A stretch of DNA of 64,000 bases from Candidatus Iainarchaeum sp. Lineage in GTDB: Archaea > Iainarchaeota > Iainarchaeia > Iainarchaeales > GCA-2688035. Below the pieces are notes generated by a model, which worked only from the letters and a program-made list of their open reading frames with translations, ran no database searches and was not told the origin of the DNA. The translations under genes and the position numbers were made by a program. How positions within the stretch are numbered: the first letter of the stretch is position 1; the number at the start of each line of letters is the position of its first letter. The DNA lies in NCBI GenBank assembly GCA_028713935.1, contig JAQTNI010000001.1:1464-65463 (forward strand). The letters are read 5' to 3'. This document shows, piece by piece, positions 1 to 64,000 of this stretch.

Positions 1-1035
1 GTAAAATTATTGGAAGCCTCGCAGGCAAAAATCAAGGTAATCGGGGTTGGTGGCGGCGGCTGCAATACAATTGAAAGAATGACAGAAGTGAAAATTGCTG
101 GCGCAGAGACTTTTGGAATTAACACTGATGCACAGGACTTGTTAAGCACGCTTTGTGACAAAAAAATTCTTATTGGGCAAGAGCTTACAAGAGGCCTTGG
201 TTCTGGCTCTGACCCTACTGTCGGGGAAGGCGCAGCAAGGGAAAGCCTTGAAGAGCTTGCAGACTCTTTGCAGGGAACAGACCTTGTTTTTATTACCTGT
301 GGAATGGGCGGCGGAACAGGAACAGGAGCAACCCCAGTAATTGCGGAAATTGCAAAAGAAATGAAAGCCCTTACAATTGGCGTTGTTACTTTGCCTTTTA
401 CTGTTGAAGGAAGAAAAAGAATGGAAAACGCAATGTACGGCCTTAGCAATTTGAGAAAGCATGCCGATACAGTAATAGTCATTCCAAATGACAAAATCTT
501 GGAAATAGCGCCTGACTTGCCAGTGAATGCTGCTTTCAAGGTTGCTGATGAAGTTTTGACAAATGCTGTAAAGGGAATTACTGAAATGGTTACAAAACCA
601 GGCCTTATTAACCTTGATTTTGCTGATTTGAGGACTATTCTTCAGAGAGGTGGAGCAGCAATGATTGGGCTTGGAGAATCAAGAAGCTCTGAAGCAGGAG
701 AAGCAAGGGCACTGGAAGCAGTTGAAAAAGCCCTTACAAGCCCTTTGCTTGATGTTGACATTAGCGATGCAAACCGTGCCCTGGTTAATGTCATTGGCGG
801 AAGCGACATGACTTTGAGGGAAGCGGAAATGATTGTTGAAACTGTTTCAGCAAAAATCAGTGACAATGCCCATATTATCTGGGGCGCAATGATTGATGAT
901 ACAATTCCAAAAAACCAGATTCAGGCAATGATTGTAATTGCAGGCGGAAAATTCCCCTATCTTGACAATTCCGACGGAGTGCTTCTCAGGGAAAAACCAG
1001 GCGGAGAAATTGATTTGGGAATAAAATTCACCTGA
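1..1035 (+). CDS. ftsZ: Cell division GTPase FtsZ (probably 5'-partial; ORF track starts at a TTG at 10)
   Basis: KVIGVGGGGCN glycine-rich tubulin G-box near the N-terminus and GGGTGTG tubulin signature. The reading frame is open to the window edge, so the gene may continue upstream. Confidence 0.9.
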   Translation, partial: VKLLEASQAKIKVIGVGGGGCNTIERMTEVKIAGAETFGINTDAQDLLSTLCDKKILIGQELTRGLGSGSDPTVGEGAARESLEELADSLQGTDLVFITCGMGGGTGTGATPVIAEIAKEMKALTIGVVTLPFTVEGRKRMENAMYGLSNLRKHADTVIVIPNDKILEIAPDLPVNAAFKVADEVLTNAVKGITEMVTKPGLINLDFADLRTILQRGGAAMIGLGESRSSEAGEARALEAVEKALTSPLLDVDISDANRALVNVIGGSDMTLREAEMIVETVSAKISDNAHIIWGAMIDDTIPKNQIQAMIVIAGGKFPYLDNSDGVLLREKPGGEIDLGIKFT

Positions 1036-1124
1036 AATTAATTTGAATTCGGGTTTTAGGGTTTTTACCAATGCTTTAAAAACCTTTTTTAACAGTTTTT
1101 TTGTATTAATCGCTGCTTACTTGC

Positions 1125-1361
1125 TTGCAAATGCAATCAATGGTTTTTTTTATGGTTCAGTTTAATTTTGGCTTGAGAGAAAAACTTTTTTCCTTTCTGG
1201 CTTCTTCAAAAAGAGTGCTTGTAATTGCAAAAAAGCCCTCGAAGGATGAATTCATGGCAATGATAAAAGTCACTGCAATCGGCATAATAATAATTGGCGT
1301 AATAGGGGTTTTTGTGCAATTATTTTTTGTCCTTACGGGAATTGGATTTGCAAAATTATAA
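1125..1361 (+). CDS. secE: Preprotein translocase SecE / Sec61-gamma
   Basis: Small protein with KxxKDEF followed by one C-terminal TM helix (TAIGIIIIGVIGVFVQL). Sits at the conserved position between ftsZ and spt5. The exact start among several Met codons is uncertain. Confidence 0.7.
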   Translation: MQMQSMVFFMVQFNFGLREKLFSFLASSKRVLVIAKKPSKDEFMAMIKVTAIGIIIIGVIGVFVQLFFVLTGIGFAKL

Positions 1362-1391
1362 TTTTTAACAAATTTGGATTAGGTTTTTTTT

Positions 1392-1832
1392 ATGTTGTTT
1401 CCGGTTCGCACAACTGTTGGGCAAGAAAGCCTTGTAGTTGACATTTTGAGCCAAAAAATCAAGGTTGATGCCCTGCCTGTTTACAGCATTGCAGTCATTC
1501 CAGGCCTCAAAGGGTATATCCTTATTGAAGCTCAGGATGAATTGAATGTAAGAAATGCAATTGCAGGCGCCCCCCACATCAAGGGCCAGGGAATTGTAAA
1601 AGGCTCTGTTGACATCAAGGAAATAGGTGTTTTGCTGGAATCAAAGCCCTTAATGAAATCCATTAAGGAACATGATAAAATTGAAATTATTTCCGGCGCT
1701 TTCAAGGGAGAAAAAGCAAGAGTAATGCGCGTAAATGACGCAAAAGAAGAAGTTGTTGTAGAGCTTTTAGAAGCGGCAGTGAAAATTCCCGTTACATTAA
1801 AAGCGGAAAACATAAGGGTCTTAAAAGAATAA
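1392..1832 (+). CDS. spt5: Transcription elongation factor Spt5 (NusG homolog)
   Basis: NGN domain followed by a KOW motif (GAFKGEKARVMRV...). Conserved secE-spt5-L11 synteny. Confidence 0.85.
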   Translation: MLFPVRTTVGQESLVVDILSQKIKVDALPVYSIAVIPGLKGYILIEAQDELNVRNAIAGAPHIKGQGIVKGSVDIKEIGVLLESKPLMKSIKEHDKIEIISGAFKGEKARVMRVNDAKEEVVVELLEAAVKIPVTLKAENIRVLKE

Positions 1833-1855
1833 AATTTTTAGGTTTGGTTATCTAT

Positions 1856-2323
1856 ATGCCCGATATAAGTGTTTTGGTTGAAGCTGGAAAAGCAACTGCA
1901 GCAGCCCCCTTAGGCCCTGCTTTAGGCCCTCTTGGAGTGAACATTGGCCTTATTGTTGCACAAATCAACGAAAAAACAAAGTCTTTTTCAGGAATGAAAA
2001 TTCCAGTAAAAATTTCCATTGACTCCAAAAAAAATTTTGAAATTTCAGTTGGAAGCCCTCCAACAAGCGCCCTGATTAAAAAAGAAGCAGGCCTTGAAAC
2101 AGGAGCAGCAAACCCAAAACAGCCTGTTGGCAATATTTCAATGGAACAGGTTGTAAAAGTCGCAAAAATGAAAATTGATTCTTCTGGCTCAGTAAAGCTG
2201 AAATCAGTCGCAAGAGAAGTAGTTGGAGTCTGCGACAGCATGGGCATTACAATTGAAGAAAAAAAAGCAAGGGAAATCCAAAAAGAAATAAAAGAAGGAA
2301 AATTCGATTCAATTCTTGAATAA
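1856..2323 (+). CDS. rpl11: 50S ribosomal protein L11 (uL11)
   Basis: PLGPALGPLGVNI motif and typical L11 length and order. Confidence 0.9.
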   Translation: MPDISVLVEAGKATAAAPLGPALGPLGVNIGLIVAQINEKTKSFSGMKIPVKISIDSKKNFEISVGSPPTSALIKKEAGLETGAANPKQPVGNISMEQVVKVAKMKIDSSGSVKLKSVAREVVGVCDSMGITIEEKKAREIQKEIKEGKFDSILE

Positions 2324-2338
2324 CTTATTGCTAATTTT

Positions 2339-2758
2339 TTATTTTGCTCTTTCTGCTTTGCCTCTTTGTTTTGCAATTCTGTTTAATCTCTTTGTGGTAT
2401 TTCTGTCATATCTGCGTTCGACGTCCCTGTTCATAATAGGAGTATTCCCAGAGCCAATATTGGAAAGAGTTCTTCGGGTAGTCATAACTCTATCGCCTGG
2501 ACCTAAGAATAAAGAGGTTGCTTTTTTGTCCCCTGCTATGTAAACCTTTTCTGGATCATAGGTTCTTCTTTCGGCGTTGGCCGGCCGAACCATTTGCCTT
2601 GACCATTGTCTACGGCCAGTGTTCACTCCCCGAAAAGTTGCTGGTATTGTCTTGCCTGTAACTTTCAATCGCATCCAATTTATTCTTTGCCCTGTTGTCA
2701 GGGTTTTTCCAACCCGCCTTCTCTGCTTTTCTCTCTGGACTGGGCGTGTTATACTCAT
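2339..2758 (-). CDS. Arg/Lys-rich hypothetical protein, possibly nucleic-acid-binding, encoded antisense between L11 and L1
   Basis: 139 codons, ATG preceded by GGTGATTTT (SD-like), AGA/AAA codon usage matching neighbouring genes. About 20% R+K and no Cys. Local GC is clearly higher than its surroundings. No family recognised by eye. Confidence 0.45.
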   Translation of the reverse strand: MSITRPVQREKQRRRVGKTLTTGQRINWMRLKVTGKTIPATFRGVNTGRRQWSRQMVRPANAERRTYDPEKVYIAGDKKATSLFLGPGDRVMTTRRTLSNIGSGNTPIMNRDVERRYDRNTTKRLNRIAKQRGKAERAK

Positions 2759-3016
2759 AAAATCACCGGATAGATAATTATTGCCTAAGTTTTTAAGCTT
2801 TTCCGATTACTTTTTGTGTATATTAATTGGTTTTGTAAGTCTCTTTTTGAGACCGCAACTACCGCTTTTGGGATTGTTCAATTTGCACCTTGCAAATTGT
2901 TTCTTTTCCAACCTTTTTAAGGGCAGAATTGCTGGGCAATTGCGTTTTTCCTTGAAAAACGCTTCTTTTCCCGAGGCTTTTCTTTCCAAGAAAAGGCTCT
3001 GCGGGAGGTTTTTTGA

Positions 3017-3676
3017 TTGAACAAGAATGATTTTTCAGTTGCACTGCAGAAAATGCGCGATTCAAGCAAGCAGAGAAAGTTTACACAGTCAATTGAGTTA
3101 ATGATTAATCTCAAAGGCCTGGATTTTAAAAAAGCAGAGAACCAGCTTGACCTGAAAGTCGTAATGCCTTTTGCCACTGGAAGAACCAGGGGAAAAGTCA
3201 TTGTTTTTGCAAAAAGCAAGAGTTTTGCGGATGAAATAAAAGGCAAGGCTGACAGAGTAATAATGGAATCCGATATTCAGGGCTTGACAAAAAAGGATGT
3301 TTCCCAGATTATTGAGGCTTTTGATGTTTTGCTGGCTGAAGGCCCAGTAATGCTTACTATTGGAAAATTTTTGGGGCAACAGCTTGCGCCAAAAAACAAG
3401 ATGCCCCGCCCTATTCAGCCAAATGTTTCCCAGATTGAAAGCGCTTTGTCTGAAATGTCTTCTGTTACAAAGGTGACAAACAAAAAGGGAAAGCCAATGC
3501 CTGTTATGCAGGTTGTGATTGGCAATGAAAAAATGCAGAACGAGCAGTTGTCTGCAAATGCCTTTGCTATTTTTGACGCTGTCCTGAATGCTGTTCCCGG
3601 AAAAACCCAGAGCATTAAATCTGTTTTTTTGAAGGAAACAATGGGCCCTTCAATAAAAGTTGGTGAGAAAGAATGA
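3017..3676 (+). CDS. rpl1: 50S ribosomal protein L1 (uL1), TTG start
   Basis: L1 family motifs (KFTQSIEL, GKVIVFA). GGGAGG Shine-Dalgarno 9 nt upstream of TTG. Overlaps L10 by ATGA. Confidence 0.9.
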   Translation: MNKNDFSVALQKMRDSSKQRKFTQSIELMINLKGLDFKKAENQLDLKVVMPFATGRTRGKVIVFAKSKSFADEIKGKADRVIMESDIQGLTKKDVSQIIEAFDVLLAEGPVMLTIGKFLGQQLAPKNKMPRPIQPNVSQIESALSEMSSVTKVTNKKGKPMPVMQVVIGNEKMQNEQLSANAFAIFDAVLNAVPGKTQSIKSVFLKETMGPSIKVGEKE

Positions 3677-4464
3677 AGCGCCATATTTTGAAATGGAAAC
3701 AGGCCCAGTTTTCTGAATTAAAGAAAATTGCTTCGCAGTACAAGGTAATTGCAATTGCGGATTTGACAAATTTTCCAGCAGATTTGTTTCAAGGGGTAAG
3801 AAAAAAATTGCAGGGAAAGGCAATTGTGCGTGTTTCCAAGACAAAGGTAATCAAAAAGGCTTTGGAAGAGGCAAATTTGAAGTCAACTGAATTGATTCCT
3901 GTTGTAAAGGGAAGCGTTGCAATTATTTTTACTGACATGGATTCTTTCGAGCTTTATGGCTTGCTTAAAAGAAACAAGGGAAGTGTTTCCGCAAAAGTCG
4001 GTTCCATTGCGCCCGCGGATATTGTTGTTCCTGCAATTGACACTGGTTTGCCTCCTGGCCCGGCGCTTTCTGATTTGAAGGCAGCAGGCCTTGAAGTGAG
4101 GGTGCAGGGCTCTACAATTGCAATTGTAAAGGACAAGGTTGTTGCAAAAAAAGGCGAGGCAATAACAAAGCCTGTTGCTGGAGTGCTTGCAAAGCTTGAC
4201 ATCAAGCCAATAAAAGTCGGCCTGAATATTGTTGCGTGTTATGAGAATGGCCAGTTGTTCCTGCCAAAGGTTTTGGACATTGATTCTGAACAGGTTTTTG
4301 CGCAGATTATGAAGGCTGTGCAGAGCGCAGTGAATTTGTCAGTTGAAATTGTTTATCCTACAAAGGAAACAATTGAATTGATTATTGCAAAGGCTGTAAG
4401 GCAGGCAAATGCAATTGATGCCTTGGCAAAGGCAAAACAGCCTGCGGAAGAAAAAAAGGAATAA
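3673..4464 (+). CDS. rpl10: 50S ribosomal protein L10 / acidic protein P0 (uL10)
   Basis: P0-type N-terminal domain and the archaeal L1-L10-L12 order. Confidence 0.85.
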
Positions 4465-4498
4465 TTTTATTTTTTATCAAAAAAAAAGAGGTGAAAAA

Positions 4499-4801
4499 AT
4501 GGAGTATGTGTATTCGGCCTTATTGCTGCATTCGGCAAAAAAAGAAATTTCTGAAGATGGGCTTTCCCATGTCCTGAAAGCAGCCGGCATAACAGCGGAT
4601 TCCACAAAAATAAAGGGCCTTTTGTCAGCCCTGAAAGAAGTGAACATTGACGAGGCAATCCAGAAAGCTGCAATGCCAGTGGCAGTTGCTGCAACAGCAG
4701 TTGAAGCCAAAACAGAAGAAAAAGGCGCAAAGGAAAAGGCACAGGAAGAAGCCAAATCCGAAGAAGCGGCAGCAGAAGGCTTGAGCTCATTGTTCGGGTA
4801 A
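4499..4801 (+). CDS. rpl12: 50S ribosomal protein L12 / P1 stalk protein
   Basis: [12 protein letters not shown]-terminus, Ala/Glu-rich hinge and C-terminal ...GLSSLFG. GAGGTGA RBS upstream of the ATG at 4499; the ORF-track start at 4409 is too early. Confidence 0.85.
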
Positions 4802-5048
4802 AGCCTTCTCTTTTTTTTATTTTTTAAAAATGCCTTGTTTTTCCCACATTGCAAAAGCATTTGCTTTTGCGATGCGTCACAAAGCCCTGCTTTGCAACGA
4901 GGCTTTTGAAAGCGAGCATTGCGAAGCATTTTTCCCAAGGCTTTTTGCCTTGCAAAAAGGCTTTTGCGAGCGCTTCAAAAGGCTTTTGCCTAATTTTAAA
5001 TATTTAAACCAGCCTTAATTTTCACGCGTTACCAGGTTAAATATTGGC

Positions 5049-5320
5049 TTTTATATTCCAGAGGCAATAATTATTTTGGCATTGGTTTTTTTCAGGCTCA
5101 CCGAAAAAAACATTGTACTCAGGCAACTGGAGGTGGTTGGTAGCGTTTCAGCGGCAACCATTTTTTGCGATTGTTTGATTGACTAATGCCAGCTGCAGGG
5201 GAAATTGCTTCCTTGTTTTGGAACGTCCTTCCCAGGCGAAACTGGTTTAATCTCTGTATGAGAAATAGTCTCCAAAAAAAAGCAATTCCCTGCAGTACTT
5301 TATTTTTGAATTTTTTTCAG
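5049..5320 (+). ncRNA. Candidate structured non-coding RNA (unknown class) with TATA-like promoter and oligo-T terminator
   Basis: TTTTATATT at 5049-5057. GC-rich region with two stem-enclosed domains: GGCATT..AATGCC at 5076-5188, and a 16-bp long-range inverted repeat (5193-5210 pairs with 5280-5295). A T-run follows. There is no ORF here. Confidence 0.3.
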
Positions 5321-5911
5321 GATTGCCATGTTGAGTTCAAAAACTGAACTATAGCGAGCTGCTCTTGCTGTCAGCTGATTTGCTGTCAGCCAAATTGGGT
5401 CATTAGGTTGTGCTTGCCTTCTGATTCCTTGCCTTCGCAGGTCCCCCGCTTCTTCAAATGCCCTTCGGTAGTTTTGCCGAGCCTCTTGGGCAAGCATTAC
5501 GGCTTGTTTTGCTTTGGATTCAAGAAAAGATTTTTCTTTTATGGCAATGTCCAGGGTTTCCTCGCCCGGAAGCGCTGGAATCTTCATTTTTTTCAACTCC
5601 CGAGGCGAATTTGTGCTTCTGCCAAAATAATCAACTGAGGTTTTTTTTGCCAGAACTGGTTTTTTTCTGTTAATTGGTTCCTTTAATAATGGTGACTGTC
5701 GGAATCGAGAAATTTGTTCTTCTGGCAAGCCGCATTTTAAGGCAACCTGGGCATCTGTTAATCCGGGTTGCTGAAGCAGCTTAAATGCCCAGGCAATTTT
5801 TACTTCCTTTGGCTGTGTTGTGATGTCTGGATTTTTTGGCAAGACTTTTCTTTTTATTTTTCGCATAATTGCCATTTTAACCGCCTTGTTTTTTACTTTC
5901 AGCCTTTCCAT
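5300..5911 (-). CDS. Hypothetical protein with a possible HTH
   Basis: 203-aa ORF with neighbour-like codon usage. No family recognised. Confidence 0.4.
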   Translation of the reverse strand: MERLKVKNKAVKMAIMRKIKRKVLPKNPDITTQPKEVKIAWAFKLLQQPGLTDAQVALKCGLPEEQISRFRQSPLLKEPINRKKPVLAKKTSVDYFGRSTNSPRELKKMKIPALPGEETLDIAIKEKSFLESKAKQAVMLAQEARQNYRRAFEEAGDLRRQGIRRQAQPNDPIWLTANQLTARAARYSSVFELNMAILKKIQK

Positions 5912-6618
5912 TCTTTCTGGGCTTTTGAGTATCTTTCAAAAGTGTCTGTGGGAAACCATTGGCCTTTGAATTCTTTTCCGAATAACTTTCCAAGGGCAGC
6001 TATTTTTGGAAAAGTTTCTTTTTCAATTGAAACCTTTCCTTCAGGAATTAGGCTAAAAATTTTGTTGGAAAGAATATATGCTCCGGAATTTATCAATGCC
6101 GGCTTGTTCAAAGAAGGGTCTTTTTCAGTGAAGGCGAGGATTTTTTCTCCTTTCATTTCAACGCTTCCAAAGTCCCTTGCATCTGCAATTTTTGTCAGCG
6201 CAATTGTTGCTATTGCGGAATTTTTTTCATGGGTTTCATTCACTGCCTTGAAATCAACATCTTTTACTTCGTCGCCGTTCATCATTATGAATTTTTCTTC
6301 TTTCCCAAAAAATTCTTCTGCAAATTTAAGGGCGCCTGCTGTTCCCAAAAAAGTTTCTTCCACATTGTAAAAAATTTTCAGGCCAAAAGAATCTCCGTTT
6401 TTAAAAAAAGTTTCAATTTGCCCGTGCTTATAGCCTGTTGCAAGGACAATTTCTTCAACACCGAATTTTTTGCACAATTCAATGTTCCACTGCAAAATTG
6501 GCTTTCCAAGAACAGGGAGCATTGGCTTTGCGGTTTCAAGAGTCAATGGCCTTAATCTTTCCCCAAGGCCGCCTGCAAGAATAAACGCTTTTTTTATGCC
6601 AAGCTTCATTTCAACCAT
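5899..6618 (-). CDS. Sugar-phosphate nucleotidyltransferase (NTP_transferase family)
   Basis: N-terminal ILAGGLGERLRPLT pyrophosphorylase motif, similar to G1P thymidylyl- and guanylyltransferases. Confidence 0.75.
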   Translation of the reverse strand: MVEMKLGIKKAFILAGGLGERLRPLTLETAKPMLPVLGKPILQWNIELCKKFGVEEIVLATGYKHGQIETFFKNGDSFGLKIFYNVEETFLGTAGALKFAEEFFGKEEKFIMMNGDEVKDVDFKAVNETHEKNSAIATIALTKIADARDFGSVEMKGEKILAFTEKDPSLNKPALINSGAYILSNKIFSLIPEGKVSIEKETFPKIAALGKLFGKEFKGQWFPTDTFERYSKAQKEWKG

Positions 6619-6669
6619 TGTATTGGTAATTAAAATGTTTTTTAATGGTTTGGCGCAATTATTCTTCAG

Positions 6670-7533
6670 GTGATTTTTCTGCCTTTTGTGGGATTAAGCT
6701 CAAGTTATTTTGCTTTCCAAAACTTTTCAGTTTATGATTCAGTTAAGCGCATAAGCGACCTTGGATTTTCAACTGTGGAGCTCGGTGCAGCGCATTCTTT
6801 TGAAAAAGGCATTTCGCAAACCCTCCGCAAAATAAAAAAGGATTTTCCAAAAATGAATTTTACTGTCCATGGAATGTTTCCCCCGCTGAAAGAACATCAT
6901 TGGTTTAACCTTTCACTTGGCATTTCCAAAAAAAACAAAAAAATTTTTTCTGACATGTTTAAAGCCGCAGAACTTGTCGAGGCAATGTGCGTCACTGTGC
7001 ATCCTGGCTATCTTTCAAAAGCAATTTTCAGGAACAAAATGGGAATGGATTGCGAAAAAGAAGGCAGCCCTATTTCAAAGGAAAAGGCATTAAGGGGGGT
7101 TTGTTCCGCAATTGATTTTGCTATGCAGCTCAGCGAAAAAACAGGCATTGGCTTTGGCATTGAAAACGTGCCACAGATTGTCTTCAAGCCCGCGATTTAT
7201 TCCGCAAAAGATTTTCAATTGCTTTTTGCAAAATTTTCAAAAGCAGGGCTGCTTTTTGACATGGGCCATGCGCTTGCGGAAACCCGCCTTGGAGAAATCC
7301 TTTCATTTAAGAAAAAAATAATTGAAATGCATGTGCATTACAGCAGGCCAAAACAAGGCGCGCCAAGGAGAGATGAGCATTTGCCCCTCCCTTCCGAAGA
7401 AGCAATTGCTTTCATGAAAACAATTCCCCAAATAAAAAAAATTCCCCTGATTTTTGAGCACGGCACAAGCACAAGTGAACAGCAAATCCTTGAAGAAAAA
7501 AAATTGCTTGAAAATTTTTTGAAAAAAATTTGA
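6670..7533 (+). CDS. Sugar phosphate isomerase/epimerase (xylose-isomerase-like TIM barrel)
   Basis: DLGFSTVELG ... HPGY ... FEHG pattern typical of AP-endonuclease-2 / xylose-isomerase-like barrels. Confidence 0.55.
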   Translation: MIFLPFVGLSSSYFAFQNFSVYDSVKRISDLGFSTVELGAAHSFEKGISQTLRKIKKDFPKMNFTVHGMFPPLKEHHWFNLSLGISKKNKKIFSDMFKAAELVEAMCVTVHPGYLSKAIFRNKMGMDCEKEGSPISKEKALRGVCSAIDFAMQLSEKTGIGFGIENVPQIVFKPAIYSAKDFQLLFAKFSKAGLLFDMGHALAETRLGEILSFKKKIIEMHVHYSRPKQGAPRRDEHLPLPSEEAIAFMKTIPQIKKIPLIFEHGTSTSEQQILEEKKLLENFLKKI

Positions 7534-7538
7534 TTTTG

Positions 7539-8714
7539 TTATTTTTGCCAGGCTTTTTTGTAGGCTTCCCTGAATGGCACTCCTTTTTTTGCAATTTCCA
7601 GTGCTTTTTGCGCTGCAAAAATTTCCGGTGTCAATGCACTTTCTGTTTTTTGCTTGTTGACCTTGATTTTTGCGATTACAATTGCCATTGCATTGATTGA
7701 CGCTTTTGTTGTTTCAAAGCTTTCAATAAGCGGTTCTTTTGCCAGCTGAAAATCCCTGTTATAACCAGATGGCAGGGAATGGATTATTGAAAGAGTTTTG
7801 AACAAGCCTGCCTCCACAACTGCGCTTTTTGCCCTGATCAGCTCCAGAACATCGGGATTATTTTTTTGCGGCATTATTGAGGAGCCAGTGCAGATTTCTT
7901 TCGGCAGTTTTATAAAGCCAAATTCCGCTGTTGAAAAAAGCAGCAAATCAGTTGCAAGCTTGTTCAAATCAAGCATTATCTGCACCAGGGCAAAAATAAT
8001 TGTGCTTTCAAATTTGCCCCTGCTGTTCTGGCAGAAAACAGGGTTTTTCTGGGTTTTTTCAAAGCCAAGCAGTTTTGTTGTAAGTTCCCTGTCAATTTTG
8101 AATGGCAAGCCATATCCCGCTGCTGAACCCAAAGGGTTCTGATTAATGGTTTTTTTTGCAAATTCCAGGGTTTCCAAGTCACTTTCAAGGCTTTCAGTAA
8201 AAGAATCCGCCCAGAGCCCAAAGCTTGAAGGCATTGCCTTCTGCATGTGGGTATAGCCAGGCATTTTTATTTTTCCAAATTTTGTGCAAAATTTTTTTAA
8301 TTCCCGGATTAGTTTCAGCACTGTTTTTTTTGTTTCTGAAATTTCTTCTTTGGCATACAGGCGGATTGCAACAAGCACCTGGTCGTTTCTGCTTCTTGCA
8401 GTGTGAATTTTTTTTCCCGCGGTCCCAATTTTTTTTGTCAGATAATTTTCAATTGCAGTGTGGCAGTCTTCATCCTCTTTTTTTATTATAAATTTTCCTT
8501 TTTCAGAAAGAACAATTATTTCTTTCAGGGCTTTTTCCAGCTTTGGCAATTCCTGCTTGTTAAAAATCCCGATTTTTTTAAGCATTTTTGCATGGGCAAT
8601 GCTTGCAATTGCGTCAAATTTTACAATCTTCAAATCAAGCAAATAATCATTGCCGACTGTAAATTCTTCAATTGCCTTGTCTATCCTTCCAGAATCTTTC
8701 TGCCAGAGCTTCAA
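7539..8714 (-). CDS. argH: Argininosuccinate lyase
   Basis: N-terminal KLW... and fumarate-lyase family motifs (GSSIMPQKNNPD). Follows argG on the same strand. Confidence 0.8.
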   Translation of the reverse strand: MKLWQKDSGRIDKAIEEFTVGNDYLLDLKIVKFDAIASIAHAKMLKKIGIFNKQELPKLEKALKEIIVLSEKGKFIIKKEDEDCHTAIENYLTKKIGTAGKKIHTARSRNDQVLVAIRLYAKEEISETKKTVLKLIRELKKFCTKFGKIKMPGYTHMQKAMPSSFGLWADSFTESLESDLETLEFAKKTINQNPLGSAAGYGLPFKIDRELTTKLLGFEKTQKNPVFCQNSRGKFESTIIFALVQIMLDLNKLATDLLLFSTAEFGFIKLPKEICTGSSIMPQKNNPDVLELIRAKSAVVEAGLFKTLSIIHSLPSGYNRDFQLAKEPLIESFETTKASINAMAIVIAKIKVNKQKTESALTPEIFAAQKALEIAKKGVPFREAYKKAWQK

Positions 8715-8747
8715 AAAAAACGCCTTTTGATAAAATAAAAAATAAAA

Positions 8748-9980
8748 TTAAAAAAAATCAATGCCGAGAGTTTTGTTGACACGTGATTCGACTTTTAATG
8801 GCAGGGATTTTATTTTCAGAAATCCTGTTGAATCGTCCTGGTTGAAGGAACCGCCTTTTTCCATTGTGGCAATGTTTTCGTCATACAAACTGCAGGGGCT
8901 TTTCCTTCCTTTGATACTTATGTTTCCCTTGTACAATTGCAGTTTTACTGTTCCAGTAACTCCTTTTTGCGAGGCATCAACAAAGGCATTCAATGCATGC
9001 AGTTCTCTTGAACACCAGAAGCCATAGTAAACAAGCTCTGCATATTTCGGGCTTAATGAATCTCGCAAGTGCATTAAATCCCTGTCCATTGTAATCCCTT
9101 CCAGGTCCCTGTGTGCGGCATACAAAATTGCCATTCCCGGGCTTTCATAGACTCCCCTGCTTTTCATTCCGACAAACCTGTTTTCAACCATGTCAAGCAA
9201 GCCAACCCCGTTTTTTCCCCCGATTTCATTCAAAAATTCCAATAATTCAACTGGCTGGATTTGTTTTCCGTTTACCCCTATTGGAAAGCCGTTCTCAAAT
9301 TCAATTGCCAGATCAGTTGCATTATCAGGGGCATTTTCAGGCGGAGTGACAATTTCGTACATTTCGCCTGTTGATTCATTCCAGGGCTCTTCCAACAATC
9401 CCGCTTCATGGCTGATATGGGCAAGGTTTGCATCAGTGCTCCATGGCTTTTTAACAGTTGCAACAATCGGAATCCAGTGTTTTTTTGCATAGCCGATTGC
9501 TTCTTTTCTTCCGGGAATAGTATCGCGGAATTCTTTTTCACGCCAAGGCGCTATAATTTTTACATCCGGTTCAAGTGCCTTTGCAGTCAGTTCAAACCTG
9601 CACTGGTCATTGCCTTTTCCTGTTGCCCCGTGGGCGAGGATGTTTGTTTTTTCCTTTTTGGCAATTTCCAGTAATTTTTTTATTATAAAAGGCCGTGCAA
9701 TTGACGTTCCCAATAAATATTTTCCTTCATATTTTGCCTCTGCCTTTAAGCACTGGAAAACTCCTTTGCTTACAAACTCTTCTTTTGCATCCAATGAATA
9801 AAATTTTTTTGCACCGCTTGCAAGGGCTTTTTTTTCAAGGTTTGTTTCTTCTTTTTGCCCGACATCCACAAGAGCAGCAATTACTTCAAAATTTTTTTCA
9901 GAAAGCCATTTTGCAAGGACACTCGTGTCAAGGCCTCCCGAATAAGCCAAAACAATTTTTTCTCCATTCCCATTTTCCAT
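8748..9980 (-). CDS. argG: Argininosuccinate synthase
   Basis: KIVLAYSGGLDTS PP-loop and ArgG family motifs. The start was chosen at the internal MENGNGEK; the ORF track extends to 10085. Confidence 0.85.
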   Translation of the reverse strand: MENGNGEKIVLAYSGGLDTSVLAKWLSEKNFEVIAALVDVGQKEETNLEKKALASGAKKFYSLDAKEEFVSKGVFQCLKAEAKYEGKYLLGTSIARPFIIKKLLEIAKKEKTNILAHGATGKGNDQCRFELTAKALEPDVKIIAPWREKEFRDTIPGRKEAIGYAKKHWIPIVATVKKPWSTDANLAHISHEAGLLEEPWNESTGEMYEIVTPPENAPDNATDLAIEFENGFPIGVNGKQIQPVELLEFLNEIGGKNGVGLLDMVENRFVGMKSRGVYESPGMAILYAAHRDLEGITMDRDLMHLRDSLSPKYAELVYYGFWCSRELHALNAFVDASQKGVTGTVKLQLYKGNISIKGRKSPCSLYDENIATMEKGGSFNQDDSTGFLKIKSLPLKVESRVNKTLGIDFF

Positions 9981-10115
9981 AAAACCGCCTGCAAACCAGC
10001 AATACAGCAATAGCCGCTTCTGCAATTTAAATACTTGCCGCCCCAAAAAAGACAAAAAAAACAAGAACTGTCCCAAATAGAACATTTTTTATTTTTTTCC
10101 CCGCTAATTATTTTC

Positions 10116-10754
10116 ATGCAGGGGCAAAGCATTGCAAAGATTGTTTGTTCTTTTGTGGGCGAACGGCCTTTTTTGCGGGAATGCATGAAAAAAGGCCTGA
10201 TTAATTTTTCCCAGCTTGCAAGGCTGGTTATTTCCGAGAAAAAGCTTTCAAAGGCAGATTTTGACGCTGTTCTTGTTGCCTGCAGGCGTTGTTTTGAAAA
10301 GCTTTCTTTTGGAAAGGAATTCGAATCCAGGATAATTGCCTTGTTTAAAACAAGCAAGATAGAGGTTAAAACAAAAATTTGCGTTTTTGTTGTTTCAAAA
10401 AAAGCCCCTTTTTCAGTTATTTCAAAAATTGTCAGGGAAATTTCCGAAAAAGAAGAATTGTTTCACATTATCCAGGGCAGCTCCGCAGTTACAATAATTG
10501 CTTCCCAGGATTTTTTTGAATTGATAAAAAATTCTTTGGCCGGGTTTGTTGTTTCAGAAAAATCAGGGCTTGTTGAAATACTTGTCAAGACCTCAAAGGA
10601 AATCGAGCAAATCCCGGGTTCGGTTTCTTTCCTTTATGGCAGGCTTTCAGAACAAGGAATCAACATTGTTGAAACAGCAAGCAGCTGGACAGACACTCTT
10701 TTTGTTATCTCGGAAAAAGACCTTGCAAAAACAATGGAACTCCTGGACTTTTAG
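10116..10754 (+). CDS. Hypothetical protein
   Basis: ORF only. Possibly ACT-like, but no clear motif. Confidence 0.3.
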   Translation: MQGQSIAKIVCSFVGERPFLRECMKKGLINFSQLARLVISEKKLSKADFDAVLVACRRCFEKLSFGKEFESRIIALFKTSKIEVKTKICVFVVSKKAPFSVISKIVREISEKEELFHIIQGSSAVTIIASQDFFELIKNSLAGFVVSEKSGLVEILVKTSKEIEQIPGSVSFLYGRLSEQGINIVETASSWTDTLFVISEKDLAKTMELLDF

Positions 10755-11272
10755 GTCTGTTTTTTTATTTTTTTGAGGATAAAATCAGGAAGCATGCCTG
10801 AATCACTGTATGCCTTTTTTATTTTTTCAGGGAGTTTTGGAAATTCTTTTATTTTTCTCCTGCAATTTTTTGCCCCGCAATTGCACTGAAAGCCCCATAT
10901 TTCCTGCCAGTTTATGCCCCAGATTGAATCATCAGTCCATTCCGTTAAAGAATAATCAAAAGTTATTTCCTCGCCTTTTTTTATGTTTTTAAAGGCAACT
11001 AATTTGTCAGATTTGACAATGCAGGAAGTAGGGGAGCAGGAATGATTTATGTAAATAAAAGGCACTTTTAGTTTCAGGTAAATTTTATCCGATATCTGCA
11101 ATGGGTCATCAATCCTTGTTTTTCCTTCACTGTAATCTTTTTTCAGCATTGGTATTGACACTTGTTTTCCCCGCATAATGCAAACGGTTTCGCCTTTTTT
11201 TATATTGCACGAGGCGAAGCAACCTCTGCCTTCAATTTTTGAAACACGAATTTCAATTTTACTTTTTGCCAT
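10751..11272 (-). CDS. SET-domain protein (putative lysine methyltransferase)
   Basis: NHSCSPT, EEITFDY and a Cys-rich post-SET CNCGAKNC arrangement. Confidence 0.75.
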   Translation of the reverse strand: MAKSKIEIRVSKIEGRGCFASCNIKKGETVCIMRGKQVSIPMLKKDYSEGKTRIDDPLQISDKIYLKLKVPFIYINHSCSPTSCIVKSDKLVAFKNIKKGEEITFDYSLTEWTDDSIWGINWQEIWGFQCNCGAKNCRRKIKEFPKLPEKIKKAYSDSGMLPDFILKKIKKQT

Positions 11273-11284
11273 ATCCCCACGTTT

Positions 11285-11950
11285 TCAGAGCAGTGCCACT
11301 GCTTTTTCCAGGTCTTTTTTGCTGTTTATGTTGAAGTATTTTCCCTGGAATGGATAGCCAAACAGCAATCCTTTTTCCGCGAGCCTTGGAAAAAGGTCTT
11401 TTTCAATGCCCTGCATTCCTTTTCCAAGGTGCTTGAAAATCTCGGGTTCAAACAAAAAATAACCCGCATTCACAAGGTAAGAATGTGCCTCGCGCTTTGG
11501 CTTTTCAGCAAATTCTGTTATTTTGTTTCCCTGCAGGACAGCAACCCCAAAGTCCTTTGGATTGCTTACTGTTGTAAGCGCCATTGTTGCAAGCGCATTG
11601 TTTTTCCTGTGGAAAGCAAGCATTTCATTCAGGTTTACAGATGCAATTGTGTCTGCATAGGCAACAAGAAAAGTGTCTTTAAGCCGCGGTTTTGCCATGA
11701 GCAGGGCATTTACTGTTCCGCTTGGCTTTTCCGCAGACAAAAAATCAACTGCAAAAGCCAGGTTTTTTTCCCGCATTTCTTTTTCTATTTCCTTTGCAAA
11801 ACTGTCAGAATAAACAATGAAATTGTTCACGTTATAGCCGTTGATTTCTTCCAAAACCCACTGCAGGACAGGCTTTCCCCTTATTTTAACCAGGAATTTT
11901 GGCTTGCCATTAAGCAGCAGGCTGCTTTTTTTTCCGCCGGCAAGGAGCAA
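11285..11950 (-). CDS. Nucleotidyltransferase (MobA-like / sugar-1-phosphate NTP transferase family)
   Basis: LLAGGKKSS...GKP N-terminal motif and NTP_transferase fold signatures. Confidence 0.6.
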   Translation of the reverse strand: MLLAGGKKSSLLLNGKPKFLVKIRGKPVLQWVLEEINGYNVNNFIVYSDSFAKEIEKEMREKNLAFAVDFLSAEKPSGTVNALLMAKPRLKDTFLVAYADTIASVNLNEMLAFHRKNNALATMALTTVSNPKDFGVAVLQGNKITEFAEKPKREAHSYLVNAGYFLFEPEIFKHLGKGMQGIEKDLFPRLAEKGLLFGYPFQGKYFNINSKKDLEKAVALL

Positions 11951-12217
11951 GGCATTTTTCAGCCTGAAATCGGAGAGGAATTTGCTGAGCAGGTATTCGA
12001 TTGCCTGGCTCCTGCTCCTGATTGTGATTCCGTCAACAAGCCTGTCAACCTGCTTGAGCAGGTCAGCCTTTATTGTAATTGTGACCCTGTCCCTGTTTAT
12101 TCAAACCGCCCCTTTGGTACAACCATAAAAATTTTCATACTTTATCATACTATATATGATTCTATTGTAAATTTAAAAGCCTTTCCAGGCAGACTTTTTT
12201 TTTCTTGGAGGGATAAA

Positions 12218-13525
12218 ATGGATATCACTGTTGTTGGCACTGGCTATGTCGGCCTTGTTGCGGGAACCTGTTTTGCGGATATGGGAAACAGGGTTTTCTG
12301 CGTTGACATTGACAGCAAAAAAATTGGCATGCTGAATGATGGCAAATGCCCCATTTATGAGCCTGGGCTTGAGCCGCTTATTGAAAAAAATGTGAAGGCA
12401 AAAAGGCTTTTTTTCACTACTGACATAAAAAAGGCGATTAATGAAACGGAAATTATTTTTATTGCGGTGGGCACTCCGCCAAAGCCGAATGGCGATGCAG
12501 ACCTCAGCTTTGTGGAGAATGTTGCAAAAACAATTGCAGAGACAGCCACAGAACCGAAAATTGTTGTTGAGAAAAGCACTGTTCCTGTTGAAACAGGCGA
12601 GAGAATTGCAGCTGTCCTGAAACTGTACAATCCGCACAATGTTGTTTTTGAAGTAGTAAGCAACCCAGAGTTTTTAAGGGAAGGCTCTGCTGTAAAGGAT
12701 TTTTTGGTGCCTGACAGGATTGTTATTGGCGCAAGCAGCGAGCATGCGCGCAAGAAACTGGGCGAGCTTTACTCCCCATTGAAGGCAAAAATCCTTTTTA
12801 CTGATGTGAAAAGCGCTGAAATAATAAAGCACGCGAGCAACAGTTTTTTGGCAACAAAAATTTCTTTTATAAATGCAATTGCAGACATCTGCGACAATAC
12901 CGGGGCTGATGTTAAGCTTGTTGCGGAAGGAATGGGTCTGGATGCGAGAATTGGAAAATCCTTTTTGAATCCGGGAATAGGGTATGGGGGCTTTTGCTTT
13001 CCGAAGGATGTTGAGGCTTTTATCAGGATTGCGGAAAAAAAAGGCTATGATTTCAGGCTTTTGAAGGAAGTCCAGGAAATAAACCATGCACAGAGAAAAA
13101 TTTTTGTAAAAAAGATTGAGCAACAGTTATGGAACCTGAACAACAAGAAAATCTGTGTGCTGGGGCTGGCTTTCAAGCCGAACACTGATGATATGAGGTT
13201 TGCCCCTAGCATTGACATTATTAAGATGCTTCAGGATGAGGGTGCAAAAATTTTTGCCTATGACCCAGTTGCAATGGAAAGGGCAAAATCTGAAATCAGG
13301 GGAATTGAATTCTGCAGCAATGCGTATGCAGCCGCAAAAGATGCCGAGGCATTGCTTGTTTTGACTGAATGGCAGGAATTTTTGGAACTTGATTTCAAGA
13401 AAATCAGGGCTTCAATGAAAACCCATTTCCTTTTTGACGGAAGAAACTGCCTTGATTCAAAAAAAATGATTTCTCTTGGCTTTAAGTATTTTGGGATGGG
13501 TTCCCAGGGCAATAATTGCCTTTGA
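12218..13525 (+). CDS. ugd: UDP-glucose 6-dehydrogenase
   Basis: MDITVVGTGYVGLV Rossmann motif and the GGFCFPKD active-site Cys. GGAGGG RBS upstream. The ORF-track start at 11429 is antisense read-through. Confidence 0.9.
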   Translation: MDITVVGTGYVGLVAGTCFADMGNRVFCVDIDSKKIGMLNDGKCPIYEPGLEPLIEKNVKAKRLFFTTDIKKAINETEIIFIAVGTPPKPNGDADLSFVENVAKTIAETATEPKIVVEKSTVPVETGERIAAVLKLYNPHNVVFEVVSNPEFLREGSAVKDFLVPDRIVIGASSEHARKKLGELYSPLKAKILFTDVKSAEIIKHASNSFLATKISFINAIADICDNTGADVKLVAEGMGLDARIGKSFLNPGIGYGGFCFPKDVEAFIRIAEKKGYDFRLLKEVQEINHAQRKIFVKKIEQQLWNLNNKKICVLGLAFKPNTDDMRFAPSIDIIKMLQDEGAKIFAYDPVAMERAKSEIRGIEFCSNAYAAAKDAEALLVLTEWQEFLELDFKKIRASMKTHFLFDGRNCLDSKKMISLGFKYFGMGSQGNNCL

Positions 13526-14286
13526 TGGAAAGGTGTTTCTTGTTGAAGGCAATTATTCCTGCAGCGGGCTATGCAACAAGGCTTTATCCTTTGACTGAAA
13601 ATTCGCCAAAGGCACTGGTTACTGTAAGCGGAAAGCCGATTCTGGAGCACATAATCAACAAAATCAGTCAGCTGCCCTCTGTTGACGGGATTTTCATTGT
13701 AACAAACTCAAAATTTTACAAGTGCTTTTCAGGCTGGTTCGCAGGCTTTGAAAACAAATCCGGAATTCCAATAAAAATCCTTGATGACGGCACAACAAGC
13801 AATGAAACAAGGCTTGGGCAGATTGGCGACATACAGCTTGCCATTGACAGGGAAAAGATTGACAATGAATTGGTTGTTATTGCAGGGGACAACCTGTTCA
13901 ATTTTTCGCTTTTGCCGGCATTCAATTTTTTCAGGAAAAAGAAAACAATTGTCAATGCGCTCTGGGACAGCAAAAGCCTTGAAGTCGCAAGGGAACAGGG
14001 AATTGCAGTAATTGACAAAAAAAACAAATTTGTGCTTTTCCAGGAAAAAGACCCAAACCCAAAAAGCACTTTAACTTCCCTTGGAATTTATTTTTTTCCA
14101 AAGGAACAGGTGAAGCTTCTCAAGGAGTATCTTGGCAATGGCAACAGCCCTGACAAAATGGGTTACTTCATGATCTGGCTTATCCAGAACAGCGTTGTTT
14201 TTGGCTATACTTATTATGAAAAATGGTTTGACATTGGCTGGCATTCGGCCCTTGAAAAAGCGAGAAAAGAATTTGTTCCGGATTGA
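13525..14286 (+). CDS. Sugar-1-phosphate nucleotidyltransferase (short RfbA-like)
   Basis: AIIPAAGYATRLYPLT pyrophosphorylase motif. Confidence 0.7.
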   Translation: MERCFLLKAIIPAAGYATRLYPLTENSPKALVTVSGKPILEHIINKISQLPSVDGIFIVTNSKFYKCFSGWFAGFENKSGIPIKILDDGTTSNETRLGQIGDIQLAIDREKIDNELVVIAGDNLFNFSLLPAFNFFRKKKTIVNALWDSKSLEVAREQGIAVIDKKNKFVLFQEKDPNPKSTLTSLGIYFFPKEQVKLLKEYLGNGNSPDKMGYFMIWLIQNSVVFGYTYYEKWFDIGWHSALEKARKEFVPD

Positions 14287-14355
14287 TTCCAAATTTTTCA
14301 ATTTTTTTAGCCGACTTTATGTTTTTTAATCAATAATGCTGATAAATTGGTTAAT

Positions 14356-15294
14356 ATGCAAAAAATTCTTGTGACAGGCGGGGCAGGGTTTATTGGCTCG
14401 GCAACAGCTGATTTTTTGGCTGAAAAAGGATTTGGAATCTGCATTGTTGACAACCTTTTTATGGGCAAAAAAGAAAACATTCCAAAAGAAGCTTCTTTTT
14501 ACAAGGCGGACATAAGAAACAAGGCTTCACTTGAAAAAATTTTTGCAAAGGAAAAGCCAGATTTTGCAATGCATTTTGCAGCGCACATGAACCTGCGCCA
14601 GTCAATAAAAAACCCTTTTTTTAATGCGGGCGTGAATGTAACAGGCACGCTTAACCTGCTTGAAGCCTGCAAAAAATTTTCAATTAAAAAAATTATTTTG
14701 GCCTCTTCAGGCGGCGCAGTATATGGCGAGCCTCTTGAATTGCCAGTGCCTGAAAGCCATACTTTGCAGCCGCTTTCCCCTTATGGCGCTTCAAAAATAG
14801 CAGTTGAAAAATATGCCTATTCTTATTGGAAAAACTTCGGCCTTGATTTTGTTGCGTTGCGCTATGCAAATGTTTTTGGCCCAAGGCAGAATCCAAAAAG
14901 CGGGGCAGGGATAATTTCAATTTTTTCCGAAGCCCTGCTGCATAAAAAAAAGCCCTTTATTTTTGGTTCGGGCGAGCAGACAAGGGATTTTGTTTTTTCA
15001 AGGGATGTTGCAGAAGCGAATTTTTTGGCGCTTACTAAAAAAACAAAAAACCGCATTTTTAATATTGGGGCAGGAAAGGAAGTCTCAGTGAACAGGGTTT
15101 TTGGGTTGTTAAAAAATTTTTTTGGCTCTGGCAAGGAAGCCATCAGGAAACCCGAGATAGCAGGCGAAGTTAAAAGGATTTTTCTTGACAATTCACTTGC
15201 AAAAGAGGAGCTTGGCTGGGTTCCAAAAACAGGGTTTGAAGAAGGAATGAAAATTACTGCGGAATGGTTCGTTGAAAAAAACAGGAAAAAGTGA
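14356..15294 (+). CDS. NAD-dependent epimerase/dehydratase (GalE-like UDP-sugar 4-epimerase)
   Basis: ILVTGGAGFIGS and YxxxK (YGASK) short-chain dehydrogenase/reductase motifs. Confidence 0.75.
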   Translation: MQKILVTGGAGFIGSATADFLAEKGFGICIVDNLFMGKKENIPKEASFYKADIRNKASLEKIFAKEKPDFAMHFAAHMNLRQSIKNPFFNAGVNVTGTLNLLEACKKFSIKKIILASSGGAVYGEPLELPVPESHTLQPLSPYGASKIAVEKYAYSYWKNFGLDFVALRYANVFGPRQNPKSGAGIISIFSEALLHKKKPFIFGSGEQTRDFVFSRDVAEANFLALTKKTKNRIFNIGAGKEVSVNRVFGLLKNFFGSGKEAIRKPEIAGEVKRIFLDNSLAKEELGWVPKTGFEEGMKITAEWFVEKNRKK

Positions 15295-15298
15295 TTTT

Positions 15299-16231
15299 GT
15301 GAAAACAATTATTGTTGCGGGCGCGGCAGGCTTTATTGGCAGCAATCTTTCCGAAAGGCTTTTGAAAGAAGGCAACAGGGTAATAGGAATAGACAATTTT
15401 GCCAGCAGTTCAAGAAAAAACATTGAACCCCTTTCGGAATTTGAAAATTTTTCTTTTTTTGAGCACGATGTGCAGGAACCCCTGGAGCTAGGGGAAAATG
15501 TTTCACAGGTTTATAATTGCGCTTCTCCTGCAAGCCCTATTGATTTTGCAAAAATTCCCATTGAAATTCTCATGACAAATTCCCTTGGAATGAAAAACCT
15601 GCTTGATTTCTGCCTGCAAAAAAAAGCACGGCTTCTCCAGACATCAACTTCAGAGGTTTATGGCGACCCTCTTGTCCATCCGCAAAAAGAATCCTATTGG
15701 GGCAATGTAAATCCTCTTGGGGAACGGTCTTGCTACGACGAAGCCAAGCGCTTTGCAGAAGCACTGATAATGGCGTACAAGAGAAAATATTCCCTTGAAG
15801 TGCGCATTGCAAGGATTTTCAATACTTATGGGCCGAGAATGAGAAAAGATGACGGCAGGGTAGTGCCCTCCTTCATTGAACAGGCACTGCATAACCAGCC
15901 GATTACTGTTTTTGGAGAGGGAAAGCAAACAAGAAGCTTTTGTTATGTATCAGACCAGGTTGATGGCCTTGTAAAATTAATGAATTCCGGCTTCACTGGG
16001 CCTGTTAACATTGGAAACCCAGTTGAAATCACAATGATTGAGCTTGCAGAAAAAATAATTGAGCTTGCGAATTCAAAATCAAAGGTTATTTTCAAGCCTC
16101 TTATTCATGCCGATGACCCAAAAAAAAGAAAGCCGGACATTTCCCTTGCAAAAGAAAAATTGGGCTGGGAACCAAAAGTGCACTGGGAAGAAGGAATGAA
16201 AAAAACAATTGAATGGTTCAGGAAAAACTGA
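15299..16231 (+). CDS. uxs: UDP-glucuronate decarboxylase (UDP-xylose synthase)
   Basis: Near-diagnostic stretch SEVYGDPLVHPQKESYWGNVNPLGERSCYDEAKR...IARIFNTYGPRM...DGRVVPSFI. A GTG start 5 nt after the upstream stop is likely; the ORF track uses an overlapping TTG at 15272. Confidence 0.8.
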   Translation: MKTIIVAGAAGFIGSNLSERLLKEGNRVIGIDNFASSSRKNIEPLSEFENFSFFEHDVQEPLELGENVSQVYNCASPASPIDFAKIPIEILMTNSLGMKNLLDFCLQKKARLLQTSTSEVYGDPLVHPQKESYWGNVNPLGERSCYDEAKRFAEALIMAYKRKYSLEVRIARIFNTYGPRMRKDDGRVVPSFIEQALHNQPITVFGEGKQTRSFCYVSDQVDGLVKLMNSGFTGPVNIGNPVEITMIELAEKIIELANSKSKVIFKPLIHADDPKKRKPDISLAKEKLGWEPKVHWEEGMKKTIEWFRKN

Positions 16232-16290
16232 AAACACAAATTTTTTTGCATTTACCTGTTGATTTTTAAATTCTTTTTTCTTATATTTAA

Positions 16291-18669
16291 TTGGTGTTTT
16301 TTTTGCTTAAAAAAATGCTTTTTTTGCTCTGCCTTTTGCTTTTGTCTTCAAGTGCCTTTGCAGTGATATCACACGACTCTCTGAAGGTTTTTGCTGTCAC
16401 TGAAGACGGGCAGACAGCAATGACTGCAAATCTTGGCCTTACAATTGAAGCCGGCACAGGAAAAGTCTGGAGCAGTGTTGAGCCTCTTATTGGAACTTCA
16501 ACGCAGACAACTGAAAAGGCAGCTGTCCAGGTTGCAAAAAATTATTCTCCAAGCGTTTCTTCTTTTGACTACAAATTTGACATTAACAGCAATGCATCTC
16601 TTGTTGACGGCCCAAGCGCGGGCGCGGCAATGGCACTGCTTACCATTTCAATGCTGACTGACAAGCACATCCCTGAAAATGTCGGGATTACAGGAACAAT
16701 AACAAATGAAGGGGGAGTGGGGCAGGTTGGCGGTGTTTTCAAAAAAGCACAGGAAGCAGCGCGCATTGGAATAAAACTTTTCATGATTCCTGCAGGGGAA
16801 TCAAAGCAGATTATGACTGGGCAAAATGGCGCAGAATATGTCAATCTTGTCGATTATGCGCCTGCAAATTGGGGCATGAAAGTTGTTGAAGTAAGCAATA
16901 TTGACCAGGTTTTAAAATTCGCATTTTCAGACATCCAAAGCATTGATGTGAATGCAAACCAGGAATTGCCTGTTTTTGTTCCAAAGCCAGTTTCTGTTTC
17001 GGACAATGTTTACAAAATGCATGATTTGACAGAGGGTTACATAAAAAGGGCTTCAGAAGCGCTTACCCATGCAAGAAAAAGTCTTACAGGGACGCTTTTG
17101 AATGATGCAGATGCCACCGAAGCAATGCTTGCAGCATTGACAAACGCTGAAAAAAATTTGCAGGACGCAAAAATGCTTTTTGACCAGAACTATTTTTACA
17201 GCGCTGCAAACTATGCCTTTTTGGCGCAGGTTGACGCAATGTTTGTCGATGATTTAAGCCAAAACCCCTCTCTTATTGACCCTTCTTCAACTTTTTTGGA
17301 TTTGAAGCTGCTTGACCTGAAAAAAGACGCGGGTTCACTTGAAAAAGACCTGAATGATTTTGTCCAGATTGAAGGCTGGGAATGGCACATTGCTGCGCAA
17401 CAGAGGCTTGCCTGGGCAGAACAAAAAATTGATTCCCTGATAAACAAAAAAACAATTGTAATAAACATTGACGGAACCACTGCAAGTTCCCTTGTGGAAT
17501 TGCACGATTATGAGTTTGCAGTTGCCTGGCTTTCCGTTGCAAAAGATTTTTCCTCGCTGGCACAGGAATCAACAAAAAAAGTCCGCTCAAAGCCAATGTT
17601 CAATGAGGAAATAAACACTTACATAATCAATGCGGAAAACAATCTTTCCTCAATTCCGCAGGATTCTTCAGAGGACATAACAAGAAGGATTGAAACAGCC
17701 AAAAAATCAAGAGACCTTGGCAGAAGCGCTGCTTCTCTTTTTGATGCCGCCTCCGCCTTTGCACTGTCAAATGCGGATAATTTCATTAAAAACAAGGACC
17801 TGAACACACTGGAAACAGTGTTAAGGCAAAAATCCTCTGATTTGCAGAAAAAGCTTGACACGAAGGGCAATGGTTTTGTCTGGGCAAGGCTTTATCTTGA
17901 CCATGCAAATTATTATCTGCAGGGAATTGAATTTTACAAGTCAAAAGGCCTGAATGCGCAGGCGCTTGAAATGGCGCAAAGCGGAATTTCAATTGTTTTT
18001 CTCTCCGAAGAAATTTTCAATGCGTCTGAAACAGCGGGAAATTATTATTCCAATGTTCCCGCATCAGACCTTTCAGAAAACATCCGCCCTTTACTGCCGA
18101 ATTACTTCAATCCCGCGGTTATTGCCGCGCTCATTGCAGTGATAATCTGCCTTGCCCTGCTGTTGTTTTTCATGCACAGGCAGGCTTCTGCTTCCAACTC
18201 GGAAGACAAAAAAATCAGCCTTGAAAAGGCAAAAGCAAGGCTTGACAGGCTGTTTGCAGACAAAAAAATTTCTTATGAAAAATTCCTTGAAATGAATTCA
18301 ATACTTGAAAGCAGAAGCAAAGAAATTGATTTGGACAGGGAAGCATTAAGCCAGACAACTGTAAAGGCAGACAAAATGCGCTTTGAGCTCCAGGCGCTTA
18401 AAAGGACTCTTGCAGAGCTTGAAAGGCAGAAAAAATCAGGCCTGATAACAAAAAAAGACTTTGAAAAAACAGTTTCAAAAATCAATTCAAAATCAGGCTA
18501 TCTTGAAAAAGCCCTTGTTGAAAGAAAAAAAGACGCAGCAGCAGAAGAAGCCAAGATAAAGCTTGAAACAAAAGAATATTCAAGCGAAGCAAAAGAAATG
18601 TTAAAATCAGGAAAAAAAGAAATCAACCGCAAATGGCAAAAAGCAAAAAAAACAAAATCCAAAAACTGA
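16291..18669 (+). CDS. Secreted or membrane-anchored protein with Lon (S16) protease domain, helical region, one TM helix and a Lys/Glu-rich coiled-coil tail
   Basis: Signal peptide. Lon catalytic-domain motifs DGPSAGAAM (Ser) and KKAQEAARIGIK (Lys). TM helix AVIAALIAVIICLALLLFF near residue 610. Confidence 0.7.
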   Translation: MVFFLLKKMLFLLCLLLLSSSAFAVISHDSLKVFAVTEDGQTAMTANLGLTIEAGTGKVWSSVEPLIGTSTQTTEKAAVQVAKNYSPSVSSFDYKFDINSNASLVDGPSAGAAMALLTISMLTDKHIPENVGITGTITNEGGVGQVGGVFKKAQEAARIGIKLFMIPAGESKQIMTGQNGAEYVNLVDYAPANWGMKVVEVSNIDQVLKFAFSDIQSIDVNANQELPVFVPKPVSVSDNVYKMHDLTEGYIKRASEALTHARKSLTGTLLNDADATEAMLAALTNAEKNLQDAKMLFDQNYFYSAANYAFLAQVDAMFVDDLSQNPSLIDPSSTFLDLKLLDLKKDAGSLEKDLNDFVQIEGWEWHIAAQQRLAWAEQKIDSLINKKTIVINIDGTTASSLVELHDYEFAVAWLSVAKDFSSLAQESTKKVRSKPMFNEEINTYIINAENNLSSIPQDSSEDITRRIETAKKSRDLGRSAASLFDAASAFALSNADNFIKNKDLNTLETVLRQKSSDLQKKLDTKGNGFVWARLYLDHANYYLQGIEFYKSKGLNAQALEMAQSGISIVFLSEEIFNASETAGNYYSNVPASDLSENIRPLLPNYFNPAVIAALIAVIICLALLLFFMHRQASASNSEDKKISLEKAKARLDRLFADKKISYEKFLEMNSILESRSKEIDLDREALSQTTVKADKMRFELQALKRTLAELERQKKSGLITKKDFEKTVSKINSKSGYLEKALVERKKDAAAEEAKIKLETKEYSSEAKEMLKSGKKEINRKWQKAKKTKSKN

Positions 18670-18672
18670 TTC

Positions 18673-21666
18673 TTATTGCACTGCCTGTTCCGCATTCATG
18701 GAATCCATTTGTTCCCTTAATTTTAATCCCACTACGCTGCTTTTCTGCTTGTTTAAAGCAACACCAATTATCTGGCTTGCATTCTGTATCAAAGGGTCGT
18801 TATGGGTTACAACAATAAACTGGGATTTTTTGCTCATTTCTTTTATCACATTCACCATTTTTGCTGAATTTTCCTTGTCAAGCGCCGCATCTGCCTCGTC
18901 AAAAATGTAAAAAGGAGAAGGCTCATAAAGCTGTATCGCAAAAAGGAACGCAAGCGCAGTAAGAGTTTTTTCCCCTCCGCTCATTGCATCAATATTTTTC
19001 ATTGACGCGCCTTTGTGCTTTGACTCAATCACTAATCCCGATTCCAATGGGTTTTCAGGGCTGCTGAGTGACAATTGCCCGAAGCCCCCGAACAATTCCA
19101 AAAACATTTTTGAAAAATTCCTGTTCAATTCGTTAAAGCAGTTCATGAAAAAAGTTGTCCTTTTCACTTCAATTTTCTGCATCAAATCCATTATTGCAAG
19201 CTTTTCCTCGTCAAGCTTTGCAAGCTTCTGCCTTACATCAATTACTTCCTGCTTCAATTCATTGAAAGAGTCAACTGCCTTCATGTTTATTGCGCCAAGC
19301 TCTGCAATCCTTTTTTCAATGTCAATTATGCGCTTCTGAAGCTGTTTTTCCTCCATATTGCTGATTTTTGGGACATTTGCATACTGTGCAAATTCCTCGC
19401 TTAAATCGGAAAGCCTGACTTCAAGCTTTGAATTGTCAATTTTTATTTCATTTGCCTGCTGCTCCAGCCTTTTGATTTTCTGCTGCAAAGAATTTTTTCT
19501 TTCAAAGGAAGCAGAAATTTTTTCGTCAATTCCGCTTTTTTCCTCAAAAAGCTTTTTGCTTTCCTTTTCTGATTTTTTCATTTCTTCCTGCAGGGAAACA
19601 ATTGTGTTGCCAAGCAGCCTTATGCTTTCAGCTGTTTTTTCAATGGCAGCTGACATTTCACTGTTTGCTTTTTTCAGCTGGGAAATTTCCTCTTCAACAA
19701 TTTTTTTTTCTTCGGAAGAGCGTTCCTTTCCCCTTTGAAACCCGCTTTTTTTTTGTTCAAGCAGCCCAAGCCTCAATTGAATGTCAGTAATGCTGTTTGC
19801 AAGGCTGGAAACTTTTTCAAAGCCAATTTCGGCCTTGAATTCCCTTGTTTCAATTTCTTTTTCCATTTTTTTTGCTTTTGCGGAAGAAAGAAGAGCCTCG
19901 AGTTTTTGTGCTTCCCTTTCCCTTTGTTCAAGTGAATCAGCGCAAAGCTCTTTTGCAATCCTGTCTTTTTTTGCGCTTAAAGAAGAAAATTTCTGCTTCA
20001 GCTCTGCAAGATTTGCTGTTTCAAATTCCAATTCCCTCATTATTTCAAAAATGCCTTCAAGCCTTGCTTTTTTTGCATCAAGCTTTTTTGCCTGCTCAGC
20101 AAAAATCCCTGATTGCACATTCAGGCCGTTAAGCAAATCCTGTTTTTTTTCAACAAGCATTTTCTTTTTTTCAATTGTCAGCCTGCTTTCGCAAACAGGG
20201 CAGGAAGCAGCCTGTTTCTGCAGTTCATTAATAGCGTTTTTTGCCTCGATTATCCTTGATTCGTTTGACTTTGAATCCACAATGCTTTTTTTTATTTCAT
20301 TTGAAACAATTTTCAGCTCTTCCTTTATGTCAGGGTGTTCCTGCATTAACTTGTCAAGGCTGTGCTTTTTTTCATCTTTCCTCGTGAACTCGCTTTTTGC
20401 CTTTTCAAGCTCTGCGCTTGTTTCCTGCAAGGCAAGCTTTTCAAATGCAATTTCCCTCTGCAAAGCTGAAATCTCGGCTTTTTTTTCAAACAAAATTTTC
20501 TGGGCTTTTGACTCTTCTTCAGCAAGCAAAACAAGCGCCCTGTCCATTTCCTTCAGAGCGCTTTCTTTTCCCATGCCTTTTTCTTCAAGCTCTTTTTTTC
20601 TCTGCCTTAACACATCAAGCTGCCTTTTGAGTTCAGGCAGCTCTTTTTCAATTGCGGCAAGCTCTTTTTCCCTGTTGTTTTGCTCATTCAGAAAAGCCTT
20701 TATTTTTTCTTCCAGATAAAAAATCCTTGAATTGTTTTTTTCCAGCAAACGCTTCTTGTTCTCGCTGTCCTGCACAGCAAGCATTTTCTCGGCTTTTTTT
20801 TCCTCTGTTTTTATTCCAAAATTTGCAAAAGCCTCTTTGCTGCCGGCAAGAATAAGCCTGTTTATTTCTTCTGAGCGCTCCTGCCATTGCCTTATTTTTG
20901 CATCCTCTTCTGAAAACTTTGCCTGCCAGGAATTCTGTTCTTCGCCAACACTAAAAACCTTGTCAGTGTTTTCCTTTCTCAATGCAGTGATTTTTTCTAT
21001 TTCAAGGTGCAATGCAGTTGCCTTTACCTGTTTTTTTTCATCCTGCAATTGCCCAAATTCCATTGCTGCCTGCCTGTCCCTTTCAAGGCTTTGCAGATAA
21101 TTTTCCCTTTCAGCCATTACTATTGCGGCTTCTTTTATGCGCATTTCAACCTTTTCAAGGTTTTTCAATGCCTCTGCTTTTTTTTCGTCAAACTCATGCA
21201 GGCCGGCAAGCTCATCGATTATCCGGCGCCTTTCTTCAGGAGTCATTTCAATCAGCCTTGTTGCATCTCCCTGCACAACAATATTATGCCCGCTTGGCCG
21301 GATTCCCAATTCTCCAAGAAGAGAGCTAATCTCATTCAAAGTTTTTCTCTGGTCATTAAGCCTGCAAATGCTTTTGCCCTGCTTGTCAATCATCCTGCTA
21401 ATGTCATATTTCTGGTCATTGTGTTTTATTGTCAAATCGACTTTTGCATAATTTTCCATTGCGCCATTATTGACAAGCTCTGACAATTTCGCCGCTCTTA
21501 ATGTTTTAAGCGAAGTAGCTCCCATTACAAACATCAATGCATCCAGAATGTTTGTTTTTCCGCAGCCATTGCCGCCCACAATTGCAGTGAAACCATCCGA
21601 AAAAGGGATTTCAGCTTTCTTAAAGCTCTTGAAATTCTTTAAAACAAGTTTTTGGAGTTTAACCAT
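18673..21666 (-). CDS. smc: SMC-family ATPase with SMC-type head and a central Rad50-like zinc hook in place of a hinge
   Basis: N-terminal FTAIVGGNGCGKTNILDA, QGD...ERRRIIDELAG, and C-terminal LSGGEKTLTALAFLFAIQ...FYIFDEADAALD...QFIVVTH. The middle is all coiled-coil with CPVCESRLTIE. Confidence 0.8.
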   Translation of the reverse strand: MVKLQKLVLKNFKSFKKAEIPFSDGFTAIVGGNGCGKTNILDALMFVMGATSLKTLRAAKLSELVNNGAMENYAKVDLTIKHNDQKYDISRMIDKQGKSICRLNDQRKTLNEISSLLGELGIRPSGHNIVVQGDATRLIEMTPEERRRIIDELAGLHEFDEKKAEALKNLEKVEMRIKEAAIVMAERENYLQSLERDRQAAMEFGQLQDEKKQVKATALHLEIEKITALRKENTDKVFSVGEEQNSWQAKFSEEDAKIRQWQERSEEINRLILAGSKEAFANFGIKTEEKKAEKMLAVQDSENKKRLLEKNNSRIFYLEEKIKAFLNEQNNREKELAAIEKELPELKRQLDVLRQRKKELEEKGMGKESALKEMDRALVLLAEEESKAQKILFEKKAEISALQREIAFEKLALQETSAELEKAKSEFTRKDEKKHSLDKLMQEHPDIKEELKIVSNEIKKSIVDSKSNESRIIEAKNAINELQKQAASCPVCESRLTIEKKKMLVEKKQDLLNGLNVQSGIFAEQAKKLDAKKARLEGIFEIMRELEFETANLAELKQKFSSLSAKKDRIAKELCADSLEQREREAQKLEALLSSAKAKKMEKEIETREFKAEIGFEKVSSLANSITDIQLRLGLLEQKKSGFQRGKERSSEEKKIVEEEISQLKKANSEMSAAIEKTAESIRLLGNTIVSLQEEMKKSEKESKKLFEEKSGIDEKISASFERKNSLQQKIKRLEQQANEIKIDNSKLEVRLSDLSEEFAQYANVPKISNMEEKQLQKRIIDIEKRIAELGAINMKAVDSFNELKQEVIDVRQKLAKLDEEKLAIMDLMQKIEVKRTTFFMNCFNELNRNFSKMFLELFGGFGQLSLSSPENPLESGLVIESKHKGASMKNIDAMSGGEKTLTALAFLFAIQLYEPSPFYIFDEADAALDKENSAKMVNVIKEMSKKSQFIVVTHNDPLIQNASQIIGVALNKQKSSVVGLKLREQMDSMNAEQAVQ

Positions 21667-21792
21667 AAAAAAATTCACTTTGTAAGAGGCATTAAGGCAA
21701 TTCTGCCAATAGGTTTCTTAACTGAAAATCTTTTTAAATGGATTTTTAAGTTCTGGGGACTTGTTTATTTGGCCTTAAATAAACCTTCCCAA

Positions 21793-22521
21793 TCAGAGAG
21801 GCCGTTTTTTTGGTTTATTTTGCTTATTTTTTGCTCTTTGTTCCGCTTTAAATTTTCTGTAAAATTCTCTATCTTTTTGAGGATATGGTTTTACATTATG
21901 CGAATCAATTGTTGTAATGCCTGCTTTCCTAAATGTTTGAAGATATTGCCGAACCTGCCGCTTGTATTCCCCCGGAGATGAACACGCTCCAAAAAGGAAG
22001 AAAAGGGACGGCAAAACGCCAACAGGTTTTGCTTTTTTTCTTTCAGCGATTCTTTTTAATCTCTTTGCAACCCAAACCCTCCAATTCTCTCCGACCTGTT
22101 CAGAAAATAGTTTAAGCTCATTTTGTCTCTTGCGCTCTCCCTGAATGTGGTTAATATGCAATTCCAGTTTTCCTCCTTGGCTCTGAAGAAAAAAACCAAT
22201 AGTCGCTATTCTGTGTTGATTATTATCCTGAATGCCTAATTGAATAGGACATTCCACATGAATTAAGTTTTTTGACAACTTAATTTGAAAAGAACCTACT
22301 TTCAGTGGTTTTTGAGCAGCCAAATTTTGAAACAAATCACTAGTCAAAAGAGCGCTCGCCAAAGCATCCTGGGATGAAAGAGTTTCTGGGAGCTGCTTCA
22401 AAGTCTGTTCACAAACAAAAAAAGAATCAACTGGAATTTTTTTTGCCTCTAATTGAGCCAAAACCTCAGTTTGTTCATAGAAGAAATATAAGTTGTGTTC
22501 AGATATAAAAATCAATAGCAC
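21793..22521 (-). CDS. Hypothetical protein upstream of smc
   Basis: 242-aa ORF. No Mre11 phosphoesterase or ScpA motifs were recognised. Confidence 0.35.
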   Translation of the reverse strand: MLLIFISEHNLYFFYEQTEVLAQLEAKKIPVDSFFVCEQTLKQLPETLSSQDALASALLTSDLFQNLAAQKPLKVGSFQIKLSKNLIHVECPIQLGIQDNNQHRIATIGFFLQSQGGKLELHINHIQGERKRQNELKLFSEQVGENWRVWVAKRLKRIAERKKAKPVGVLPSLFFLFGACSSPGEYKRQVRQYLQTFRKAGITTIDSHNVKPYPQKDREFYRKFKAEQRAKNKQNKPKKRPL

Positions 22522-22578
22522 ACTTCTTTCGCTTAAGCCCTTATCTATTGAAATTCCAGAAGCTTGTCCAAAAACAGT

Positions 22579-23367
22579 TTATTCCCTGTCAAGGTAATAA
22601 AAGGCAAGCGCAAAATTCACAAAAGCAATTTGTATTGCCCAGAAAACAGCAATAATTATTCCCACTGCTATTTCATCAACAACCAAATCCGACAAAACAG
22701 AGCCAATAAAACCGATTATCCCGCTAATTATTAAAACAATTATCAGGAATAAAACAGTTGTCCAGAATTTTTTGTCGGAAAATTCCCATGACTTTCCAAT
22801 TGCAGCCTTTAATTTTTCTCCCCCGCAAGCCATTGCGGGAATTGTAAAAGCCAGTTTTACAAGAACAAAAACAATTGCTATTGCAAGCAAAAACACCAAA
22901 ACAAGTGCCCAGATTCCTGCAGAGGGCATTATCAAAAACAATATCCAAAAAATTACCATGATAAGCGCAGCCAGCACTATTTCAAATAGGATTAATGAAA
23001 GAATCCGGCCTCCCTGTTCAATTGTCTGTGAAACAGCACTGCCAATTGAAGGCTTTTTTTCAGACAGCTCTTTTGCATAATTTGAATAAAAAAAGCCTGT
23101 CACAGTAACCACTATTAAGGAAACAAGGCCTGCGAGCAGCAATGGAACAAGGCTTCCAGCATACAAATTAAAAAACTGGAATGGCAATTCGCCTAAGCCC
23201 GATTCAGGAATATTCCCCAAAAAAACAGCGTTTATTGCCAATTCAACAAAAAAATCAATTACCGCAAAAAAAACAACTGCAATGACAGCAGCCGCAGCAA
23301 GCCCAGGAACAAGGCAAACAGGGTGCTTTGCAATTTCCTTAAACCCTTTTGCAAAAACTCCAAGCAA
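22579..23367 (-). CDS. Polytopic membrane protein (hypothetical)
   Basis: Six or more hydrophobic helices. Confidence 0.5.
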   Translation of the reverse strand: MLGVFAKGFKEIAKHPVCLVPGLAAAAVIAVVFFAVIDFFVELAINAVFLGNIPESGLGELPFQFFNLYAGSLVPLLLAGLVSLIVVTVTGFFYSNYAKELSEKKPSIGSAVSQTIEQGGRILSLILFEIVLAALIMVIFWILFLIMPSAGIWALVLVFLLAIAIVFVLVKLAFTIPAMACGGEKLKAAIGKSWEFSDKKFWTTVLFLIIVLIISGIIGFIGSVLSDLVVDEIAVGIIIAVFWAIQIAFVNFALAFYYLDRE

Positions 23368-23433
23368 ACAAAAACACCAGAAATAATAGGAATCTGGAAT
23401 TTAAAAAACCATGCCCTTTAGGGCGGGAGAATG

Positions 23434-23787
23434 TCATTTTTCCTTGTATCCAAATTTTTTGTTGTATTTGTCATGGCTTAAGATATCAAGGACAAAAGCT
23501 ATTATTTCTATTTGTGTTTCTCCTTCTGTTAAAGCGTAAAACATTCGCCAATAATTTGGCAAGCCAACCCAAAAAAGATTTTTTATTCCGTATTTTTCCT
23601 TGTATTCTTTTGGAATAAGGTGTTTATTTATTGGTTCGCCGTAATGAATGTTTGCTTTTATCAATTCGACTTTTCTGCCAACTGCTGCCAAAATTGTCTT
23701 TTCAATCTTTGAATGTTCTGCTTCTTTGTTCAAATAGTTGTAAACTTCTTCTGCTTCCGGGGACAATTTTATTCTGACGATTTTCAT
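23434..23787 (-). CDS. RelE/ParE-superfamily toxin-like protein
   Basis: 117 aa with a toxin-like C-terminus (...IIAFVLDILSHDKY). 4-bp overlap with the upstream small gene. Confidence 0.5.
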   Translation of the reverse strand: MKIVRIKLSPEAEEVYNYLNKEAEHSKIEKTILAAVGRKVELIKANIHYGEPINKHLIPKEYKEKYGIKNLFWVGLPNYWRMFYALTEGETQIEIIAFVLDILSHDKYNKKFGYKEK

Positions 23788-24002
23788 AATTCAAGGCCTT
23801 TTGCAATAGCGCGTTTAAGGTTGGCATTAGAATTTGTAATCCAGGTAATGCCCTTCAAACTCACGGCAATCTTGTTGCTGTCTTCCAAATACTGCAAAAC
23901 CACTTTAAGGGTGTTATGGTTAACCTGCTTTGGAAGCCTTCTTTTAAGCTCTGCAATTGAAAGCGCGCTCTCATCAGCCCGCTTCAAAACATTCTCAACC
24001 AT
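23784..24002 (-). CDS. Putative antitoxin / small DNA-binding protein
   Basis: Small ORF overlapping the toxin start (ATGA). The ORF track extends to 24083. Confidence 0.4.
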   Translation of the reverse strand: MVENVLKRADESALSIAELKRRLPKQVNHNTLKVVLQYLEDSNKIAVSLKGITWITNSNANLKRAIAKGLEL

Positions 24003-24142
24003 AATCACTGTATTCAAAGTGGGAGAATGCTCTAATTTCTGTTCCTTTTGAACCAAAACACTTCTCGACAAAAACATCACCAAAAGTTATTAACTAATAA
24101 GTAATTAGCACGAAAGAATATAAAAAGGTTTTGGTTACTTTA

Positions 24143-24213
24143 TGGACTCGCCGGGAGTTGAACCCGGGTTTCGGCCTTGCGAAGGCCGCTTCTTACCGTT
24201 GGAATACGAGCCC
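24143..24213 (-). tRNA. tRNA-Ala (anticodon CGC), intron-less, no encoded CCA
   Basis: Full cloverleaf read by eye: acceptor GGGCTCG/CGAGTCC with the G3:U70 Ala identity pair, anticodon stem CGGCC/GGCCG, loop TTCGCAA, T-arm CCGGG-TTCAACT-CCCGG. Confidence 0.85.
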
Positions 24214-24252
24214 TGCTTATAAAATTTGTCCTGAAACAATTAAAAATTGCCT

Positions 24253-24744
24253 TTATTGGCTTTTTTTGCCTTGTTGCAGTTCCCATGGAAAAATAATCCA
24301 GTTTTCCGTTGTCTTGTAATAATGCACTTTTTGCCTTGATTGCAGTGAAGAATTTTTGTTTTTGTAATAAATCACTGCAATGTCAATTGTTTTGAGACCT
24401 GGAATCAGGGCTTTTGCATTAATGCTGCCAATAATTTGTTCCATTGTTTTTCCTTCATCAACCAAGTCATCAACAAGCAGTATTTTTTTTGGCTCTGCAT
24501 TTTCACAGCACCATTTGACATTGGCATCAAAAAAGCTTTTTTTATCAGGGCAATTGTTTTTGTTATAGCGCTTGGAAACAACAATTCCCAGGGGAAGCTG
24601 CAGCAATTCGCTTAACAGTTTTCCCGGAACAAGGCCGCCTGATGCAATGCAGACAACTGCCTCATAATTGTTTTTTTCAAGTTTTTTTGCCAGATGCCTG
24701 CAGGCGGTTTCAATTTCTTTCCAGCTGACTTTAATTGTGCCCAT
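24253..24744 (-). CDS. Purine phosphoribosyltransferase (HGPRT/XGPRT-like)
   Basis: ILLVDDLVDEGKTM PRPP-binding motif. Confidence 0.7.
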   Translation of the reverse strand: MGTIKVSWKEIETACRHLAKKLEKNNYEAVVCIASGGLVPGKLLSELLQLPLGIVVSKRYNKNNCPDKKSFFDANVKWCCENAEPKKILLVDDLVDEGKTMEQIIGSINAKALIPGLKTIDIAVIYYKNKNSSLQSRQKVHYYKTTENWIIFPWELQQGKKSQ

Positions 24745-24867
24745 TGCAAAACACTTGAGCTATTGTTTCAATGTTTCTCTGCTTGACATCGTGCCAGGGC
24801 TTTTGCCGAAGGCTAGACTTGCGAAGCAAGTCTTTCTTTCCCTGGGCTTTCTTTTTAAGAAAGGCCA

Positions 24868-25045
24868 GTGGGGTTACAGGGATTTGAACCCTGATCAACT
24901 GGTCGCTCATTATTTTACCCTGCCTTTTTGTTGTTTACCAAAGAAAAATGGTTCTTTTCTTTGGGCAACTTACACTTTCTTTTCTTGCCAAGAAAAGAAA
25001 GGGCAGGTCTGGAGCCAGTCGCACTGCCTGGTTATGCTATAACCC
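24868..25045 (-). tRNA. tRNA-Trp (anticodon CCA) with a ~105-nt intron in the anticodon loop
   Basis: Acceptor GGGGTTA/TAACCCC, D-stem GCAT/GTGC, anticodon stem ACTGG/CCAGT, loop CTCCAGA, T-arm CAGGG-TTCAAAT-CCCTG, discriminator A. Intron is roughly 24907-25011. Confidence 0.75.
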
Positions 25046-25264
25046 CGTTGGGATAATTGAAGAATTTAAAGTTTTTAAAATCAGAGGTTTTGCATTGCAA
25101 AACCTTTCTTTCCCAGGGCTTTCTTTTTTAAAGAAAGGCCTGCCAAAGTAGCTCACTTGTTGAGTGCATAAAACAACTTTGTTTTGTTGTGTTTTTAAAG
25201 ATATGGAATTTTTTATTTTTCAAATCCGTCAATTTAATATATTCTAATTGCGCTACTATTACTG

Positions 25265-28200
25265 GTGTTTGTTTTGGCTGACAAAAAAGGTTCTTCGGAA
25301 GCTGGAGAAGAGATTTTTTCAGATGTTTTTGGCGTTGACGAGGATGAAAAGCGCGCCAGGGAAAGGCTTGCCAAGGAAACAGCTGAAAAAGAAGCAAAGC
25401 AAAAAGCCTCAAAAGGCGAGAAAGAGGAAAAAGAATTGCCTTCTGAAAAAGAAGAGCCTGAAATTGTTGCCTTGAAGAAAACCCAAAAAAAGCCTGCCCA
25501 AAAAATTCCAGTTGAGGCCAAAGCCACTGTTACTGATTCTCCCGAGCAAAAGGAATTGAAGCAGAAAATCAAAAAGGTTATTCTGGCAAAGGCAGCAAAG
25601 GCCGCTGAAAAGGATTCTGCAAAAATTTTTGACAAGGAAATTGACATCAAGGAAAAAGGAGTTAAGGAAAAAGAAAAAGAAGAAGAGCCAGAGCCTGAAG
25701 AAGAAAACGAAAAAGAAGATTCAAAAGAAATTGTGCCAAAATTTGCCCTTAATTTTTTGCAGGATTCAGAAGGAAGCGTTTTCATTGGCAGGAAAACAAG
25801 TGTTTTCCAGGAATATGGCAATGAAGCAGGCCTGTATATTGGGAATATTGCAGAGCCTTCCTTTGAAGGAAAAAAAGTTTTATTGGATGGTTTAAATCCG
25901 CATGTTGTTTTTGTCTGCGGGGCAAGAGGCAGCGGAAAATGCCTTACTGGAGACACTCTAATTGCGCTTGAAGATGGTACAGTAAAGCCGATAAGAGAAC
26001 TGGAACATGATAATCAAAAAGTTCTTTCAATGGATTCTGAAATGAAAATTGTTGCCACTCAAAAAAGCGGTTTTTTTAAAAGGAGAGTAAATAAGATTCT
26101 GGAAGTTAACTTAAAAAGTGGCAAAAAGATTAGGTTGACCCCTGAGCATCCTTTGTTTACAATGCAAGGCTGGAAGCCTGCGCAGGAGTTGAGAGAAGGA
26201 AGCAGAATTGCTGCTGTTAATAAACAGGTTGGGCTTGGTTTTTCAAGTAGCAGGCAGGAAAGCGTTTGTTATTCTGCCGCAAGGGCAAAATTAATGCAAA
26301 TTAATTTGCTTAACAAGGATGAGTTGGTGCAAAATGCTTCTTCAAATATTTTTTGGGACGAAATAACTGAAAAAACAGAATTATCAGGAGAATTTGAAGT
26401 TTTTGATATCAGTGTTCCAACACACCACAATTTTGTTGCAAATGATATTATTGTCCACAACAGTTATCTGCTTGGAGTGCTTGCTGAAGAGCTTGCCTTG
26501 AAGAATCCCAATGTCGGCCTTATTGTAATCGACCCTGTAGGGGTTTTTTGGGGAATGAGGCATCCTAACAAGGAAGAAAAAGAGCTTGAGGCTCTTGCAA
26601 AAACAGGCCTTCTTCCGAACGGCCTGAATAATCTCAAAGTTTTTATTCCAAAGGGAATGAAGGACAAGGTTCCGAAAAACACTTTTGATGCGGCTTTCAG
26701 CATGCCTGCTTCTCTTCTAACTGCAGAAGACTGGTGCCTAACTTTTGGCATTGACAGGTTTTCCCCAAGCGGCCTGCTCCTTGAAAAAGTTTTGCACAAG
26801 ACAAAGCACGGCTATAAGACAAAAGAAGGAAAATATGTAAAATCAGAGGATGTTTTTGATTTGGAGGACATTATTGAATGCCTGCATAATGACAATGAAA
26901 TAAATTCAGCCGAGCTTGGCTATAAGGCCGATTCAATAAGGGCCCTTGCTTCCAGGTTTGATGCCGCAAAAGCCTGGGGAGTTTTTGATGAAAGAGGAAC
27001 TCCTTTGATTGAAATTTCAAAGGAAAACCAGTTGACAATTATTGACACTTCTTTTTTGGATGACAATGTTTCCGCGCTAATAATCGGGATTCTTGCAAGA
27101 AGAATTCTTGCCGCGAGAAAATTAAGCACTCGCAGGGAAGCTGCTTCAAAATTCAAGGATGATTCTGTTGAAAACCTAATGGAATTGGGAATCCCTCCCA
27201 CATGGCTGTTTATTGATGAGGCACACACTTTGATTCCAAGCGGAAACATGAAAACTCCTGCAAGCAGTGCCCTTGTTGAATATGTGAAGCAGGGAAGGCA
27301 GCCTGGCTGCAGCCTTGTTTTTGCAACACAGCAGCCGAGCGCAATTGACACCCATGTTTTAAGCCAGCTTGACATTATTGTGGCGCACAAGCTTGTTTTT
27401 GACGATGACATAAAGGCAGTTTACAAGAGAACTCCAACTATTATTCCAAAGCAATACAAGAACAGCAATTTTATCAAAACACTGCCAGTTGGAATGGGAA
27501 TTGTTGGAGATAGAAGAGAAGAAACCTCGCGCGCTTTTGTAATGAAAATCAGGCCAAGAATGTCACAGCACGAAGGCAGGGAAGCAGTTACTTCTGAAAG
27601 GTCTTCACAGGTTTTTGACAAATCCAAGGTTCTTGCCCTTGCAATTGGAATGGCTTATGCCCAGATTGAAAGAAAGCCGACAGAAGCCTCTTACATTAGC
27701 CAGATTGTCCAGACTCTTAATACAAAATACAAGTCAACTTTGCAGCTTTCAGATGTTCTTGATGCGCTTGAAAAAAAAGGCGTCGGAATCAATCCCAAAA
27801 CTTCTGTTTTAAGCATTCCGGACGAGGAAGCAGAGCATGAAGTAGTGGAAGAAGAAGTCCGTGAAACAGAAGAAGAAGTGCAAAAAGAAGTGAAATCAGT
27901 TTCACCAGAAGAAAGCATTTCACTAATGGCTTTTCCAGCCAATCTTCAGGAAGAATCAGCAAGAAGGCTTTTTGACAGGCTGAGAAAGAAAAAAACTCTC
28001 GGCTTGTTTGGAAAAGAAGAGCTGATTGAAAAAATTTCCTTGAAATATTTGCCAATTTTCCATGTTACTTTCAATGTTTTCAATGAAAAAGGCTCTTTCA
28101 ATATTGCAGAGGCCTATGTTGATTCCCATTCAGGGGAATTTTTGAATTTTGATTTTGAACAAAAACAATTTGTTGAATCCCACGGCTTAAGCCTGCTTTC

Positions 28201-28657
28201 GGAAATGGGCACTTTGGAATCAAGAATCCTGCTTTTGCTTTCCGAAAAAAAATCCTCTTTTGAAGACCTTCAAAACAGGCTTGGAGAAGAAGAAAAAAGC
28301 ATTGAAAAGGCAATTGATTCGCTTATGGAAGCAAATGCAATTGCGCTTGAACAGTCAAAAGAAAAAGACTGGTTTTTTTTGAAAACAAAAATTGATTTGC
28401 CAAAAAGCCCCTTGCATTCCCTGCTTACAAGCGTGAAAAAACTGCCAGTGGAAGAAATTTCCGCTTCCAATCTTGAAAAGCCGCAGTTTGACAAAACAAA
28501 ATTCCAGGAGGTTTTTTCAAAAATCTGGGGAAAAGTCCAGATAAAAAGCATTTCAGAAGTTTTTTTGCCAAGATATGAGGCAATTATCAGGAAACAGGAC
28601 AATTCAATAAGGGCAATTTCAGTTGACGCCTACTCAGGAAAAGAAATTGCGGACTAA
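25265..28657 (+). CDS. HerA/FtsK-superfamily ATPase (DUF87-like) with an acidic Lys/Glu-rich N-terminal extension, an intein in the P-loop and a ~370-aa C-terminal extension
   Basis: Walker A is GARGSGK[intein]SYLLG. Walker B LFIDEAHTLIP. HerA-type ATQQPSAIDTHVLSQLDIIVAHKL. Confidence 0.7.
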   Translation: MFVLADKKGSSEAGEEIFSDVFGVDEDEKRARERLAKETAEKEAKQKASKGEKEEKELPSEKEEPEIVALKKTQKKPAQKIPVEAKATVTDSPEQKELKQKIKKVILAKAAKAAEKDSAKIFDKEIDIKEKGVKEKEKEEEPEPEEENEKEDSKEIVPKFALNFLQDSEGSVFIGRKTSVFQEYGNEAGLYIGNIAEPSFEGKKVLLDGLNPHVVFVCGARGSGKCLTGDTLIALEDGTVKPIRELEHDNQKVLSMDSEMKIVATQKSGFFKRRVNKILEVNLKSGKKIRLTPEHPLFTMQGWKPAQELREGSRIAAVNKQVGLGFSSSRQESVCYSAARAKLMQINLLNKDELVQNASSNIFWDEITEKTELSGEFEVFDISVPTHHNFVANDIIVHNSYLLGVLAEELALKNPNVGLIVIDPVGVFWGMRHPNKEEKELEALAKTGLLPNGLNNLKVFIPKGMKDKVPKNTFDAAFSMPASLLTAEDWCLTFGIDRFSPSGLLLEKVLHKTKHGYKTKEGKYVKSEDVFDLEDIIECLHNDNEINSAELGYKADSIRALASRFDAAKAWGVFDERGTPLIEISKENQLTIIDTSFLDDNVSALIIGILARRILAARKLSTRREAASKFKDDSVENLMELGIPPTWLFIDEAHTLIPSGNMKTPASSALVEYVKQGRQPGCSLVFATQQPSAIDTHVLSQLDIIVAHKLVFDDDIKAVYKRTPTIIPKQYKNSNFIKTLPVGMGIVGDRREETSRAFVMKIRPRMSQHEGREAVTSERSSQVFDKSKVLALAIGMAYAQIERKPTEASYISQIVQTLNTKYKSTLQLSDVLDALEKKGVGINPKTSVLSIPDEEAEHEVVEEEVRETEEEVQKEVKSVSPEESISLMAFPANLQEESARRLFDRLRKKKTLGLFGKEELIEKISLKYLPIFHVTFNVFNEKGSFNIAEAYVDSHSGEFLNFDFEQKQFVESHGLSLLSEMGTLESRILLLLSEKKSSFEDLQNRLGEEEKSIEKAIDSLMEANAIALEQSKEKDWFFLKTKIDLPKSPLHSLLTSVKKLPVEEISASNLEKPQFDKTKFQEVFSKIWGKVQIKSISEVFLPRYEAIIRKQDNSIRAISVDAYSGKEIAD
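25940..26461 (+). mobile_element. Mini-intein (174 aa, no homing-endonuclease domain) inserted after the Walker A lysine
   Basis: Starts Cys-LTGDTLIALEDG (Hint block A), ends ...NDIIVHN followed by Ser +1. Removing it restores GxxxxGKS. Confidence 0.8.
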
Positions 28658-28667
28658 AAAATTTTTT

Positions 28668-29543
28668 TTACCAAACTTTGTAATCCCAATATTTTCCTTT
28701 TTTTGGAGACCTGACAGTTGCAATGTTTTTTTTGTCCAACAAGTCTATGCTGATTATTTTTGGTGCTTTTGCCATTAACGGCCTGCCCAACACAAGATTC
28801 ACTGTTTCATGTGCCTGAAGAGTTGCCGTAATATATGCCCTTTCAGGAGTTATTGCCCAGGTTTGCCTTTCTCCAGACAAATAAAATTTTCCCCACTCTT
28901 TATCGGCACCATGGGTTATTGCATATTTTACTCTTTTGCCCCTTAATTTGTGGTGCAATTTGCCTAATTCTTCGCTTGGAATATCCAAATCAAGGCTTTT
29001 TGTAGGAAGATTGAACATTGTTTCATAATCAATGCCTTTTGGCAGCACAGTTGAAACAAAAGCCCTGTAAGGCGGCCCTCCGGACATTGTAACCACAGGA
29101 ATTCCTAATTTTCTTGCAACCCTGTGGATTATAACCCTTGAATACATGTTGTCTATTCCCTGGACTATAACATTGATTCCTTTGAAAGCACTTTCTGCAT
29201 TTTTTGTGTTTACCATTTCATTCATTACCTCTATTTTTACAGTCTTTGCAGTTGCATCATTCAAAAACTCGAGCATATTTTTTGTTTTCGGCCTGCCTAA
29301 TTTTGAATATACTGCAAAAGAATTTCTGTTGAGATTAGAAAGCTCTAAGTTATCCTGGTCAATTATTCTGATTAGGCCAAAACCAATTCTTGCAAGAACT
29401 GCTGCAGCAAGTTCCCCAACGCATCCTTGTCCTGCAACACAAATTTTTGCTTTCCTGATTTTTTCCTGTTCTGTTTTTTTGTAGATTCCAAAGTTTCTGT
29501 CTCTAATGAGGTAATAAAGCTCTAATTTGTCTTGGCCAGACAA
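28668..29543 (-). CDS. ThiF/MoeB/E1-like adenylyltransferase family protein
   Basis: KICVAGQGCVGELAAAVLARIGFGLIRIIDQD dinucleotide-binding motif of E1-like enzymes. Confidence 0.7.
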   Translation of the reverse strand: MSGQDKLELYYLIRDRNFGIYKKTEQEKIRKAKICVAGQGCVGELAAAVLARIGFGLIRIIDQDNLELSNLNRNSFAVYSKLGRPKTKNMLEFLNDATAKTVKIEVMNEMVNTKNAESAFKGINVIVQGIDNMYSRVIIHRVARKLGIPVVTMSGGPPYRAFVSTVLPKGIDYETMFNLPTKSLDLDIPSEELGKLHHKLRGKRVKYAITHGADKEWGKFYLSGERQTWAITPERAYITATLQAHETVNLVLGRPLMAKAPKIISIDLLDKKNIATVRSPKKGKYWDYKVW

Positions 29544-29641
29544 ATTTTCTAATTGCTCACAAGAAAGATTACTGAAAGCGTTTTCTCTTTCTTTTAGCGT
29601 TTTCGGATTATTAAATGCCGGAATTTTCTCACCCTATCAGG

Positions 29642-31345
29642 TTAGCAGCCCCTATTTTCGCAAATCGCTTTCAAAACTTTTTCAATTTTTTTTGGGTCAT
29701 GCCTTAACAATTCCTGTTTTGAAGATTTTGTTTTTTTCTGCGCAGAAGCAATAAGGTCTGTGCCAATTAATTTTGCCTTTATTCCCTGCAGGCAAGGCAA
29801 ATCGTTTTCCATGAAAAAAGACTGTTCCAAGGCATACCTGCGCAGAGTTTCCTTGTTAGGCTTTTTTGTGTTATACACTATAAAATCAAGGCAATTTTTT
29901 CCCAGATACTTTTCTATTTCCCTAACCTGCCTTGAAAGGCAATAGCCATGGGTCTGGTTTACCTGTGTCATTACATTTGCAATGAAAACTTTTTTTGCCT
30001 TGCTTTTTTTTATGGCGGAAGCCATTCCTTTTACAAGCAAATTTGTTATCACGCTTGTAAACAGGCTTCCTGGCCCAATAATAATCAAATCAGCATCCAG
30101 AATTTCTTTTTTTGCTTCCGGAAGAATTGTTGCCTTGTTTGGCTTTAAAAAAACTTTTTTTATTGGGGCTCTTTTTGCAACCTGTTCCGGCTTTAAGTTT
30201 CTCTGGATAATGCTGTCTTCGCCGCAAAGCACTGTTCCATTTGCAAGCAGTGCATGGACATGCACATCCTGCAATGTTGAAGGCAAAACCTTGCCTCTTA
30301 TTGCAAGAATCTGGGATGCCTGCTTTATTGCCTGTTCAAAAGAACCGGTTGTTTTTGCAAGCGCTGCAATGAACAAATTTCCAAAAGAATGGTCAGCCAG
30401 GACTCCTTTTTCAAACCTGTACCTGAACAAATCCTTCAAAAGTTTTTCCGAACTGCTTAGCGCAACAAGGCAATTTCTTATGTCCCCTGGAGGCAGGATA
30501 TTCAAATCTTTTCTTAACACTCCTGAGCTTCTTCCACAGTCAGTCACTGTCACAATTGCAGTTACATGCGGAGTGAATTCTTTTACTGCAGTCAAAACCA
30601 TTGGAAGGCCTGTTCCGCCTCCAATTGCAACAATTTTTGGCTTGTGATTTTTTCCCTCTTCGACTTTTTTGATTATTGCGGGAATTTCTGACAATTTTTT
30701 TATTTTAAAATCAGGCTCTTCCATGAGGTTTTTTGGCAAAATTTTTTGGTATCTGCCGTGAAGAAACTGTATTGTTGTCATTCCAAGCTTGTTTCCAACC
30801 CTTATTTCGCTGTGAATCCTGTCCCCAATTGAAATTGCCTCTTCCGGCTTCAATGAAAATTGTTTTAGCACCTGTTCAAACAAGGCGTCTTTGGAGCCTT
30901 CTTTTTCAATGTCATGAATCAGGATTAAATCCATGTATTTTTCAAGCCCAAGCAATTGTATTTTTTTCATCTGCCTGCTGTAAAGCCCGCTTGAAACAAT
31001 TACAAGCCGTATTTTCTGGGCTTTGAGCTTTTCAAACAAGGGCACTGCTTCCCTGAAAAGCGAAATTTGTTCCACTTCATCGGAATTGTATGCATGCAAA
31101 GCAGAATTCACACAGTCCTGCTGGCTCTGCAATGAAAATGCATTGCACACATTTCCAAAAACATCTGCTTTCGGCCCCAACCTGCCTTCTGTTTCAACTA
31201 TTTGCCCGTAAATTTCCTCTTTGGGTTTTTCAATGAATTTTGCCATTGCGGCTGCAGCCCTCTGCCTTGCAGCCTCAACCAGCTGGCCAGTGCAGTCAAA
31301 AAGAGTATCATCCAAATCAAAAATAATTGCCTTTATCTTTGCCAA
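29642..31345 (-). CDS. Fusion protein: HAD-family hydrolase (N-term) with CofD/YvcK (UPF0052) domain (C-term)
   Basis: IIFDLDDTLFD HAD motif I. C-terminal half IVAIGGGTGLPMVLTAV...VTVTDCGRSSG is typical of CofD/YvcK. Confidence 0.7.
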   Translation of the reverse strand: MAKIKAIIFDLDDTLFDCTGQLVEAARQRAAAAMAKFIEKPKEEIYGQIVETEGRLGPKADVFGNVCNAFSLQSQQDCVNSALHAYNSDEVEQISLFREAVPLFEKLKAQKIRLVIVSSGLYSRQMKKIQLLGLEKYMDLILIHDIEKEGSKDALFEQVLKQFSLKPEEAISIGDRIHSEIRVGNKLGMTTIQFLHGRYQKILPKNLMEEPDFKIKKLSEIPAIIKKVEEGKNHKPKIVAIGGGTGLPMVLTAVKEFTPHVTAIVTVTDCGRSSGVLRKDLNILPPGDIRNCLVALSSSEKLLKDLFRYRFEKGVLADHSFGNLFIAALAKTTGSFEQAIKQASQILAIRGKVLPSTLQDVHVHALLANGTVLCGEDSIIQRNLKPEQVAKRAPIKKVFLKPNKATILPEAKKEILDADLIIIGPGSLFTSVITNLLVKGMASAIKKSKAKKVFIANVMTQVNQTHGYCLSRQVREIEKYLGKNCLDFIVYNTKKPNKETLRRYALEQSFFMENDLPCLQGIKAKLIGTDLIASAQKKTKSSKQELLRHDPKKIEKVLKAICENRGC

Positions 31346-31431
31346 TGCTGTTCACCAATAGAAATTTTCACTTTGAAACAATTGAATAGGGTATTTATTA
31401 AACGGTTTTTGGTTCAAAGCTGAAATTGCAG

Positions 31432-32454
31432 TTATTGCTTTTTTTTATAAATTTTCCAGGCTTCAGGAAGCCAGTGAGTTGTTTTTTTTGTTTTTATAAT
31501 CCTGTCAGCTTCTTCCAAAGAAAAAAATTTGCCGCTTGTTGCCTCGCTTTTGTCCAAAACAATTTTTCCATCATGAAAAATTTTAAAAACAGCAACAACC
31601 AAGTGTTCGGGATTTTTGTCCATGACAAATTTTCCCAAGTATTTTGGCTTGCCTTTGATTTTTGTTTCTTCAAACAGCTCTGCTTTTGCGGCTTCCGCAT
31701 AAGTCTGCCCGTATTTAACGTGAAAACTGCATGCACAGTCAACACAACCCGGAAAAATCTTTTTTTCAGGGCTTCTTTTAGTGAGAAACACTTCTTTTTT
31801 GGAATTGAGAACAAAAACAACTCCTGCCCTGTGAAGCAAGCCTTTTTGATGCGCTTCCTCACGGGGGATTTTTCCCAGAACCTTATCCTTTTTGTCCACA
31901 AAATATGAATATTCAATTGGATTTTGTTTTTCTAAAAGTTTTTTGTAAATTCTTTTTGCTTTTTCAGCTGCTTCGGGAAGCATGAATTTTGATTTTAAAT
32001 CCAGTTCCAGTTTTGCAAGAGCATTTTCCCTGCCAACCAGTTTGCATATGAATTCAAAGCCAGTAAAATGAGCCAGTTTGTCCGCAGAAGCAACTATTTT
32101 TGCTTCAATTGTTTTCGGCTCCGGCGGCTTGCTTGTCCTGTGCGCTTCAATGCAATGCAAAACCCTTGCAATTTTGCCTTTTGTAAAACCTATTGACGGC
32201 AAAAATTCTTCTGCAATTTTTTTTCCAACAAGGTGATGGTCTTCATTTGCTTTTTTTGCTTTTTCAGCTCCTTTCCAATCTGCCTTCTGGCCAACATCAT
32301 GCAGCCAAGCAGCAGCTTCAACAATCTGCCTGTCGGCTTTTGGATAAAAACTGCAGAGCCATTTTGCTTCTTTCACAACAAGCATTGTATGCCCGTCAAC
32401 AGCACTCTCTTCCAGCTTTGACCTTGCAAAAGATTCGATTTTATCTTTCAACAT
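31432..32454 (-). CDS. Fusion protein: HD-domain phosphohydrolase (N-term) with Nudix hydrolase (C-term)
   Basis: H...HDVG HD motif. Nudix box GQTYAEAAKAELFEETKIKG. Confidence 0.7.
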   Translation of the reverse strand: MLKDKIESFARSKLEESAVDGHTMLVVKEAKWLCSFYPKADRQIVEAAAWLHDVGQKADWKGAEKAKKANEDHHLVGKKIAEEFLPSIGFTKGKIARVLHCIEAHRTSKPPEPKTIEAKIVASADKLAHFTGFEFICKLVGRENALAKLELDLKSKFMLPEAAEKAKRIYKKLLEKQNPIEYSYFVDKKDKVLGKIPREEAHQKGLLHRAGVVFVLNSKKEVFLTKRSPEKKIFPGCVDCACSFHVKYGQTYAEAAKAELFEETKIKGKPKYLGKFVMDKNPEHLVVAVFKIFHDGKIVLDKSEATSGKFFSLEEADRIIKTKKTTHWLPEAWKIYKKKQ

Positions 32455-32475
32455 ACAATCAATTCTTTTCTTATT

Positions 32476-33510
32476 TTATTCCATGCTTTGCAAAAGCCCC
32501 ACTCTTCCCAGTTCCAAAAAATATTCGTTTTCAGGGTTATTGATTCCTTTTTTGCATTTTGTGTAGGTCGCAAGAATAACATAGATTGCGTGCCCGAGTT
32601 TTATGTAAGTTGGCAATGCTTCAAGTTCTTTCTGTGTTAGCGGAATAATTTTTTGGTATTCTTCCAAAACGATTTCAATGTTTTTTTCAGTTTTGCTTTT
32701 GCTTTCCTGCTCAAAAAGCACAGTGCAAGCCATTACCGCAAGCTCCTGTATTCTTGGATAATAATTTGCACATGCAAAATCAATAAGCCACAATTTTCCG
32801 TTTTTATCCTTCATTATGTTTGTTTTTGTCAAATCGCCATGAACAAAACAATGGGGCAATTTGTTTATTTCAAGTGCTTTTAAATCTTTCACCAATGGAA
32901 GAATTTTTTTCAGGTCTTCAGAATCCAGAAATTTTTTTGCTATTCGGAATTCCTTCAAAAAACTTGTTATTGCCCAATGGTCATAAACAAACTTTGGCTT
33001 TATTTTCATGCTGTTTATTATTGCGGCCTGCTTTGCCAAAAACCTTATTTCCAAATCGGCCAGTTTTTCTTTTGATTCAAACAAAGTTTTGCCTTCAATA
33101 AAATCCATTGCAACAAGCCGCAATTTTTTTCCCCTGACATTTAAAATCTGCAAATGCCTGTTTTTTGCCTCCAATAATTTTGGAGTGACCACATTGCTTT
33201 CCAAGGCCTTTTCCATGATTTTGACATATCTCTTGCATTCTTGGAGCGTTCTAAAATCAGCAAAGACTTTGACAAAAAAATTCCCTTTTTTTGTTTGCAG
33301 GGCAAAATTAAAATCTTCATAGCCAATTGCAACAAGCCTGTTTGAAACAAAAGCGCCAAGCCCAAAGCATTTGCAAACAGCTTCAGAAATATCTTCCAAT
33401 CTGCCTTTGAAGCCAATCCTTTTTTTGAATAAATCCCCCTCAGCCAAGCCAATCACTTTTTTTATTAGCAATCTGTTTACCAAAGATTCAAGTTCTTTTT
33501 CTTTGGGCAA
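32476..33510 (-). CDS. Aminoglycoside/choline-kinase-like phosphotransferase (APH family); start uncertain
   Basis: HGDLTKTNIMKDKNGKLWLIDF catalytic loop. The annotated TTG start lies inside a tRNA-associated repeat module. Confidence 0.6.
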   Translation of the reverse strand: MPKEKELESLVNRLLIKKVIGLAEGDLFKKRIGFKGRLEDISEAVCKCFGLGAFVSNRLVAIGYEDFNFALQTKKGNFFVKVFADFRTLQECKRYVKIMEKALESNVVTPKLLEAKNRHLQILNVRGKKLRLVAMDFIEGKTLFESKEKLADLEIRFLAKQAAIINSMKIKPKFVYDHWAITSFLKEFRIAKKFLDSEDLKKILPLVKDLKALEINKLPHCFVHGDLTKTNIMKDKNGKLWLIDFACANYYPRIQELAVMACTVLFEQESKSKTEKNIEIVLEEYQKIIPLTQKELEALPTYIKLGHAIYVILATYTKCKKGINNPENEYFLELGRVGLLQSME

Positions 33511-33550
33511 CTTACACTTTCTTTTTCTTTCAAAGAAAAAGGAAGGGCAG

Positions 33551-33711
33551 TGCGTCCGCCGGGATTCGAACCCGGGTTACGAGCTCTTTCCTGCTTCAAT
33601 TTTGTTTATTATTTGTTGAAGTTCTTTCTTTTGGGCAACTTACACTTTTCTTTCTTTCAAGAAAGAAAAGGGCAGTGGGAAGCTCGAATCCTACCGCTAG
33701 ATTACAGACGC
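33551..33711 (-). tRNA. tRNA-Gly (anticodon CCC) with a ~90-nt intron
   Basis: Acceptor GCGTCTG/CGGACGC (one G-U pair), D-loop AGCGGTAGG, anticodon stem CGAGC/GCTCG, loop TTCCCAC, T-arm CCGGG-TTCGAAT-CCCGG. Intron is roughly 33585-33674. Confidence 0.75.
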
Positions 33712-34551
33712 GTTTTCTTTTTTTTCTGTTGTGCCTGTTTCTGTTTGCTGTAATTGTGCTGATGGCGCTATTAAGTATGCCTGTTGGTTTTCTATTTTTA
33801 TTTGCATTCCTGGCAGGTAGATTTTTACTAGGTTTTTTTCTGTGGGAGGAAATTTTTCCGCCAGTGCGAGCAATTGCAGTGTTTGTTTTTTTTCTATTAC
33901 AAGGTTGTTTTGCTCTGTTTTTGCCTGCAGAGATTCTTTTATTTGGTTTGCAAAGTTTGGGTTTGTGCATTCAATGCGGATTTGTTGCAGTTCTTGTTTT
34001 TCAATTATTGCAAAAATTGTGGGAATTGTTTCCTGTGAAAGAGAAATTTTTTTGAAGTCATTAAAATTCAGTTCTTTTAGTGCTGTTATCTGGTGCAAGA
34101 GCACGTCTGAAAGGTATTTTAGTTGTTGTGCCCGTTTGTCTGTTTTTTCCTTTAGTTCAAGCAAATCGGAAATGTAAAAATTGCTGCTTGTTTTTGCTGC
34201 TTTCAGCAAATCGTTGTCTGCTTTGCTTCTTTCAATGAGGGTTTGCAGCATTTTTACTATTGTTTCAACCTCTTCAACAGGGTTTTTTGATGCCATGCTT
34301 TCATTTAGCCTTGTCAATAGCTTGTTTTTCATTTCAGAATTGATTTCAACAAGGCCCTTGTCTGTTACAAAAATCTTGTTTGCCTGCCTCTGCACAACGC
34401 CAATTGCAGCCAAATCTTTCAAAGTCCTACTTAAAGCAGCGCGAGCAGAATTAATGCTGCCATATTCAGAAGTGATTCTGTTAAGCAGCTCGTTGTAATC
34501 AATTCCGGGATTCTGCTTAAGAATTAACAAAAAATTGTTTCTCTGGGTCAC
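33697..34551 (-). CDS. Winged-helix DNA-binding protein with a long helical C-terminal region
   Basis: N-terminal wHTH-like segment. Its stop overlaps the first ~15 nt of tRNA-Gly. Confidence 0.45.
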   Translation of the reverse strand: MTQRNNFLLILKQNPGIDYNELLNRITSEYGSINSARAALSRTLKDLAAIGVVQRQANKIFVTDKGLVEINSEMKNKLLTRLNESMASKNPVEEVETIVKMLQTLIERSKADNDLLKAAKTSSNFYISDLLELKEKTDKRAQQLKYLSDVLLHQITALKELNFNDFKKISLSQETIPTIFAIIEKQELQQIRIECTNPNFANQIKESLQAKTEQNNLVIEKKQTLQLLALAEKFPPTEKNLVKIYLPGMQIKIENQQAYLIAPSAQLQQTETGTTEKKENASVI

Positions 34552-34574
34552 GTTAAAAACAATTAGTCGAATCC

Positions 34575-34700
34575 TTTAAAATCGTTTCTAATTTTTGTTT
34601 TTTGTTAATTTTTTCCACAATCTTGTTAATGGTTTTTTTAATTTGTTAATTAATTTGTTTTTTCAGGCTTTAATTTGTTAATTAGCATGTTGCATTTTCA
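34575..34700. promoter_or_regulatory. Array of TTGTTAAT(T) direct repeats in the intergenic region
   Basis: At least four copies of TTGTTAAT within ~110 bp, just upstream of the wHTH gene and downstream of rpl44e. Confidence 0.35.
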
Positions 34701-34748
34701 AGAAAAAGTGTTATTATTCGCTTTGAAACTAACAAACAGGTTTGCATT

Positions 34749-35042
34749 TTATGCTGCAGTTGTGCCTTTTCCGACTTCTATTTTTTTCATTCTTTTTGGG
34801 ATTACAAAATAGTGTTTTGCAGAGCAGACACTGCATTCTGCAATGAAACAGGGTTTTTTGTTTTGTTTTTTTACTGTTGCAGTAAACTGGTGTTTTCCCT
34901 TGTAACCGCGTTTTTTTCTTTCATTGGACCTGTTTCCTTTTGCCATTGTCCTTGGCGAACCTGCCCTGAACAATTTGAGCTTATGGTCTGTATGGGTATT
35001 GCATTTTTTGCAATAATCCTTGATTACCTTTGGCATATTCAT
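34749..35042 (-). CDS. rpl44e: 50S ribosomal protein L44e (eL42)
   Basis: YCKKCNTHTDHK ... CSVCSAKH zinc-ribbon pairs and basic composition typical of L44e. Confidence 0.8.
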   Translation of the reverse strand: MNMPKVIKDYCKKCNTHTDHKLKLFRAGSPRTMAKGNRSNERKKRGYKGKHQFTATVKKQNKKPCFIAECSVCSAKHYFVIPKRMKKIEVGKGTTAA

Positions 35043-35181
35043 AAAGCATCACAAAAAATCGGATTTATTCTACAAATTACTAAAAATTATAGGCATGGAA
35101 AGCTTTTAAAAGCACTCTGAAAACACAAAAACACACTATTTCCAAGTAACTCTTTAATTCTGATTTGTCTTTTATTATGCC

Positions 35182-35640
35182 ATGGTTCGGAATGTTAAAA
35201 AATGGGTAAATTATGTTGATAAGTCCCTTGCAAGGCAGCCTAAGCGTGCACTGAGAAGGCAGAGGCAAATAGAAAGGCAAGTTTTTGCCCAAGAAATTTC
35301 TCCAAAGGACTTGAAAAAGGCGCGTGCAGAGTTATCTGCTTCTGTTGCAGAGCAAAGAGTCCTGAGAAAGGATCACAAGCTTTTTAACAAAATAGTTATT
35401 GACACAGCAATAAAAGAGCTTGGTTTTAATCAGACTTTGTCTTCTTCTGCATTAAGAAACCTGCATTTGCTTTCAAACAGGGCCTTGATGATTCCCCTGG
35501 GTTCAACAATAGAAATCCGACCTGAAGTTTTTGGCCAAACATTAACTCAAATAATCAGGTTAATTGGCGACAAACCCCTTGCAATAAAATTTTTGTCTAC
35601 TCTGATTCACTTGCGCGAAGCTTACAATAAAAATCTTTAA
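35182..35640 (+). CDS. Hypothetical protein
   Basis: ORF only. Confidence 0.3.
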   Translation: MVRNVKKWVNYVDKSLARQPKRALRRQRQIERQVFAQEISPKDLKKARAELSASVAEQRVLRKDHKLFNKIVIDTAIKELGFNQTLSSSALRNLHLLSNRALMIPLGSTIEIRPEVFGQTLTQIIRLIGDKPLAIKFLSTLIHLREAYNKNL

Positions 35641-35671
35641 TGCAAAAGCAATTGAGAAAACCATTTGCAAT

Positions 35672-36088
35672 TCAGTTTTGCCCTATTCCACAAAGTTTTT
35701 TCCATTGCTCTTCCACTGTCCTTTCGTTCACATATGGCTTGTGGTGCCTGAATCCGCCTCCAAATCCTGCTGGGATGTGCAGTAATTCGTGAATCAGGGT
35801 TTTTGTTTTGTCATCCTCGCTTAGCCTGTCAAATTTTTCCGAAAGCAGTTCAATCACATAAAAAGGCTCTGTTTTCATTCCAAGCTGCATTGCTTTTCCT
35901 AACCCATGTATGCGTGCAATTGTCCTTCTTGTTTTTGTCCCTGCACTTTTAAGACAGGCAATTCTTTCAGGCGCAATATGGTGAAAACCGAGCTTTTCAA
36001 CAAGTTCCCTTGCCTTCAAAGTCCATTCTTCTGAAAAAGCGTATTTCACAAAAAAAACCTTATAACATTTCAGAAATTTTTTTTCCAA
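35672..36088 (-). CDS. Putative zinc metallopeptidase (HExxH)
   Basis: HELLHIPAGFGGGFRHH motif. Confidence 0.45.
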   Translation of the reverse strand: MEKKFLKCYKVFFVKYAFSEEWTLKARELVEKLGFHHIAPERIACLKSAGTKTRRTIARIHGLGKAMQLGMKTEPFYVIELLSEKFDRLSEDDKTKTLIHELLHIPAGFGGGFRHHKPYVNERTVEEQWKKLCGIGQN

Positions 36089-36560
36089 ATTCCCTTGCTG
36101 CCTGCGGGCCTTTTCCTGTAATTATTTTGCCATCGGTTTCAACAAGCGCTTCAGTTAATTTTGCGCCTTTTGCCTCAATTTTCTCTGCAAGCCCTGTGCA
36201 GGTCGCTTTTTTTCCTTTCAAGAGGCCTGCATTTGCAAGAATCATTGGTGCAATGCAGATTGCTGCAACAATTTTTCCTTCTTTTGAAAATTCTTTTGCC
36301 AATTTCAATGCAGCCGCATCTTTGAAATAAGTTTCTGAGCCTGAGCCTCCGACAAAAATAATTGCATCAAAATCGCCTGTTTTCACCTGCTTTAATTCCA
36401 ATGAAATTTCCGCTTTTCCCCCAAGCATTCCAATTGCAGTGCCTTTTTGCTTTCCTGCAATAACTGTTTCATGCCCTGCCTTTTCCAGCTCTTCTTTTGT
36501 AAAAAACAATTCTTCATCACGGAAATTTTTTTGTGCAATTACCAAAACAATCTTTGCCAT
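36060..36560 (-). CDS. DJ-1/PfpI family protein
   Basis: IVLVIAQKNFRDEE ... AAICIAPMILA, with the nucleophile Cys in the elbow motif. Internal start chosen. Confidence 0.7.
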   Translation of the reverse strand: MAKIVLVIAQKNFRDEELFFTKEELEKAGHETVIAGKQKGTAIGMLGGKAEISLELKQVKTGDFDAIIFVGGSGSETYFKDAAALKLAKEFSKEGKIVAAICIAPMILANAGLLKGKKATCTGLAEKIEAKGAKLTEALVETDGKIITGKGPQAAREFGKKISEML

Positions 36561-36626
36561 AAGCAGTGCCTTTATCCAATTATTTGCAGGGAAAGGTTTT
36601 TTATTCTGAAAGGGCATAATGTTTGC

Positions 36627-36974
36627 ATGAAAACAGGGCTTTTGCTGATTTGCTTTGTTGTTTTTGCTGTTTTGTTCAGCGGCTGCACACAGCAGCCCGC
36701 ACAAGCCCCTCTAGGCGGAAACAATTCCAATACAATTGAAATTTCAAATTTTTCTTTTTCTCCAAGCGAAATTACAATTAAAAAAGGAGAAACTGTTGCC
36801 TGGATAAACAAGGATTCAGCAAAGCACAGCATTGTTTCAGACTCAGGAAGCGAATTGAATTCAACGCTTTTGGCAACCAACGAAACTTTTTCACACACAT
36901 TTAATTCTTCGGGAACATTCGGTTATCATTGCACTGTGCACGCTTCAATGAAAGGAAAAGTAATCGTAGAGTGA
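36627..36974 (+). CDS. Cupredoxin (plastocyanin/halocyanin-like blue copper protein) with signal peptide and Cys lipobox
   Basis: C-terminal YHCTVHASMKG copper-ligand pattern (Cys-x2-His-x3-Met). Confidence 0.7.
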   Translation: MKTGLLLICFVVFAVLFSGCTQQPAQAPLGGNNSNTIEISNFSFSPSEITIKKGETVAWINKDSAKHSIVSDSGSELNSTLLATNETFSHTFNSSGTFGYHCTVHASMKGKVIVE

Positions 36975-36978
36975 TTGC

Positions 36979-37197
36979 TTGCTCGAAAACATTGTTTATT
37001 TCATGATTCTTGGAAAGCCGCTCATATTCTATTTGGGGATTATTACCCTGGTTTCTTTTTTGTGCACTGCAACAATCGGCTTTTTGAATTTTAAAGGCTA
37101 TAAAAAAATTCCTTTCAAATGGCATCCGCGCTTTGCTGCAATTTCAATAATTCTGGGAATAATCCACGGCACACTCGGAATACTGCTTTACCTTTGA
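36979..37197 (+). CDS. Small membrane protein (2 TM)
   Basis: Hydrophobic 72-aa ORF. Confidence 0.35.
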   Translation: MLENIVYFMILGKPLIFYLGIITLVSFLCTATIGFLNFKGYKKIPFKWHPRFAAISIILGIIHGTLGILLYL

Positions 37198-37235
37198 AAA
37201 CAAAGCTTTTTATTTTGCTTTTTTCTAATTAGAAC

Positions 37236-38057
37236 ATGCAGCCAAAAATCTTCTGGATTGCCTCTCTCGCGCTTCTTTTGATAATGCTCATTGTGAATGC
37301 CTTTTTTGTCCTCGACCTGCTCACTTCCGACCTTCCAGTTGAATTGTTCATAGTGAATTTCATACTTTTTTTCCCATTGGCTGCCTCACTTGGCTTTGTT
37401 TGGGCCAAAAAAAATTTTGGCTATTATTTAAGCCTTGTTCTTGGGGCGATTTTTTTAGTGCTTTATGCGGGTGAATTTATTTTTACGCTCCTGGCTTTGC
37501 AGGAAGCGCTTTCCCTGATGGATTTTTTTTCCTTTATTTTCCCGCTTATAATTCCGCCTGCCCTGCTCCTGCTCTGCACATGGAAAAGCAGGCCTGTTTT
37601 TCAGGAAACAAATCCGGGAACACATTGGAATGCAGCGCTGATTACACTAGTCCTGGTTTTTTTGTTTTACCTTGCTTCGGCAATAACACTTGCCTTTTAT
37701 TATTCCGCAATGGTTGCAGCCGAATATTTCACTGAAAACCTTGTTTATATTTTCAATTCCCTCTTAATCCAGGGAGCAATCTTTATTGTTGCGCTTATTG
37801 CAACTGCATTTTTCTTTTTTAAAAAAAGAGCGGGTTTTTACCTGGGGCTTGCTGTTCCAATCCTGCTTGCAATTGTTTCCCTTGCAGACCTGAGCATGCA
37901 ATTAATTTCTGTTTGGCAAATTGCAACTCCAGATGAAATGTTGTCATTGTCACTTGCAATTTTAGGTTCCATCCAGCCAGGCCTTTTAATAATCCTTTTT
38001 TACTGTATCTGGAAAGCAAAGCCTGTTTTTGAGGAAAAAAAACATGCACAACCTTGA
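37236..38057 (+). CDS. Polytopic membrane protein (hypothetical)
   Basis: Eight or more hydrophobic helices. Confidence 0.5.
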   Translation: MQPKIFWIASLALLLIMLIVNAFFVLDLLTSDLPVELFIVNFILFFPLAASLGFVWAKKNFGYYLSLVLGAIFLVLYAGEFIFTLLALQEALSLMDFFSFIFPLIIPPALLLLCTWKSRPVFQETNPGTHWNAALITLVLVFLFYLASAITLAFYYSAMVAAEYFTENLVYIFNSLLIQGAIFIVALIATAFFFFKKRAGFYLGLAVPILLAIVSLADLSMQLISVWQIATPDEMLSLSLAILGSIQPGLLIILFYCIWKAKPVFEEKKHAQP

Positions 38058-39087
38058 TTTGAAACTGGATTCCTCGCAGCTGAAAGATATCTGGGTTATG
38101 CTTAGCCAGTCCTGTGACCATAAATGCAGGAATTGCTTTGAAGCAACTGAAAAAGGAATTGATTCATCAAAAGACAACCTTTCTGCAAAAGAAATACTGA
38201 AATTAATCAATGAGGCAATTGAATTGGGAATCAATGAAGTCGGGATTCCAGGAGCATGAGAACCATTTCACCCAAAAAATATCAAAATACTGTTCAAGAT
38301 TCTTAATAACAATTTCAAAAAGGGAATTCATACAACTGTTTTTACACACCTCGGCTTTTTTGACAAGAAGATAGTAAAAAAGCTTGCAAAATTCGGTGAC
38401 AAAATTACGCTGCTTGTAAAATTCAATTCCTTTAAGCCAGAGCTTCAGGATTGGTTTGACAATGCAAAAGGCTATGCAAAAAAACGCGATAAAATTCTTC
38501 AGCTCCTGTTCAAGCAGGGCTTTAACGATGGCAAACGCCTTGGTTTTGTAACCTCAATAATGACTTTTAATTTCAAGGAGATTCCTGAAATTTTCCGTTA
38601 CTGCAGGAGAAATAACATTGTGGTTGATATTGACAATATTTTGCCGAGGGGGAGAGGCTATAAAAACAAGTTCAATCCCTCGGATAAAAAACTGAAGGGA
38701 ATGTATGAAACACTTGCAAAAATTGACAAAGAAGAATTTGGCAATGGCTGGGAACCAACCGGGAGTTATGCCGGCCCTGAAGCCTGCAATCGTTATTGCC
38801 ATCACCTGTTCATTGCAAAAAACGGTGAAGCACATCCCTGCATTGGCTCTGTTAATATTTTTCTTGGCAATGTAAAAAAGCTCGGCTTGAAGCAAATTTG
38901 GAATTCTTCGGAAATGAAAATTATCAGGGAACGTTCTTATGACGGGAAATGTCTTGACTGCAAATTGTTCATTGAAAACAAATGCCATTCCTGCCTTGGC
39001 AGATATACTGAAAATCTTGACAAAAGGAATCTTCTTGAAACAGGAAAGGGTCATACAACTGGCTGTTTTTGCTTCAAAGAAAAATAA
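38029..39087 (+). pseudogene. Radical SAM / SPASM-domain enzyme interrupted by one in-frame TGA (38257-38259)
   Basis: N-terminal CDHKCRNC (CxxxCxxC) and C-terminal Cys-rich SPASM region. The frame is continuous across the TGA, which falls at the Gly of the conserved GGEP motif (GIPGA*EPF). Confidence 0.7.
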
Positions 39088-39100
39088 TAGGGGCAAATTT

Positions 39101-39814
39101 TTAATCAGCCAGTTCCCAGTAAATTCTCCTGTTGCTTGCTCCCTTGTTGTTGAGTTTTGTAATCTTCACTTTTCCGATTTCTTTTGTGTTTTTCACATGG
39201 GTTCCGCCGTCAGCGCTCACATCAATGTTTCCAATGCTGACAAGCCTGAATTCTTCAAGCGCTTTTGGCAATTTGTCCTTTAACCTGAACAAATCAGGAT
39301 TTTTCAATGCCTCTTCTCTTTTCACAAAAGAAACAGTAATGCCAAGGTTTCCTGAAATAATCTCATTTGTGTCTTTTTCAATTGCAGCAAGTTTTTCCCT
39401 GTCAAATTCTTTTAAGTCAAAATCCATTCTGCTGTGCTCTATGCCGAGCTGGTTTCCTGAAACAAGAACCCCAAATTTTTTCCAAATTGAATTGTGAATA
39501 ATGTGCGCGGAAGAATGCATTCTCATTAATTTGTATCTGCGTTCCCAGTCAACAATGCAATGCACTTCATCTCCCTGTTTCAAGCCTTCCCTGTCAACTT
39601 CATGGCTCACATTTTTGCCAAAAGCCTTTGAAAAAACAACTTTGAATTCAGCTCCATCGCTTTTCCTTTTAATTGTTCCATTGTCACAAGGCTGCCCGCC
39701 CTGCTCCGGATAAAGAGCTGTCCTGTCAAGAACAACAAATTTTTCCTGCATGCTTTCCACTTTGGCATCAAATTCTTTAAGGTAAGAATCATGCAGCCAC
39801 AAAAACTCTGTCAT
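39101..39814 (-). CDS. alaX: AlaX-type Ala-tRNA editing domain protein
   Basis: HSSAHIIH and ...GGTHVKNTKEIG zinc-binding editing motifs. Internal start at MTEFLW. Confidence 0.7.
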   Translation of the reverse strand: MTEFLWLHDSYLKEFDAKVESMQEKFVVLDRTALYPEQGGQPCDNGTIKRKSDGAEFKVVFSKAFGKNVSHEVDREGLKQGDEVHCIVDWERRYKLMRMHSSAHIIHNSIWKKFGVLVSGNQLGIEHSRMDFDLKEFDREKLAAIEKDTNEIISGNLGITVSFVKREEALKNPDLFRLKDKLPKALEEFRLVSIGNIDVSADGGTHVKNTKEIGKVKITKLNNKGASNRRIYWELAD

Positions 39815-39907
39815 AAAAAGCCTGACAAAATTAACAATAAAAAGAATTAAAAAATTAGTTTTTTTGCTAAACTTGGTTTTAAGCTTTTTTCTGTTTATTG
39901 CTTGTTT

Positions 39908-40459
39908 ATGGGAAATTTTTATTTTGACATTGAAACAACTGGCCTTGATGCAAAGAAAAACAAGATTATTACTATCCAGTACCAGGAATTGGACAGGCAC
40001 ACAGGCAATGCAATTGGCGAGCTTGTGATTTTAAAAGAATGGGAGCTTTCTGAACGCGGAATTCTCGAAAAGTTTATTGCCGATTCAAAGATTGCAAGCA
40101 ATTATGATTTTGATTTTATTCCAACTGGCTATAACTTGGGTTTTGAACACAATTTTTTGAAGGAAAGAACAGCGCTTCACAGCCTGAATCCTCTTGATAT
40201 TCTCAGCAAGCCGTTTCTCGACCTGAGGGCTTTTGGCATAATAATGAACAAAGGGGAATTCAAAGGCTCAGGCCTTGACAAAATAACAGGAAAAGCAACT
40301 GACGGAAGGCAGGTTCCAATCTGGTATCAAAACAAGGAATATGCCACAATAATCAAATACATAGAAAACGAGGCAAAATCATTCATAGAACTCAATGCCT
40401 GGCTATACAAAGAAATGCCGGGCTGCATGGAAAGATTCAAAAAAGAAAACAAAATATGA
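39908..40459 (+). CDS. DEDD-family 3'-5' exonuclease (DnaQ-like)
   Basis: YFDIETTGLD Exo I motif. Confidence 0.65.
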   Translation: MGNFYFDIETTGLDAKKNKIITIQYQELDRHTGNAIGELVILKEWELSERGILEKFIADSKIASNYDFDFIPTGYNLGFEHNFLKERTALHSLNPLDILSKPFLDLRAFGIIMNKGEFKGSGLDKITGKATDGRQVPIWYQNKEYATIIKYIENEAKSFIELNAWLYKEMPGCMERFKKENKI

Positions 40460-40463
40460 ACAA

Positions 40464-40658
40464 TTATTCTTCCCAGATAAACAGCTTGTCAATTGTTGTT
40501 TTCAGCTCTTTTGCCAGTGCATGGGCAAGCAAAATTGAGCAGTTGTAATCTCCTTTTTCAATGAAAACAATTGTTTCCCTTCTTACCCCGACTTTTTTTG
40601 CAAGCTCTTCCTGGGTAAGGCTGAATTTTGCCCTGAGTTCTTTGATTCTTGTTTTCAA
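40464..40658 (-). CDS. XRE-family HTH transcriptional regulator
   Basis: [29 protein letters not shown]. Confidence 0.75.
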
Positions 40659-40670
40659 GGAATCACTTTG

Positions 40671-41090
40671 TCAATCAATTTTTCCATTTTTTTTAAACCA
40701 TAGTGCCAGCACAATGAAAGTGATTGCAGGCACAACAATTAATGCCTCAAAAGCGTATCTAAATTCAATTTCGGGAAGCCTGAAAAACTCAATTGCAAAC
40801 ATATTGGCAACCATTATTACGATTGCAAGCCACAATCCGACAAGAAAAGCATAATAACCAGCTTTCCAGGTTGCTTTTTTGGACAATTCATCCTCCAGAG
40901 GCAGGCCTGTTTTGATTGAAGTGACTTTTTCAGAAGCGGCAACAATTGCAATAAGTCCTACTGCAACTGCAATTGCAACAGTGGCAACAAGCCAAAAAGA
41001 ACTGCCAGGCAGAGAAAAAAACAGGGAAAAACCCGCAATCAGCAAAGCCGCAAGAAAAACCCGGATAAAAAGATTCAACCGTTTGCCCAT
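40671..41090 (-). CDS. Membrane protein (4 TM), likely co-transcribed with the XRE regulator
   Basis: Hydrophobic ORF starting 13 nt after the regulator gene. Confidence 0.45.
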   Translation of the reverse strand: MGKRLNLFIRVFLAALLIAGFSLFFSLPGSSFWLVATVAIAVAVGLIAIVAASEKVTSIKTGLPLEDELSKKATWKAGYYAFLVGLWLAIVIMVANMFAIEFFRLPEIEFRYAFEALIVVPAITFIVLALWFKKNGKID

Positions 41091-41161
41091 AAAAACACCT
41101 CTTGTTAGATTAAACTAACATGTTATATTTATATAACATTAGGTTTTTAAAGGTTTCCAAA

Positions 41162-41617
41162 TCAGTAGTTTCCTGTCCTTCTTTCTTTTGGCAGGAAATT
41201 GAAGAGCTTTCCGTTTAATGCTTTTCCCGTTCCCATAAAATCTTCTTTGTTTTTCACAATAAAAATTCCTTTCAGGCTTTTTTCTATTTCAATGCTTTCG
41301 CAGTTCATCCATCTTTCTTTCTGCACAGAAGAAATTTCCAGAATGTTTTTTTTGATTTTTTTTGAAAGCAGATGCGTTGCATCAAGGCTTAATCGCAGCT
41401 CCCCGCCTTCTCTTCTTGCAAAAAACAGGCCCATTGTCTGTATTTGCAGGTTTTTTACCAGGATTCCAAGGTCTTCTTTTGAAACGCTTCCGGTAAAAAT
41501 CCTTATGTCCCTGATTGTTTCAAAAAATAAAAAATCCGGCTTTTCAATGCCAAAATTTTTTTCAAGATTCCTCAATAATTCCTTTTTTTTGCCTTTTGTC
41601 AAAAACCTGATCTTCAT
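41162..41617 (-). CDS. Nip7-like PUA-domain RNA-binding protein
   Basis: GLFFARREGGELRLSLDATHLL resembles the Nip7 core. Adjacent to a Nop2/Sun methyltransferase. Confidence 0.45.
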   Translation of the reverse strand: MKIRFLTKGKKKELLRNLEKNFGIEKPDFLFFETIRDIRIFTGSVSKEDLGILVKNLQIQTMGLFFARREGGELRLSLDATHLLSKKIKKNILEISSVQKERWMNCESIEIEKSLKGIFIVKNKEDFMGTGKALNGKLFNFLPKERRTGNY

Positions 41618-41621
41618 AAAA

Positions 41622-42569
41622 TCACTCTTTTTTTAATTTTGCAACAAAAAAACCTTCACAGTCATTGTCCTGCGGATAAATCCTGCAGGCATTTTCAATT
41701 CCTTCCACAAAACTGCTTTTCCCCCATTCCTTAATGCCATGCCTTGATTTCAAAGGCAGGCTTGCTTTTTCAATCACCAAGCCTTTTTTTTGCGCCAGGT
41801 AAGAAACAACTTCCTCATTTTCTTCAGGGGCATGAGTGCAGGTTGAATAAACCATTGTTCCGCCTTTTTTTAAAAGCGCGGAAGCCGAAATTGCAATTTT
41901 TTTCTGCAAATCGCTTAATTGCCTTATTGCACCAATGCTCCAGGTAATTAAAGTTTTTGGATTGCTGCGGATATTTCCCTCTCCAGAGCAGGGAACATCA
42001 ACGAGAATTTTGTCAAACTCAAGGTTAATGCTGCCCATTTCCTGGCATAAAAAAATTGCGTCTTCTTTTGTCACAATTGTGTTTCCAACAGCGCATCTTT
42101 CAAGGTTTGAGCAAAGCGAAATTATCCTGTCAACTGCCCTGTCATTTGCAATTATTGCGCCTGAATTTTCCATTAAGGCTGCAATCTGAGTTGTTTTTGA
42201 GCCTGGAGAAGCGCATAAGTCAAGCACAAATTCCCCTGGTTTTGGCTCAAGTGCGAATGCAGGCATCATGCTGGAAACTTCCTGGACATAATAATAGCCA
42301 AGCAGATGCTCAATTGCTTTTCCGATTTCTCCAGGCAGCAGCTTGCTTTCAATAAGCATTATTTCCTGCCTGCCGGAAAAAGGCTGGCTTATTTTCCAGT
42401 TTTTTTCCTCCAATTTTTGCCTTAATTCATCGGGAGAAATTTTCAGTGTATTGCAGCGGATAAAATTCAATGGGTATTCATGGATTTTTTTTGAAAAATC
42501 CGCAAAATCACTTTCTTCAGGCAGAAGCCTGCGCATTCTTTCCTCAAACAAGGGCTTCGGGTTTATCAT
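41622..42569 (-). CDS. NOL1/NOP2/Sun-family RNA (cytosine-C5)-methyltransferase
   Basis: VLDLCASPGSKT SAM motif and catalytic DVPCSG and TCT Cys motifs. Confidence 0.85.
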   Translation of the reverse strand: MINPKPLFEERMRRLLPEESDFADFSKKIHEYPLNFIRCNTLKISPDELRQKLEEKNWKISQPFSGRQEIMLIESKLLPGEIGKAIEHLLGYYYVQEVSSMMPAFALEPKPGEFVLDLCASPGSKTTQIAALMENSGAIIANDRAVDRIISLCSNLERCAVGNTIVTKEDAIFLCQEMGSINLEFDKILVDVPCSGEGNIRSNPKTLITWSIGAIRQLSDLQKKIAISASALLKKGGTMVYSTCTHAPEENEEVVSYLAQKKGLVIEKASLPLKSRHGIKEWGKSSFVEGIENACRIYPQDNDCEGFFVAKLKKE

Positions 42570-42605
42570 AAGGAAATTAACAATCGAGAAGCTTTTATAC
42601 TTAAA

Positions 42606-43250
42606 GTGCTTATTGTTTTCATGGAATCTTTTTTTGCAATCAGGGCAATAATGGCAATTGTTTTGATAATTTTTTTTGCTGCTTTGTTTGATTCTTATCC
42701 ATACCTTAAGGCTTTTTTTATTGCATTGTTTTTTTTAGTGGTGATTTATTACCGCAGGTCACAACTGGCAAACATTTCCGCCTTTACAAAAAAAGCAAAC
42801 GGCTTTGATGACAGAAAAATTTTGATTCCCTTTTACACAATTTTTTTGGTGTTTTGCGCATATGACTTTTTATCACAGCCAATGAATCTTCCGATAACAA
42901 TTTTTGGCGGAATTGTTTTTACAATCGGAATTTATATTTATTCCAACAGCGTAAAAAAGCTTGGCAAGTTTTTTTCCACCGCAGTTGAAATAAAGGAAAA
43001 ACACAGGCTGATTCAAAACGGGCCATACAAACACGTAAGGCACCCGGCTTATTTTGGCTCCCTGCTTTTTTTGGGAGGCTTGGCAATTGCAGCAAACAGC
43101 CTTATTGCAGGCATAATTTACCTAATCCTTCTCCTGCCATGGTTTGCTTGGCGCATTTCAAGCGAAGAAAAAATGCTTGAAAAAGAATTTGGAAAAACCT
43201 TTTTAGAATACAAAAAGAAAACAAAAATTCTTATTCCAAAGCTTCTTTGA
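42606..43250 (+). CDS. Isoprenylcysteine carboxyl methyltransferase / phospholipid methyltransferase family membrane protein
   Basis: VRHPAYFGSLLFLGG motif. Confidence 0.65.
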   Translation: MLIVFMESFFAIRAIMAIVLIIFFAALFDSYPYLKAFFIALFFLVVIYYRRSQLANISAFTKKANGFDDRKILIPFYTIFLVFCAYDFLSQPMNLPITIFGGIVFTIGIYIYSNSVKKLGKFFSTAVEIKEKHRLIQNGPYKHVRHPAYFGSLLFLGGLAIAANSLIAGIIYLILLLPWFAWRISSEEKMLEKEFGKTFLEYKKKTKILIPKLL

Positions 43251-43266
43251 AAATTGCATTTTTTCC

Positions 43267-43503
43267 TTAACCGCAATTGACAGTTATCTTATTTACAGAT
43301 GCGGCATCAGGACAGTTGCCTGTTATGCCAATCGCGCTTGCTTCACAAGTGCTAGTGCCATAAAAGTTTGCTGGCTTGTTCAGTTCTCTGCATAATTTTA
43401 GCGCTGTTGGCTCTTGCATTGAATAGAAATTTCCTGCCAAAAAACCGACAATCAACCCGATTATCAGGATTCCTATAATCAAAATATTTTTATTTTCAAC
43501 CAA
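43267..43503 (-). CDS. Small Cys-rich secreted/membrane-anchored protein
   Basis: N-terminal TM helix plus 5 Cys. Confidence 0.35.
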   Translation of the reverse strand: MVENKNILIIGILIIGLIVGFLAGNFYSMQEPTALKLCRELNKPANFYGTSTCEASAIGITGNCPDAASVNKITVNCG

Positions 43504-43546
43504 TTTATCACCTCTTGAATATTAAATGGCTAATCTTTTTTAAGTG

Positions 43547-44656
43547 TTAGCCTTTTGATTTTCCGATTTCTTTCACTGCTTTGACAAACATTCCAGCTGC
43601 CCATGCGGAGTTTGGCTCTGATTTCAGGAACAGGCTATTAACCGGCTTTCCTTCAAACAAAAAATCATGCACACACTTGTTTTCAATTATTATTTCAGAA
43701 ATTTTTCTTATTTCCTGCCTTGCCTCTTTTTTCCAGCCAATTTTGTCCAGGACAATTGCATTCAGGCAGCCAAGCCAGAGCCATGAAAAGCCATTGTGAA
43801 TGTGATATTCCTGCAGGGGCATTAGCACCAGTGGCAGCCTCCAGAAAGGATAGGCAGGGTAGTTTGTCTGCAAAGGCCACTTGTTCAATTGGTGCTGTTT
43901 TATCTTGTTTGCAATCATCTGGCCCTGCTCTTCATCTGCAATTTCCCACCAGGCAGCCAATAGGTTTCCGTCTGCTGCAAAATAATCGTGTTTCTGGATA
44001 AAAATCCAGTCAGCATAAAAAGCCCCTGTCCAGAATTCCTCGTTGATTTTTCTTTTGATGCTAATTGCTGTTTTTGAGGCTGTTTCCGCAAGCTCTTTTT
44101 GTTTCAGCAAAATGCATAGCCTTTCAAAAGAATCAATTGCCTTGAAAAAACAGGCATTGGAATACAAAACAGTCCCATATTTCAATACTGATTCTGCCCA
44201 ATTGCCAAGCACTGTTTCTTCTACCAAAAAATCCTTGTCTTTGTCGCGGGAAACAAGCCAGTCAACTGCTTTTTTTAAACTGCCAAAATTCTGCCTTGCA
44301 AAATCCAGGTCCTTTGTTTTGTCAACATATTCTGTAAAAGCAATTATCCCAAGAGCAGTGGCATCAATCGGCTTTCCAACAATCATCTTGTAAGAAGGCT
44401 TTAATTTTTTGTCAAAAAACAACGGCAAAATTCCTTTCGGGCCTTGTTGCCCAAAAAAAAGTTCAAGGTTTTTTTTTGCTATTTCAAAATCCCCGAGTTC
44501 CATTGCGCCAAAACAGGCAAAAAAAGAGTCCCTTGCCCTGTATTCCTTCAAAAAAACGCTTCCTGCAAGAATTCCTTTTTCAGAATAGCATTTTTGCAGG
44601 CATTTTGCTGCAATTGAAAAAGCCTCTTCAACCTCGGGATGCATCCATAAAAACAT
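43547..44656 (-). CDS. Glycoside-hydrolase-like (alpha/alpha)6-barrel protein (GH63/trehalase-like)
   Basis: Trp-rich pattern (WWEIADEEQ, GFSWLWLG) typical of six-hairpin glycosidases. Confidence 0.35.
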   Translation of the reverse strand: MFLWMHPEVEEAFSIAAKCLQKCYSEKGILAGSVFLKEYRARDSFFACFGAMELGDFEIAKKNLELFFGQQGPKGILPLFFDKKLKPSYKMIVGKPIDATALGIIAFTEYVDKTKDLDFARQNFGSLKKAVDWLVSRDKDKDFLVEETVLGNWAESVLKYGTVLYSNACFFKAIDSFERLCILLKQKELAETASKTAISIKRKINEEFWTGAFYADWIFIQKHDYFAADGNLLAAWWEIADEEQGQMIANKIKQHQLNKWPLQTNYPAYPFWRLPLVLMPLQEYHIHNGFSWLWLGCLNAIVLDKIGWKKEARQEIRKISEIIIENKCVHDFLFEGKPVNSLFLKSEPNSAWAAGMFVKAVKEIGKSKG

Positions 44657-44699
44657 GTAAAGAGCAATTTTTTAATATTAGAGTCACCTAAATATACTC

Positions 44700-45029
44700 A
44701 TGCCAAAAACACCGAGAATAGGTCTTGTAAGGCGGGCTTTGGGGTCAGTGCAGGCCTACCGTGCTCGCAGGCGGCGCATTAACAAATTGGGAAAATGCCT
44801 AAAAAAAGTAAAATCCGCACTCAGGTTACAAGTAAACAATGCCAGAGAGGCAATTATTTTGAAAAGAGAGGCGGCTTCCCCTCCAAAGTCTGGTGACAGA
44901 GTTCTAACTGTGATAGACAAATGGGCAGAGTCGGACTTGAAATTAGGCATTCCAAAAATACGCAAATTGAAACGCAGACGCGATTTGATTAATGCAAAAC
45001 TTGCAAGTTTACAAACAAAACCCAAATAA
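44700..45029 (+). CDS. Basic hypothetical protein
   Basis: ORF only. Confidence 0.3.
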   Translation: MPKTPRIGLVRRALGSVQAYRARRRRINKLGKCLKKVKSALRLQVNNAREAIILKREAASPPKSGDRVLTVIDKWAESDLKLGIPKIRKLKRRRDLINAKLASLQTKPK

Positions 45030-45042
45030 GCAAATTTCAATT

Positions 45043-45837
45043 ATGAATTGTTCAAAAATAACAAAAAGCATTTTTAAGAAACTGAAAAAGCGCTCTCCAA
45101 AAAGCCACAAATGCCAAAATGGCCTTGTTTTAATAATTGCAGGCAGCAAACAATACCAGGGCAGCCTTGTTTTCAGCGCAAAAACAGCAAGCAGGCTTGC
45201 AGACCTTATTTTTGCATGCACAGCAAAAGAAAACATTCCAATAATAAAAAAAATTTCTCCCGAATTAATTGTACATCCAATGAAAGACTCATTAAAACTT
45301 GCGGAAAAAGCAGATTCAATCCTGATTGGGCCTGGGCTTGAAAAAAACCAAAAAAACAAATTACTAATAAAAAAAATCCTAAAAAAATTCTGGAACAAAA
45401 AAACAATTCTGGACGCAACAGCTCTCCGCTTAATTTCCCCTGAAAACCTGCACTCAAATTGCTGCGTAACCCCCCATGCAAAAGAATTTCTCGCATTGTT
45501 CCATGAAAAACCCTCAAAAAAAACAGTTTTCAGAAACGCGCAAAAAAACAATTGCATAATTGTTGCAAAAAGCCCAATTGATTTCATCAGCAATGGAAAA
45601 AAAATTTTTTGCAATTCAACTGGAAATCCAGGAATGACAACCGGCGGAACAGGAGACACTCTCGCAGGGCTGATTGCAGGATTTGCAGCAAAAAACTCTT
45701 TGCTTGAATCTGCCCTTGCAGCCTGCTACTTGAATGGCTTTGCAGGAGACCTGCTCTTCAAAGAACGCGGCTTTATGTTCAATGCGGAAGACCTAATGGA
45801 AAAGCTTCCAATCGCATACAAAAAATTGTCAGCCTGA
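45043..45837 (+). CDS. nnrD: ADP-dependent NAD(P)H-hydrate dehydratase (YjeF C-terminal family)
   Basis: HKCQNGLVLIIAGS ... GNPGMTTGGTGDTLAGLIAG. Confidence 0.75.
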   Translation: MNCSKITKSIFKKLKKRSPKSHKCQNGLVLIIAGSKQYQGSLVFSAKTASRLADLIFACTAKENIPIIKKISPELIVHPMKDSLKLAEKADSILIGPGLEKNQKNKLLIKKILKKFWNKKTILDATALRLISPENLHSNCCVTPHAKEFLALFHEKPSKKTVFRNAQKNNCIIVAKSPIDFISNGKKIFCNSTGNPGMTTGGTGDTLAGLIAGFAAKNSLLESALAACYLNGFAGDLLFKERGFMFNAEDLMEKLPIAYKKLSA

Positions 45838-46108
45838 TTTCACCAAGATTTTAAAAAACCATATCAATAATACTTTTTGAGTTGGGAGCAAGGTGGGCAT
45901 GAACAAGGTTCATGCCTGCCAAATTTTTACTTCTCCAAAAGAAGCAATTAAAAACCACTTGATTCCTAATTTTAACACTGCAGAGGTGGCAAGGCCTTTC
46001 TTTGCCTTGCAAAGAAAGCCCTGGGAAAGAAATACTTTTTGCCAATGCAAAAAGTGCTTCGCAAAGGAAACCCCTGGGAAAAAATTGCCGCCAATAAAAG
46101 AAAATCAT

Positions 46109-46302
46109 GCAGAGGTGGCAGAACTTGGTAAATGCGCCGGCCTTGAGAAGCCTTTCTTTCTAAAGAAAGAAAGCCTTGGGAAAGAAACAGTTTGGCTCTG
46201 CCAAACTGTAGTTCGCTTCGCTTACATTAGAAAAAAAGATTATTATTTTTCAGGCGAGCCGGTGTCCGAAAGGGCGCGTGGGTTCAAATCCCATCCTCTG
46301 CG
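46109..46302 (+). tRNA. tRNA-Ser (anticodon TGA) with a ~108-nt intron and long variable arm
   Basis: Acceptor GCAGAGG/CCTCTGC, anticodon stem CCGGC/GCCGG, loop CTTGAGA, variable arm TGTCCGAAAGGGCGC, T-arm GTGGG-TTCAAAT-CCCAT. Intron is roughly 46149-46256. Confidence 0.7.
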
Positions 46303-46314
46303 CAATCTTTTTTT

Positions 46315-46680
46315 TTATTTTGCTGTTTTTACCCATGTTTCTGCAGAGTTTTTTTTGGGGTTGAAATAAAACCCGATTTCAAGAAGAGCCCGGCTTGTTT
46401 CATCGCCTTTTTTGTTTTTGATTGTGATAACAAGTTCATGCTCAAGGCTGCCTGGCTTTAAGAGCGATTCAATCTGCCTTTTTATAAAACTTGTTGCCTC
46501 TTTTTCAGGGGCATTCTCTAAAATCCGTGAGTGAGTTGCTTCCAAAAAATATGGCGCAGGGTTTGTGCTGAAAAAAGTTTTCAGCTTCGCCTCTAATTCA
46601 TTGAAAGAGGAAAAATCCCCTGTCCAGGTTAATTTTGTTTTCAATTGACCACAAAAAGCATTTTTGCAGAAGCAATTCAT
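46315..46680 (-). CDS. Hypothetical protein
   Basis: ORF only. Confidence 0.3.
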   Translation of the reverse strand: MNCFCKNAFCGQLKTKLTWTGDFSSFNELEAKLKTFFSTNPAPYFLEATHSRILENAPEKEATSFIKRQIESLLKPGSLEHELVITIKNKKGDETSRALLEIGFYFNPKKNSAETWVKTAK

Positions 46681-46686
46681 TCAGGA

Positions 46687-46962
46687 TTATTTTCTGCCTT
46701 TTTTTGCATGTTCCAAATATTTCTGATGGCAGTCTTCAGAGCAAAATCCCCGCAGGAACATTACTGTTCCGTCATCAGTGATGTCCTTGTCGCAATGCAT
46801 GCATCTTTTGTTTTTTTTAAGGCCAAATTTGTCGTAATATGGCTTGTCAGTAATTATTGGCAAATTCCCACCTCGTATAGAACCAGCTGCAATAATCTTA
46901 AAAATCTGAATCTTTTGGGGATTTCTGCTCTTGTTGCATTTATTTGTATCCACCATCAACAA
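46687..46962 (-). CDS. Small zinc-binding protein (Cys4 cluster)
   Basis: CMHCDK ... CSEDCH. Confidence 0.35.
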   Translation of the reverse strand: MLMVDTNKCNKSRNPQKIQIFKIIAAGSIRGGNLPIITDKPYYDKFGLKKNKRCMHCDKDITDDGTVMFLRGFCSEDCHQKYLEHAKKGRK

Positions 46963-47671
46963 TCAGGGTTGTTCCTGTGATATAGCTTGCATCATCGGAT
47001 GCCAAAAAGAGAACTGCCCTTGCCACTTCTTCAGGTTTTGCCCATCTTTTGAGCCAAATTTTTTCAGTTTCTTTTTCAATGTATTTTTTTGGCAAGTTTT
47101 TGTTCATTGCGGTATCAATCCATCCCGGAGCAACTGAATTTACAAGAATATTGGGGGCAAGGGCTTCAGCCAATGTTTTTGTTAAACTGATTACTCCTGC
47201 TTTCGCAGCAGCATAATCCATGGAATCAGGGTTTTGAGAATTTATCCCGCTTGTGGAAGAGATATTCACAATTTTGCCTTTTTTCATGAAAGGAAGAACC
47301 GCTTTTGCCACCAAAAAAGGCCCAATAAGGTTGACAGCAAGGGTTTTTTGCCATTGCTCAATAGTCTTTTCCTTAAAGGGAATGTCAAAAACAATTCCTG
47401 CATTGTTTACTAAAATGTCAATTTTTCCAAATTTTTTTCCAACTTCGCTTGCCATTCTTTTTACATCGCTTTCATTTGAAATGTCGGCTTTGACAAAAAT
47501 TGCATCGCTGCCCAGTGCCTTCAATTCTTCCAAAACCTTTTTTGCTTCAAGTTCAGAATTGTCACAATTAATTGCAATTTTTGCGCCTTCTTTTGCAAAT
47601 AGCACAGCACAAGCCTTGCCGATTCCCCTGCTTGCGCCAGTAATCAGAACTGTTTTATCCTTAAATCGCAT
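46940..47671 (-). CDS. Short-chain dehydrogenase/reductase (FabG-like)
   Basis: VLITGASRGIG, NNAG and YxxxK motifs. Confidence 0.85.
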   Translation of the reverse strand: MRFKDKTVLITGASRGIGKACAVLFAKEGAKIAINCDNSELEAKKVLEELKALGSDAIFVKADISNESDVKRMASEVGKKFGKIDILVNNAGIVFDIPFKEKTIEQWQKTLAVNLIGPFLVAKAVLPFMKKGKIVNISSTSGINSQNPDSMDYAAAKAGVISLTKTLAEALAPNILVNSVAPGWIDTAMNKNLPKKYIEKETEKIWLKRWAKPEEVARAVLFLASDDASYITGTTLIVDGGYK

Positions 47672-47726
47672 ATATAGTTTTATGAGGTTGTTAGCCCTTA
47701 AAAAAGTTTCTGCAATTGATAGAATC

Positions 47727-48449
47727 ATGGAACGCTTCTGGGAAATTGATTTTCTGCGCGGAATAGCAATAATAATGATGATACTGTTTCATTTGCTGTT
47801 TGACATTGCTTTTTTCACTAGCATCAAAGTTCCTGTTGATTCCGGCTTCTGGTTCTGGTTTGCAAGGGCAACAGCAGCAATTTTCATTCTCCTTGTGGGA
47901 ATTTCCCTCACAATAAGCCATCAGCGCACAATTGAATCAGGTGGCAAGGCGGGAAAAAAATTTTTTAAAAGAGGCACAAAAATATTTTGTTATGGCTTGT
48001 TGATAACAATTATTACCTGGATTTTCTTTCCAGGCGAATTCATTATTTTTGGAATACTGCATTTTATTGGAATTTCAATAATAATTTCCCAGTTGTTTTT
48101 CAATTGGAAATGGAAAAACCTATTGCTTGGAATGGCCCTTTTTCTTTCAGGGCTTTTTCTGCAGAATTTTTCCTTTAATTTTCCCTGGCTATTATGGCTT
48201 GGATTTAAGCCGGAACAATTTGCAACTTTTGATTATTTTCCCTTATTGCCCTGGTTTGGCCTTGTTTTAATTGGCCTGTTTGCAGGCAACCTTCTTTATC
48301 CAAAAGCAAAAAGGGCTTTCAGAATTCCGGAACTTGGAAAAAAGCTTTTTGCAAGAGAACTATGCTGGCTTGGCAAGCATTCCCTTGCAATCTATTTGCT
48401 GCACCAGCCGATTCTTGTTGCAATAATGCTAATTTTGAAAACAGCCTAA
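47727..48449 (+). CDS. Polytopic membrane protein (DUF1624/acyltransferase-3-like)
   Basis: FLRGIAIIMMILFHL N-terminal motif and multiple TM helices. Confidence 0.5.
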   Translation: MERFWEIDFLRGIAIIMMILFHLLFDIAFFTSIKVPVDSGFWFWFARATAAIFILLVGISLTISHQRTIESGGKAGKKFFKRGTKIFCYGLLITIITWIFFPGEFIIFGILHFIGISIIISQLFFNWKWKNLLLGMALFLSGLFLQNFSFNFPWLLWLGFKPEQFATFDYFPLLPWFGLVLIGLFAGNLLYPKAKRAFRIPELGKKLFARELCWLGKHSLAIYLLHQPILVAIMLILKTA

Positions 48450-50258
48450 TCATTCCCATTCAATTGTTCCCGGCGGCTTATGCGTAATGTCATAAAAAAC
48501 ACCTGAAACAGGGAATTTTTGCATTATTTCCAGAGCCATTTTTTCCAAAAACTTTTTTTCAATTCTTGCAAATTTAGCTGTCATTGCTTCCCTGCTGAAA
48601 ACAGGCCTTAAAACAACAGAATCAAGGTTTTTTCCATTAACAGAAACAGGAATCAAAACAATTGGGAACTGCCAGATTTTATTGTACAATTTTTTCTTTT
48701 CAATTGCTTTCAATGCAAAATCATCAATTTCCTGCAAAAGAAAAATTCTTTCTTTTTCCAAAAAACCTTTTTTCAATGCAACAGAAACAATTTTTTTTGG
48801 CTGCAAGGCAAAAACAACCCTGCTTATTCCTCCAATAGAATTAGTGATTCCAGTTGAAGTTTTTTCAAGCAAATCCCAGTCAAGCTTCCCCTCAATAACA
48901 GCTGCATTCCTATAACTCCTTGAATCCCCCTGAACACCAACAGATTTTATTGGCAAAACTTTTCCCTTATAACCCTTCTTTGAAGCGATTTCATCAAGGC
49001 TTTTTTGCAGTTCAATATTCTCCTCTGCTTCTTCTTTTTCAGAGCAAAGAATCCTGATTGCAAGCCCAGGCCCCGGAAAAGGATGCCTAGAAATCATTTT
49101 AGCAGGCAAGCCAAGCTTTTTTCCAAGCTCTCTCACTTCATCCTTATACAATTCCCTAATCGGTTCAATTACTTTTCCATCCTCAATCATCTGCTTTATT
49201 GATTCAACCCTGTTATGATGAGTCTTGATATGGGAAGCAAGCTTTGTTCCTGCGCTTTCAATTGTATCAGGATAAATAGTTCCCTGCCCCAAAAGCCACT
49301 GCCCCGCATTCAAATCAAGCCTTTCCAAATTTTCATTCACAATTTTTACAAAAAGATTTCCAATTATTTTTCTCTTTTCTTCCGGTTCAACCACGCCTTT
49401 CAATGAACCAATAAACTCATTGCTTGCATCCAAAAGCTTCACATTCAATCCCTGTTTTGCAAAAACACTCATTATTTCCCTGCTCTCGTTTTTTCTCATA
49501 AAACCAGTGTCAACATGCAAAGCAAGAATCCTTTTGCTTCCAAGAGCCTTTTTCAAAAGCACAAGAGCAACAGTGCTGTCTACTCCTCCAGAAGCAAGCA
49601 AAAAAACATTTTTTCCCTTTGCAAAAGCCCTTATTTCCAGAACTTTCTGTTCCACAAAATTCCTGATTGTCCAGGAACCAGAACAATTGCATTCCTTCAA
49701 AACAAAATTTTTCAGAATTTTCATTCCAAACCTTGTATGAGTAACCTCAGGATGAAACTGCAAACCAAAAATCTTTTTTTCAAAATCAGCCATTGCAGCA
49801 ATGTCACAATCAGAAGTAGAGCCAATAACCTCAAAGCCTTCAGGCAAGGCACTTACAAAGTCTCCATGGCTCATCCAGACATTTGTTGCAGCAGGCAAAG
49901 AAGAAAAAATTCCCTTGTTGCCTTTTTTATGCAAAGAAGCAACCCCATACTCCCTTACACCTGCTCTTTCAACTTTTCCGCCCAACTCTTTTGCAAGCAA
50001 CTGATGCCCATAACAAATTCCCAGAATCGGAATTCCCAAAGAAAAAACTTTTTTATCCAAAACAGGGGCTTTTTCATCATAAACGCTTGCAGGCCCGCCG
50101 CTTAAAATAATTCCCCTAAACCTCTTGAATTCTTCTATTGCAGAATCAGGAGCAATTATCTCTGAAAAAACATTCAGTTGCCTTACTCTTCTTGCAATCA
50201 AATGGGCATATTGCCCGCCAAAATCAACAACAGCAATTGTTTCCTTTGAAGAAACCAT
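48450..50258 (-). CDS. guaA: GMP synthase (glutamine-hydrolysing), fused GATase + ATP-PPase
   Basis: IAVVDFGGQY ... GICYGHQ amidotransferase half. LLASGGVDSTV PP-loop in the synthetase half. Confidence 0.85.
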   Translation of the reverse strand: MVSSKETIAVVDFGGQYAHLIARRVRQLNVFSEIIAPDSAIEEFKRFRGIILSGGPASVYDEKAPVLDKKVFSLGIPILGICYGHQLLAKELGGKVERAGVREYGVASLHKKGNKGIFSSLPAATNVWMSHGDFVSALPEGFEVIGSTSDCDIAAMADFEKKIFGLQFHPEVTHTRFGMKILKNFVLKECNCSGSWTIRNFVEQKVLEIRAFAKGKNVFLLASGGVDSTVALVLLKKALGSKRILALHVDTGFMRKNESREIMSVFAKQGLNVKLLDASNEFIGSLKGVVEPEEKRKIIGNLFVKIVNENLERLDLNAGQWLLGQGTIYPDTIESAGTKLASHIKTHHNRVESIKQMIEDGKVIEPIRELYKDEVRELGKKLGLPAKMISRHPFPGPGLAIRILCSEKEEAEENIELQKSLDEIASKKGYKGKVLPIKSVGVQGDSRSYRNAAVIEGKLDWDLLEKTSTGITNSIGGISRVVFALQPKKIVSVALKKGFLEKERIFLLQEIDDFALKAIEKKKLYNKIWQFPIVLIPVSVNGKNLDSVVLRPVFSREAMTAKFARIEKKFLEKMALEIMQKFPVSGVFYDITHKPPGTIEWE

Positions 50259-50311
50259 GAAAAAGTCAGGGCAAGAATCTTTTTAAATAAGATTCCTAAA
50301 AATAAACTATT

Positions 50312-50548
50312 ATGTTATCAATAAAATTGCCTAAACAAAAAGGCAAAACAAGCAAAATTCTTGATTCACAAGGCAAAGAAGTCATTTTTAATTGCCCAAA
50401 ATGCAACATTCCAATGCAACGGGGAAAAGAAAAATTTGACAAAGACAATTTTGGAGTAGCAAAGCTTACCTGCAAAAAATGTGGCAATGTACTTTATGAT
50501 TTTATGATTCCAAAAGAATCTTTTTTTGAACAAGGAGAAGCAGAATAA
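50312..50548 (+). CDS. Small zinc-ribbon protein
   Basis: CPKC ... CKKC. Confidence 0.35.
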   Translation: MLSIKLPKQKGKTSKILDSQGKEVIFNCPKCNIPMQRGKEKFDKDNFGVAKLTCKKCGNVLYDFMIPKESFFEQGEAE

Positions 50549-50622
50549 TCGCCTTTTAATTTTTCCAAAGCCCCAAGCACCTTTTTATTTAAATATTTGC
50601 ACAACTTATTATTTCAAGCAAT

Positions 50623-50868
50623 GCGGGGGTGGCAGAGCGGTCTAATGCGCACGCCTGGAAAGGCCTTTTCTTGCAAGCAAGAAAAGCCCTGGGAAAAGAA
50701 CAATTTGCTTTGCAAATTGGTTGATTCCCCGGTTCTCCCCAAAGGATAATTTCAGTTAGAAATTTTTTTCTTTGGGGTGGACTGCAGACCTTTCTTTTTA
50801 TTAAAAAGAAAGGGATATAGAGAGCGTGTTCTCGAAAGGGAGCGCGAGTTCAAATCTCGTCCCCCGCG
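50623..50868 (+). tRNA. tRNA-Ser (anticodon GGA) with a ~160-nt intron; its 3' end is the integration target (attL)
   Basis: GCGGGGGTGGCAGAGCGGTCTAATGCG 5' half, anticodon stem CACGC/GCGTG, loop CTGGAAA, long variable arm, T-arm GCGAG-TTCAAAT-CTCGT, acceptor 3' CCCCCGC. Confidence 0.75.
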
Positions 50869-50958
50869 TTAAACGAAAAGTTCAAATCCAATTGAACGGA
50901 AAATTCAAAAAAGAAGCTTTTTTATTTTGCTTGGAGCATAATTGTTATTGGTGGTATA

Positions 50959-51180
50959 ATGGATCAAACTTTTAAGGTTGTGATTGAGAACGGCATGGAC
51001 GGTTATTTAATTGCAGAAGTTCCAGAATTGCCAGGTTGCTATTCTCAAGGAAAAACCATGGAAGAGCTTTTAGGCAATATTAAAGAGGCAATTGAACTCT
51101 ATTTGGAATCGCTGCAAGAACTGGATAAAAAACCAGAAAAACGGTTTGTTGAAATAAAAGAAGTTGTCGTAAATGCCTAA
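50959..51180 (+). CDS. hicB: HicB-like antitoxin (UPF0150)
   Basis: GYLIAEVPELPGCYSQGKTMEELLGNIKEAIELYLE. Confidence 0.75.
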   Translation: MDQTFKVVIENGMDGYLIAEVPELPGCYSQGKTMEELLGNIKEAIELYLESLQELDKKPEKRFVEIKEVVVNA

Positions 51181-51400
51181 GCTCAAGCTGCTTGCGCCAA
51201 AAGAACTAATAAAAATCATTGAAAAACTCGGCTTCAAGTTTTTACGGCAAAAAGGAAGCCACGCAACCTTTGTCCATCCAGACGGAAGAATGACAGTAAT
51301 ACCAATACACAGCAACTCAAAAATAGATAGAGGATTGCTCTTGAAAATAATAAAAAAAGAACTGCAAATGGAAAGGCAAGAATTCGAAATATTATTGTAA
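51173..51400 (+). CDS. hicA: HicA-like mRNA interferase toxin
   Basis: KELIKIIEKLGFKFLRQKGSHATFVHPDGR. Confidence 0.75.
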   Translation: MPKLKLLAPKELIKIIEKLGFKFLRQKGSHATFVHPDGRMTVIPIHSNSKIDRGLLLKIIKKELQMERQEFEILL

Positions 51401-51441
51401 AAAAGGGCTGTGTTATAAATTGTCCGAAATGCAAGAAGAAA

Positions 51442-51710
51442 ATGGTTGAGGAAAAAGGCGAAACTCCCGAAGGCGCTACATACCATTATCACAAGTGTCC
51501 TAACTGCTGCGAGGAAATAGTTGACATGAAACAGTTGCACGCTGTTGCACAGCAATACAGGGAAATGAAAAAATACACTGCAAAAATCAGCAAATGGGGA
51601 GAAGCCTCGGCATAAGAATTCCAAAAGAACTCGCAGAACAACACTCCCTGAAACAAAACGGCGAAGTAACCTTGGTTCCGGAAAAAAAAGCAATAAAAAT
51701 AGTTGCATAA
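51442..51710 (+). pseudogene. Zinc-ribbon / AbrB (SpoVT)-domain gene split by an apparent +1 frameshift in a G4 run (~51596-51599)
   Basis: Frame 1 reads ...CPNCC...KISKWGEASA*. Frame 2 continues MGRSLGIRIPKELAEQ...VTLVP (AbrB swapped-hairpin motif). The W-G and S-L-x-I-R-I-P halves of one AbrB motif lie in two different frames. Confidence 0.45.
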
Positions 51711-51724
51711 AACGAAGCCAGAAA

Positions 51725-52168
51725 GTGCTTGGGCTGATTCAAAAGATAAATATAAAAATACGGGAAGTGCAATATATGGCCATGGCACGAACACTCAAAC
51801 AAAGAAAAAACCGAAGAAAAACAGGTGGCGTACTTGCTGTCAGCCCCAATCCACGTGAGGTATATCGTGAAGCTGATGGTTGGAGTGTTTTTCCAGATGT
51901 TCGGTACTATGTGCCTGGTAAGCGCATGACTAATTTTCAAGTGGCTCTCCGATTTTCCAATAAAAAAGGTTCCGATCGTTGGCGCTATAACCAATTTTTG
52001 AAACAACATGGTTTTATGGTAACAATGGGCGGTGATATTGTAAAGTCGCTTCCCGGCAAGAAATTTAGAATGCTAACAAAAACAGAGAAAGACAAAGTGT
52101 TACGCTTGTTAAAGTCGGGCTGGGCAGTATCTTATGGCCCAAGGCCAAAAAATACACGACAAAAATAA
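51725..52168 (+). CDS. Conserved hypothetical protein, paralog A, ending 8 nt before the att repeat region
   Basis: About 55% identical to the ORF at 53250-53687. Shared motifs RRKTGGVL, FPDVRY, GSDRWxYNQFLK, GDIVKxLPG and C-terminal SGWAxxYGPxPK. Confidence 0.5.
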   Translation: MLGLIQKINIKIREVQYMAMARTLKQRKNRRKTGGVLAVSPNPREVYREADGWSVFPDVRYYVPGKRMTNFQVALRFSNKKGSDRWRYNQFLKQHGFMVTMGGDIVKSLPGKKFRMLTKTEKDKVLRLLKSGWAVSYGPRPKNTRQK

Positions 52169-52279
52169 CCTGATGCTTGTCACGCGCATCATTAACGGCA
52201 TAGTGTTCAAATCTCGTCCCCCGCGTGTTTTTATTTCATAAACAATATGTTTTTAAATTGAAAACAGAATGTTTTTATT

Positions 52280-52822
52280 ATGCTTGCGAGTGAATTGTTT
52301 TCTTCAAAGGAGAGAATTGGGCTTATCAAGATTCTTTTTTATACGCCCAATTTGGAATTAAAAGTTAGGTCTCTTGCTCGGTTTGCAAAAGTAAGCCCTG
52401 CTCTTGTTTCCGGCACGATTGCGATTCTTAAGAAACAAGGAGCTATAAACAAAGGCAAAATTGATTTGTTGCATCCTTCTGCAAGGGCCTTGAAAATACT
52501 ATTGAATATTGAAAGCCTCACCTCTGCCAAATTTGTTCCTGAAATAAGAAGCATTTTCAAGGATTGCAATGGCATTGGTTTGTATGGTAGTTGGGCAAAC
52601 GGAACCAATTCAAAAGACAGTGATTTGGATTTTTGGGTAAAATCAGAATCTGAAAGCGAGGAAAAGTCGGCTAAAATAAGTCGTTTTGTTAAGCAGAAGC
52701 TTGGCTTGGAAGCCAGCATAATTATTCTTACACAAAAAAGGCTGAAAGAATTGAAAGAAAAGGATTTTGTTTTTTATTCAATGCTGTACAATTGTTTTTT
52801 GTTGTGGGGCGAAGGAATATGA
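52280..52822 (+). CDS. Minimal nucleotidyltransferase (MNT) with N-terminal wHTH
   Basis: GSWANGTNSKDSDLDF pol-beta-like nucleotidyltransferase motif. Confidence 0.7.
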   Translation: MLASELFSSKERIGLIKILFYTPNLELKVRSLARFAKVSPALVSGTIAILKKQGAINKGKIDLLHPSARALKILLNIESLTSAKFVPEIRSIFKDCNGIGLYGSWANGTNSKDSDLDFWVKSESESEEKSAKISRFVKQKLGLEASIIILTQKRLKELKEKDFVFYSMLYNCFLLWGEGI

Positions 52823-53235
52823 TTGATTTTAATGAGTGCCTTGCAAAAGGCCTTTTGGCAAGAATTCCCGCTTCAAGGGAAAAAGCTTTGCAGAGTATTG
52901 AGAAAGCAAAAGAACTATTGGAAGAAGCAAAAGCAAGCCTTGAAGAGGAAAGAATCAATTCCACAGTAATAGTTGCCTATCTTGCAATTTTTCATGCTGC
53001 AAGGGCACTGCTTTTCAAAGATGGTTACAGGGAAAAAAGCCACGAATGCGTAATCCGCTATCTGGAAGAAAAATATCCTGAAATAAAACCAGGGCAGATT
53101 GAAGCCTTGGAAAAATACAAAAGTGAAAGAACCCACACACAATACGATGTGAGTTATAATCCAAGCGAAGAACAAGCAGAAAAAATGATAAAATTCACGG
53201 AAAAATTCATCCAAACAATAGAAGAAATGATTTAA
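52819..53235 (+). CDS. HEPN-domain protein (partner of the MNT)
   Basis: IVAYLAIFHAARALLFKDGYREKSHE HEPN pattern. ATGA overlap with the MNT gene. Confidence 0.65.
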   Translation: MIDFNECLAKGLLARIPASREKALQSIEKAKELLEEAKASLEEERINSTVIVAYLAIFHAARALLFKDGYREKSHECVIRYLEEKYPEIKPGQIEALEKYKSERTHTQYDVSYNPSEEQAEKMIKFTEKFIQTIEEMI

Positions 53236-53249
53236 GCTGGTTCGCTTCT

Positions 53250-53687
53250 ATGCCTTGTTTTTTGGAAAATTATAAATATGGGCATGTGCTTAATACTATT
53301 GGTAGTTTAATGCGCGGTGTAAACAAAAATAGGAGAAAAACTGGTGGCGTACTCCGTGTTGGGAAACGACCACTTGAAGTTGGGATTTCGTTGGAAGATA
53401 GCGGTTTTCATGTTTTTCCCGATGTTCGATACCGCAGTGACCGAATGAGTAGATTTAAAACTTCTCGCAGGTTTTCTAACAAAATAGGTTCAGATCGCTG
53501 GCACTATAACCAGTTTTTAAAACCTCGCGGCTTTTGGATTACCCAAGCGGGCGATATTGTAAAACCCCTTCCGGGCAATAAATTTAGGTTTTTAAAGCTA
53601 TCCGAATTTCGGAAAGTTAGGGATTTGTTATGGTCGGGTTGGGCAAAGAGATACGGCCCAAAACCAAAAACAACTAAGCGAAAATAG
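53250..53687 (+). CDS. Conserved hypothetical protein, paralog B, ending just before the att repeat
   Basis: See paralog A. The start is probably the internal MRGVNKNRRK near 53310. Confidence 0.5.
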   Translation: MPCFLENYKYGHVLNTIGSLMRGVNKNRRKTGGVLRVGKRPLEVGISLEDSGFHVFPDVRYRSDRMSRFKTSRRFSNKIGSDRWHYNQFLKPRGFWITQAGDIVKPLPGNKFRFLKLSEFRKVRDLLWSGWAKRYGPKPKTTKRK

Positions 53688-54131
53688 CATCATTCTTGCC
53701 ACGCGCATCTTTAACAGTAAGGTGTTCAAATCTCGTCCCCCGCGTAATTTCAATTAATAGTCCAGAGTGTTGGCATATTAGTTGTAAGATAAAATCTTGG
53801 TTTGCTCATATTTGCCCTGTGTGCTTTTGCGAGAGCAAAATATTGGATTAGAGGCCGCAGAGGCTGTTTATTGGTGATGTTTTTGCGTTCTTGCTTTTCT
53901 AATTCTTTTTGGAGCCCACCTGTAACTTACAGATTTTCTGTTGTGATGATTTTTTTTGCTTAATAACTTTAAGAACAGGGTTCCAATTCTTCGGGCATTT
54001 TCCTGCGGATTTGAAGAACAATCAACAATATACAACGGTTTCTTATGTTGTATTGCAAGAGCCTTTGCTTCAAGTGCGCAGGCATAACATTCACGTTCGA
54101 TATCTTTGATACTTACAGAATGCCGTGTTTT

Positions 54132-54545
54132 TTATCTTCTGCGCATTTCCAGCCTGTTTTGCCTTCTTTCTTGGATTACCAGCGGGTTTCCTTTTATTAA
54201 AACAATTCCGTCAAAATACTTTGCGCATTCAGGAATCAACTGTGTAAAAATACTGGCATCATGCCTGATCCTGTTGATAACAAAGTGCCCATCAACTACA
54301 ATAAGTTTTTCGGGATATTTTCTGGCTAGGTCCCTGATTTCAAGTGCAGCTTCTTCAATAAACTTCTGCATCTCGCGATTCGTTTGTTCTCCAAATTTTT
54401 TTCCGGAAAAACTTTTTCTAAACTTTTTTTTTAAAAATTCTGCGCCACGAATATAATAGAACAGCGGCCCTAGTTTTTCACTTGCAAGCTTAATTGCAGT
54501 TGTTTTTCCCAGAGTATGTGGCCCCCCGACATAAATTAAAACCAT
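54132..54545 (-). CDS. P-loop NTPase / small nucleotide-kinase-like protein
   Basis: Walker A GGPHTLGKTT at the N-terminus. Confidence 0.5.
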   Translation of the reverse strand: MVLIYVGGPHTLGKTTAIKLASEKLGPLFYYIRGAEFLKKKFRKSFSGKKFGEQTNREMQKFIEEAALEIRDLARKYPEKLIVVDGHFVINRIRHDASIFTQLIPECAKYFDGIVLIKGNPLVIQERRQNRLEMRRR

Positions 54546-54644
54546 ACTTAACTTACCCCTCTTTTGTATATATTTTTTTGGTTATAAGAAAAAAATGAAT
54601 AAGCTTTTTATTTCCAAGTGCCCATTATTTACAAGGTAATTTGT

Positions 54645-55337
54645 ATGGCAAAAAGCAAAAAAGAATTTTCTGGAAAAAAGGATTGCGGAATTGTTGTTTC
54701 AAAGGATGGGCCTTATCTTGTTTCTGGCGGCTTGCCTCTGGTAAGGGAAATTGCTGTGCCTGACAGTGAAGGCCATCCTGTAAAATGGGTGAAAGGCAAG
54801 GTTTTTCCTGCCAAGGGAGATTATGCTCTTTGCCGTTGTGGACAGACTGAAAAAAAGCCGTTTTGTGATGGAACACACACTAAAATAGGCTTTGATGGCA
54901 CTGAAACAGCAAGCAGGAAAGAATTCCTGAAACAAGCGGAAAAAATCAGTGGGTCAGGCCTTGTTTTGTTTGATGCGCCAGAACTGTGCGCAGGAGCAGG
55001 GTTTTGCCATAGCAAGGAAGGGGATACATGGAACCTTACAAAAGAGTCTGATAATTTCAAATCAAAAAAAATTGCAATCCAGCAGGCATGCGATTGCCCT
55101 GCGGGAAGGCTGGTGGCTTGTGAAAAAAAAACAGGCAAGCCAATTGAACCTGATTTTAAGCCAGGAATCAGCATTACAAAATGGCAAGGCGAAAAATTTC
55201 CCGGTCCCTTTTGGATAAAAGGCGGAGTGCCAATAGAATCGCATGATGGAAAAAAATATGAAACAAGGAATCGCGTTACTTTGTGCCATTGCGGCAAATC
55301 AAGAAACAAGCCGTTTTGTGATGGCAGCCATATGTAA
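54645..55337 (+). CDS. CDGSH iron-sulfur domain protein (two CDGSH motifs)
   Basis: CRCGQTEKKPFCDGTH and CHCGKSRNKPFCDGSH. Confidence 0.8.
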   Translation: MAKSKKEFSGKKDCGIVVSKDGPYLVSGGLPLVREIAVPDSEGHPVKWVKGKVFPAKGDYALCRCGQTEKKPFCDGTHTKIGFDGTETASRKEFLKQAEKISGSGLVLFDAPELCAGAGFCHSKEGDTWNLTKESDNFKSKKIAIQQACDCPAGRLVACEKKTGKPIEPDFKPGISITKWQGEKFPGPFWIKGGVPIESHDGKKYETRNRVTLCHCGKSRNKPFCDGSHM

Positions 55338-55383
55338 GCAAATATTTTTCCAAGTTTTTTTGTTGGAAAGGTTATAAACTACT

Positions 55384-55887
55384 TTGTTAAATGCTTTTTT
55401 TATGCAGGAAGAATTCAGGCTTGTTTCAAATACGGAATTGGCAGGCCCTTTAAGGCATTTTGTTGAAGCTATTTTTGCCAAACATATTTCTAATCCGGGT
55501 TCTTTGAAGGTTTTTATTTCAAACGGCGGCCAAATGAAAGGGATTGCAAGGGGCAATGTTTTGATTGGATTTTGCGCCTTTATGCCGCTTGGCAATGATT
55601 CTGTTTTAATAAGCCAAATCTGGACAAATACGAAGTCAGTGGCTGCAAGAGAATTCAAAAGAGATTTTGGCAGGACTCCAACAGAATATCTTTTTGGAGA
55701 TTTTTTGAGGAAAGGAATTTCCCATTTTCATCATCTAGGGGTAACAGCTTTAGGTGCAAGATTTTTGGCAAGGCTTGAGAAAAACGCCCTGGTTGCTAAA
55801 AAACAAAGCGGGTTTGAAATAACAAATAGGGCAATTGAAAAAGCAAAAAAAACAAGGCAATTAAGGCCTCTCAGGGTTATTCATTGA
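55384..55887 (+). CDS. Hypothetical protein
   Basis: ORF only. Confidence 0.3.
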   Translation: MLNAFFMQEEFRLVSNTELAGPLRHFVEAIFAKHISNPGSLKVFISNGGQMKGIARGNVLIGFCAFMPLGNDSVLISQIWTNTKSVAAREFKRDFGRTPTEYLFGDFLRKGISHFHHLGVTALGARFLARLEKNALVAKKQSGFEITNRAIEKAKKTRQLRPLRVIH

Positions 55888-55892
55888 ATTTT

Positions 55893-56120
55893 TTATTCGT
55901 CCTGTTTTTGCTTGGGTTTGACTGGTGTTTTTACCTGGCCTCTGGCCTGGTTGCTTTCTGAAAGGTCCTGGATTCTTCTAGCCAAAGCGGAATATTTTTT
56001 TTGTTTCAGCATTAATTGCATTTCCAACAGCCTTAATTGCCAGTAGTCCTGGGGTTTTGCGCAGTCCAGTTCGTCCAGCACTTCGGATAACTTTCGTTTC
56101 ACCATAAAAATTGCCTCCAA
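55893..56120 (-). CDS. Hypothetical small protein
   Basis: ORF only. Confidence 0.25.
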   Translation of the reverse strand: MEAIFMVKRKLSEVLDELDCAKPQDYWQLRLLEMQLMLKQKKYSALARRIQDLSESNQARGQVKTPVKPKQKQDE

Positions 56121-56374
56121 AAAAATCAGTCAAATTTTTGAATAAAAAGCCAATAAAAAATCAATTCCAAATTGTTATATAATCAGTGTATGGTTAGTAT
56201 TAAAATGCAATAATAAGGCAGCAATAAACGCTTTTTTTGGCTCAGTTCCCTTTATAACCTGTTTTTGGCACTTATTATGTATATCAGATTCTGTTTCTCT
56301 AATCTGTTAGTGCTTTGGCACCATAGTAAATTTTTTGAGAATTAAAAAATTCAATTGATTGTGGAGGGATAAAA

Positions 56375-56869
56375 ATGACTTTAGAACCTATTTGGACAAA
56401 AGACCTGGATATTGTTTTTGTTGGAATAAACCCGAGGTCAGAATCAGTGGAAAATGGAATGTATTTTCACGAGAACAATTCTTTTTGGTCGCAATTAAAC
56501 GAATCTGAAATTACTTCGGAAATTACTGATTCAAAAAACATGCTGAAATACAATATTGGAATTGATAACCTGGTTCACAGGCCTACGAAAAGCAGCAAAG
56601 AGCTTTCAAAAAAAGAATATTATGATGGCAGGAAAGAACTGGAACAAAAAATTCTGGAGCAAAAGCCAAAGACTGTCTGCTTTTTGGGAAAAAAGGCATT
56701 CAGGAAATATTTTAAGGAAAAGCCTGAAAACCATGGCTGGCAAAAAGAAAAAATTTTGGAATCAAAAGTTTTCATAGCGTATGTTCCGAAAAAAAACAAG
56801 TATGATTCAAAAATGAACATTACTGAAAAAGACAAGATAAACAAGTTAAAAGAATTAAAATCACAATAA
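56375..56869 (+). CDS. mug: G/U mismatch-specific uracil-DNA glycosylase (Mug/TDG family, UDG family 2)
   Basis: IVFVGINPRSESVENGMYFHENNSFW motif. Confidence 0.7.
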   Translation: MTLEPIWTKDLDIVFVGINPRSESVENGMYFHENNSFWSQLNESEITSEITDSKNMLKYNIGIDNLVHRPTKSSKELSKKEYYDGRKELEQKILEQKPKTVCFLGKKAFRKYFKEKPENHGWQKEKILESKVFIAYVPKKNKYDSKMNITEKDKINKLKELKSQ

Positions 56870-56997
56870 GCAATTCACTGCAAATGCTTTGTGCAGGGCA
56901 GGCAAGCTTTGCACAAACAATGAATTGCAGAGCAATTAATTCAAATAAGCTTTTTATTCCTAAGCGCACTGATTAGTTAAATAGGGGCTGTTTTTCA

Positions 56998-58152
56998 ATG
57001 GGCAAAACTTTTGGCATCAGCATAGGGCTTGGCATTGTAAAGCCAAATTTTGAAAAGCCGTTTGAAGAGAATTTTGAGAAGGCTTTTTCTGCTTTCAAGG
57101 AATACAAAAAGGCAAAAATTTCTGAAAGGAAAGCGTTTTTTGGAGTGCTTTCAAGGAAGGACTGGGAAAGCCTTGTAGGAATAAAGCTGATTGAAAATTC
57201 TTCCATAGAAGGAAAAAAATTTCTTGAAGGGGAATACAAAAAAATTCTTTTTTTTGATGAAGAAAGGCTTTTTCTTGAAACAGTTGAACTGAACAGGGAA
57301 ATGGAAAACAATCTTTTTCTTCTGAAGAAAAAAAGAAGTTTTGCAAAAAGCATTGCAAAGGGAATTTTCAGGGTAAAAAATGCTTTTTCTGGCTTTGAAA
57401 GGCTTTTCAAGAAAAAAATTCTTTTGGAAATGGGTTTTTTCAGGCTGCTGCCTTTTTGTTATTCCCTGATTGAAGAACTGCCTGAATCAAAAAAACAATT
57501 TGTGAAATACAATGAAAGCGATGCAATTGAGTTTGTTTCAAAGCCGGGCCAGAGCCTTAATAAAATTGAAAAAGAATTATTGCGGAACATTCTGCTTGCA
57601 GAAAAAATTCTTGCAAAAAAAGGCCTGAAACTTTTTTTTGGCAGTGTTTATCCAAAAACAAAAAGAATGGGCTTGCTGAAAAAGATTGGAATTGGCGAGG
57701 ACCAGAATTTTTTGGAATTGCATTTGCACATGGGAAATTTTGATTCCGCTGCTGAAATGGCAGAACTGTACAACAAAATAATTGGCTTTTTTGAAGCAAA
57801 TCCCCTGTTAATTGAAGAGGAGCGCAGGCTTTTTTATGGCCTTAAAAACCCAAGAAGGTTAAGCCTGAAAGGCATTGAAGAGCAAATTCGGGCAAGGTTT
57901 GGAAAAAACAGCAGGCTTGAAAAACCAGGCAGGCCTGATATTGATGCAATTATTTCGGCTTTGAACAATAGAAAACAGAAATTTTTGGCGAGAGATTATG
58001 CGACTGTTTTTATCAGGCCTGAGCTTGGCACAATTGAAATCAGGGCTTTTGGAACAAAAGGAAACGGAACAAAAAGCATAAGGAAAAACCTTCATGAAAA
58101 CATTGTTTTTTTTGAACAGTTCATGAAAAAACTTGAATTGGCTTCAGCGTGA
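56998..58152 (+). CDS. Hypothetical protein, possibly carboxylate-amine-ligase-like
   Basis: 384-aa ORF. The TIEIRAFG segment is reminiscent of the GCS2 family, but this is weak. Confidence 0.3.
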   Translation: MGKTFGISIGLGIVKPNFEKPFEENFEKAFSAFKEYKKAKISERKAFFGVLSRKDWESLVGIKLIENSSIEGKKFLEGEYKKILFFDEERLFLETVELNREMENNLFLLKKKRSFAKSIAKGIFRVKNAFSGFERLFKKKILLEMGFFRLLPFCYSLIEELPESKKQFVKYNESDAIEFVSKPGQSLNKIEKELLRNILLAEKILAKKGLKLFFGSVYPKTKRMGLLKKIGIGEDQNFLELHLHMGNFDSAAEMAELYNKIIGFFEANPLLIEEERRLFYGLKNPRRLSLKGIEEQIRARFGKNSRLEKPGRPDIDAIISALNNRKQKFLARDYATVFIRPELGTIEIRAFGTKGNGTKSIRKNLHENIVFFEQFMKKLELASA

Positions 58153-59037
58153 CTTTGGAATTTTGTGGCCTCCAAATTTGTTTCTTATGGCTGCTATAAA
58201 CTTGTTTGAAAAAGTGTTTTCCTGCCTTGACCTTAGGCGGGATTCAAAAGCTGCTGTTATTGAAGAAAACGGGATTTCTTTTTTCCAGGCTTCTTCAATT
58301 GCCCATTTGCCTGTTTCCCCGCCTTCAACAATTCCCGGAAGATTATCAAAATTTTCTTCTTTAAGCGCTTTTTCCGCGAGTTCAAGGATATATGACCTGA
58401 TTATGGCCCCGTTGTTCCAGGTGCCGGCAATTTCACAAAGATTAAAGCCAAATTCAGATTTTGACAATAATTCAAATCCCTCTGCATAGCTTTGAAGAAT
58501 TCCGTATTCAATTGCATTGTGCGCCATTTTTATAAAATGCCCTGAACCATTTCCGCCTGCAAACAATAATCCGTTTTTGCTTGCCAAAGCCTCAAAAACA
58601 GGCTTGAACTTTTCAAAGGCCTTTTTTTCCCCGCCAACAGTGAAACAAAGCCCGTTTTCAGCGCCCCGCAGGCCCCCGCTTGTTCCTGCATCAAGAAAAA
58701 AAATGCCTTTTTCTCCAAGGCTTTTGGCTCTTCTGATGGAATCAAGGTAATGGGAATTGCCTGCATCTGCAATAATGTCGCCTTTTTTCAAATAGGGAAG
58801 AATTTCCAAAATTGCTTTTTCCACTGCTTCCCCCGCTGGAACCAAAAGGACAATTTTTCTTTCCGGCTTTAAATACTCCACAAACTCCTTAATGCTTGAA
58901 GCGATATTAATTTTTTTTCCAAGCTCTTTTCTTAAATCCGGATTTTTATCAAACCCAATGGCATCAATTTTTTTTGAAGCCAGATTTGCCAATGCCCTCT
59001 GGCCAATTTTTCCCAGGCCAATGATTCCAACCTGCAT
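58144..59037 (-). CDS. gnd: 6-phosphogluconate dehydrogenase (decarboxylating), short NAD(P)-binding form
   Basis: MQVGIIGLGKIG Rossmann motif and Gnd family motifs (GTSGG, GSGHFIKMAHNAIEYG). Confidence 0.8.
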   Translation of the reverse strand: MQVGIIGLGKIGQRALANLASKKIDAIGFDKNPDLRKELGKKINIASSIKEFVEYLKPERKIVLLVPAGEAVEKAILEILPYLKKGDIIADAGNSHYLDSIRRAKSLGEKGIFFLDAGTSGGLRGAENGLCFTVGGEKKAFEKFKPVFEALASKNGLLFAGGNGSGHFIKMAHNAIEYGILQSYAEGFELLSKSEFGFNLCEIAGTWNNGAIIRSYILELAEKALKEENFDNLPGIVEGGETGKWAIEEAWKKEIPFSSITAAFESRLRSRQENTFSNKFIAAIRNKFGGHKIPKSR

Positions 59038-59040
59038 GAA

Positions 59041-59943
59041 TTATTGCCTCCCTAGTTTTTCGTCAGCAAAAACAAAAGCCCCAAGCAGCCCAATTTTGCT
59101 GCCAAGCTTTGACGGAACAATTTTTGGCACCTTGCCGATTGTATACTTTTTTATTTCGCGTGGCTTTGGAATAATTTTGTCAAACTGGTTCAAAGCAATT
59201 GAGCCCATCAAAACAATTGCATCAACAGAAAAAGCATTAAGCATATTGCCAATGCCCTGCGCATTGTAATCCCTTATTTGCCAAACAATTTTTTTTATTT
59301 TTTTGTCTGACTCGCTCAGCCTGAAAAAGTCTTCAACTGTTATCCTTGTTTTTAATTCTTTTTCAATTATGGATTCTATTCCAAAACCAGAGGACATTGC
59401 GGCCCAGCAGCCAAGCCTGTTGCAGCTGCATTTTTTGGCCTTTTTCAAATCCCGCTCCAAGGTTGTGTGGCCGAATTCGCCAAAAAAACAGTCCATTGCC
59501 TTGCCGTTCATGACAAGCCCGGAACCAATTCCAGTGCTAATTGCCAGAAGAAAAAATTTTTTCACTGTTTTTCCCAGGCCAAAATTCAGTTCGGCTTTTG
59601 CGGCAGCTTTCAGGTCGTTTGCAATAAAAACAGGCTCTTTAAAGTGCCTGCCTAATTCTCTGGCAACATTGAATTTGGAATTAATTTTCATTGGTGCAGA
59701 TTCCAGCAAAAACCCGTTTTCAACAGGGCCTGGCAAGCCAAGTGAAACTCCCGCAATTTTGAATTCAGAAGAAACGCTTTCCCTAAGCGCCTTTGACAAA
59801 TCCCTGATTTGCATTATTAGCGCTTTTGGGCTTCCCTTGATAGTTTTACACTCAATTGCCCTGGTTATTTTTCCGTTTTTTTGCATTAACGCGCCAAGAA
59901 TTTTTGTTCCGCCAACATCATAGCATTCTATCAGGCCAGGCAT
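59041..59943 (-). CDS. ROK-family sugar kinase (glucokinase-like)
   Basis: YDVGGTKI ... GLPGPV ... FIANDLKAAA. Confidence 0.7.
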   Translation of the reverse strand: MPGLIECYDVGGTKILGALMQKNGKITRAIECKTIKGSPKALIMQIRDLSKALRESVSSEFKIAGVSLGLPGPVENGFLLESAPMKINSKFNVARELGRHFKEPVFIANDLKAAAKAELNFGLGKTVKKFFLLAISTGIGSGLVMNGKAMDCFFGEFGHTTLERDLKKAKKCSCNRLGCWAAMSSGFGIESIIEKELKTRITVEDFFRLSESDKKIKKIVWQIRDYNAQGIGNMLNAFSVDAIVLMGSIALNQFDKIIPKPREIKKYTIGKVPKIVPSKLGSKIGLLGAFVFADEKLGRQ

Positions 59944-59982
59944 AATTATGTATTGTTTGCAATAACAAATAAATAACTGTCT

Positions 59983-60696
59983 GTGCATAAATGCAGGTTA
60001 ATGAAAATAATTGCAGATAAAAATATGGAAAAATTGAATAAGCTTGCAGCCAAGATTTTGGCGAGAAGCATAAAACAGATATTGAAAAAAAAGGAGTATC
60101 TTATTCTGGGCCTTGCAGGCGGCAGGAGCCTTTTTGGCTTTTTAAAAGTTCTAAGCCGGGAAACAGAAATCCCCTGGAAAAAAATCCATTTCTTTCTGGC
60201 TGACGAAAGAATAGTGCCTGTTTCAAGCAAAGAAAGCAATTTCAGGATGATCAAGGGCGCCCTGTTTGACAGGCTTGCCAGTAAAAAATTATTGCCAAAA
60301 AAGAATATCCACAAATTTGCCATGAATAAAAAACCATGTTTTGGGCTTTTTGATTATGAAAAAGAGCTGAAAAAATACGGGAATTTTTATGATATCCTGG
60401 TTTTAAGTTCCGGAGAAGACGGGCACATAGCCTCTTTGTTTCCAAAACATGATTCAATAAAAAACAATTCAGAATGTTATCTGATAGTAAAAAATTCGCC
60501 CAAACCGCCTGAAAAAAGAATGAGTGTTTCGAGAAAAATGATTTTAAGGTCAAAAATTGTTTTGTTGTTTTTTATTGGCGAAGCCAAAAAAACCGCCTAT
60601 AAAAAATTTTTAGAAAAAGGCAATGGCTTTTTTGTGTGCCCTGCGAAACTAACCAAAAGAATCAAGGAACTGTATGTCCTAACAAGCCACAAATAG
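59983..60696 (+). CDS. pgl: 6-phosphogluconolactonase
   Basis: LGLAGGRS ... LADERIVP ... SSGEDGHIASLFP. Confidence 0.8.
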   Translation: MHKCRLMKIIADKNMEKLNKLAAKILARSIKQILKKKEYLILGLAGGRSLFGFLKVLSRETEIPWKKIHFFLADERIVPVSSKESNFRMIKGALFDRLASKKLLPKKNIHKFAMNKKPCFGLFDYEKELKKYGNFYDILVLSSGEDGHIASLFPKHDSIKNNSECYLIVKNSPKPPEKRMSVSRKMILRSKIVLLFFIGEAKKTAYKKFLEKGNGFFVCPAKLTKRIKELYVLTSHK

Positions 60697-60699
60697 GGG

Positions 60700-61287
60700 T
60701 TATTCAAAAAATTCTTTTTTAAGAATGATTTTGTTTGTAAGGCCATAATTGTGCTTTTCGAGTACGCCTTTTGATTCAAGCCTTTTGATTGTCCTGTGGA
60801 CCTGGACCTTGCTTAACCCTGTTTCCTTGACAAGCTTTGATTGAGTGGATTCAAAATTTGCTTTTTTAAGCGTGTCAATAATTTTTTTTTCGTCAGGCAG
60901 CAATAGGCTGTTTGTTGTTTCCTGTTTTATTGCCTTGATTTCTTTTTCGCGGACAAGGCTCCAGATTACAATTCCCGCCAAAATTGAAACAACTGCGCCT
61001 GCAATCAGGAAAAGCGAGGTTGGGGATAGCAGTGCCTGCACAGGATCGGGCGTAAAAAACCTGGCCCTGTCGAATCTGTTTGAATCAATGTTTAAGTCCC
61101 TGGCTTCTGCAGGCAGGCTCTGTGAAATTCTCTCTCCCAAAGGAAAACCAACAAGCTCTATTCTCCAAAAAACAGTGTAAGCCTGAAGTATAAAGGAAAT
61201 AAGCGAAAAACCGCCGAAAAGAAAGCACAAAAACATTATTGCAAAATACTTTTTCTTTGCCCTGAAAATAGTTTCATTTTGTTTCAT
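60700..61287 (-). CDS. Membrane-anchored winged-helix transcriptional regulator
   Basis: Two TM helices, then C-terminal LVKETGLSKVQVHRTIKRLESKGVLEK. Confidence 0.55.
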   Translation of the reverse strand: MKQNETIFRAKKKYFAIMFLCFLFGGFSLISFILQAYTVFWRIELVGFPLGERISQSLPAEARDLNIDSNRFDRARFFTPDPVQALLSPTSLFLIAGAVVSILAGIVIWSLVREKEIKAIKQETTNSLLLPDEKKIIDTLKKANFESTQSKLVKETGLSKVQVHRTIKRLESKGVLEKHNYGLTNKIILKKEFFE

Positions 61288-61402
61288 GTTTCATCACGTT
61301 TCAATGCCCCATAATAACTGTTTCATTAGGTTACAAGGAGGTTACAGGCACTCCTAATAATTGTTGCAAACCAATTTAAATCTAGTGTTCGGAGGCAGTA
61401 TA

Positions 61403-62113
61403 ATGGATTTGCCTGTTTTGGAATTGAAAAATGTATGGAAAATTTATAAAATGGATTCAGTGGAAGTAACGGCTGTGAGGGATATCAGCCTGAAAATTCA
61501 CGAAGGCGAATTCGTTGCAGTTATTGGGGCTTCCGGCAGCGGAAAATCCACTGCGCTTTCAATAATGGGCGCTTTGGATGTTCCCACAAAAGGGGAGGTT
61601 TTTTTGTCAGGAACAGAGATAACAAAGCTTCCCGAATCAAAAATTGCGCGTATAAGGGGCAGAAGAATCGGCTTTGTTTTCCAGACTTTTAATTTGCATC
61701 CCACATTGAATGTTTTTGAAAATATTGCCTTGCCAATGAGGATTCACGAGTTTCCGGAATCGGAAATAAATTCCAAAGTAAGGGAATTACTGAAACTTGT
61801 GGGGCTTGAGCCAAGGGAAAAGCACTTGCCTGCCCAGCTTTCTGGCGGGGAACGGCAGAGAGTTTCTGTTGCAAGGGCATTGTCTGCAAACCCTTCAATG
61901 ATTCTGGCTGACGAGCCAACAGGAAACCTTGATACAAAAACCAGCCTTGAAATAATGGATTTGTTTGCGCAGCTTAACAGGGATGGAAAAACAATTGTTT
62001 TAGTAACCCATGAAATGAATCTTGCCGGTTATGCAGAAAGGCGCATTACACTCAGGGACGGTGCAATGGTTTCCGATAAAAAAAACCAGAAAGGAGGAAT
62101 TAAAGGTGGATAA
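61403..62113 (+). CDS. ABC transporter ATP-binding protein (MacB/LolD-like)
   Basis: GASGSGKST Walker A, LSGGERQRVSVARAL signature, ILADEPTGNLD Walker B. Confidence 0.9.
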   Translation: MDLPVLELKNVWKIYKMDSVEVTAVRDISLKIHEGEFVAVIGASGSGKSTALSIMGALDVPTKGEVFLSGTEITKLPESKIARIRGRRIGFVFQTFNLHPTLNVFENIALPMRIHEFPESEINSKVRELLKLVGLEPREKHLPAQLSGGERQRVSVARALSANPSMILADEPTGNLDTKTSLEIMDLFAQLNRDGKTIVLVTHEMNLAGYAERRITLRDGAMVSDKKNQKGGIKGG

Positions 62114-62411
62114 AAAATTGTTGGTTTGCATAGTAATAATCCTGATTTTGGCTGGAACAGTTTCTTTTTTTGTTCTGAGGGATTTTGGAATTCTTGGCGG
62201 CAGGGATTTTAGAGGCGGGTTTAACAATAACAATTTTAATGATGCCTCTGTGCTTTTGCCGAGAATAAAAACTTCCCTGGGCTTGCCTGCTGATGCAACG
62301 GATGCACAGGTAAAAGAGGCGTTGGGCCTGCCCCAGGATGCAAATTTTGAACAAATAAGAAACGCATTCATTCAAAAATATCCAATAACAAGACCACAAG
62401 GAGGAAATTAG
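62106..62411 (+). CDS. Small membrane-anchored protein (GTG start)
   Basis: GGAGG RBS, then GTG. One N-terminal TM helix. Confidence 0.4.
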   Translation: MDKKLLVCIVIILILAGTVSFFVLRDFGILGGRDFRGGFNNNNFNDASVLLPRIKTSLGLPADATDAQVKEALGLPQDANFEQIRNAFIQKYPITRPQGGN

Positions 62412-62412
62412 C

Positions 62413-63897
62413 ATGAACAAAAAAATTTTAATTGGAGCAATTTTTTTGCTGGCAATAATTGGGTTCCAGATGCAATTGGCCTATGCGGCTGCATCTGAGC
62501 CTGCATATCTTGTTTCAGTTACTGGAACAAGATTTTTGCCTGCAAACATTAATGCAGGGGACATTGCAAGCGTTGCAATAGATATCCAGAGCAATGCCTT
62601 TGCTTTTGCAATAAGCGACCTGAATGGAACAATTGATTTGGGAAACCAGTTTTTGCCGATTAAATCACAGGATTCTTTTGTGGGTTTGCGCGCAGGCTCA
62701 ACAAAAACCCTGATATTCAATTTTCAGGCAAAACAGGATACTTTGCCAGGTTATTATCCGGCTTTTTTGACAATCACTTATGCGCGCCCTGACGGAGCTC
62801 TTGCAAAGCAGACCCAGCCTTTTTCAATTCCGGTTTCAAAATCAGAAAAAAATCTTGATGTAACAGTGAACCCAAGAGTAATAAATCCAGGAAACCAGAC
62901 AGACATTGTTTTTACAGTAAAAAACTTGGGCGGAGTTCCTGTGACAAACCTTTCTTTTTCCTGGTCTGAAGCCAGCGATTTGTTATTGCCATTAGGCTCT
63001 GACAACAAAAAGTATGTTGCAATTTTAGGCGCAAATGAATCAACAGGAATTTCTTACACAGTTGCGGCAGACCCAAACATTACTCCGGGAATTTATCCTG
63101 TTGATGTTACAATAACATTCAATGACAGCAATGGCACAAGGACAATTACCTCAAATGTGGGGATAATAATCGGTGGCAAAACAGATTTTGAAATAAGTGC
63201 TGAAATAAGTTCCAGCAACCAGCTTTCAATAAGCATTGCTAATGTAGGCTCTAATAATGCAGGGGCAGTGGTTGTAAAAATTCTTGACCAGAGTGGAATA
63301 AAGGTTAGCGGAAGCAGCACTTCAATAATTGGAAACCTGAACAAGGGGGATTATACAATTGCAAATTTCCAGTTATTGTCCTCTGGTTTTGGGCAGGTCA
63401 CGCAGAATTCCGGAACTGAGCAGGCAAACCAGCAGCAGTTTCCCCCAGGAAGTGATGCTAACAGGTTTGGCTCACAGGCAAGGCAGGGAAGCCCAAGCAG
63501 TGTTGCAATAGAAATTGATTACACTGACACAACCGGCGAAAGGCAGAGCGTGCAAAAAACAATTTCCTTAAGCAGGGAAGTTTCAACTGGCACAACTGCC
63601 GGAACAGGCTTTTCAGGCAGGCAGGGCCAGAACAGCCTGATGTCAAATATTGCCTGGATACTTTTGGCAGCATTTGTAATCTCCCCTATTGGCTTGAATT
63701 ATAAATTAAAAAAGAAGAAATGGAAAACAATTGGAATTGCATTGGCGCCTATAATAATTTTGTTTTTGGCGACAATACTTGTTTTCAATTCCAATCTGAT
63801 AGGCATAATCCTCTCTGCAATAGTTTCAGTGGCTTTGCTTGCCTGGCTTTTTTACAAGCCATTGCAAGCCAGGCTTTTTTTTAAAAAGGAAAAGTGA
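62413..63897 (+). CDS. Large cell-surface protein (signal peptide, beta-rich repeats, C-terminal TM anchors)
   Basis: N-terminal signal sequence and Thr/Ser/Asn-rich beta-type segments. C-terminal hydrophobic helices and KKKK. Confidence 0.6.
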   Translation: MNKKILIGAIFLLAIIGFQMQLAYAAASEPAYLVSVTGTRFLPANINAGDIASVAIDIQSNAFAFAISDLNGTIDLGNQFLPIKSQDSFVGLRAGSTKTLIFNFQAKQDTLPGYYPAFLTITYARPDGALAKQTQPFSIPVSKSEKNLDVTVNPRVINPGNQTDIVFTVKNLGGVPVTNLSFSWSEASDLLLPLGSDNKKYVAILGANESTGISYTVAADPNITPGIYPVDVTITFNDSNGTRTITSNVGIIIGGKTDFEISAEISSSNQLSISIANVGSNNAGAVVVKILDQSGIKVSGSSTSIIGNLNKGDYTIANFQLLSSGFGQVTQNSGTEQANQQQFPPGSDANRFGSQARQGSPSSVAIEIDYTDTTGERQSVQKTISLSREVSTGTTAGTGFSGRQGQNSLMSNIAWILLAAFVISPIGLNYKLKKKKWKTIGIALAPIIILFLATILVFNSNLIGIILSAIVSVALLAWLFYKPLQARLFFKKEK

Positions 63898-63903
63898 TTC
63901 TCA

Positions 63904-64000
63904 ATGAATCTGAAAGATTCTTTCAAGCTTTCTGTTAACAGCATTTTGCACAGAAGGCTGAGAGCCTGGCTCACTCTTTTGGGAATTATTATTGGAGTCG
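63904..64000 (+). CDS. ABC transporter permease (FtsX/MacB-like), 3'-partial
   Basis: MNLKDSFKLSVNSILHRRLRAWLTLLGIIIGV N-terminus. Runs off the window. Confidence 0.6.
   Translation, partial: MNLKDSFKLSVNSILHRRLRAWLTLLGIIIGV

What the first reader, a model, noticed from the sequence alone, without database searches (positions are those of the whole stretch)
33505..33711. tRNA-Gly(CCC) intron is duplicated immediately 3' of the gene, and the copy overlaps a protein start
The ~90-nt intron (33585-33674) contains CTGCCCTTTTCTTTCTTgaaAGAAAGAAAAGTGTAAGTTGCCCAAAAGAAAGAAC. An almost identical ~50-nt copy (33505-33550) sits directly after the discriminator base in the 3' trailer. So the sequence following exon 1 equals the sequence following exon 2. 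This looks like an insertion or duplication footprint of an intron-type element, or a shared processing/termination module. The downstream kinase ORF (32476-33510) is annotated to start with a TTG inside this repeat, so the true CDS start is probably further in.
Basis: seen in the sequence. Interest (0 to 1): 0.65.

Follow-up and report, generated by a model that had tools for sequence, protein, structure and literature searches.

The report
Triplex-type repeat module at tRNA boundaries
The "duplicated intron" is two copies of a short repeat found in many tiny DPANN archaea next to tRNA and gene boundaries, and its three co-varying segments are arranged as a hairpin plus third strand would be in a nucleic-acid triple helix, a design I could not find described anywhere.

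Summary
The repeat is real. tRNA-Gly(CCC) (33551-33711, minus strand) has a 90-nt canonical intron. A ~58-nt module starts at the first intron base and again at the first base after the discriminator. It is not a local duplication. A third copy lies in the intron of an unannotated tRNA-Trp, and the trailer copy resembles that one more than the Gly-intron copy. In a syntenic relative (L151) the trailer copy is present but the intron holds a different module, so the trailer copy is the older one.

The module is CTGCCC, pyrimidine arm Y, loop, purine arm R1, linker GTGTAAGTTGCCC, purine tract R2. It occurs in about 45 DPANN archaeal loci. The arms differ between copies but co-vary three ways, and R2 is the mirror of R1: 273/276 positions fit, and 29 copies fit the mirror order against 0 for the reverse. 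That is the layout of an intramolecular triple helix. The hairpin end almost always faces a boundary (46 vs 1): splice sites, tRNA ends, stop or start codons, and one 23S rRNA intron.

In the Gly intron its first bases form the intron-side helix of the splice motif. Function is inferred, not shown: probably a self-folding end-cap or insulator that also spreads between sites.

The parts
33676..33711 (-). tRNA-Gly(CCC) exon 1 (36 nt, ends ...UUCCCA, position 37)
   Evidence: Rfam RF00005, 46.3 bits; aragorn -i; sequence parse
33586..33675 (-). Canonical 37/38 intron, 90 nt. The splice motif reads: stem CGAGC/GCUCG, central helix UUCC/GGAA, bulges CA|C and AG|A, intron-side helix UGC/GCA.
   Evidence: sequence; pairing read by hand. 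The RNAfold minimum-energy structure draws a 7-bp stem plus a 4x4 loop instead of the two bulges.
33551..33585 (-). tRNA-Gly(CCC) exon 2 including discriminator A33551; no encoded CCA
33603..33675 (-). Module A, intron copy. CTGCCC 33670-33675; Y TTTTCTTTCTT 33659-33669; loop; R1 AAGAAAGAAAAG 33645-33656; linker TGTAAGTTGCCC 33633-33644; R2 AAAAGAAAGAA 33622-33632; 12-nt spacer; box ATAAACA 33603-33609.
   Evidence: hairpin -13.6 kcal/mol, z = -4.0
33474..33550 (-). Module A, 3' trailer copy. CTGCCC 33545-33550; Y TTCCTTTTTCTTT 33532-33544 (one C:A mismatch with R1); R1 33517-33529; linker 33505-33516; R2 AAAGAAAAAGAA 33493-33504; spacer; box GTAAACA 33474-33480. Orthologous copy in L151:1591-1667.
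   Evidence: hairpin -10.4 kcal/mol, z = -1.9
32476..33456 (-). APH-family phosphotransferase CDS. Probable start is GTG 33456 or TTG 33447 (SD-like GTGAT just upstream), not TTG 33510.
   Evidence: (P0001, 323 aa)
24869..25046 (-). Unannotated tRNA-Trp(CCA) with a 105-nt intron
   Evidence: Rfam at the E-value threshold, 48.8 bits; aragorn -i
24932..25006 (-). Module A, tRNA-Trp intron copy (arms 3,4,2; box GTAAACA 24932-24938). CCUGCCC pairs with GGCAGGG near the intron's 3' end.
24831..24866 (-). Module B (GGCC-hairpin-GCCC-AGGG-AAAGAAAGA) starting 2 nt after the tRNA-Trp 3' end
25103..25140 (-). Module B, about 57 nt upstream of tRNA-Trp
45993..46032 (+). Module B following a 12-nt copy (45980-45991) of the tRNA-Ser(TGA) 5' end
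46150..46187 (+). Module B at the 5' end of the tRNA-Ser(TGA) intron (tRNA 46109-46302)
50662..50700 (+). Module B at the 5' end of the tRNA-Ser(GGA) intron (tRNA 50623-50869). The same tRNA carries module A in AR10 (L025).
50765..50813 (-). Antisense hairpin-plus-mirror unit at the 3' end of the tRNA-Ser(GGA) intron
2962..2997 (-). Module-B-type unit whose hairpin end abuts the Shine-Dalgarno sequence GGGAGG of the + strand gene starting at 3017

Best explanation
**What it is (shown).** The two copies belong to a dispersed family of about 55-75-nt modules found in DPANN archaea. On one strand the module reads: CTGCCC, pyrimidine arm Y, a 3-4-nt loop, purine arm R1 (reverse complement of Y), a linker (here GTGTAAGTTGCCC), then purine tract R2. 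R2 is the mirror image of R1, that is, the parallel complement of Y.

**Structure (inferred from covariation).** Three co-varying segments on one strand is the layout of an intramolecular triple helix: a hairpin plus a third strand. As written, the third strand is a purine strand. The complementary strand has the classical U.A-U / C+.G-C layout.

**Placement (shown).** The hairpin end lies against a boundary.
- In the Gly intron, C|UGC of CTGCCC supplies the third bulge base and the intron-side helix of a canonical bulge-helix-bulge splice motif.
- The trailer copy starts at the first base after the discriminator. It is conserved at that site in a syntenic relative, with all three arms changed together.

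**Function (inferred).** The upstream ORF overlaps the tRNA, and the 94-103-nt tRNA-kinase spacer (to GTG 33456 or TTG 33447) is largely filled by the 77-nt module. The upstream ORF, tRNA-Gly and kinase are therefore probably one transcript. RNase Z cleavage would then leave the module as the structured 5' end of the kinase mRNA. In that reading the module is a self-folding end-cap or insulator at RNA processing sites.

**Spread (shown in part).** Modules are exchanged or inserted between sites, so the intron copy here is a recent replacement and not the source of the trailer copy.
For: **Family and distribution**
- The exact 16-mer is found in about 45 DPANN loci (Iainarchaeum including AR10, Pacearchaeota, Nanoarchaeia, Aenigmatarchaeota), always with the same architecture. 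The bacterial hits lack the architecture and match the ~280 hits expected by chance.

**Three-way covariation**
- R2 is 99.1% identical to the parallel complement of Y. In 34 of 37 copies both C/G positions match, against a mean of 8.2 (max 17) in shuffles.
- Run-length order fits the mirror only in 29 copies and the reverse only in 0.
- 273 of 276 triples are T-A*A or C-G*G. All 40 C-G pairs have G in R2, against 5 of 40 with R2 reversed and a mean of 12.9 with R2 from another copy.
- A linker-agnostic scan finds 15 units in the window against 1.15 expected, and 85 units in 41 loci with many different linkers.

**Orientation**
- Of units within 12 nt of a tRNA exon boundary, 46 have the hairpin end facing it and 1 the tail end.
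- Contexts include 5' and 3' splice sites and tRNA 3' and 5' ends, stop and start codons, and a 23S rRNA intron.

**Splice motif**
- The bulge-helix-bulge geometry of the Gly intron can be read from the sequence.

**Orthologous locus**
- Syntenic L151 keeps the trailer module with arms (4,4,2) against (3,5,2) and an identical 19-nt extension, but has a module-B intron. L137 and L127 also carry other intron modules.

**Co-transcription**
- The ORF 33697-34551 overlaps the tRNA.
- Five of seven 3'-flank cases have a co-directional ORF just beyond the unit.
Against: - No expression, end-mapping or structure-probing data exist, so triple-helix formation is inferred from covariation only.
- In the orientation present in this window the third strand is purine-rich and A-rich. 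Purine-motif triplexes with RNA strands are contested (Brown 2020, PMC7583470).
- Both orientations occur inside transcribed introns, so no single RNA strand can be 'the' functional one.
- Two of seven 3'-flank cases have no downstream ORF, and many copies lie inside introns, where an mRNA end-cap role cannot apply.
- Direct repeats flanking some copies and module swapping fit a purely selfish element equally well.
- Arm changes at the orthologous site could result from gene conversion by another copy and not from stepwise compensation.
- The census was seeded with an exact 16-mer, so conservation of the linker is partly an ascertainment effect. The L151 linker differs at 3 positions.
Confidence: 0.55

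Rival explanations
1. The module is a purely selfish miniature mobile element with no host function. It inserts or converts into tRNA introns and gene boundaries. It is seen there because, in a very compact genome, those are the only places where an insertion is tolerated. The three-strand fold would serve its own mobilisation, for example as a single-stranded DNA intermediate.
For: - Direct repeats of 12-25 nt of the flanking gene end bracket copies in L067, L073, L085, L032/L048, the window at 45980/46109, L064 and L138.
- The module type differs at orthologous introns: Gly in the window versus L151/L137, and Ser-GGA in the window versus AR10.
- One MAG carries many copies with different arms.
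- Tandem amplifications occur in L015, L018 and L073.
- Purine-motif triplexes are established for DNA, not RNA.
Against: - No transposase, integrase or reverse transcriptase is associated with the copies. There are no terminal inverted repeats, and the direct repeats vary in length, unlike classical target-site duplications.
- The trailer copy is retained at the same site in L151 with a consistent three-way arm change.
- The 46:1 orientation rule and the 0-3-nt spacing to mature tRNA ends are hard to explain by tolerance alone.
- CUGCCC has a clear role in the splice motif.
Confidence: 0.3
2. The module acts as a transcription terminator or roadblock at the DNA level. The T-rich arm, together with the R1/R2 mirror repeat folding into H-DNA, would stop or pause RNA polymerase after tRNAs and genes.
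For: - Sense copies sit 0-3 nt after tRNA 3' ends and 3 nt after stop codons.
- The trailer copy has a T5 run.
- H-DNA is known to stall polymerases (PMC11667243 abstract).
Against: - The same unit sits inside at least 17 introns that must be transcribed through.
- T runs are kept short (3-5 nt) by interspersed C.
- Duplex H-DNA needs only the mirror pair R1/R2, which leaves the co-varying Y arm on the same strand unexplained.
- The kinase has no room for its own promoter after the module.
Confidence: 0.12
3. The module is a two-state RNA switch. Y pairs either with R1 (the local hairpin) or, antiparallel, with R2, and no triple helix forms.
For: - For the isolated Trp copy RNAfold prefers Y:R2 plus GGCAA:UUGCC (-14.2 kcal/mol).
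- Equal spacing of the two C/G positions allows antiparallel Y:R2 pairing in most copies.
Against: - When the run lengths are asymmetric, R2 always follows the parallel order: 29 fit the mirror only and 0 the reverse only. With R2 reversed, only 5 of 40 G's stay in register. Selection for antiparallel pairing would give the opposite order.
- The loop/linker complementarity is specific to the Trp copy.
Confidence: 0.08
4. One reading: a recent local duplication copied the Gly intron sequence into the adjacent 3' trailer, or left an insertion footprint there.
For: The two copies are only 125 nt apart, in the same orientation, both after ...CA|CTGCCC.
Against: - The trailer copy is closer to the Trp-intron copy, 80% against 63%, and shares its extension.
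- The arms differ in all three segments.
- Syntenic L151 has the trailer copy but a different intron module.
Confidence: 0.04

Closest known systems
Related introns shared by different archaeal tRNA genes ('large-scale tRNA intron transposition', Fujishima et al. 2010, as summarised in PMC4090602)
   Same: Near-identical sequence blocks occur in the introns of different tRNAs (Gly, Trp, Ser, Cys, Asn, Leu...). The bulge-helix-bulge motif sits at the junctions. Gain or replacement is inferred at the DNA level, by an unknown mechanism.
   Different: Described for Thermoproteales, not DPANN. Here only a 5' (or inverted 3') module is shared, not whole introns. The same module also lies outside introns, at tRNA ends, ORF ends and in an rRNA intron. 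No hairpin-plus-mirror-tract design was reported there.
tRNA fragment plus mobile element plus full tRNA (Sugahara et al. 2012, PMC3293823)
   Same: A partial copy of a tRNA 5' end lies upstream of the complete gene with inserted DNA in between, as at window 45980-46120, L064 and L138.
   Different: There the insert is a 1.8-kb element encoding a recombinase. Here it is about 100 nt of structured modules with no gene.
MALAT1 / MEN-beta / PAN ENE-type RNA triple helices, with the 3' end made by RNase P next to a tRNA-like structure (review PMC7583470)
   Same: In the antisense orientation at tRNA 5' flanks (L007, L039, L059) the RNA would read U-rich tract, linker, U-rich tract, loop, A-rich tract, GGGCAG, then the tRNA. 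RNase P cleavage would leave an A-rich 3' end buried in a U.A-U / C+.G-C triple helix.
   Different: Those examples are eukaryotic or viral, with a different fold (an internal loop clamping a tail). The copies in this window have the opposite orientation (one U-rich and two A-rich strands). No experimental evidence exists here.
H-DNA-forming homopurine/homopyrimidine mirror repeats (PMC11667243)
   Same: R1, linker and R2 form a purine mirror repeat with a short spacer.
   Different: H-DNA needs only the mirror pair in supercoiled duplex DNA. Here a third co-varying segment (Y) on the same strand gives a complete single-stranded triplex design. The units are short, dispersed and tied to boundaries.
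Bacterial extragenic structured repeats (REP/BIME, Correia elements) and prokaryotic MITEs (PMC11602168)
   Same: Short, multi-copy, hairpin-forming units at gene boundaries that can end up in transcripts. There are signs of mobility.
   Different: No terminal inverted repeats and no fixed target-site duplication. The defining feature is a mirror third strand. There is a strong tie to tRNA and rRNA splice sites.

Membership tests
Archaeal bulge-helix-bulge tRNA intron (canonical) | Intron between positions 37 and 38 of the anticodon loop | tested here: met
   aragorn -i reports i(37,90); Rfam places a 93-nt insert in the anticodon loop
Archaeal bulge-helix-bulge tRNA intron (canonical) | Two 3-nt bulges separated by a 4-bp helix, flanked by helices | tested here: met
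   Read from the sequence: CGAGC/GCUCG; UUCC/GGAA; bulges CA|C and AG|A; UGC/GCA. The RNAfold minimum-energy structure draws an internal loop instead.
Archaeal bulge-helix-bulge tRNA intron (canonical) | Cleavage by the splicing endonuclease and ligation | not testable with these tools
   No expression data
Transposed / related tRNA intron families | High sequence similarity between introns of different tRNA genes | tested here: met
   Gly and Trp introns in the window; 13 sense and 4 antisense intron copies in other loci
MITE | Terminal inverted repeats at both ends | tested here: not met
   Most units are single and one-ended. Only the Ser(GGA) intron has facing units.
MITE | Target-site duplication of fixed length | tested here: inconclusive
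   Direct repeats of 12, 15, 16, 17, 22 and 25 nt flank some copies and are absent at others
H-DNA / intramolecular triplex motif | Homopurine mirror repeat in register with a Watson-Crick partner | tested here: met
   273/276 isomorphic triples; 29:0 for the mirror order
H-DNA / intramolecular triplex motif | Physical formation of the triple helix | not testable with these tools
   Needs melting, probing or a solved structure
ENE / MALAT1-like RNA triple helix | Two U-rich strands clamping an A-rich tract on one RNA | tested here: not met
   The window copies, read in the tRNA sense, have one U-rich and two A-rich strands. The feature is met only for antisense copies elsewhere.
Archaeal intrinsic terminator | Oligo-T run at the 3' end of the gene | tested here: inconclusive
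   T5 in the trailer copy, but the same units lie inside introns
Any Rfam 15 family other than tRNA | Covariance-model match | tested here: not met
   No match at E<=1 over the modules

The most novel reading that the evidence does not exclude
DPANN archaea use a conserved, modular nucleic-acid triple helix (a hairpin plus a mirror third strand) as an end-cap at sites cut by tRNA-processing and splicing enzymes. In one orientation this would be an archaeal counterpart of the MALAT1 logic, where RNase P cleavage next to a tRNA leaves an A-rich 3' end buried in a U.A-U triplex. In the other orientation it would be a natural purine-motif (A.A-U / G.G-C) triple helix made of RNA, or of transient single-stranded DNA. 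No natural example of that kind is established.
Probability: 0.3. Interest if true: 0.92.

Novelty: new variant of a known kind. Interest (0 to 1): 0.78.

Why it matters
- Three-way covariation in a mirror (parallel) register cannot be made by any copying mechanism. It therefore indicates selection for a three-stranded fold in dozens of independent copies across several DPANN lineages.
- If the fold forms in RNA, it would be the first natural purine-motif RNA triplex, or an archaeal ENE-like 3'-end protector coupled to tRNA processing. If it forms in single-stranded DNA, it points to an unknown mobilisation or replication-linked mechanism.
- It gives a concrete, sequence-defined handle on an open question: how archaeal tRNA introns are gained and exchanged.
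- There are practical consequences too. The modules hide tRNA genes from default finders. The linker's TTG CCC AAA GAA creates spurious N-terminal extensions in gene calls.

Tried and rejected
- **Default tRNA tools.** Default ARAGORN and Rfam at the gathering threshold missed tRNA-Trp and tRNA-Ser(GGA). I had to use aragorn -i and the Rfam E-value mode.
- **Exact-protein look-ups.** The 344-aa kinase ORF and the HD/NUDIX ORF were not on record. The source was identified only through homologue P0001.
- **Viral scans.** The 10 hits for the 16-mer are coding-sequence chance matches, and module B gave none. I dropped the virus link.
- **Promoter/terminator scan.** The scan is of the bacterial type and was uninformative. 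TATA-like boxes read by eye were inconsistent, so I make no promoter claim.
- **Leader-trailer pairing.** I looked for a GGGCAG in the leaders of tRNAs with trailer modules, and the converse, which would form a leader-trailer splice-like helix. None was found.
- **C/D-box guide RNA in the Trp intron.** No C or D boxes were seen by eye.
- **Microsatellite artefact.** (AAAG)n periodicity was rejected because irregular run patterns such as (4,3,5), (7,4) and (5,6,0) are matched exactly.
- **Wobble counts to pick the RNA strand.** 0 T:G and 1 C:A in about 370 pairs, too few to decide.
- **Literature.** Searches for a prior description of the design found none. The library is incomplete, so absence is not proof.
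Full report
**1. The observation**

On the minus strand, Rfam finds a tRNA at 33551-33711 with a 93-nt insert in the anticodon loop. ARAGORN with introns enabled calls it tRNA-Gly(CCC) with a 90-nt intron after position 37. Default ARAGORN misses it.

Exon 1 is 33676-33711, the intron 33586-33675 and exon 2 33551-33585. The intron begins CTGCCCTTTTCTTTCTTGAAAGAAAGAAAAGTGTAAGTTGCCCAAAAGAAAGAA. The sequence directly after discriminator A33551 begins CTGCCCTTCCTTTTTCTTTGAAAGAAAAAGAAAGTGTAAGTTGCCCAAAGAAAAAGAA.

The exact 16-mer GTGTAAGTTGCCCAAA occurs three times in the window. Chance recurrence of a given 16-mer in 64 kb is about 3e-5.

**2. It is not a local duplication**

The third 16-mer lies in the intron of an unannotated tRNA-Trp(CCA) at 24869-25046 (-). 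Over 65 nt the trailer copy is 80% identical to the Trp-intron copy, whereas the Gly-intron copy is only 63% identical to it (family D2). The trailer copy also shares the extension CTTTGGTAAACA with the Trp copy.

A second, related module (B: GGCC-hairpin-GCCC-T/A-GGG-AAAGAAA, usually followed by a second hairpin) lies at several sites:
- just after tRNA-Trp;
- about 57 nt upstream of tRNA-Trp;
- at the 5' ends of the introns of tRNA-Ser(TGA) and tRNA-Ser(GGA);
- after a 12-nt copy of the tRNA-Ser(TGA) 5' end.

**3. The family beyond the window**

About 45 are DPANN archaea: many Candidatus Iainarchaeum MAGs, the complete AR10 genome, Pacearchaeota, Nanoarchaeia and Aenigmatarchaeota.

The rest are unrelated bacteria without the surrounding architecture. 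About 280 chance hits are expected for a 16-mer in 596 Gb.

Every archaeal hit has the same build: CTGCCC, pyrimidine arm Y, a 3-4-nt loop, purine arm R1, GTGTAAGTTGCCC, purine tract R2. Viral-contig hits are coding-sequence chance matches. Rfam 15 has no family for the unit.

The kinase homologue P0001 names the source as 'Candidatus ainarchaeum sp.'.

**4. Three-way covariation in a mirror register**

The arms differ between copies, even within one genome, but the three segments change together.
- Anchored at the two GCCC motifs, R2 is 99.1% identical to the parallel complement of Y.
- In 34 of 37 distinct copies both C positions of Y equal the G positions of R2. The mean is 8.2 (max 17) when R2 is paired with Y from another copy.
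- These tracts are low-complexity, so I used copies with asymmetric run lengths. 29 fit only the mirror order, 0 fit only the reversed (antiparallel or direct-repeat) order, 3 are symmetric and 2 fit neither.
- Position by position, 273 of 276 triples are T-A*A or C-G*G. All 40 C-G pairs have G in register in R2. With R2 reversed this falls to 5 of 40, and with R2 from another copy the mean is 12.9 (max 22).
- A scan that ignores the linker (any pyrimidine/purine hairpin followed within 22 nt by a mirror tract) finds 15 units in the window. Simulated sequence gives 1.15 (max 3).
- The same scan finds 85 units in 41 archaeal loci with many different linkers, several sharing GTTGC just before R2.

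A mirror relation cannot arise by template copying. An inverted repeat plus a mirror repeat on one strand is what a single-stranded intramolecular triple helix requires. Duplex H-DNA would need only R1 and R2.

In the orientation found in the window the third strand is purine-rich (A.A-U / G.G-C). The complementary strand has the classical U.A-U / C+.G-C layout. According to Brown 2020 (PMC7583470), folded RNAs commonly use the pyrimidine motif, and purine-motif triplexes with RNA strands are contested. Which strand folds, and whether it is RNA or DNA, remains open.

**5. Placement**

Intron-aware tRNA calls, checked by eye, give the following for module A:
- sense at the 5' end of canonical introns (13 copies: Gly, Trp, Ser, Cys, Asn, Leu and others);
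- antisense at the 3' end of introns, with GGGCAG abutting the 3' splice site (L002, L044, L064, L097);
- sense 0-3 nt after tRNA 3' ends (L015, L030, L037, L049, L083 and the window);
- antisense 1-2 nt before tRNA 5' ends (L007, L039, L059).

L084 carries the module at the start of an intron in 23S rRNA (Rfam LSU rRNA, 774 bits).

Copies away from tRNAs follow the same pattern:
- 3 nt after the stop codons of 155- and 785-codon ORFs;
- or, antisense, 7-11 nt before the ATG of 103-, 260- and 1239-codon ORFs, against their Shine-Dalgarno sequences.

The window unit at 2962-2997 does the same for the gene starting at 3017.

Over all linker types, 46 units within 12 nt of a tRNA exon boundary have the hairpin end facing it and 1 has the tail end.

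**6. Role in the Gly intron**

The junctions fit a canonical bulge-helix-bulge motif: anticodon stem CGAGC/GCUCG, central helix UUCC/GGAA, bulges CA|C and AG|A, and intron-side helix UGC/GCA (pairing read by hand). The constant CUGCCC thus supplies the third bulge base and one strand of the intron-side helix.

In the Trp intron CCUGCCC pairs with GGCAGGG. AR10 tRNA-Ser and the L084 rRNA intron also end with GGCAG.

**7. The orthologous locus**

L151 (kinase 82% identical) is syntenic with the window: L44e, an ORF, tRNA-Gly(CCC), the kinase, HD/NUDIX and CofD.
- Its exons differ from the window at 2 positions and its leader is almost identical.
- Its intron starts with a module-B-type unit, as in L137. 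L127 has yet another linker.
- Its trailer holds a module-A-like unit at the same position: CCGCC-TTTTCTTTTCTT-gag-AAGAAAAGAAAA-TGTAGGTTGCC-AAAAGAAAAGAA, followed by the identical 19-nt CTTGAATCTTTGGTAAACA.
- Its arms are (4,4,2), against (3,5,2) in the window, changed in all three segments.

So the trailer copy is the older, conserved element, and the module-A intron in the window is the more recent replacement. The window's trailer copy carries the only internal stem mismatch seen (C:A).

**8. The kinase start**

The TTG at 33510 is the TTG of the linker GTTGCCC, followed by CCC AAA GAA. Several lines place the real start further in:
- public protein P0001 is 100% identical but 323 aa long;
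- homologues are about 315-330 aa;
- the Pfam APH domain starts at residue 59;
- L151 starts at an ATG 20 nt after the module, aligning MNFESTDENAFKKRIGF with (VIG)LAEGDLFKKRIGF.

The start is therefore GTG 33456 or TTG 33447, outside the module. The same spurious start appears in L015.

**9. Mechanism**

*Shown:* family membership, the three-strand design, the boundary and orientation rule, the contribution to the splice motif, the conserved trailer copy and the exchange of intron modules.

*Inferred:*
- ORF 33697-34551 ends 15 nt inside the tRNA, and the 94-103-nt tRNA-kinase spacer is largely filled by the 77-nt module (33474-33550). The ORF, tRNA-Gly and kinase are therefore probably co-transcribed.
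- RNase Z cleavage would then leave the module at the 5' end of the kinase mRNA.
- Five of seven assessable 3'-flank cases have a co-directional ORF just beyond the unit.
- At tRNA 5' flanks, the antisense unit would leave an A-rich 3' end in a U.A-U triplex after RNase P cleavage, which resembles MALAT1.

I therefore favour a self-folding end-cap or insulator at processing sites that also spreads between sites (confidence 0.55).

*Rivals:*
- A purely selfish miniature element (0.30). Support comes from variable-length direct repeats of flanking gene ends, tandem amplifications and module swapping.
- A terminator or H-DNA roadblock (0.12). This is weakened by the many intron copies.
- A Y:R1 / Y:R2 switch (0.08). 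RNAfold prefers Y:R2 for the isolated Trp copy, but the 29:0 mirror order argues against it.

**10. Comparison with what is known**

- Related introns shared by different tRNAs ('intron transposition', Fujishima 2010, via PMC4090602) are the nearest precedent for the genomic behaviour.
- A tRNA fragment, an insert and then the full tRNA (Sugahara 2012) is a second precedent.
- ENE/MALAT1 triple helices and H-DNA mirror repeats are the nearest for the fold.
- REP, Correia and MITE elements are the nearest for extragenic structured repeats.
- None combines a hairpin with a mirror third strand tied to tRNA and rRNA processing boundaries, and my literature searches found no description of one.

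**Limits**
- The loci are MAG fragments.
- Some aragorn -i calls needed checking by eye.
- No expression or structural data were available.

Noticed in passing
window 24869-25046 (-) and 50623-50869 (+): tRNA-Trp(CCA) with a 105-nt intron and tRNA-Ser(GGA) with a 162-nt intron are invisible to default ARAGORN. The Ser gene is also invisible to Rfam. Both were found with aragorn -i.
   Followed up: yes
window 50870-53745: The 3' end of tRNA-Ser(GGA), GTTCAAATCTCGTCCCCCGCGT, is repeated at 52205 and 53724. The repeats bound two tandem islets with HicB/HicA and nucleotidyltransferase/HEPN pairs. Each islet ends with a paralogous ~146-aa ORF of no known family (51725-52168, 53250-53687). These look like integrated elements at a tRNA gene.
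   Followed up: partly
window 45980-46120; L064; L138: A 12-15-nt copy of the tRNA 5' end, then a module, then the complete tRNA. This is seen for tRNA-Ser(TGA) here, tRNA-Ser(GGA) in L064 and tRNA-Gly(TCC) in L138. L136 and L145 have a D-loop intron at the corresponding point of the same tRNA-Gly(TCC), which hints at a link between leader duplicates and non-canonical introns.
   Followed up: partly
window 33697-34551 (-): A 284-aa ORF with no Pfam match ends 15 nt inside tRNA-Gly (…EKKENASVI*). The overlap and sequence are conserved in L151, where no gene was called.
   Followed up: partly
window 33508-33510; L015: The module A linker provides TTG CCC AAA GAA (MPKEKE…), a spurious start that lengthens the downstream ORF in longest-ORF gene calls.
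   Followed up: yes
L084:~700-815: Module A starts an insertion or intron of about 110 nt in an archaeal 23S rRNA gene (…GAGTACA|CCTGCCC…TTTCGGCAG|TACTTATCGAC).
   Followed up: partly
L015, L018, L073: Tandem amplification of linker+R2 units (L015, L018), or of an 85-nt unit made of gene start plus module (L073). These tracts seem prone to slippage.
   Followed up: no
window 4800-5100 (-): An intergenic stretch packed with hairpins, including a module-B unit at 4929-4959. It could be an unrecognised structured RNA or a cluster of modules.
   Followed up: no
window 25265-28657 (+): A HerA-like ATPase ORF of 1130 aa interrupted by an intein (Intein_splicing/Hint domains at residues ~223-399).
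   Followed up: no
window 33603-33609, 33474-33480, 24932-24938; L039, L040, L042: A box [GA]TAAACA lies exactly 12-13 nt after R2 in all three window copies and in three other Iainarchaeum loci (6 of 39 copies; background 2% per 70-mer). It marks a sub-family, and its meaning is unknown.
   Followed up: partly

What the first reader, a model, noticed from the sequence alone, without database searches (positions are those of the whole stretch)
38029..39087. Radical SAM/SPASM maturase interrupted by a single in-frame TGA at the conserved GGEP glycine, next to small membrane and cupredoxin genes
The 1059-nt frame is open except for TGA at 38257-38259. Upstream is CDHKCRNC (CxxxCxxC). Downstream is a Cys-rich SPASM half (CNRYCHH, CIGS, CLDCK, CHSC). 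The stop aligns with the second Gly of the GGEP motif (GIPGA*EPFHP). TGA=Gly recoding (code 25) can be excluded because TGA plainly terminates ftsZ, rpl1, ugd and others. Selenocysteine at a structural Gly is unlikely. The most probable explanations are a GGA-to-TGA nonsense mutation (fresh pseudogene) or a base-call error. Upstream neighbours are a lipoprotein-type cupredoxin, a 72-aa two-TM protein and a polytopic membrane protein. Together these hint at a peptide-maturation or metallo-cofactor locus.
Basis: seen in the sequence. Interest (0 to 1): 0.55.

Follow-up and report, generated by a model that had tools for sequence, protein, structure and literature searches.

The report
Freshly broken radical SAM/SPASM gene
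A radical SAM/SPASM enzyme gene of a small DPANN-type archaeon carries one real premature TGA stop where every relative has an essential glycine, so it is most likely a recently inactivated gene, which is an ordinary event.

Summary
The gene at 38044-39087 (+) has 347 codons and is open except for TGA at 38257-38259. This TGA replaces Gly72 of the SAM-binding GGE motif (GIPGA*EPFHP). Gly72 is invariant in 70 homologues. One orthologue reads GGA GCA GGA GAA CCA TTT CAC, against GGA GCA TGA GAA CCA TTT CAC here, so a single G-to-T change explains the stop.

The TGA is probably not an assembly slip. Two separately assembled sequencing runs (SRR22315508 and SRR22315509) match the window 100% across it. 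TGA is a normal terminator in this genome: 28 of 66 long ORFs end with it, exactly at Pfam domain ends. I found no SECIS-like structure and no UCA-anticodon tRNA in the window. A pattern scan of JGI metagenomes found no relative with TGA at this codon. Apart from the stop, the gene is as well conserved as its intact orthologues, so the lesion is recent.

The suggested link to the cupredoxin and membrane neighbours is not supported, because orthologues sit in unrelated neighbourhoods. Five orthologue lineages instead share a divergent tandem Lrp/AsnC gene that is absent from this window.

Verdict: a fresh nonsense pseudogene of an uncharacterised, DPANN-wide radical SAM/SPASM family. Low interest.

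The parts
38044..39087 (+). Radical SAM/SPASM gene (347 codons plus TAA), interrupted once; best read as a unitary pseudogene
   Evidence: Orthologues are 347-358 aa, start MHNL, and are 55-72% identical over 99-100% of the length.
38257..38259 (+). In-frame TGA replacing the invariant Gly72 codon (second Gly of the GGE SAM-binding motif)
   Evidence: The identical base is present in Logan assemblies of SRR22315509 and SRR22315508.
38113..38136 (+). CxxxCxxC radical SAM [4Fe-4S] cluster motif (C24, C28, C31)
   Evidence: These cysteines are invariant in the 70-sequence alignment.
38785..39066 (+). SPASM domain with seven conserved Cys (C248, C266, C303, C306, C314, C317, C341). It lies downstream of the stop and so is not translated from the normal start
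   Evidence: Pfam SPASM 6.3e-10; invariant Cys columns.
38031..38034 (+). GAGG Shine-Dalgarno-like motif 9 nt upstream of ATG 38044, inside the 3' end of the upstream membrane-protein gene
   Evidence: Read directly from the sequence. Inference only.
38044..38256 (+). The only product expected from the normal start: a 71-aa stub that has the cluster motif but lacks most of the barrel and the SPASM domain
   Evidence: Logan gene calls report exactly this 71-aa product. The next in-frame ATG/GTG/TTG is at 38560, 100 codons downstream.

Best explanation
This is a recently inactivated (nonsense) copy of a stand-alone radical SAM/SPASM gene that is widespread in DPANN archaea. A single G-to-T transversion turned the GGA codon of invariant Gly72 into TGA. 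TGA is an ordinary terminator in this genome, so translation stops after 71 residues. The stub keeps the CxxxCxxC motif. It lacks the rest of the SAM-binding partial TIM barrel and both auxiliary-cluster sites, so no active enzyme is made. The rest of the reading frame has not yet accumulated further damage, which makes the event evolutionarily recent. It may still be segregating in the population. Shown: the stop, its position, its reproducibility, the normal use of TGA, and the lack of extra decay. Inferred: loss of function, and the direction of the mutation.
For: The stop sits at a column that is Gly in all 70 aligned homologues. The orthologue P0003 (L009/L010) has GGA GCA GGA GAA CCA TTT CAC against the window's GGA GCA TGA GAA CCA TTT CAC. 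Two Logan assemblies of separate runs are 100% identical to the window over 5281 and 3575 bases including the TGA, and both call the 71-aa product. TGA ends 28 of 66 ORFs of at least 100 aa, and coding density is 88% under the standard code. Among TGA-terminated genes, L1 (profile 198/198), RsmB (199/199), GMP synthase (92/92) and the epimerases end at the last profile positions. No other gene in the window is split by a single in-frame stop. There is no hairpin after the TGA: MFE is -5.3 kcal/mol, weaker than 196 of 200 shuffles. The 3' region is unremarkable, z = -0.26. Rfam gives no SECIS hit at E <= 10. The four tRNAs in the window are Ala(CGC), Gly(CCC), Ser(UGA) and Trp(CCA); none has a UCA anticodon. 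A degenerate pattern requiring G-[IV]-P-G-x-TGA-E-P-F-H found only one unrelated chance hit in the JGI metagenome collection. The window copy deviates at 5 of 128 conserved sites apart from the stop, within the 0-15 range of intact orthologues. Gene loss in this family has a precedent: orthologue P0020 carries a frameshift about 10-20 codons downstream of the motif, seen in contigs from several samples. The GGE glycines hydrogen-bond the methionyl moiety of SAM in the nearest solved relative, SkfB (PMC6231123).
Against: I could not inspect raw reads, so the allele frequency at 38257 is unknown. The two Logan runs probably come from the same study as the window, so they exclude assembler error but not a population-specific allele. 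The gene is otherwise perfectly preserved, which is also what a tolerated or read-through stop would look like. Only 64 kb of the genome is visible, so a suppressor tRNA or Sec machinery elsewhere cannot be formally excluded.
Confidence: 0.8

Rival explanations
1. The stop is leaky. Near-cognate readthrough of UGA (for example by tRNA-Trp CCA or tRNA-Cys), or a suppressor tRNA encoded elsewhere, yields a small amount of full-length enzyme, so the gene is still functional or is down-tuned.
For: Apart from the stop, the ORF is as conserved as intact orthologues, and it keeps its start, its Shine-Dalgarno-like motif and all cluster cysteines.
Against: There is no stimulatory structure downstream. 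No UCA-anticodon tRNA is in the window. TGA is the stop of 42% of the genes, so a general suppressor would be costly. Near-cognate insertion would place Trp, Cys or Arg at an invariant glycine of the SAM-binding GGE motif. No relative shares the feature.
Confidence: 0.08
2. This is a sequencing or consensus artefact, and the organism really has GGA.
For: The gene is otherwise intact. A single base separates TGA from the GGA used by an orthologue.
Against: Two runs assembled independently of the window by a different pipeline give the same base within contigs that are 100% identical over 3.6-5.3 kb. The site is not in a homopolymer or repeat.
Confidence: 0.06
3. UGA is recoded here as selenocysteine, or as glycine in the manner of code 25.
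For: The codon is TGA rather than TAA or TAG, and it falls on a Gly position, which is what code 25 would produce.
Against: TGA is a bona fide terminator at domain ends. There is no SECIS-like element or Rfam hit. Homologues have Gly, never Cys, at this site. Only 7 of 137 single-base nonsense paths in this gene fall on Gly codons, but a 5% coincidence is unremarkable. To my knowledge Sec use has not been reported in DPANN archaea (own knowledge, not established by the papers read here).
Confidence: 0.02

Closest known systems
Uncharacterised DPANN radical SAM/SPASM orthologues (e.g. P0001, P0002 and P0005; annotated 'MoaA/NifB/PqqE/SkfB family radical SAM enzyme' or 'radical SAM protein [Nanoarchaeota archaeon]')
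   Same: They have the same length (347 aa), the same MHNL start, the same CxxxCxxC, GAGEPF and seven-Cys SPASM motifs, and 55-72% identity over the full length.
   Different: They are uninterrupted and have Gly (GGA or GGT) where the window has TGA. Their neighbourhoods differ from the window's.
Solved SPASM/twitch radical SAM enzymes: SkfB (6EFN), SuiB (5V1Q), anSMEcpe (4K37), CteB (5WGG)
   Same: An AlphaFold model of orthologue P0002 (pLDDT 95) matches them with Foldseek probability 1.0 and TM 0.56-0.67. The profile search against PDB sequences gives SkfB 2.4e-12. They share the partial TIM barrel plus a C-terminal auxiliary-cluster domain. Like anSME, this enzyme has no N-terminal RRE domain.
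   Different: Identity is only 16-20%. The peptide maturases SkfB, SuiB and CteB carry N-terminal peptide-recognition domains and sit next to precursor genes, and neither is the case here. No substrate can be assigned.
AhbD / NirJ / tungsten-cofactor radical SAM maturase (NCBIfam TIGR04545, TIGR04055, TIGR04317)
   Same: These are the best NCBIfam hits (E = 1e-16 to 1e-13) and have a similar size and SPASM architecture.
   Different: Scores are 52-61 bits against curated cut-offs of 380-500 bits, so this is not a member of those families. The tandem Lrp/AsnC gene next to several orthologues matches regulators rather than siroheme decarboxylase AhbA/B.
Frameshifted orthologue P0020 (L001 5733-6762)
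   Same: It belongs to the same family (70% identity). It is disrupted in the same region, between the GGE motif and strand beta3, and it is otherwise well conserved, with 2 of 91 conserved sites changed.
   Different: Its lesion is a frameshifting deletion, not a nonsense codon. Its C-terminal piece has acquired an ATG (an Ile/Val-to-Met change) just after the break, so it could conceivably be expressed as a split protein. The window has no in-frame start for 100 codons.

Membership tests
Radical SAM superfamily (PF04055) | CxxxCxxC cluster motif near the N-terminus | tested here: met
   CDHKCRNC at residues 24-31.
Radical SAM superfamily (PF04055) | Profile score above Pfam's gathering threshold | tested here: met
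   51.5 bits against 29.5, with Gly substituted for the stop.
Radical SAM superfamily (PF04055) | Intact GGE SAM-binding motif | tested here: not met
   The second Gly codon is TGA. It is invariant Gly in 70 homologues. As encoded, the gene cannot make a complete member.
SPASM subfamily (PF13186) | C-terminal seven-Cys motif for two auxiliary [4Fe-4S] clusters, and a profile score above the cut-off | tested here: met
   C248, C266, C303, C306, C314, C317 and C341 are invariant. SPASM scores 39.6 bits against 21.5.
RiPP (peptide) maturase locus | N-terminal RRE/PqqD-like peptide-recognition domain | tested here: not met
   Only 23 residues precede the cluster motif. The model of the orthologue shows no extra N-terminal domain.
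RiPP (peptide) maturase locus | Adjacent short precursor gene and conserved accessory genes | tested here: not met
   There is no free Cys-rich ORF in 36970-38030. The neighbours are not conserved across seven orthologue contexts.
Selenoprotein gene | SECIS element (downstream hairpin in bacteria, 3'-UTR element in archaea) | tested here: not met
   Folds are no better than shuffles. There is no Rfam hit at E <= 10.
Selenoprotein gene | Cys-containing homologues at the UGA position | tested here: not met
   All homologues have Gly.
Selenoprotein gene | tRNA-Sec, SelB, SelD, PSTK and SepSecS in the genome | not testable with these tools
   Only 64 kb of the genome is available, and the genome was not found among the GTDB representatives.
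Genetic code 25 or 4 (TGA = Gly or Trp) | TGA not used as a terminator, and genes fragmented under the standard code | tested here: not met
   28 of 66 ORFs end in TGA at their domain ends, and the window is 88% coding under the standard code. tRNA-Trp has anticodon CCA.
AhbD / NirJ haem-pathway radical SAM enzymes | Score above the NCBIfam equivalog cut-off | tested here: not met
   About 52 bits against 500.
Unitary nonsense pseudogene | A single disabling lesion in an otherwise orthologous frame, intact orthologues elsewhere, and a lesion reproducible in independent data | tested here: met

The most novel reading that the evidence does not exclude
The UGA is deliberately decoded in this DPANN archaeon, either by site-specific readthrough or by a low-abundance suppressor tRNA restoring Gly. 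The gene would then be a live enzyme whose level is throttled by a leaky stop. The independently disrupted orthologue P0020 would reflect a recurrent regulatory or split-gene solution in this family.
Probability: 0.03. Interest if true: 0.6.

Novelty: new member of a known kind. Interest (0 to 1): 0.12.

Why it matters
It matters little beyond annotation. It shows that this DPANN genome has just lost, or is losing, a radical SAM/SPASM enzyme that many DPANN lineages keep, in line with ongoing genome reduction. Annotators should mark 38044-39087 as a pseudogene, and should not call a 71-aa ORF plus the spurious antisense ORF at 38554-39096. The family itself is more interesting than the stop: it is orphan, DPANN-wide, and often paired with a tandem Lrp/AsnC gene.

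Tried and rejected
(1) Code 25 or code 4 reassignment was rejected on stop-codon usage and domain-end checks.

(2) Selenocysteine was rejected. The downstream and 3' regions fold no better than shuffles, and a permissive Rfam scan of 37900-39500 found nothing relevant.

(3) A suppressor tRNA was not found. The intron-bearing tRNAs were decoded by eye as Gly(CCC), Ser(UGA) and Trp(CCA).

(4) A conserved TGA in relatives was not found. The degenerate DNA pattern scan of JGI metagenomes gave one chance hit in an unrelated, stop-filled frame.

(5) Finding the source genome or close strains failed. A single-protein scan of GTDB representatives found nothing. The alignment scan returned only distant relatives of 43% identity or less. 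The exact 175-aa C-terminal ORF is not on record.

(6) A paralogue in the window was sought and not found.

(7) A functional link to the cupredoxin and membrane genes was rejected on orthologue neighbourhoods. The 72-aa and 273-aa proteins have no Pfam or NCBIfam match.

(8) I considered that the tandem Lrp/AsnC neighbour of orthologues might be an AhbA/B- or NirDL-type siroheme decarboxylase, which would make the enzyme AhbD/NirJ-like. It scores far better to Lrp/AsnC regulators, and no decarboxylase structure was hit.

(9) Gms/Tes lipid radical SAM enzymes were considered after the literature search. Gms homologues are longer than 420 aa and have an N-terminal helical domain (PMC11186832), unlike this 347-aa protein. 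I did not compare the sequences directly.

Full report
OBSERVATION. The + strand frame 38029-39087 is open except for TGA at 38257-38259. It encodes CDHKCRNC (CxxxCxxC, residues 24-31 counted from ATG 38044). Downstream of the stop it encodes a Cys-rich C-terminal half. With Gly placed at the stop, Pfam reports Radical_SAM (1.7e-13; 51.5 bits against a cut-off of 29.5) and SPASM (6.3e-10; 39.6 against 21.5). The real start is ATG 38044. All close orthologues start MHNL and are about 347 aa, and GAGG lies 9 nt upstream. The gene is therefore 38044-39087, 347 codons plus TAA.

WHAT THE STOP REPLACES. A database search gave 87 homologues. Nearly all are from DPANN archaea (Nano-, Woese-, Pace- and Micrarchaeota labels), with a few from CPR bacteria, and the best are 72% identical over the full length. 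In alignments of 34 and 70 sequences the stop column is Gly in every intact sequence, within GIPGAGEPFHP. This is the GGE motif. In the nearest solved relative, SkfB, its glycines hydrogen-bond the amino and carboxyl groups of SAM (PMC6231123). At the DNA level, orthologue P0003 reads GGA GCA GGA GAA CCA TTT CAC and the window reads GGA GCA TGA GAA CCA TTT CAC. One G-to-T transversion is therefore sufficient. Of 137 possible single-base nonsense changes in this gene, 7 fall on Gly codons. The coincidence with glycine (5%) is not evidence for Gly recoding.

IS THE BASE REAL? The exact 71-aa product MHNL...GIPGA is on record from two Logan assemblies of separate runs, SRR22315509 and SRR22315508. 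Their contigs are 100% identical to window 35664-40944 and 37333-40907, with no mismatch or gap. These runs probably belong to the study that produced the window. They rule out an assembler or polishing slip. They do not give the allele frequency, because reads could not be inspected.

IS TGA A STOP HERE? The window has 39% GC. Under the standard code, 66 non-overlapping ORFs of at least 100 aa cover 88% of it, with stops TAA 33, TGA 28 and TAG 5. TGA-terminated genes end where their families end. Examples are ribosomal protein L1 (profile 198/198, protein residue 211/219), RsmB/F (199/199, 313/315), GMP synthase C (92/92, 601/602), two epimerases/dehydratases, FtsZ and UDP-glucose dehydrogenase. 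A scan for long frames interrupted by one stop found no second split gene. The other cases are adjacent genes or antisense frames. The tRNAs in the window are Ala(CGC), an intron-bearing Gly(CCC) and an intron-bearing Ser(UGA), and a further intron-bearing Trp(CCA) that I found by eye. None reads UGA.

RECODING SIGNALS. The 91 nt from 38250 fold at -5.3 kcal/mol, worse than 196 of 200 shuffles. The 3' region 39080-39220, which is also the end of a convergent AlaX-type gene, has z = -0.26. A permissive Rfam search of 37900-39500 gave only chance-level hits and no SECIS family. A degenerate pattern demanding G-[IV]-P-G-x-TGA-E-P-F-H across the JGI metagenome collection returned one locus whose frame is full of stops and unrelated. 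No relative in that collection shares the TGA.

AGE OF THE LESION. At 128 columns that are at least 90% conserved among the 19 closest intact orthologues, the window copy differs at 5 apart from the stop. Intact orthologues differ at 0-15 by leave-one-out. There are no frameshifts or further stops. The next in-frame start codon after the stop is 100 codons downstream, so a useful C-terminal product is not expected. The lesion is therefore recent. Loss has a precedent in this family. Orthologue P0020 (70% identical) carries a frameshifting deletion between HPNNI and FKII. It splits the gene into 85-aa and 253-aa calls and is seen in contigs from several samples. It too is otherwise well conserved, with 2 of 91 sites changed.

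CONTEXT. In the window the gene follows a lipoprotein-type cupredoxin (36627-36974, amicyanin/plastocyanin-like), a 72-aa two-TM protein and a 273-aa polytopic membrane protein. It overlaps the last of these by 14 nt, so co-transcription is plausible. A convergent AlaX-like gene follows it. None of these neighbours recurs next to orthologues in L001, L007, L009, L011, L023 or L026. Five lineages (L009/L010, L013, L014, L023-25, L026) instead have a divergently transcribed 320-340-aa tandem Lrp/AsnC protein directly upstream. That protein matches Lrp/AsnC regulators much better than siroheme decarboxylase AhbA/B. It has no homologue in the 64-kb window, and it is absent next to the closest orthologues. 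The 'peptide-maturation or metallo-cofactor locus' idea is not supported. There is no room for a precursor ORF, no RRE domain, and no conserved accessory genes.

WHAT THE ENZYME IS. An AlphaFold model of intact orthologue P0002 is confident (pLDDT 95.4, pTM 0.93). Its best structural matches are SkfB, SuiB, anSMEcpe and CteB, with TM 0.56-0.67 and 16-20% identity. The PDB sequence profile search gives SkfB 2.4e-12, followed by SuiB, BtrN, CteB, MoaA, PqqE and NifB. The NCBIfam best hits (tungsten-cofactor maturase, NirJ2, AhbD) reach 52-61 bits against cut-offs of 380-500. It is a compact, anSME-like radical SAM enzyme with a full SPASM domain and without an N-terminal extension. Its substrate is unknown.

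VERDICT. It is a fresh nonsense pseudogene (confidence about 0.8), not a base-call error (about 0.06), not Sec or code-25 recoding (about 0.02), and with a small residual chance of functional readthrough (about 0.08). The proposed functional locus with the cupredoxin and membrane genes is not supported. This is an ordinary case of gene decay in a reduced genome, and interest is low.

Noticed in passing
window 24869-25046 (-): This is an intron-bearing tRNA-Trp (anticodon CCA, intron of about 110 nt after position 37) that both ARAGORN and the Rfam gathering scan missed. I recognised it by eye from the acceptor, D, anticodon and T arms.
   Followed up: partly
window 33551-33711 (-), 46109-46302 (+), 24869-25046 (-): Three tRNA genes, Gly(CCC), Ser(UGA) and Trp(CCA), carry unusually long introns of about 90-115 nt. 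The Gly and Ser introns contain a TTTCTTTC-N-GAAAGAAA hairpin found nowhere else in the window (3 matches against 0 expected). The Trp intron has a similar TTTCTTTTCTT-GGCA-AGAAAAGAAA hairpin that does not match that pattern. The Gly and Trp introns share a longer block (ctgcccttt...gtgtaagttgcccaaa), which suggests a related intron family.
   Followed up: partly
L009 3860-4882 (-), L023 2832-3818 (-), L026 2952-3914 (-), L013 3882-4856 (-), L014 3383-4327 (-): Orthologues of the radical SAM/SPASM gene in five lineages share a divergently transcribed tandem (two-module) Lrp/AsnC-type protein directly upstream. This conserved pair could point to the regulation or function of the orphan enzyme family. 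The partner is absent from the window and from the closest orthologues' loci.
   Followed up: partly
L001 5733-6762: Orthologue P0020 is split by a frameshifting deletion just after the GGE motif. Its C-terminal piece begins at an ATG created by an Ile/Val-to-Met change with an AAAGGG stretch upstream. This could be a second pseudogene or a two-piece enzyme. The same split is seen in contigs from several samples.
   Followed up: partly
L009 6176-7402: Downstream of orthologue P0003 lie a 42-aa ORF and a second radical SAM gene (348 aa), then a 325-aa ORF. This could be a small peptide-modification cassette, and it is unrelated to the window.
   Followed up: no
window 38554-39096 (-): A 180-aa antisense ORF lies over the untranslated SPASM half. 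Automatic gene callers annotate it as a 166-aa protein in the Logan contigs. It is almost certainly spurious, because the sense frame has E = 1e-174 homology.
   Followed up: partly
window 36627-37197 (+): A lipobox cupredoxin (amicyanin/plastocyanin-like) is followed 5 nt later by a 72-aa two-TM protein with two His residues in or near its second hydrophobic segment (KWHPRF, IIHGT). The two may form a small membrane-anchored copper electron-transfer pair in a DPANN genome. The 72-aa protein has no family match.
   Followed up: no

What the first reader, a model, noticed from the sequence alone, without database searches (positions are those of the whole stretch)
46010..46302. tRNA-Ser(TGA) intron and its 5' flank share a three-part module (hairpin, CTGGGAAAGAAA, small hairpin)
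Upstream flank: GGCCTTTCTTTGCcttgGCAAAGAAAGCC-CTGGGAAAGAAATAC-TTTTTGCcaatGCAAAAA. Intron: GCCTTTCTTTCTaaAGAAAGAAAGCC-TTGGGAAAGAAACAG-TTTGGCtctGCCAAA. The same layout recurs in the tRNA-Ser(GGA) intron (GGCCTTTTCTTGCaagcAAGAAAAGCC-CTGGGAAAAGAACAA-TTTGCtttGCAAA). Two different serine tRNAs 4.5 kb apart therefore carry paralogous introns, distinct from the Trp/Gly-type module.
Basis: seen in the sequence. Interest (0 to 1): 0.6.

Follow-up and report, generated by a model that had tools for sequence, protein, structure and literature searches.

The report
Mirror-repeat hairpin cassette around archaeal tRNAs
The shared intron/flank module is real and belongs to a widespread repeat family of DPANN archaea in which a purine stretch after a hairpin is a co-varying mirror image of the hairpin's purine arm, the sequence signature of a three-stranded (triplex) fold that has not been described for tRNA introns.

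Summary
The window (an Iainarchaeota-like DPANN archaeon) holds 11 copies: in four tRNA introns, in 5' flanks, directly after the discriminator base of tRNA-Trp and tRNA-Gly, and in two intergenic spacers. Collection scans found well over 100 further copies across DPANN phyla.

The motif 'CTGGGAAAGAAA' is not independent. Its two linker bases pair with the two bases before GCC (129/131 Watson-Crick, four pair types). The purine run after GGG repeats the hairpin's purine arm in reverse order. Run lengths and G positions co-vary (permutation 0/10000; up to 14/14 positions in strongly asymmetric tracts).

A mirror relation cannot come from Watson-Crick pairing or from copying by a polymerase. It is the code of an antiparallel purine-motif triplex (A.A-U/T, G.G-C). 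The 'Trp/Gly-type' module has the same architecture with a different linker.

The cassettes are mobile or turn over: a close relative lacks the Trp intron. Yet the Trp flank cassettes are 100% conserved between the two genomes. Whether the fold acts in RNA or in single-stranded DNA is unresolved, and function is inferred only. Rfam and the searchable literature describe nothing like it.

The parts
45980..45991 (+). 12-nt exact duplicate (GCAGAGGTGGCA) of the first 12 nt of tRNA-Ser(TGA). It directly abuts the 5' flank cassette.
   Evidence: Read. The same 12-mer lies at 46109-46120. ARAGORN was misled into calling a 'tRNA-Glu' at 45980-46303.
45992..46062 (+). Type A cassette in the 5' flank of tRNA-Ser(TGA). 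Hairpin 1 is 45992-46022 (pyrimidine run TTTCTTT 45997-46003, purine arm AAAGAAA 46011-46017, C.C mismatch 45995/46019). GGG is 46023-46025, mirror run AAAGAAA 46026-46032, hairpin 2 46033-46055, GCTTCGC mini-hairpin 46056-46062.
   Evidence: MFE -28.2 kcal/mol, z -4.1; the mirror run is left unpaired by Watson-Crick folding
46109..46302 (+). tRNA-Ser(TGA) with a canonical 37/38 intron at 46148-46256.
   Evidence: Rfam tRNA 40.5 bits. BHB central helix nt 32-35 CUUG with intron CAGG 46251-46254 (read).
46148..46228 (+). Type A cassette at the 5' end of the Ser(TGA) intron. Hairpin 1 is 46148-46177 (pyrimidine run TTTCTTTCT 46153-46161, purine arm 46164-46172). GGG is 46178-46180, mirror run AAAGAAA 46181-46187, hairpin 2 46188-46208, conserved box TAGTTCGCTTCGCTTACATT 46209-46228.
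   Evidence: the same extended element occurs in L093 Leu-CAA intron, L061 Arg-GCG intron, L092 and L002
50623..50868 (+). tRNA-Ser(GGA) with a 37/38 intron at 50661-50822.
   Evidence: ARAGORN with introns; sequence read.
50661..50719 (+). Type A cassette at the 5' end of the Ser(GGA) intron. Pyrimidine run TTTTCTT 50666-50672, purine arm AAGAAAA 50679-50685, GGG 50691-50693, mirror run AAAAGAA 50694-50700 (an asymmetric 4,2 pattern that is mirrored), hairpin 2 50701-50719.
50763..50813 (-). Type-B-like cassette lying antisense in the 3' part of the Ser(GGA) intron. On the tRNA sense strand it reads TTTTTTTCTTT - linker - CCTTTCTTTTT - ATT - AAAAAGAAAGG, which is the pyrimidine-motif (U.A-U) strand order.
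25086..25141 (-). Type A cassette in the 5' flank of tRNA-Trp, upstream of a TTTAAAT box. Mirror run AAAGAAA 25111-25105.
   Evidence: 56/56 identical in the related genome L002.
24952..25007 (-). Type B cassette at the 5' end of the tRNA-Trp intron (intron 25008-24904). Pyrimidine run TTTCTTTTCTT 25000-24990, purine arm 24986-24975, linker TGTAAGTTGCCC 24974-24963, mirror run AAAGAAAAGAA 24962-24952.
   Evidence: The whole intron is absent from the orthologous tRNA-Trp of L002.
24816..24868 (-). Type A cassette starting immediately after the discriminator base (24869) of tRNA-Trp. Mirror run AAAGAAAG 24839-24832, hairpin 2 24831-24817.
   Evidence: Hairpin 1 plus mirror run is 37/37 identical in L002, and hairpin 2 shows a compensatory A:T to G:C change.
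33622..33675 (-). Type B cassette at the 5' end of the tRNA-Gly(CCC) intron (intron 33675-33586). Pyrimidine run TTTTCTTTCTT 33669-33659, mirror run AAAAGAAAGAA 33632-33622.
   Evidence: BHB read: central helix UUCC/GGAA 4 of 4 pairs, flanking helix UGC/GCA.
33493..33550 (-). Type B cassette starting immediately after the discriminator base (33551) of tRNA-Gly. Pyrimidine run TTCCTTTTTCTTT 33544-33532, mirror run AAAGAAAAAGAA 33504-33493.
2942..2999 (-). Type A cassette in the L11-L1 spacer, upstream of an unannotated minus-strand region. Pyrimidine run TTTTCTT 2994-2988, mirror run AAAAGAAG 2969-2962, hairpin 2 2962-2942.
4920..4963 (-). Type A cassette with homopolymer tracts (T5/A5/A5). It lies within a short array of related hairpins (about 4850-5010) between the convergent genes L12 (+) and ORF 5300-5911 (-).

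Best explanation
The module is one member of a large family of short (about 45-110 nt) repeated cassettes of DPANN archaea.

Anatomy. Each cassette reads 5' to 3' as follows:
- a hairpin whose 5' arm is all pyrimidine and whose 3' arm is all purine. In the serine type the hairpin is closed at its base by 2-3 co-varying pairs, a G-C pair and a conserved C.C mismatch;
- a short connector: GGG in the serine type, GTGTAAGTTGCCC in the Trp/Gly type, and at least ten others;
- a second purine run that is the mirror image of the hairpin's purine arm, with the same length and the same G positions;
- often a small GC-capped hairpin.

Inferred fold. The second purine run folds back along the hairpin, antiparallel to the purine arm. 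It forms A.A-U(T) and G.G-C triples, an intramolecular purine-motif triplex. The result is a compact, self-contained three-stranded rod.

Inferred way of working. Because the fold is entirely local, the cassette can sit next to RNA-processing sites without disturbing the tRNA.
- In introns it begins at intron nucleotide 1-2, and its basal helix supplies the helix that flanks the 5' splice-site bulge of the bulge-helix-bulge motif.
- In 3' trailers it begins right after the discriminator base. After RNase Z cleavage it would then be the structured 5' end of the downstream RNA in ORF-tRNA-cassette-ORF strings.

The cassettes spread and turn over as DNA (intron gain or loss between close relatives), but individual copies are kept by selection.

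Shown: the family, its distribution, the base pairing, the three-way co-variation, intron presence/absence and in-situ conservation.
Inferred: that a triplex physically forms, that it forms in RNA rather than in single-stranded DNA, and the protective or insulating role.
For: 1. Repeats. There are 11 copies in the window and more than 100 elsewhere. They are concentrated in Iainarchaeota, Micrarchaeota, Aenigmatarchaeota, Woesearchaeota and Nanoarchaeia MAGs.

2. Mirror co-variation, serine type. In 45 informative unique copies, anchored identity between the parallel complement of the pyrimidine arm and the second purine run is 291/357, against a permutation mean of 234 and maximum of 259 (0 of 10000 permutations reach it). 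C positions are matched by G in 41/65 cases, against a permutation mean of 17.7.

3. Asymmetric tracts. These exclude simple antiparallel pairing. Examples: T3CTCT3CT3 with A3GAGA3GA3 (13/13); T4CT5CT2C with A4GA5GA2G (14/14); purine arm A7GA4 with mirror run A4GA7; L216 14/14; L198 13/13.

4. Hairpin-first, unbiased test. Among 131 asymmetric hairpins, 28 have a near-full mirror copy downstream and 7 a near-full direct copy, the latter in low-complexity loci.

5. Triple columns. T/A/A 809 and C/G/G 236, with only 38 columns (about 4%) showing any other combination, some of them artefacts of extension into the linker.

6. The relation holds across unrelated linkers (35 unique non-serine-type copies) and in all 7 Trp/Gly-type copies.

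7. Within one clearly homologous element found in Ser, Leu and Arg introns, the run patterns (3,3), (4,2) and (4,3) change in all three tracts together.

8. The second purine run has no Watson-Crick partner nearby and is left single-stranded by MFE folding.

9. The strand order is fixed: pyrimidine-purine-purine 84, purine-pyrimidine-pyrimidine 5.

10. The basal pairs co-vary: 127/131 and 129/131 Watson-Crick, with four pair types at the second pair.

11. Sense bias: about 17 sense to 3 antisense in introns, and 31 to 12 relative to neighbouring ORFs.

12. Selection in situ. Between the window and L002 the Trp flank cassettes are 56/56 and 37/37 identical. The tRNA exons are 35/37 and 31/35 and the outer flanks 49/71 and 6/17. 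Hairpin 2 shows a compensatory change.

13. Mobility. The 105-nt Trp intron is precisely absent in L002.

14. The triplex code matches the literature. Purine third strands bind antiparallel by reverse Hoogsteen A.A-U and G.G-C (PMC7583470, PMC13541005). Molecular dynamics finds that Mg2+ helps stabilise antiparallel all-RNA GAA triplexes (PMC9631886).
Against: - No physical evidence: everything rests on sequence co-variation.
- Experimental support for purine-motif triplexes containing RNA strands is conflicting (PMC7583470, citing Semerad and Maher 1994).
- In the serine type only GGG separates the paired stem base from the mirror run, so the chain must turn very sharply and climb about four base-pair levels. 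The geometry is tight.
- G.U wobble pairs are almost absent: 3 T:G in 1015 hairpin 1 pairs, and no enrichment next to hairpin 2. That is unusual for an RNA structure and fits DNA at least as well.
- Copies with long T6-T7 arms usually have a shorter A4-A5 mirror run. Only 19 of 45 informative copies match over the whole arm.
- The two 5' flank copies lie upstream of TATA-like boxes. Thirteen copies from all sources sit in divergent spacers, where transcription is not assured.
- At least one intron copy is antisense.
Confidence: 0.5

Rival explanations
1. The same three-stranded fold forms, but it acts in DNA. It would form on the single-stranded non-template or lagging strand, or as H-DNA in the duplex. 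There it would serve the spread of the cassette (a recognition structure for an unknown single-strand transposase or recombinase, i.e. the unknown mechanism of archaeal tRNA intron transposition) or local control of transcription or termination. Presence in introns would then reflect only that insertions able to form a BHB survive.
For: - Purine-motif triplexes are well established for DNA and doubtful for RNA (PMC7583470).
- Hairpin stems are 99% Watson-Crick with almost no G.U.
- Hairpin 2 arms are perfect palindromes with no wobble enrichment.
- Copies occur upstream of promoters, in divergent spacers and in both orientations.
- Tandem arrays resemble REP/BIME-like DNA repeats.
- An intron is present in one genome and absent in a close relative.
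- Archaeal intron transposition is thought to proceed at the DNA level (PMC4090602).
- The 12-nt duplication of the tRNA 5' end beside the flank copy looks like an insertion or rearrangement scar.
Against: - No transposase or HUH enzyme is among the 30 window ORFs scanned, including those next to the cassettes.
- No consistent target-site duplication: GA at the Trp intron, A at the Ser intron, 12 nt at the flank copy.
- Strong sense bias in introns, and exact placement at RNA cleavage sites (intron nt 1-2; immediately after the discriminator).
- The Trp flank copies are conserved in situ more strongly than the tRNA exons. This points to a host-level function and not to a decaying mobile relic.
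Confidence: 0.27
2. The second purine run is a competitor strand. The pyrimidine arm can pair either with the first or with the second purine run, giving two mutually exclusive Watson-Crick hairpins, i.e. an RNA switch.
For: In quasi-symmetric tracts (T3CT3, T3CT3CT) the second run can pair antiparallel with the pyrimidine arm over 6-10 bp. MFE folding of one Trp/Gly-type copy prefers such a pairing (window 24948-25006).
Against: - A competitor should be a direct repeat of the first purine arm. In every clearly asymmetric case it is the mirror instead. Antiparallel pairing is limited to 6-9 bp while the mirror match covers 11-14 positions.
- The length of the second A-run tracks the second T-run, which antiparallel pairing does not predict.
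Confidence: 0.04
3. No three-strand contact exists. The cassette is a hairpin plus an A-rich tail that serves as a protein-binding or processing signal, or as a bidirectional archaeal terminator (T-rich on both strands). The resemblance of the tail to the arm would reflect low-complexity composition.
For: - Conserved GCC / GCC-NN-GGG core.
- Pyrimidine runs resemble archaeal pyrimidine-rich terminators (own knowledge). Several 3' flank copies carry runs of five or more T.
- Homopolymer copies (T6/A4) do not keep equal lengths.
Against: - Permutation among copies, which preserves composition, never reaches the observed match (0/10000).
- Shuffled windows give no hits.
- One protein could not read tracts that differ between copies of one genome.
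- A terminator inside tRNA introns would be harmful.
Confidence: 0.1
4. The three strings are chance similarity between A/T-rich low-complexity stretches.
For: The 12-mer with one mismatch is not very rare in this A-rich window: 41 matches against 26 expected.
Against: The full architecture recurs 11 times here and more than 100 times elsewhere, with co-variation and orthologous conservation.
Confidence: 0.01

Closest known systems
Transposed bulge-helix-bulge tRNA introns of Thermoproteales (Fujishima et al. 2010, as summarised in PMC4090602)
   Same: [quoted passage not shown] Introns are gained and lost between relatives. They are removed by the splicing endonuclease, and the mechanism of spread is unknown.
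   Different: The lineage is different (DPANN, not Crenarchaeota). The cassette also lives outside introns: directly 3' of tRNAs, in 5' flanks and in intergenic arrays. Its defining feature, a co-varying mirror purine run, is not mentioned in the review read here (PMC4090602); the original paper was not read.
Intramolecular purine-motif triplex / H-DNA (homopurine-homopyrimidine mirror repeats; PMC11667243, PMC7583470)
   Same: A homopurine/homopyrimidine helix plus a mirror-repeated purine strand. The strand order pyrimidine-purine-purine gives the antiparallel third strand that the motif requires. The A.A and G.G code is obeyed position by position.
   Different: H-DNA needs only the mirror repeat in duplex DNA. 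Here an inverted repeat is added, so one strand alone can supply all three strands. The elements are short, numerous, tied to tRNA genes and mostly on the transcribed sense strand.
ENE / MALAT1-type RNA triple helices next to tRNA-like structures (PMC7583470)
   Same: A genomically encoded triple-helix-forming element lies beside a (t)RNA that is cut out by tRNA-processing enzymes. Interrupting G/C positions set the register.
   Different: ENEs use two U-rich strands and one A-rich 3' end (U.A-U, parallel). Here the sense strand has one pyrimidine and two purine strands (antiparallel purine motif). Only the antisense copy at 50763-50813 has the ENE-like strand order. ENEs are eukaryotic or viral, and the 2020 review (PMC7583470) does not mention archaea.
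Bacterial REP/BIME elements
   Same: Short, abundant, imperfectly palindromic extragenic repeats. They are often tandem, lie in intercistronic and 3' regions, and are conserved as structures.
   Different: No GTAG-type head and no RAYT gene were seen. REPs have no mirror-repeat third tract and do not live in tRNA introns.

Membership tests
Archaeal BHB (splicing-endonuclease) tRNA intron | Interrupts a tRNA gene, and its removal restores a canonical tRNA. | tested here: met
   Rfam tRNA hits span the interrupted genes. ARAGORN with introns finds Ser(GGA), Trp and Gly. The orthologous tRNA-Trp of L002 is uninterrupted exactly at this site. This holds for the four intron copies only.
Archaeal BHB (splicing-endonuclease) tRNA intron | Two 3-nt bulges separated by a 4-bp helix at the exon-intron junctions. 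| tested here: inconclusive
   Hand check, taking nt 32-35 against intron positions n-5 to n-2. Ser-TGA CUUG/CAGG 4 of 4 (one G.U); Gly UUCC/GGAA 4 of 4 plus flanking helix UGC/GCA; Trp 3 of 4; Ser-GGA 3 of 4. The helix beyond the 5' bulge is supplied by the cassette's own hairpin, so the form is relaxed. The rule for bulge positions is from my own knowledge.
Archaeal BHB (splicing-endonuclease) tRNA intron | The 5' flank copy (45992-46062) is also an intron. | tested here: not met
   Both putative junctions lie in the same 12-nt direct repeat. The only self-complementary 4-mer (TGCA) leaves 13 unpaired nt between the required helices. The tRNA is complete from 46109.
Purine-motif (antiparallel) intramolecular triplex | Homopurine/homopyrimidine Watson-Crick helix. 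| tested here: met
   Hairpin 1 arms are all pyrimidine and all purine over the matched stretch. 1005 Watson-Crick pairs against 10 non-Watson-Crick in 132 copies.
Purine-motif (antiparallel) intramolecular triplex | The third strand is purine-rich and is the mirror of the duplex purine strand, with an A.A / G.G code in 1:1 register. | tested here: met
   permutation 0/10000; columns T/A/A 809 and C/G/G 236; asymmetric tracts matched over up to 14 of 14 positions.
Purine-motif (antiparallel) intramolecular triplex | The connector is long enough to let the third strand fold back. | tested here: inconclusive
   Trp/Gly type: 8-13 nt, which is ample. Serine type: only GGG follows a stem base that is itself paired. 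This is feasible only with a sharp turn.
Purine-motif (antiparallel) intramolecular triplex | Physical formation (Mg2+-dependent melting transition, N7 protection). | not testable with these tools
   No structure-probing or 3D RNA/DNA prediction tool is available.
ENE-type U.A-U RNA triple helix | Two U-rich strands clamp an A-rich tract, with a parallel Hoogsteen strand. | tested here: not met
   The sense strand has one pyrimidine and two purine tracts in 10 of 11 window copies. Only the antisense copy at 50763-50813 has the pyrimidine-pyrimidine-purine order.
Any Rfam family | Covariance-model match at or near the gathering score. | tested here: not met
   Only tRNA passes the threshold. 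At E up to 5 the cassette regions give scattered chance hits well below threshold.
REP/RAYT or IS200/IS605-type single-strand DNA elements | An associated HUH (Y1) transposase gene and a conserved cleavage tetranucleotide. | tested here: inconclusive
   No such domain in the 30 window ORFs scanned. The other loci and the remaining window ORFs were not scanned.
C/D box sRNA carried in the tRNA-Trp intron (as in Euryarchaeota) | C box RUGAUGA and D box CUGA near the intron ends. | tested here: not met
   No RUGAUGA in intron 25008-24904 (read), and no snoRNA family in the Rfam scan.

The most novel reading that the evidence does not exclude
DPANN archaea carry, in hundreds of copies, a natural intramolecular purine-motif triple helix of 7-14 consecutive A.A-U and G.G-C triples. 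No such long purine-type triplex is listed among natural RNAs in the reviews read. This three-stranded fold would be the functional core of their tRNA introns and tRNA-adjacent spacers. It would act either as an end-protecting or insulating RNA structure, or as the single-strand structure recognised by the long-sought machinery that moves archaeal tRNA introns.
Probability: 0.3. Interest if true: 0.9.

Novelty: new variant of a known kind. Interest (0 to 1): 0.72.

Why it matters
Mirror co-variation is a rare and specific signal. It cannot be produced by polymerase copying or by Watson-Crick pairing, so selection must be acting on a three-strand contact.

If the fold forms in RNA, it would be the first long purine-type RNA triple helix found in nature and the first RNA triplex element reported from archaea, with more than a hundred natural sequence variants ready for biophysics.

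If it forms in DNA, it offers a concrete handle on an open question: how bulge-helix-bulge tRNA introns spread between tRNA genes.

Either way it explains what the long introns and odd flanks of DPANN tRNA genes are made of. It also gives annotators a recognisable marker for interrupted tRNA genes that standard tools miss; the default tRNA scan found only 1 of the 5 tRNAs in this window.

Tried and rejected
- **Viral contig scan** with the Trp/Gly-type linker: 29 hits, all chance matches in unrelated sequence.
- **Rfam**, at gathering thresholds and at permissive E-values on three cassette regions: nothing but tRNA.
- **Literature**: six searches found no description of the cassette or of triplexes in archaeal introns.
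- **Strand-of-function tests** were uninformative. G.U versus A.C counts in the triple columns; G.U counts and energies of hairpin 2 on both strands, 64 versus 47 G.U; mismatch spectrum of hairpin 1, T:G 3 and C:A 1; the pair next to hairpin 2.
- **Watson-Crick partner** for the mirror run within 400 nt: none beyond self-overlap.
- **The 5' flank copy as a second, non-canonical intron** using the 12-nt repeat: rejected because no BHB is possible.
- **BHB between leader and trailer of tRNA-Trp or tRNA-Gly** (permuted-type processing): no complementary leader sequence seen.
- **Transposase among window ORFs**: none in the 30 scanned.
- **ARAGORN's 'tRNA-Glu 45980-46303'**: rejected as an artefact of the 12-nt duplicate plus hairpin 1 mimicking a D-arm.
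- **Minor-groove (pseudoknot loop-3-like) docking of the A-rich run**: considered. The topology fits, but it does not predict G over G-C in 1:1 register.
Full report
**1. Observation**

In exact coordinates:
- The 5' flank cassette of tRNA-Ser(TGA) is 45992-46062.
- The Ser(TGA) intron cassette is 46148-46208, followed by a conserved box to 46228.
- The Ser(GGA) intron cassette is 50661-50719.

Rfam and ARAGORN run with introns place the tRNAs at 46109-46302 and about 50623-50868. The canonical 37/38 introns are 46148-46256 and 50661-50822, so the cassette begins at intron nucleotide 1-2.

The default tRNA scan found only one of the five tRNAs in the window. The window is archaeal, with about 39% G+C. 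It is syntenic, at 76-90% DNA identity, with a contig of Candidatus Iainarchaeum sp. STB_123 (L002).

**2. More copies and a second type**

Reading the other interrupted tRNAs and scanning for the motif showed eight further copies in the window.
- Serine-type ('type A') cassettes lie 5' of tRNA-Trp (25141-25086, minus strand), immediately 3' of tRNA-Trp (24868-24816), in the L11-L1 spacer (2999-2942) and in a short array near 4963-4920.
- 'Type B' cassettes have the linker GTGTAAGTTGCCC. They lie in the Trp intron (25007-24952), in the Gly intron (33675-33622) and immediately 3' of tRNA-Gly (33550-33493).
- A type-B-like copy lies antisense in the 3' part of the Ser(GGA) intron (50763-50813).

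A generic scanner for this architecture gave 30 seed matches in the window, at 13 places of which 11 are these cassettes, and none in 20 shuffles.

**3. What the middle 'motif' really is**

Folding and a count over 131 unique type A copies show that the two bases between GCC and GGG are paired with the two bases preceding the first GCC. The first pair is Watson-Crick in 127/131 copies. The second is Watson-Crick in 129/131, with four pair types (A-T 81, G-C 25, C-G 17, T-A 6) against 58 expected on shuffling.

Read from its base upward, hairpin 1 is therefore:
- 2-3 co-varying pairs;
- a G-C pair;
- a conserved C.C mismatch;
- a C-G pair;
- a pyrimidine arm paired to a purine arm.

The purine run after GGG is not an independent motif. 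It repeats the purine arm in reverse order, which is the same as the parallel complement of the pyrimidine arm.

Examples:
- TTTTCTT / AAGAAAA / AAAAGAA in the Ser(GGA) intron.
- T4CT6 / A6GA4 / A4GA6 (L012).
- T5CT4CCC with A5GA4GGG (L075).
- T4CT3CTCT with A4GA3GAGA (L111).
- T3CTCT3CT3 with A3GAGA3GA3 (L075, 13/13).
- T4CT5CT2C with A4GA5GA2G (L061, 14/14).

**4. Statistics**

- **Permutation test.** Over 45 informative unique type A copies, anchored identity is 291/357. Permuting the third tracts among copies gives a mean of 234 and a maximum of 259 (0 of 10000). C positions are matched by G in 41/65 cases, against a mean of 17.7.
- **Hairpin-first test.** This test makes no assumption about the third tract. 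Of 131 clearly asymmetric pyrimidine/purine hairpins, 28 have a near-full-length mirror copy downstream and 7 a near-full direct copy. The latter lie in low-complexity loci.
- **Three-way columns.** T/A/A 809 and C/G/G 236, with only 38 columns (about 4%) showing any other combination, some of them artefacts of extension into the linker.
- **Other linkers.** The relation holds with at least ten unrelated linkers (35 unique non-type-A copies) and in all seven type B copies.
- **Strand order.** The order is fixed: pyrimidine-purine-purine 84, purine-pyrimidine-pyrimidine 5. The loci were ascertained with a type A pattern, so only the non-type-A copies are free of that bias.
- **Co-variation inside one homologous element.** The same extended element (hairpin 1, mirror run, hairpin 2, GGTTCGCTTCGCTYAC box) occurs in a Ser(TGA) intron (window), a Leu(CAA) intron (L093), an Arg(GCG) intron (L061), at another site in L002, and upstream of a protein gene (L092). 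Its runs are (3,3), (4,2) or (4,3), and they change in all three tracts together.

**5. Why this points to three strands**

A mirror repeat cannot be made by copying and cannot form Watson-Crick pairs with either arm. The reverse complement of the third tract is absent nearby. Antiparallel pairing of the third tract with the pyrimidine arm is limited to 6-9 bp in asymmetric tracts, while the mirror match spans 11-14 positions.

The order pyrimidine arm, loop, purine arm, connector, purine run places the last run antiparallel to the purine arm, with A over A-U and G over G-C. That is the code of the purine-motif triplex with reverse Hoogsteen pairing (PMC7583470, PMC13541005).

The run ends where the homopurine part of the stem ends. 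On the complementary strand the same DNA has the order needed for a pyrimidine-motif (U.A-U, C+.G-C) triplex. That is what the antisense copy in the Ser(GGA) intron would present in the tRNA transcript.

**6. Caveats on the fold**

- Nothing physical was measured.
- Evidence for purine-motif triplexes with RNA strands is conflicting (PMC7583470). Simulations find that Mg2+ helps stabilise antiparallel GAA third strands on RNA duplexes (PMC9631886).
- In type A only GGG links the paired stem base to the mirror run, which demands a sharp turn.
- Copies with T6-T7 arms usually carry a shorter A4-A5 run, and only 19/45 informative copies match over the full arm.
- Hairpin 1 has 1005 Watson-Crick pairs against 10 non-Watson-Crick (T:G 3, C:A 1).
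- Hairpin 2 is present in 48/134 copies, with 40 different arms, mostly GC-NNN-GC tops. It shows no wobble enrichment.

The near-absence of G.U has two readings: constraint by the third strand, or a structure that matters in DNA.

**7. Where the cassettes sit**

- In introns they start at nucleotide 1-2.
- By a hand BHB check, the central helix is 4 of 4 pairs for Ser(TGA) (CUUG/CAGG) and for Gly (UUCC/GGAA, plus flanking helix UGC/GCA). It is 3 of 4 for Trp and Ser(GGA). In type A introns the helix beyond the 5' bulge is the base of hairpin 1.
- Cassettes begin 4-11 nt beyond the ARAGORN-called 3' end of tRNAs for Trp and Gly here. The same holds for Ser, Leu, Ile, His, Met and Ser genes in other genomes. 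Some of those may be T-loop introns, which I did not validate.
- tRNA-Gly and tRNA-Trp lie in same-strand strings of ORF, tRNA, cassette, ORF.
- The 5' flank copies lie upstream of TATA-like boxes.
- Against crude ORF calls the cassettes are sense 31 to 12. Thirteen lie in divergent spacers and 8 in convergent ones.

**8. Mobility and selection**

The orthologous tRNA-Trp of L002 lacks the 105-nt intron precisely, with an ambiguous GA at the junction. The Ser(GGA) intron of another archaeon (L016) has the same position and length but different cassette content.

Yet both Trp flank cassettes are identical between the window and L002 (56/56 and 37/37). The tRNA exons differ (35/37 and 31/35) and the outer flanks are 49/71 and 6/17. 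Hairpin 2 shows a compensatory A:T to G:C change.

So copies turn over as DNA, but some are held by selection or by gene conversion.

**9. The 5' flank copy of Ser(TGA)**

It is preceded by an exact 12-nt duplicate of the tRNA's 5' end (45980-45991 = 46109-46120). It cannot be an intron: both junctions fall in the repeat and no BHB can be drawn. I read it as a complete cassette in the leader or promoter region and the duplicate as a rearrangement scar. This is inference.

**10. Comparison with what is known**

- The closest process is the large-scale transposition of BHB introns in Thermoproteales, whose mechanism is unknown (PMC4090602).
- The closest structures are intramolecular purine-motif triplexes and H-DNA, and, functionally, the ENE/MALAT1 triple helices next to tRNA-like elements (PMC7583470).
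- The cassette fails the ENE strand order and has no Rfam family.
- It was not found in six literature searches.

**11. Verdict**

Best explanation (confidence 0.5): a family of self-folding, triplex-forming cassettes that make up DPANN tRNA introns and tRNA-adjacent spacers.

Main rival (0.27): the same fold acting in single-stranded DNA, possibly in intron mobility. The function is inferred, not shown.

Noticed in passing
window 45980-45991 and 46109-46120: An exact 12-nt duplicate of the 5' end of tRNA-Ser(TGA) lies 128 nt upstream, directly before the flank cassette. A TATA-like AATTAAAAAC box sits about 30 nt upstream of the duplicate. The duplicate makes ARAGORN call a false 'tRNA-Glu' at 45980-46303.
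   Followed up: partly
window 25008-24904 versus L002 3105-3440: The 105-nt tRNA-Trp intron is precisely absent from the orthologous gene of Ca. Iainarchaeum sp. STB_123. Both flank cassettes are identical in the two genomes.
   Followed up: yes
window 2339-2790 (minus strand): A 690-nt gap between the ribosomal protein genes L11 and L1 holds an Arg-rich 139-aa ORF with no Pfam match and no Rfam match. A cassette and a TTAATATA box lie just upstream on the same strand. It may be an unrecognised structured RNA gene or a small basic protein.
   Followed up: partly
window 25265-28657 (+): HerA-like ATPase (DUF87, HerA_C) interrupted by an intein (Intein_splicing/Hint, residues about 223-400).
   Followed up: no
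window 51725-52168 and 53250-53687 (+): Two paralogous 145-147 aa proteins with no Pfam match (shared RKTGGVL...FPDVRY...RFSNK.GSDRW.YNQFLK motifs). They bracket a nucleotidyltransferase-HEPN pair (52280-53235), a possible mobile toxin-antitoxin cassette.
   Followed up: partly
window 4850-5010 (minus strand): A short array of related GC-capped hairpins (GCTTCGC, GCAAAAGCC...) surrounds the homopolymer cassette, between the convergent genes L12 and ORF 5300-5911. Tandem arrays of the same kind occur in L005, L016, L026 and L084.
   Followed up: partly
L092 about 755-900: The same extended element as in the Ser(TGA) intron lies outside any detectable tRNA, about 100 nt upstream of a GGAGG-ATG start of a protein gene.
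   Followed up: partly
L008 and L034 (contigs binned as Candidatus Falkowbacteria): Genuine cassettes occur on two contigs assigned to a CPR bacterium. This is more likely mis-binned DPANN DNA than a bacterial occurrence.
   Followed up: no
L037, L062, L106, L111 (cassette directly after GGTTCAAA): Cassettes follow the T-loop sequence GGTTCAAA, which suggests non-canonical T-loop introns. ARAGORN reports these as 3' flanks or misses them.
   Followed up: no
window 35672-36088 (-): ORF with a 'putative phage metallopeptidase' domain (PF18894) next to a DJ-1/PfpI gene.
   Followed up: no
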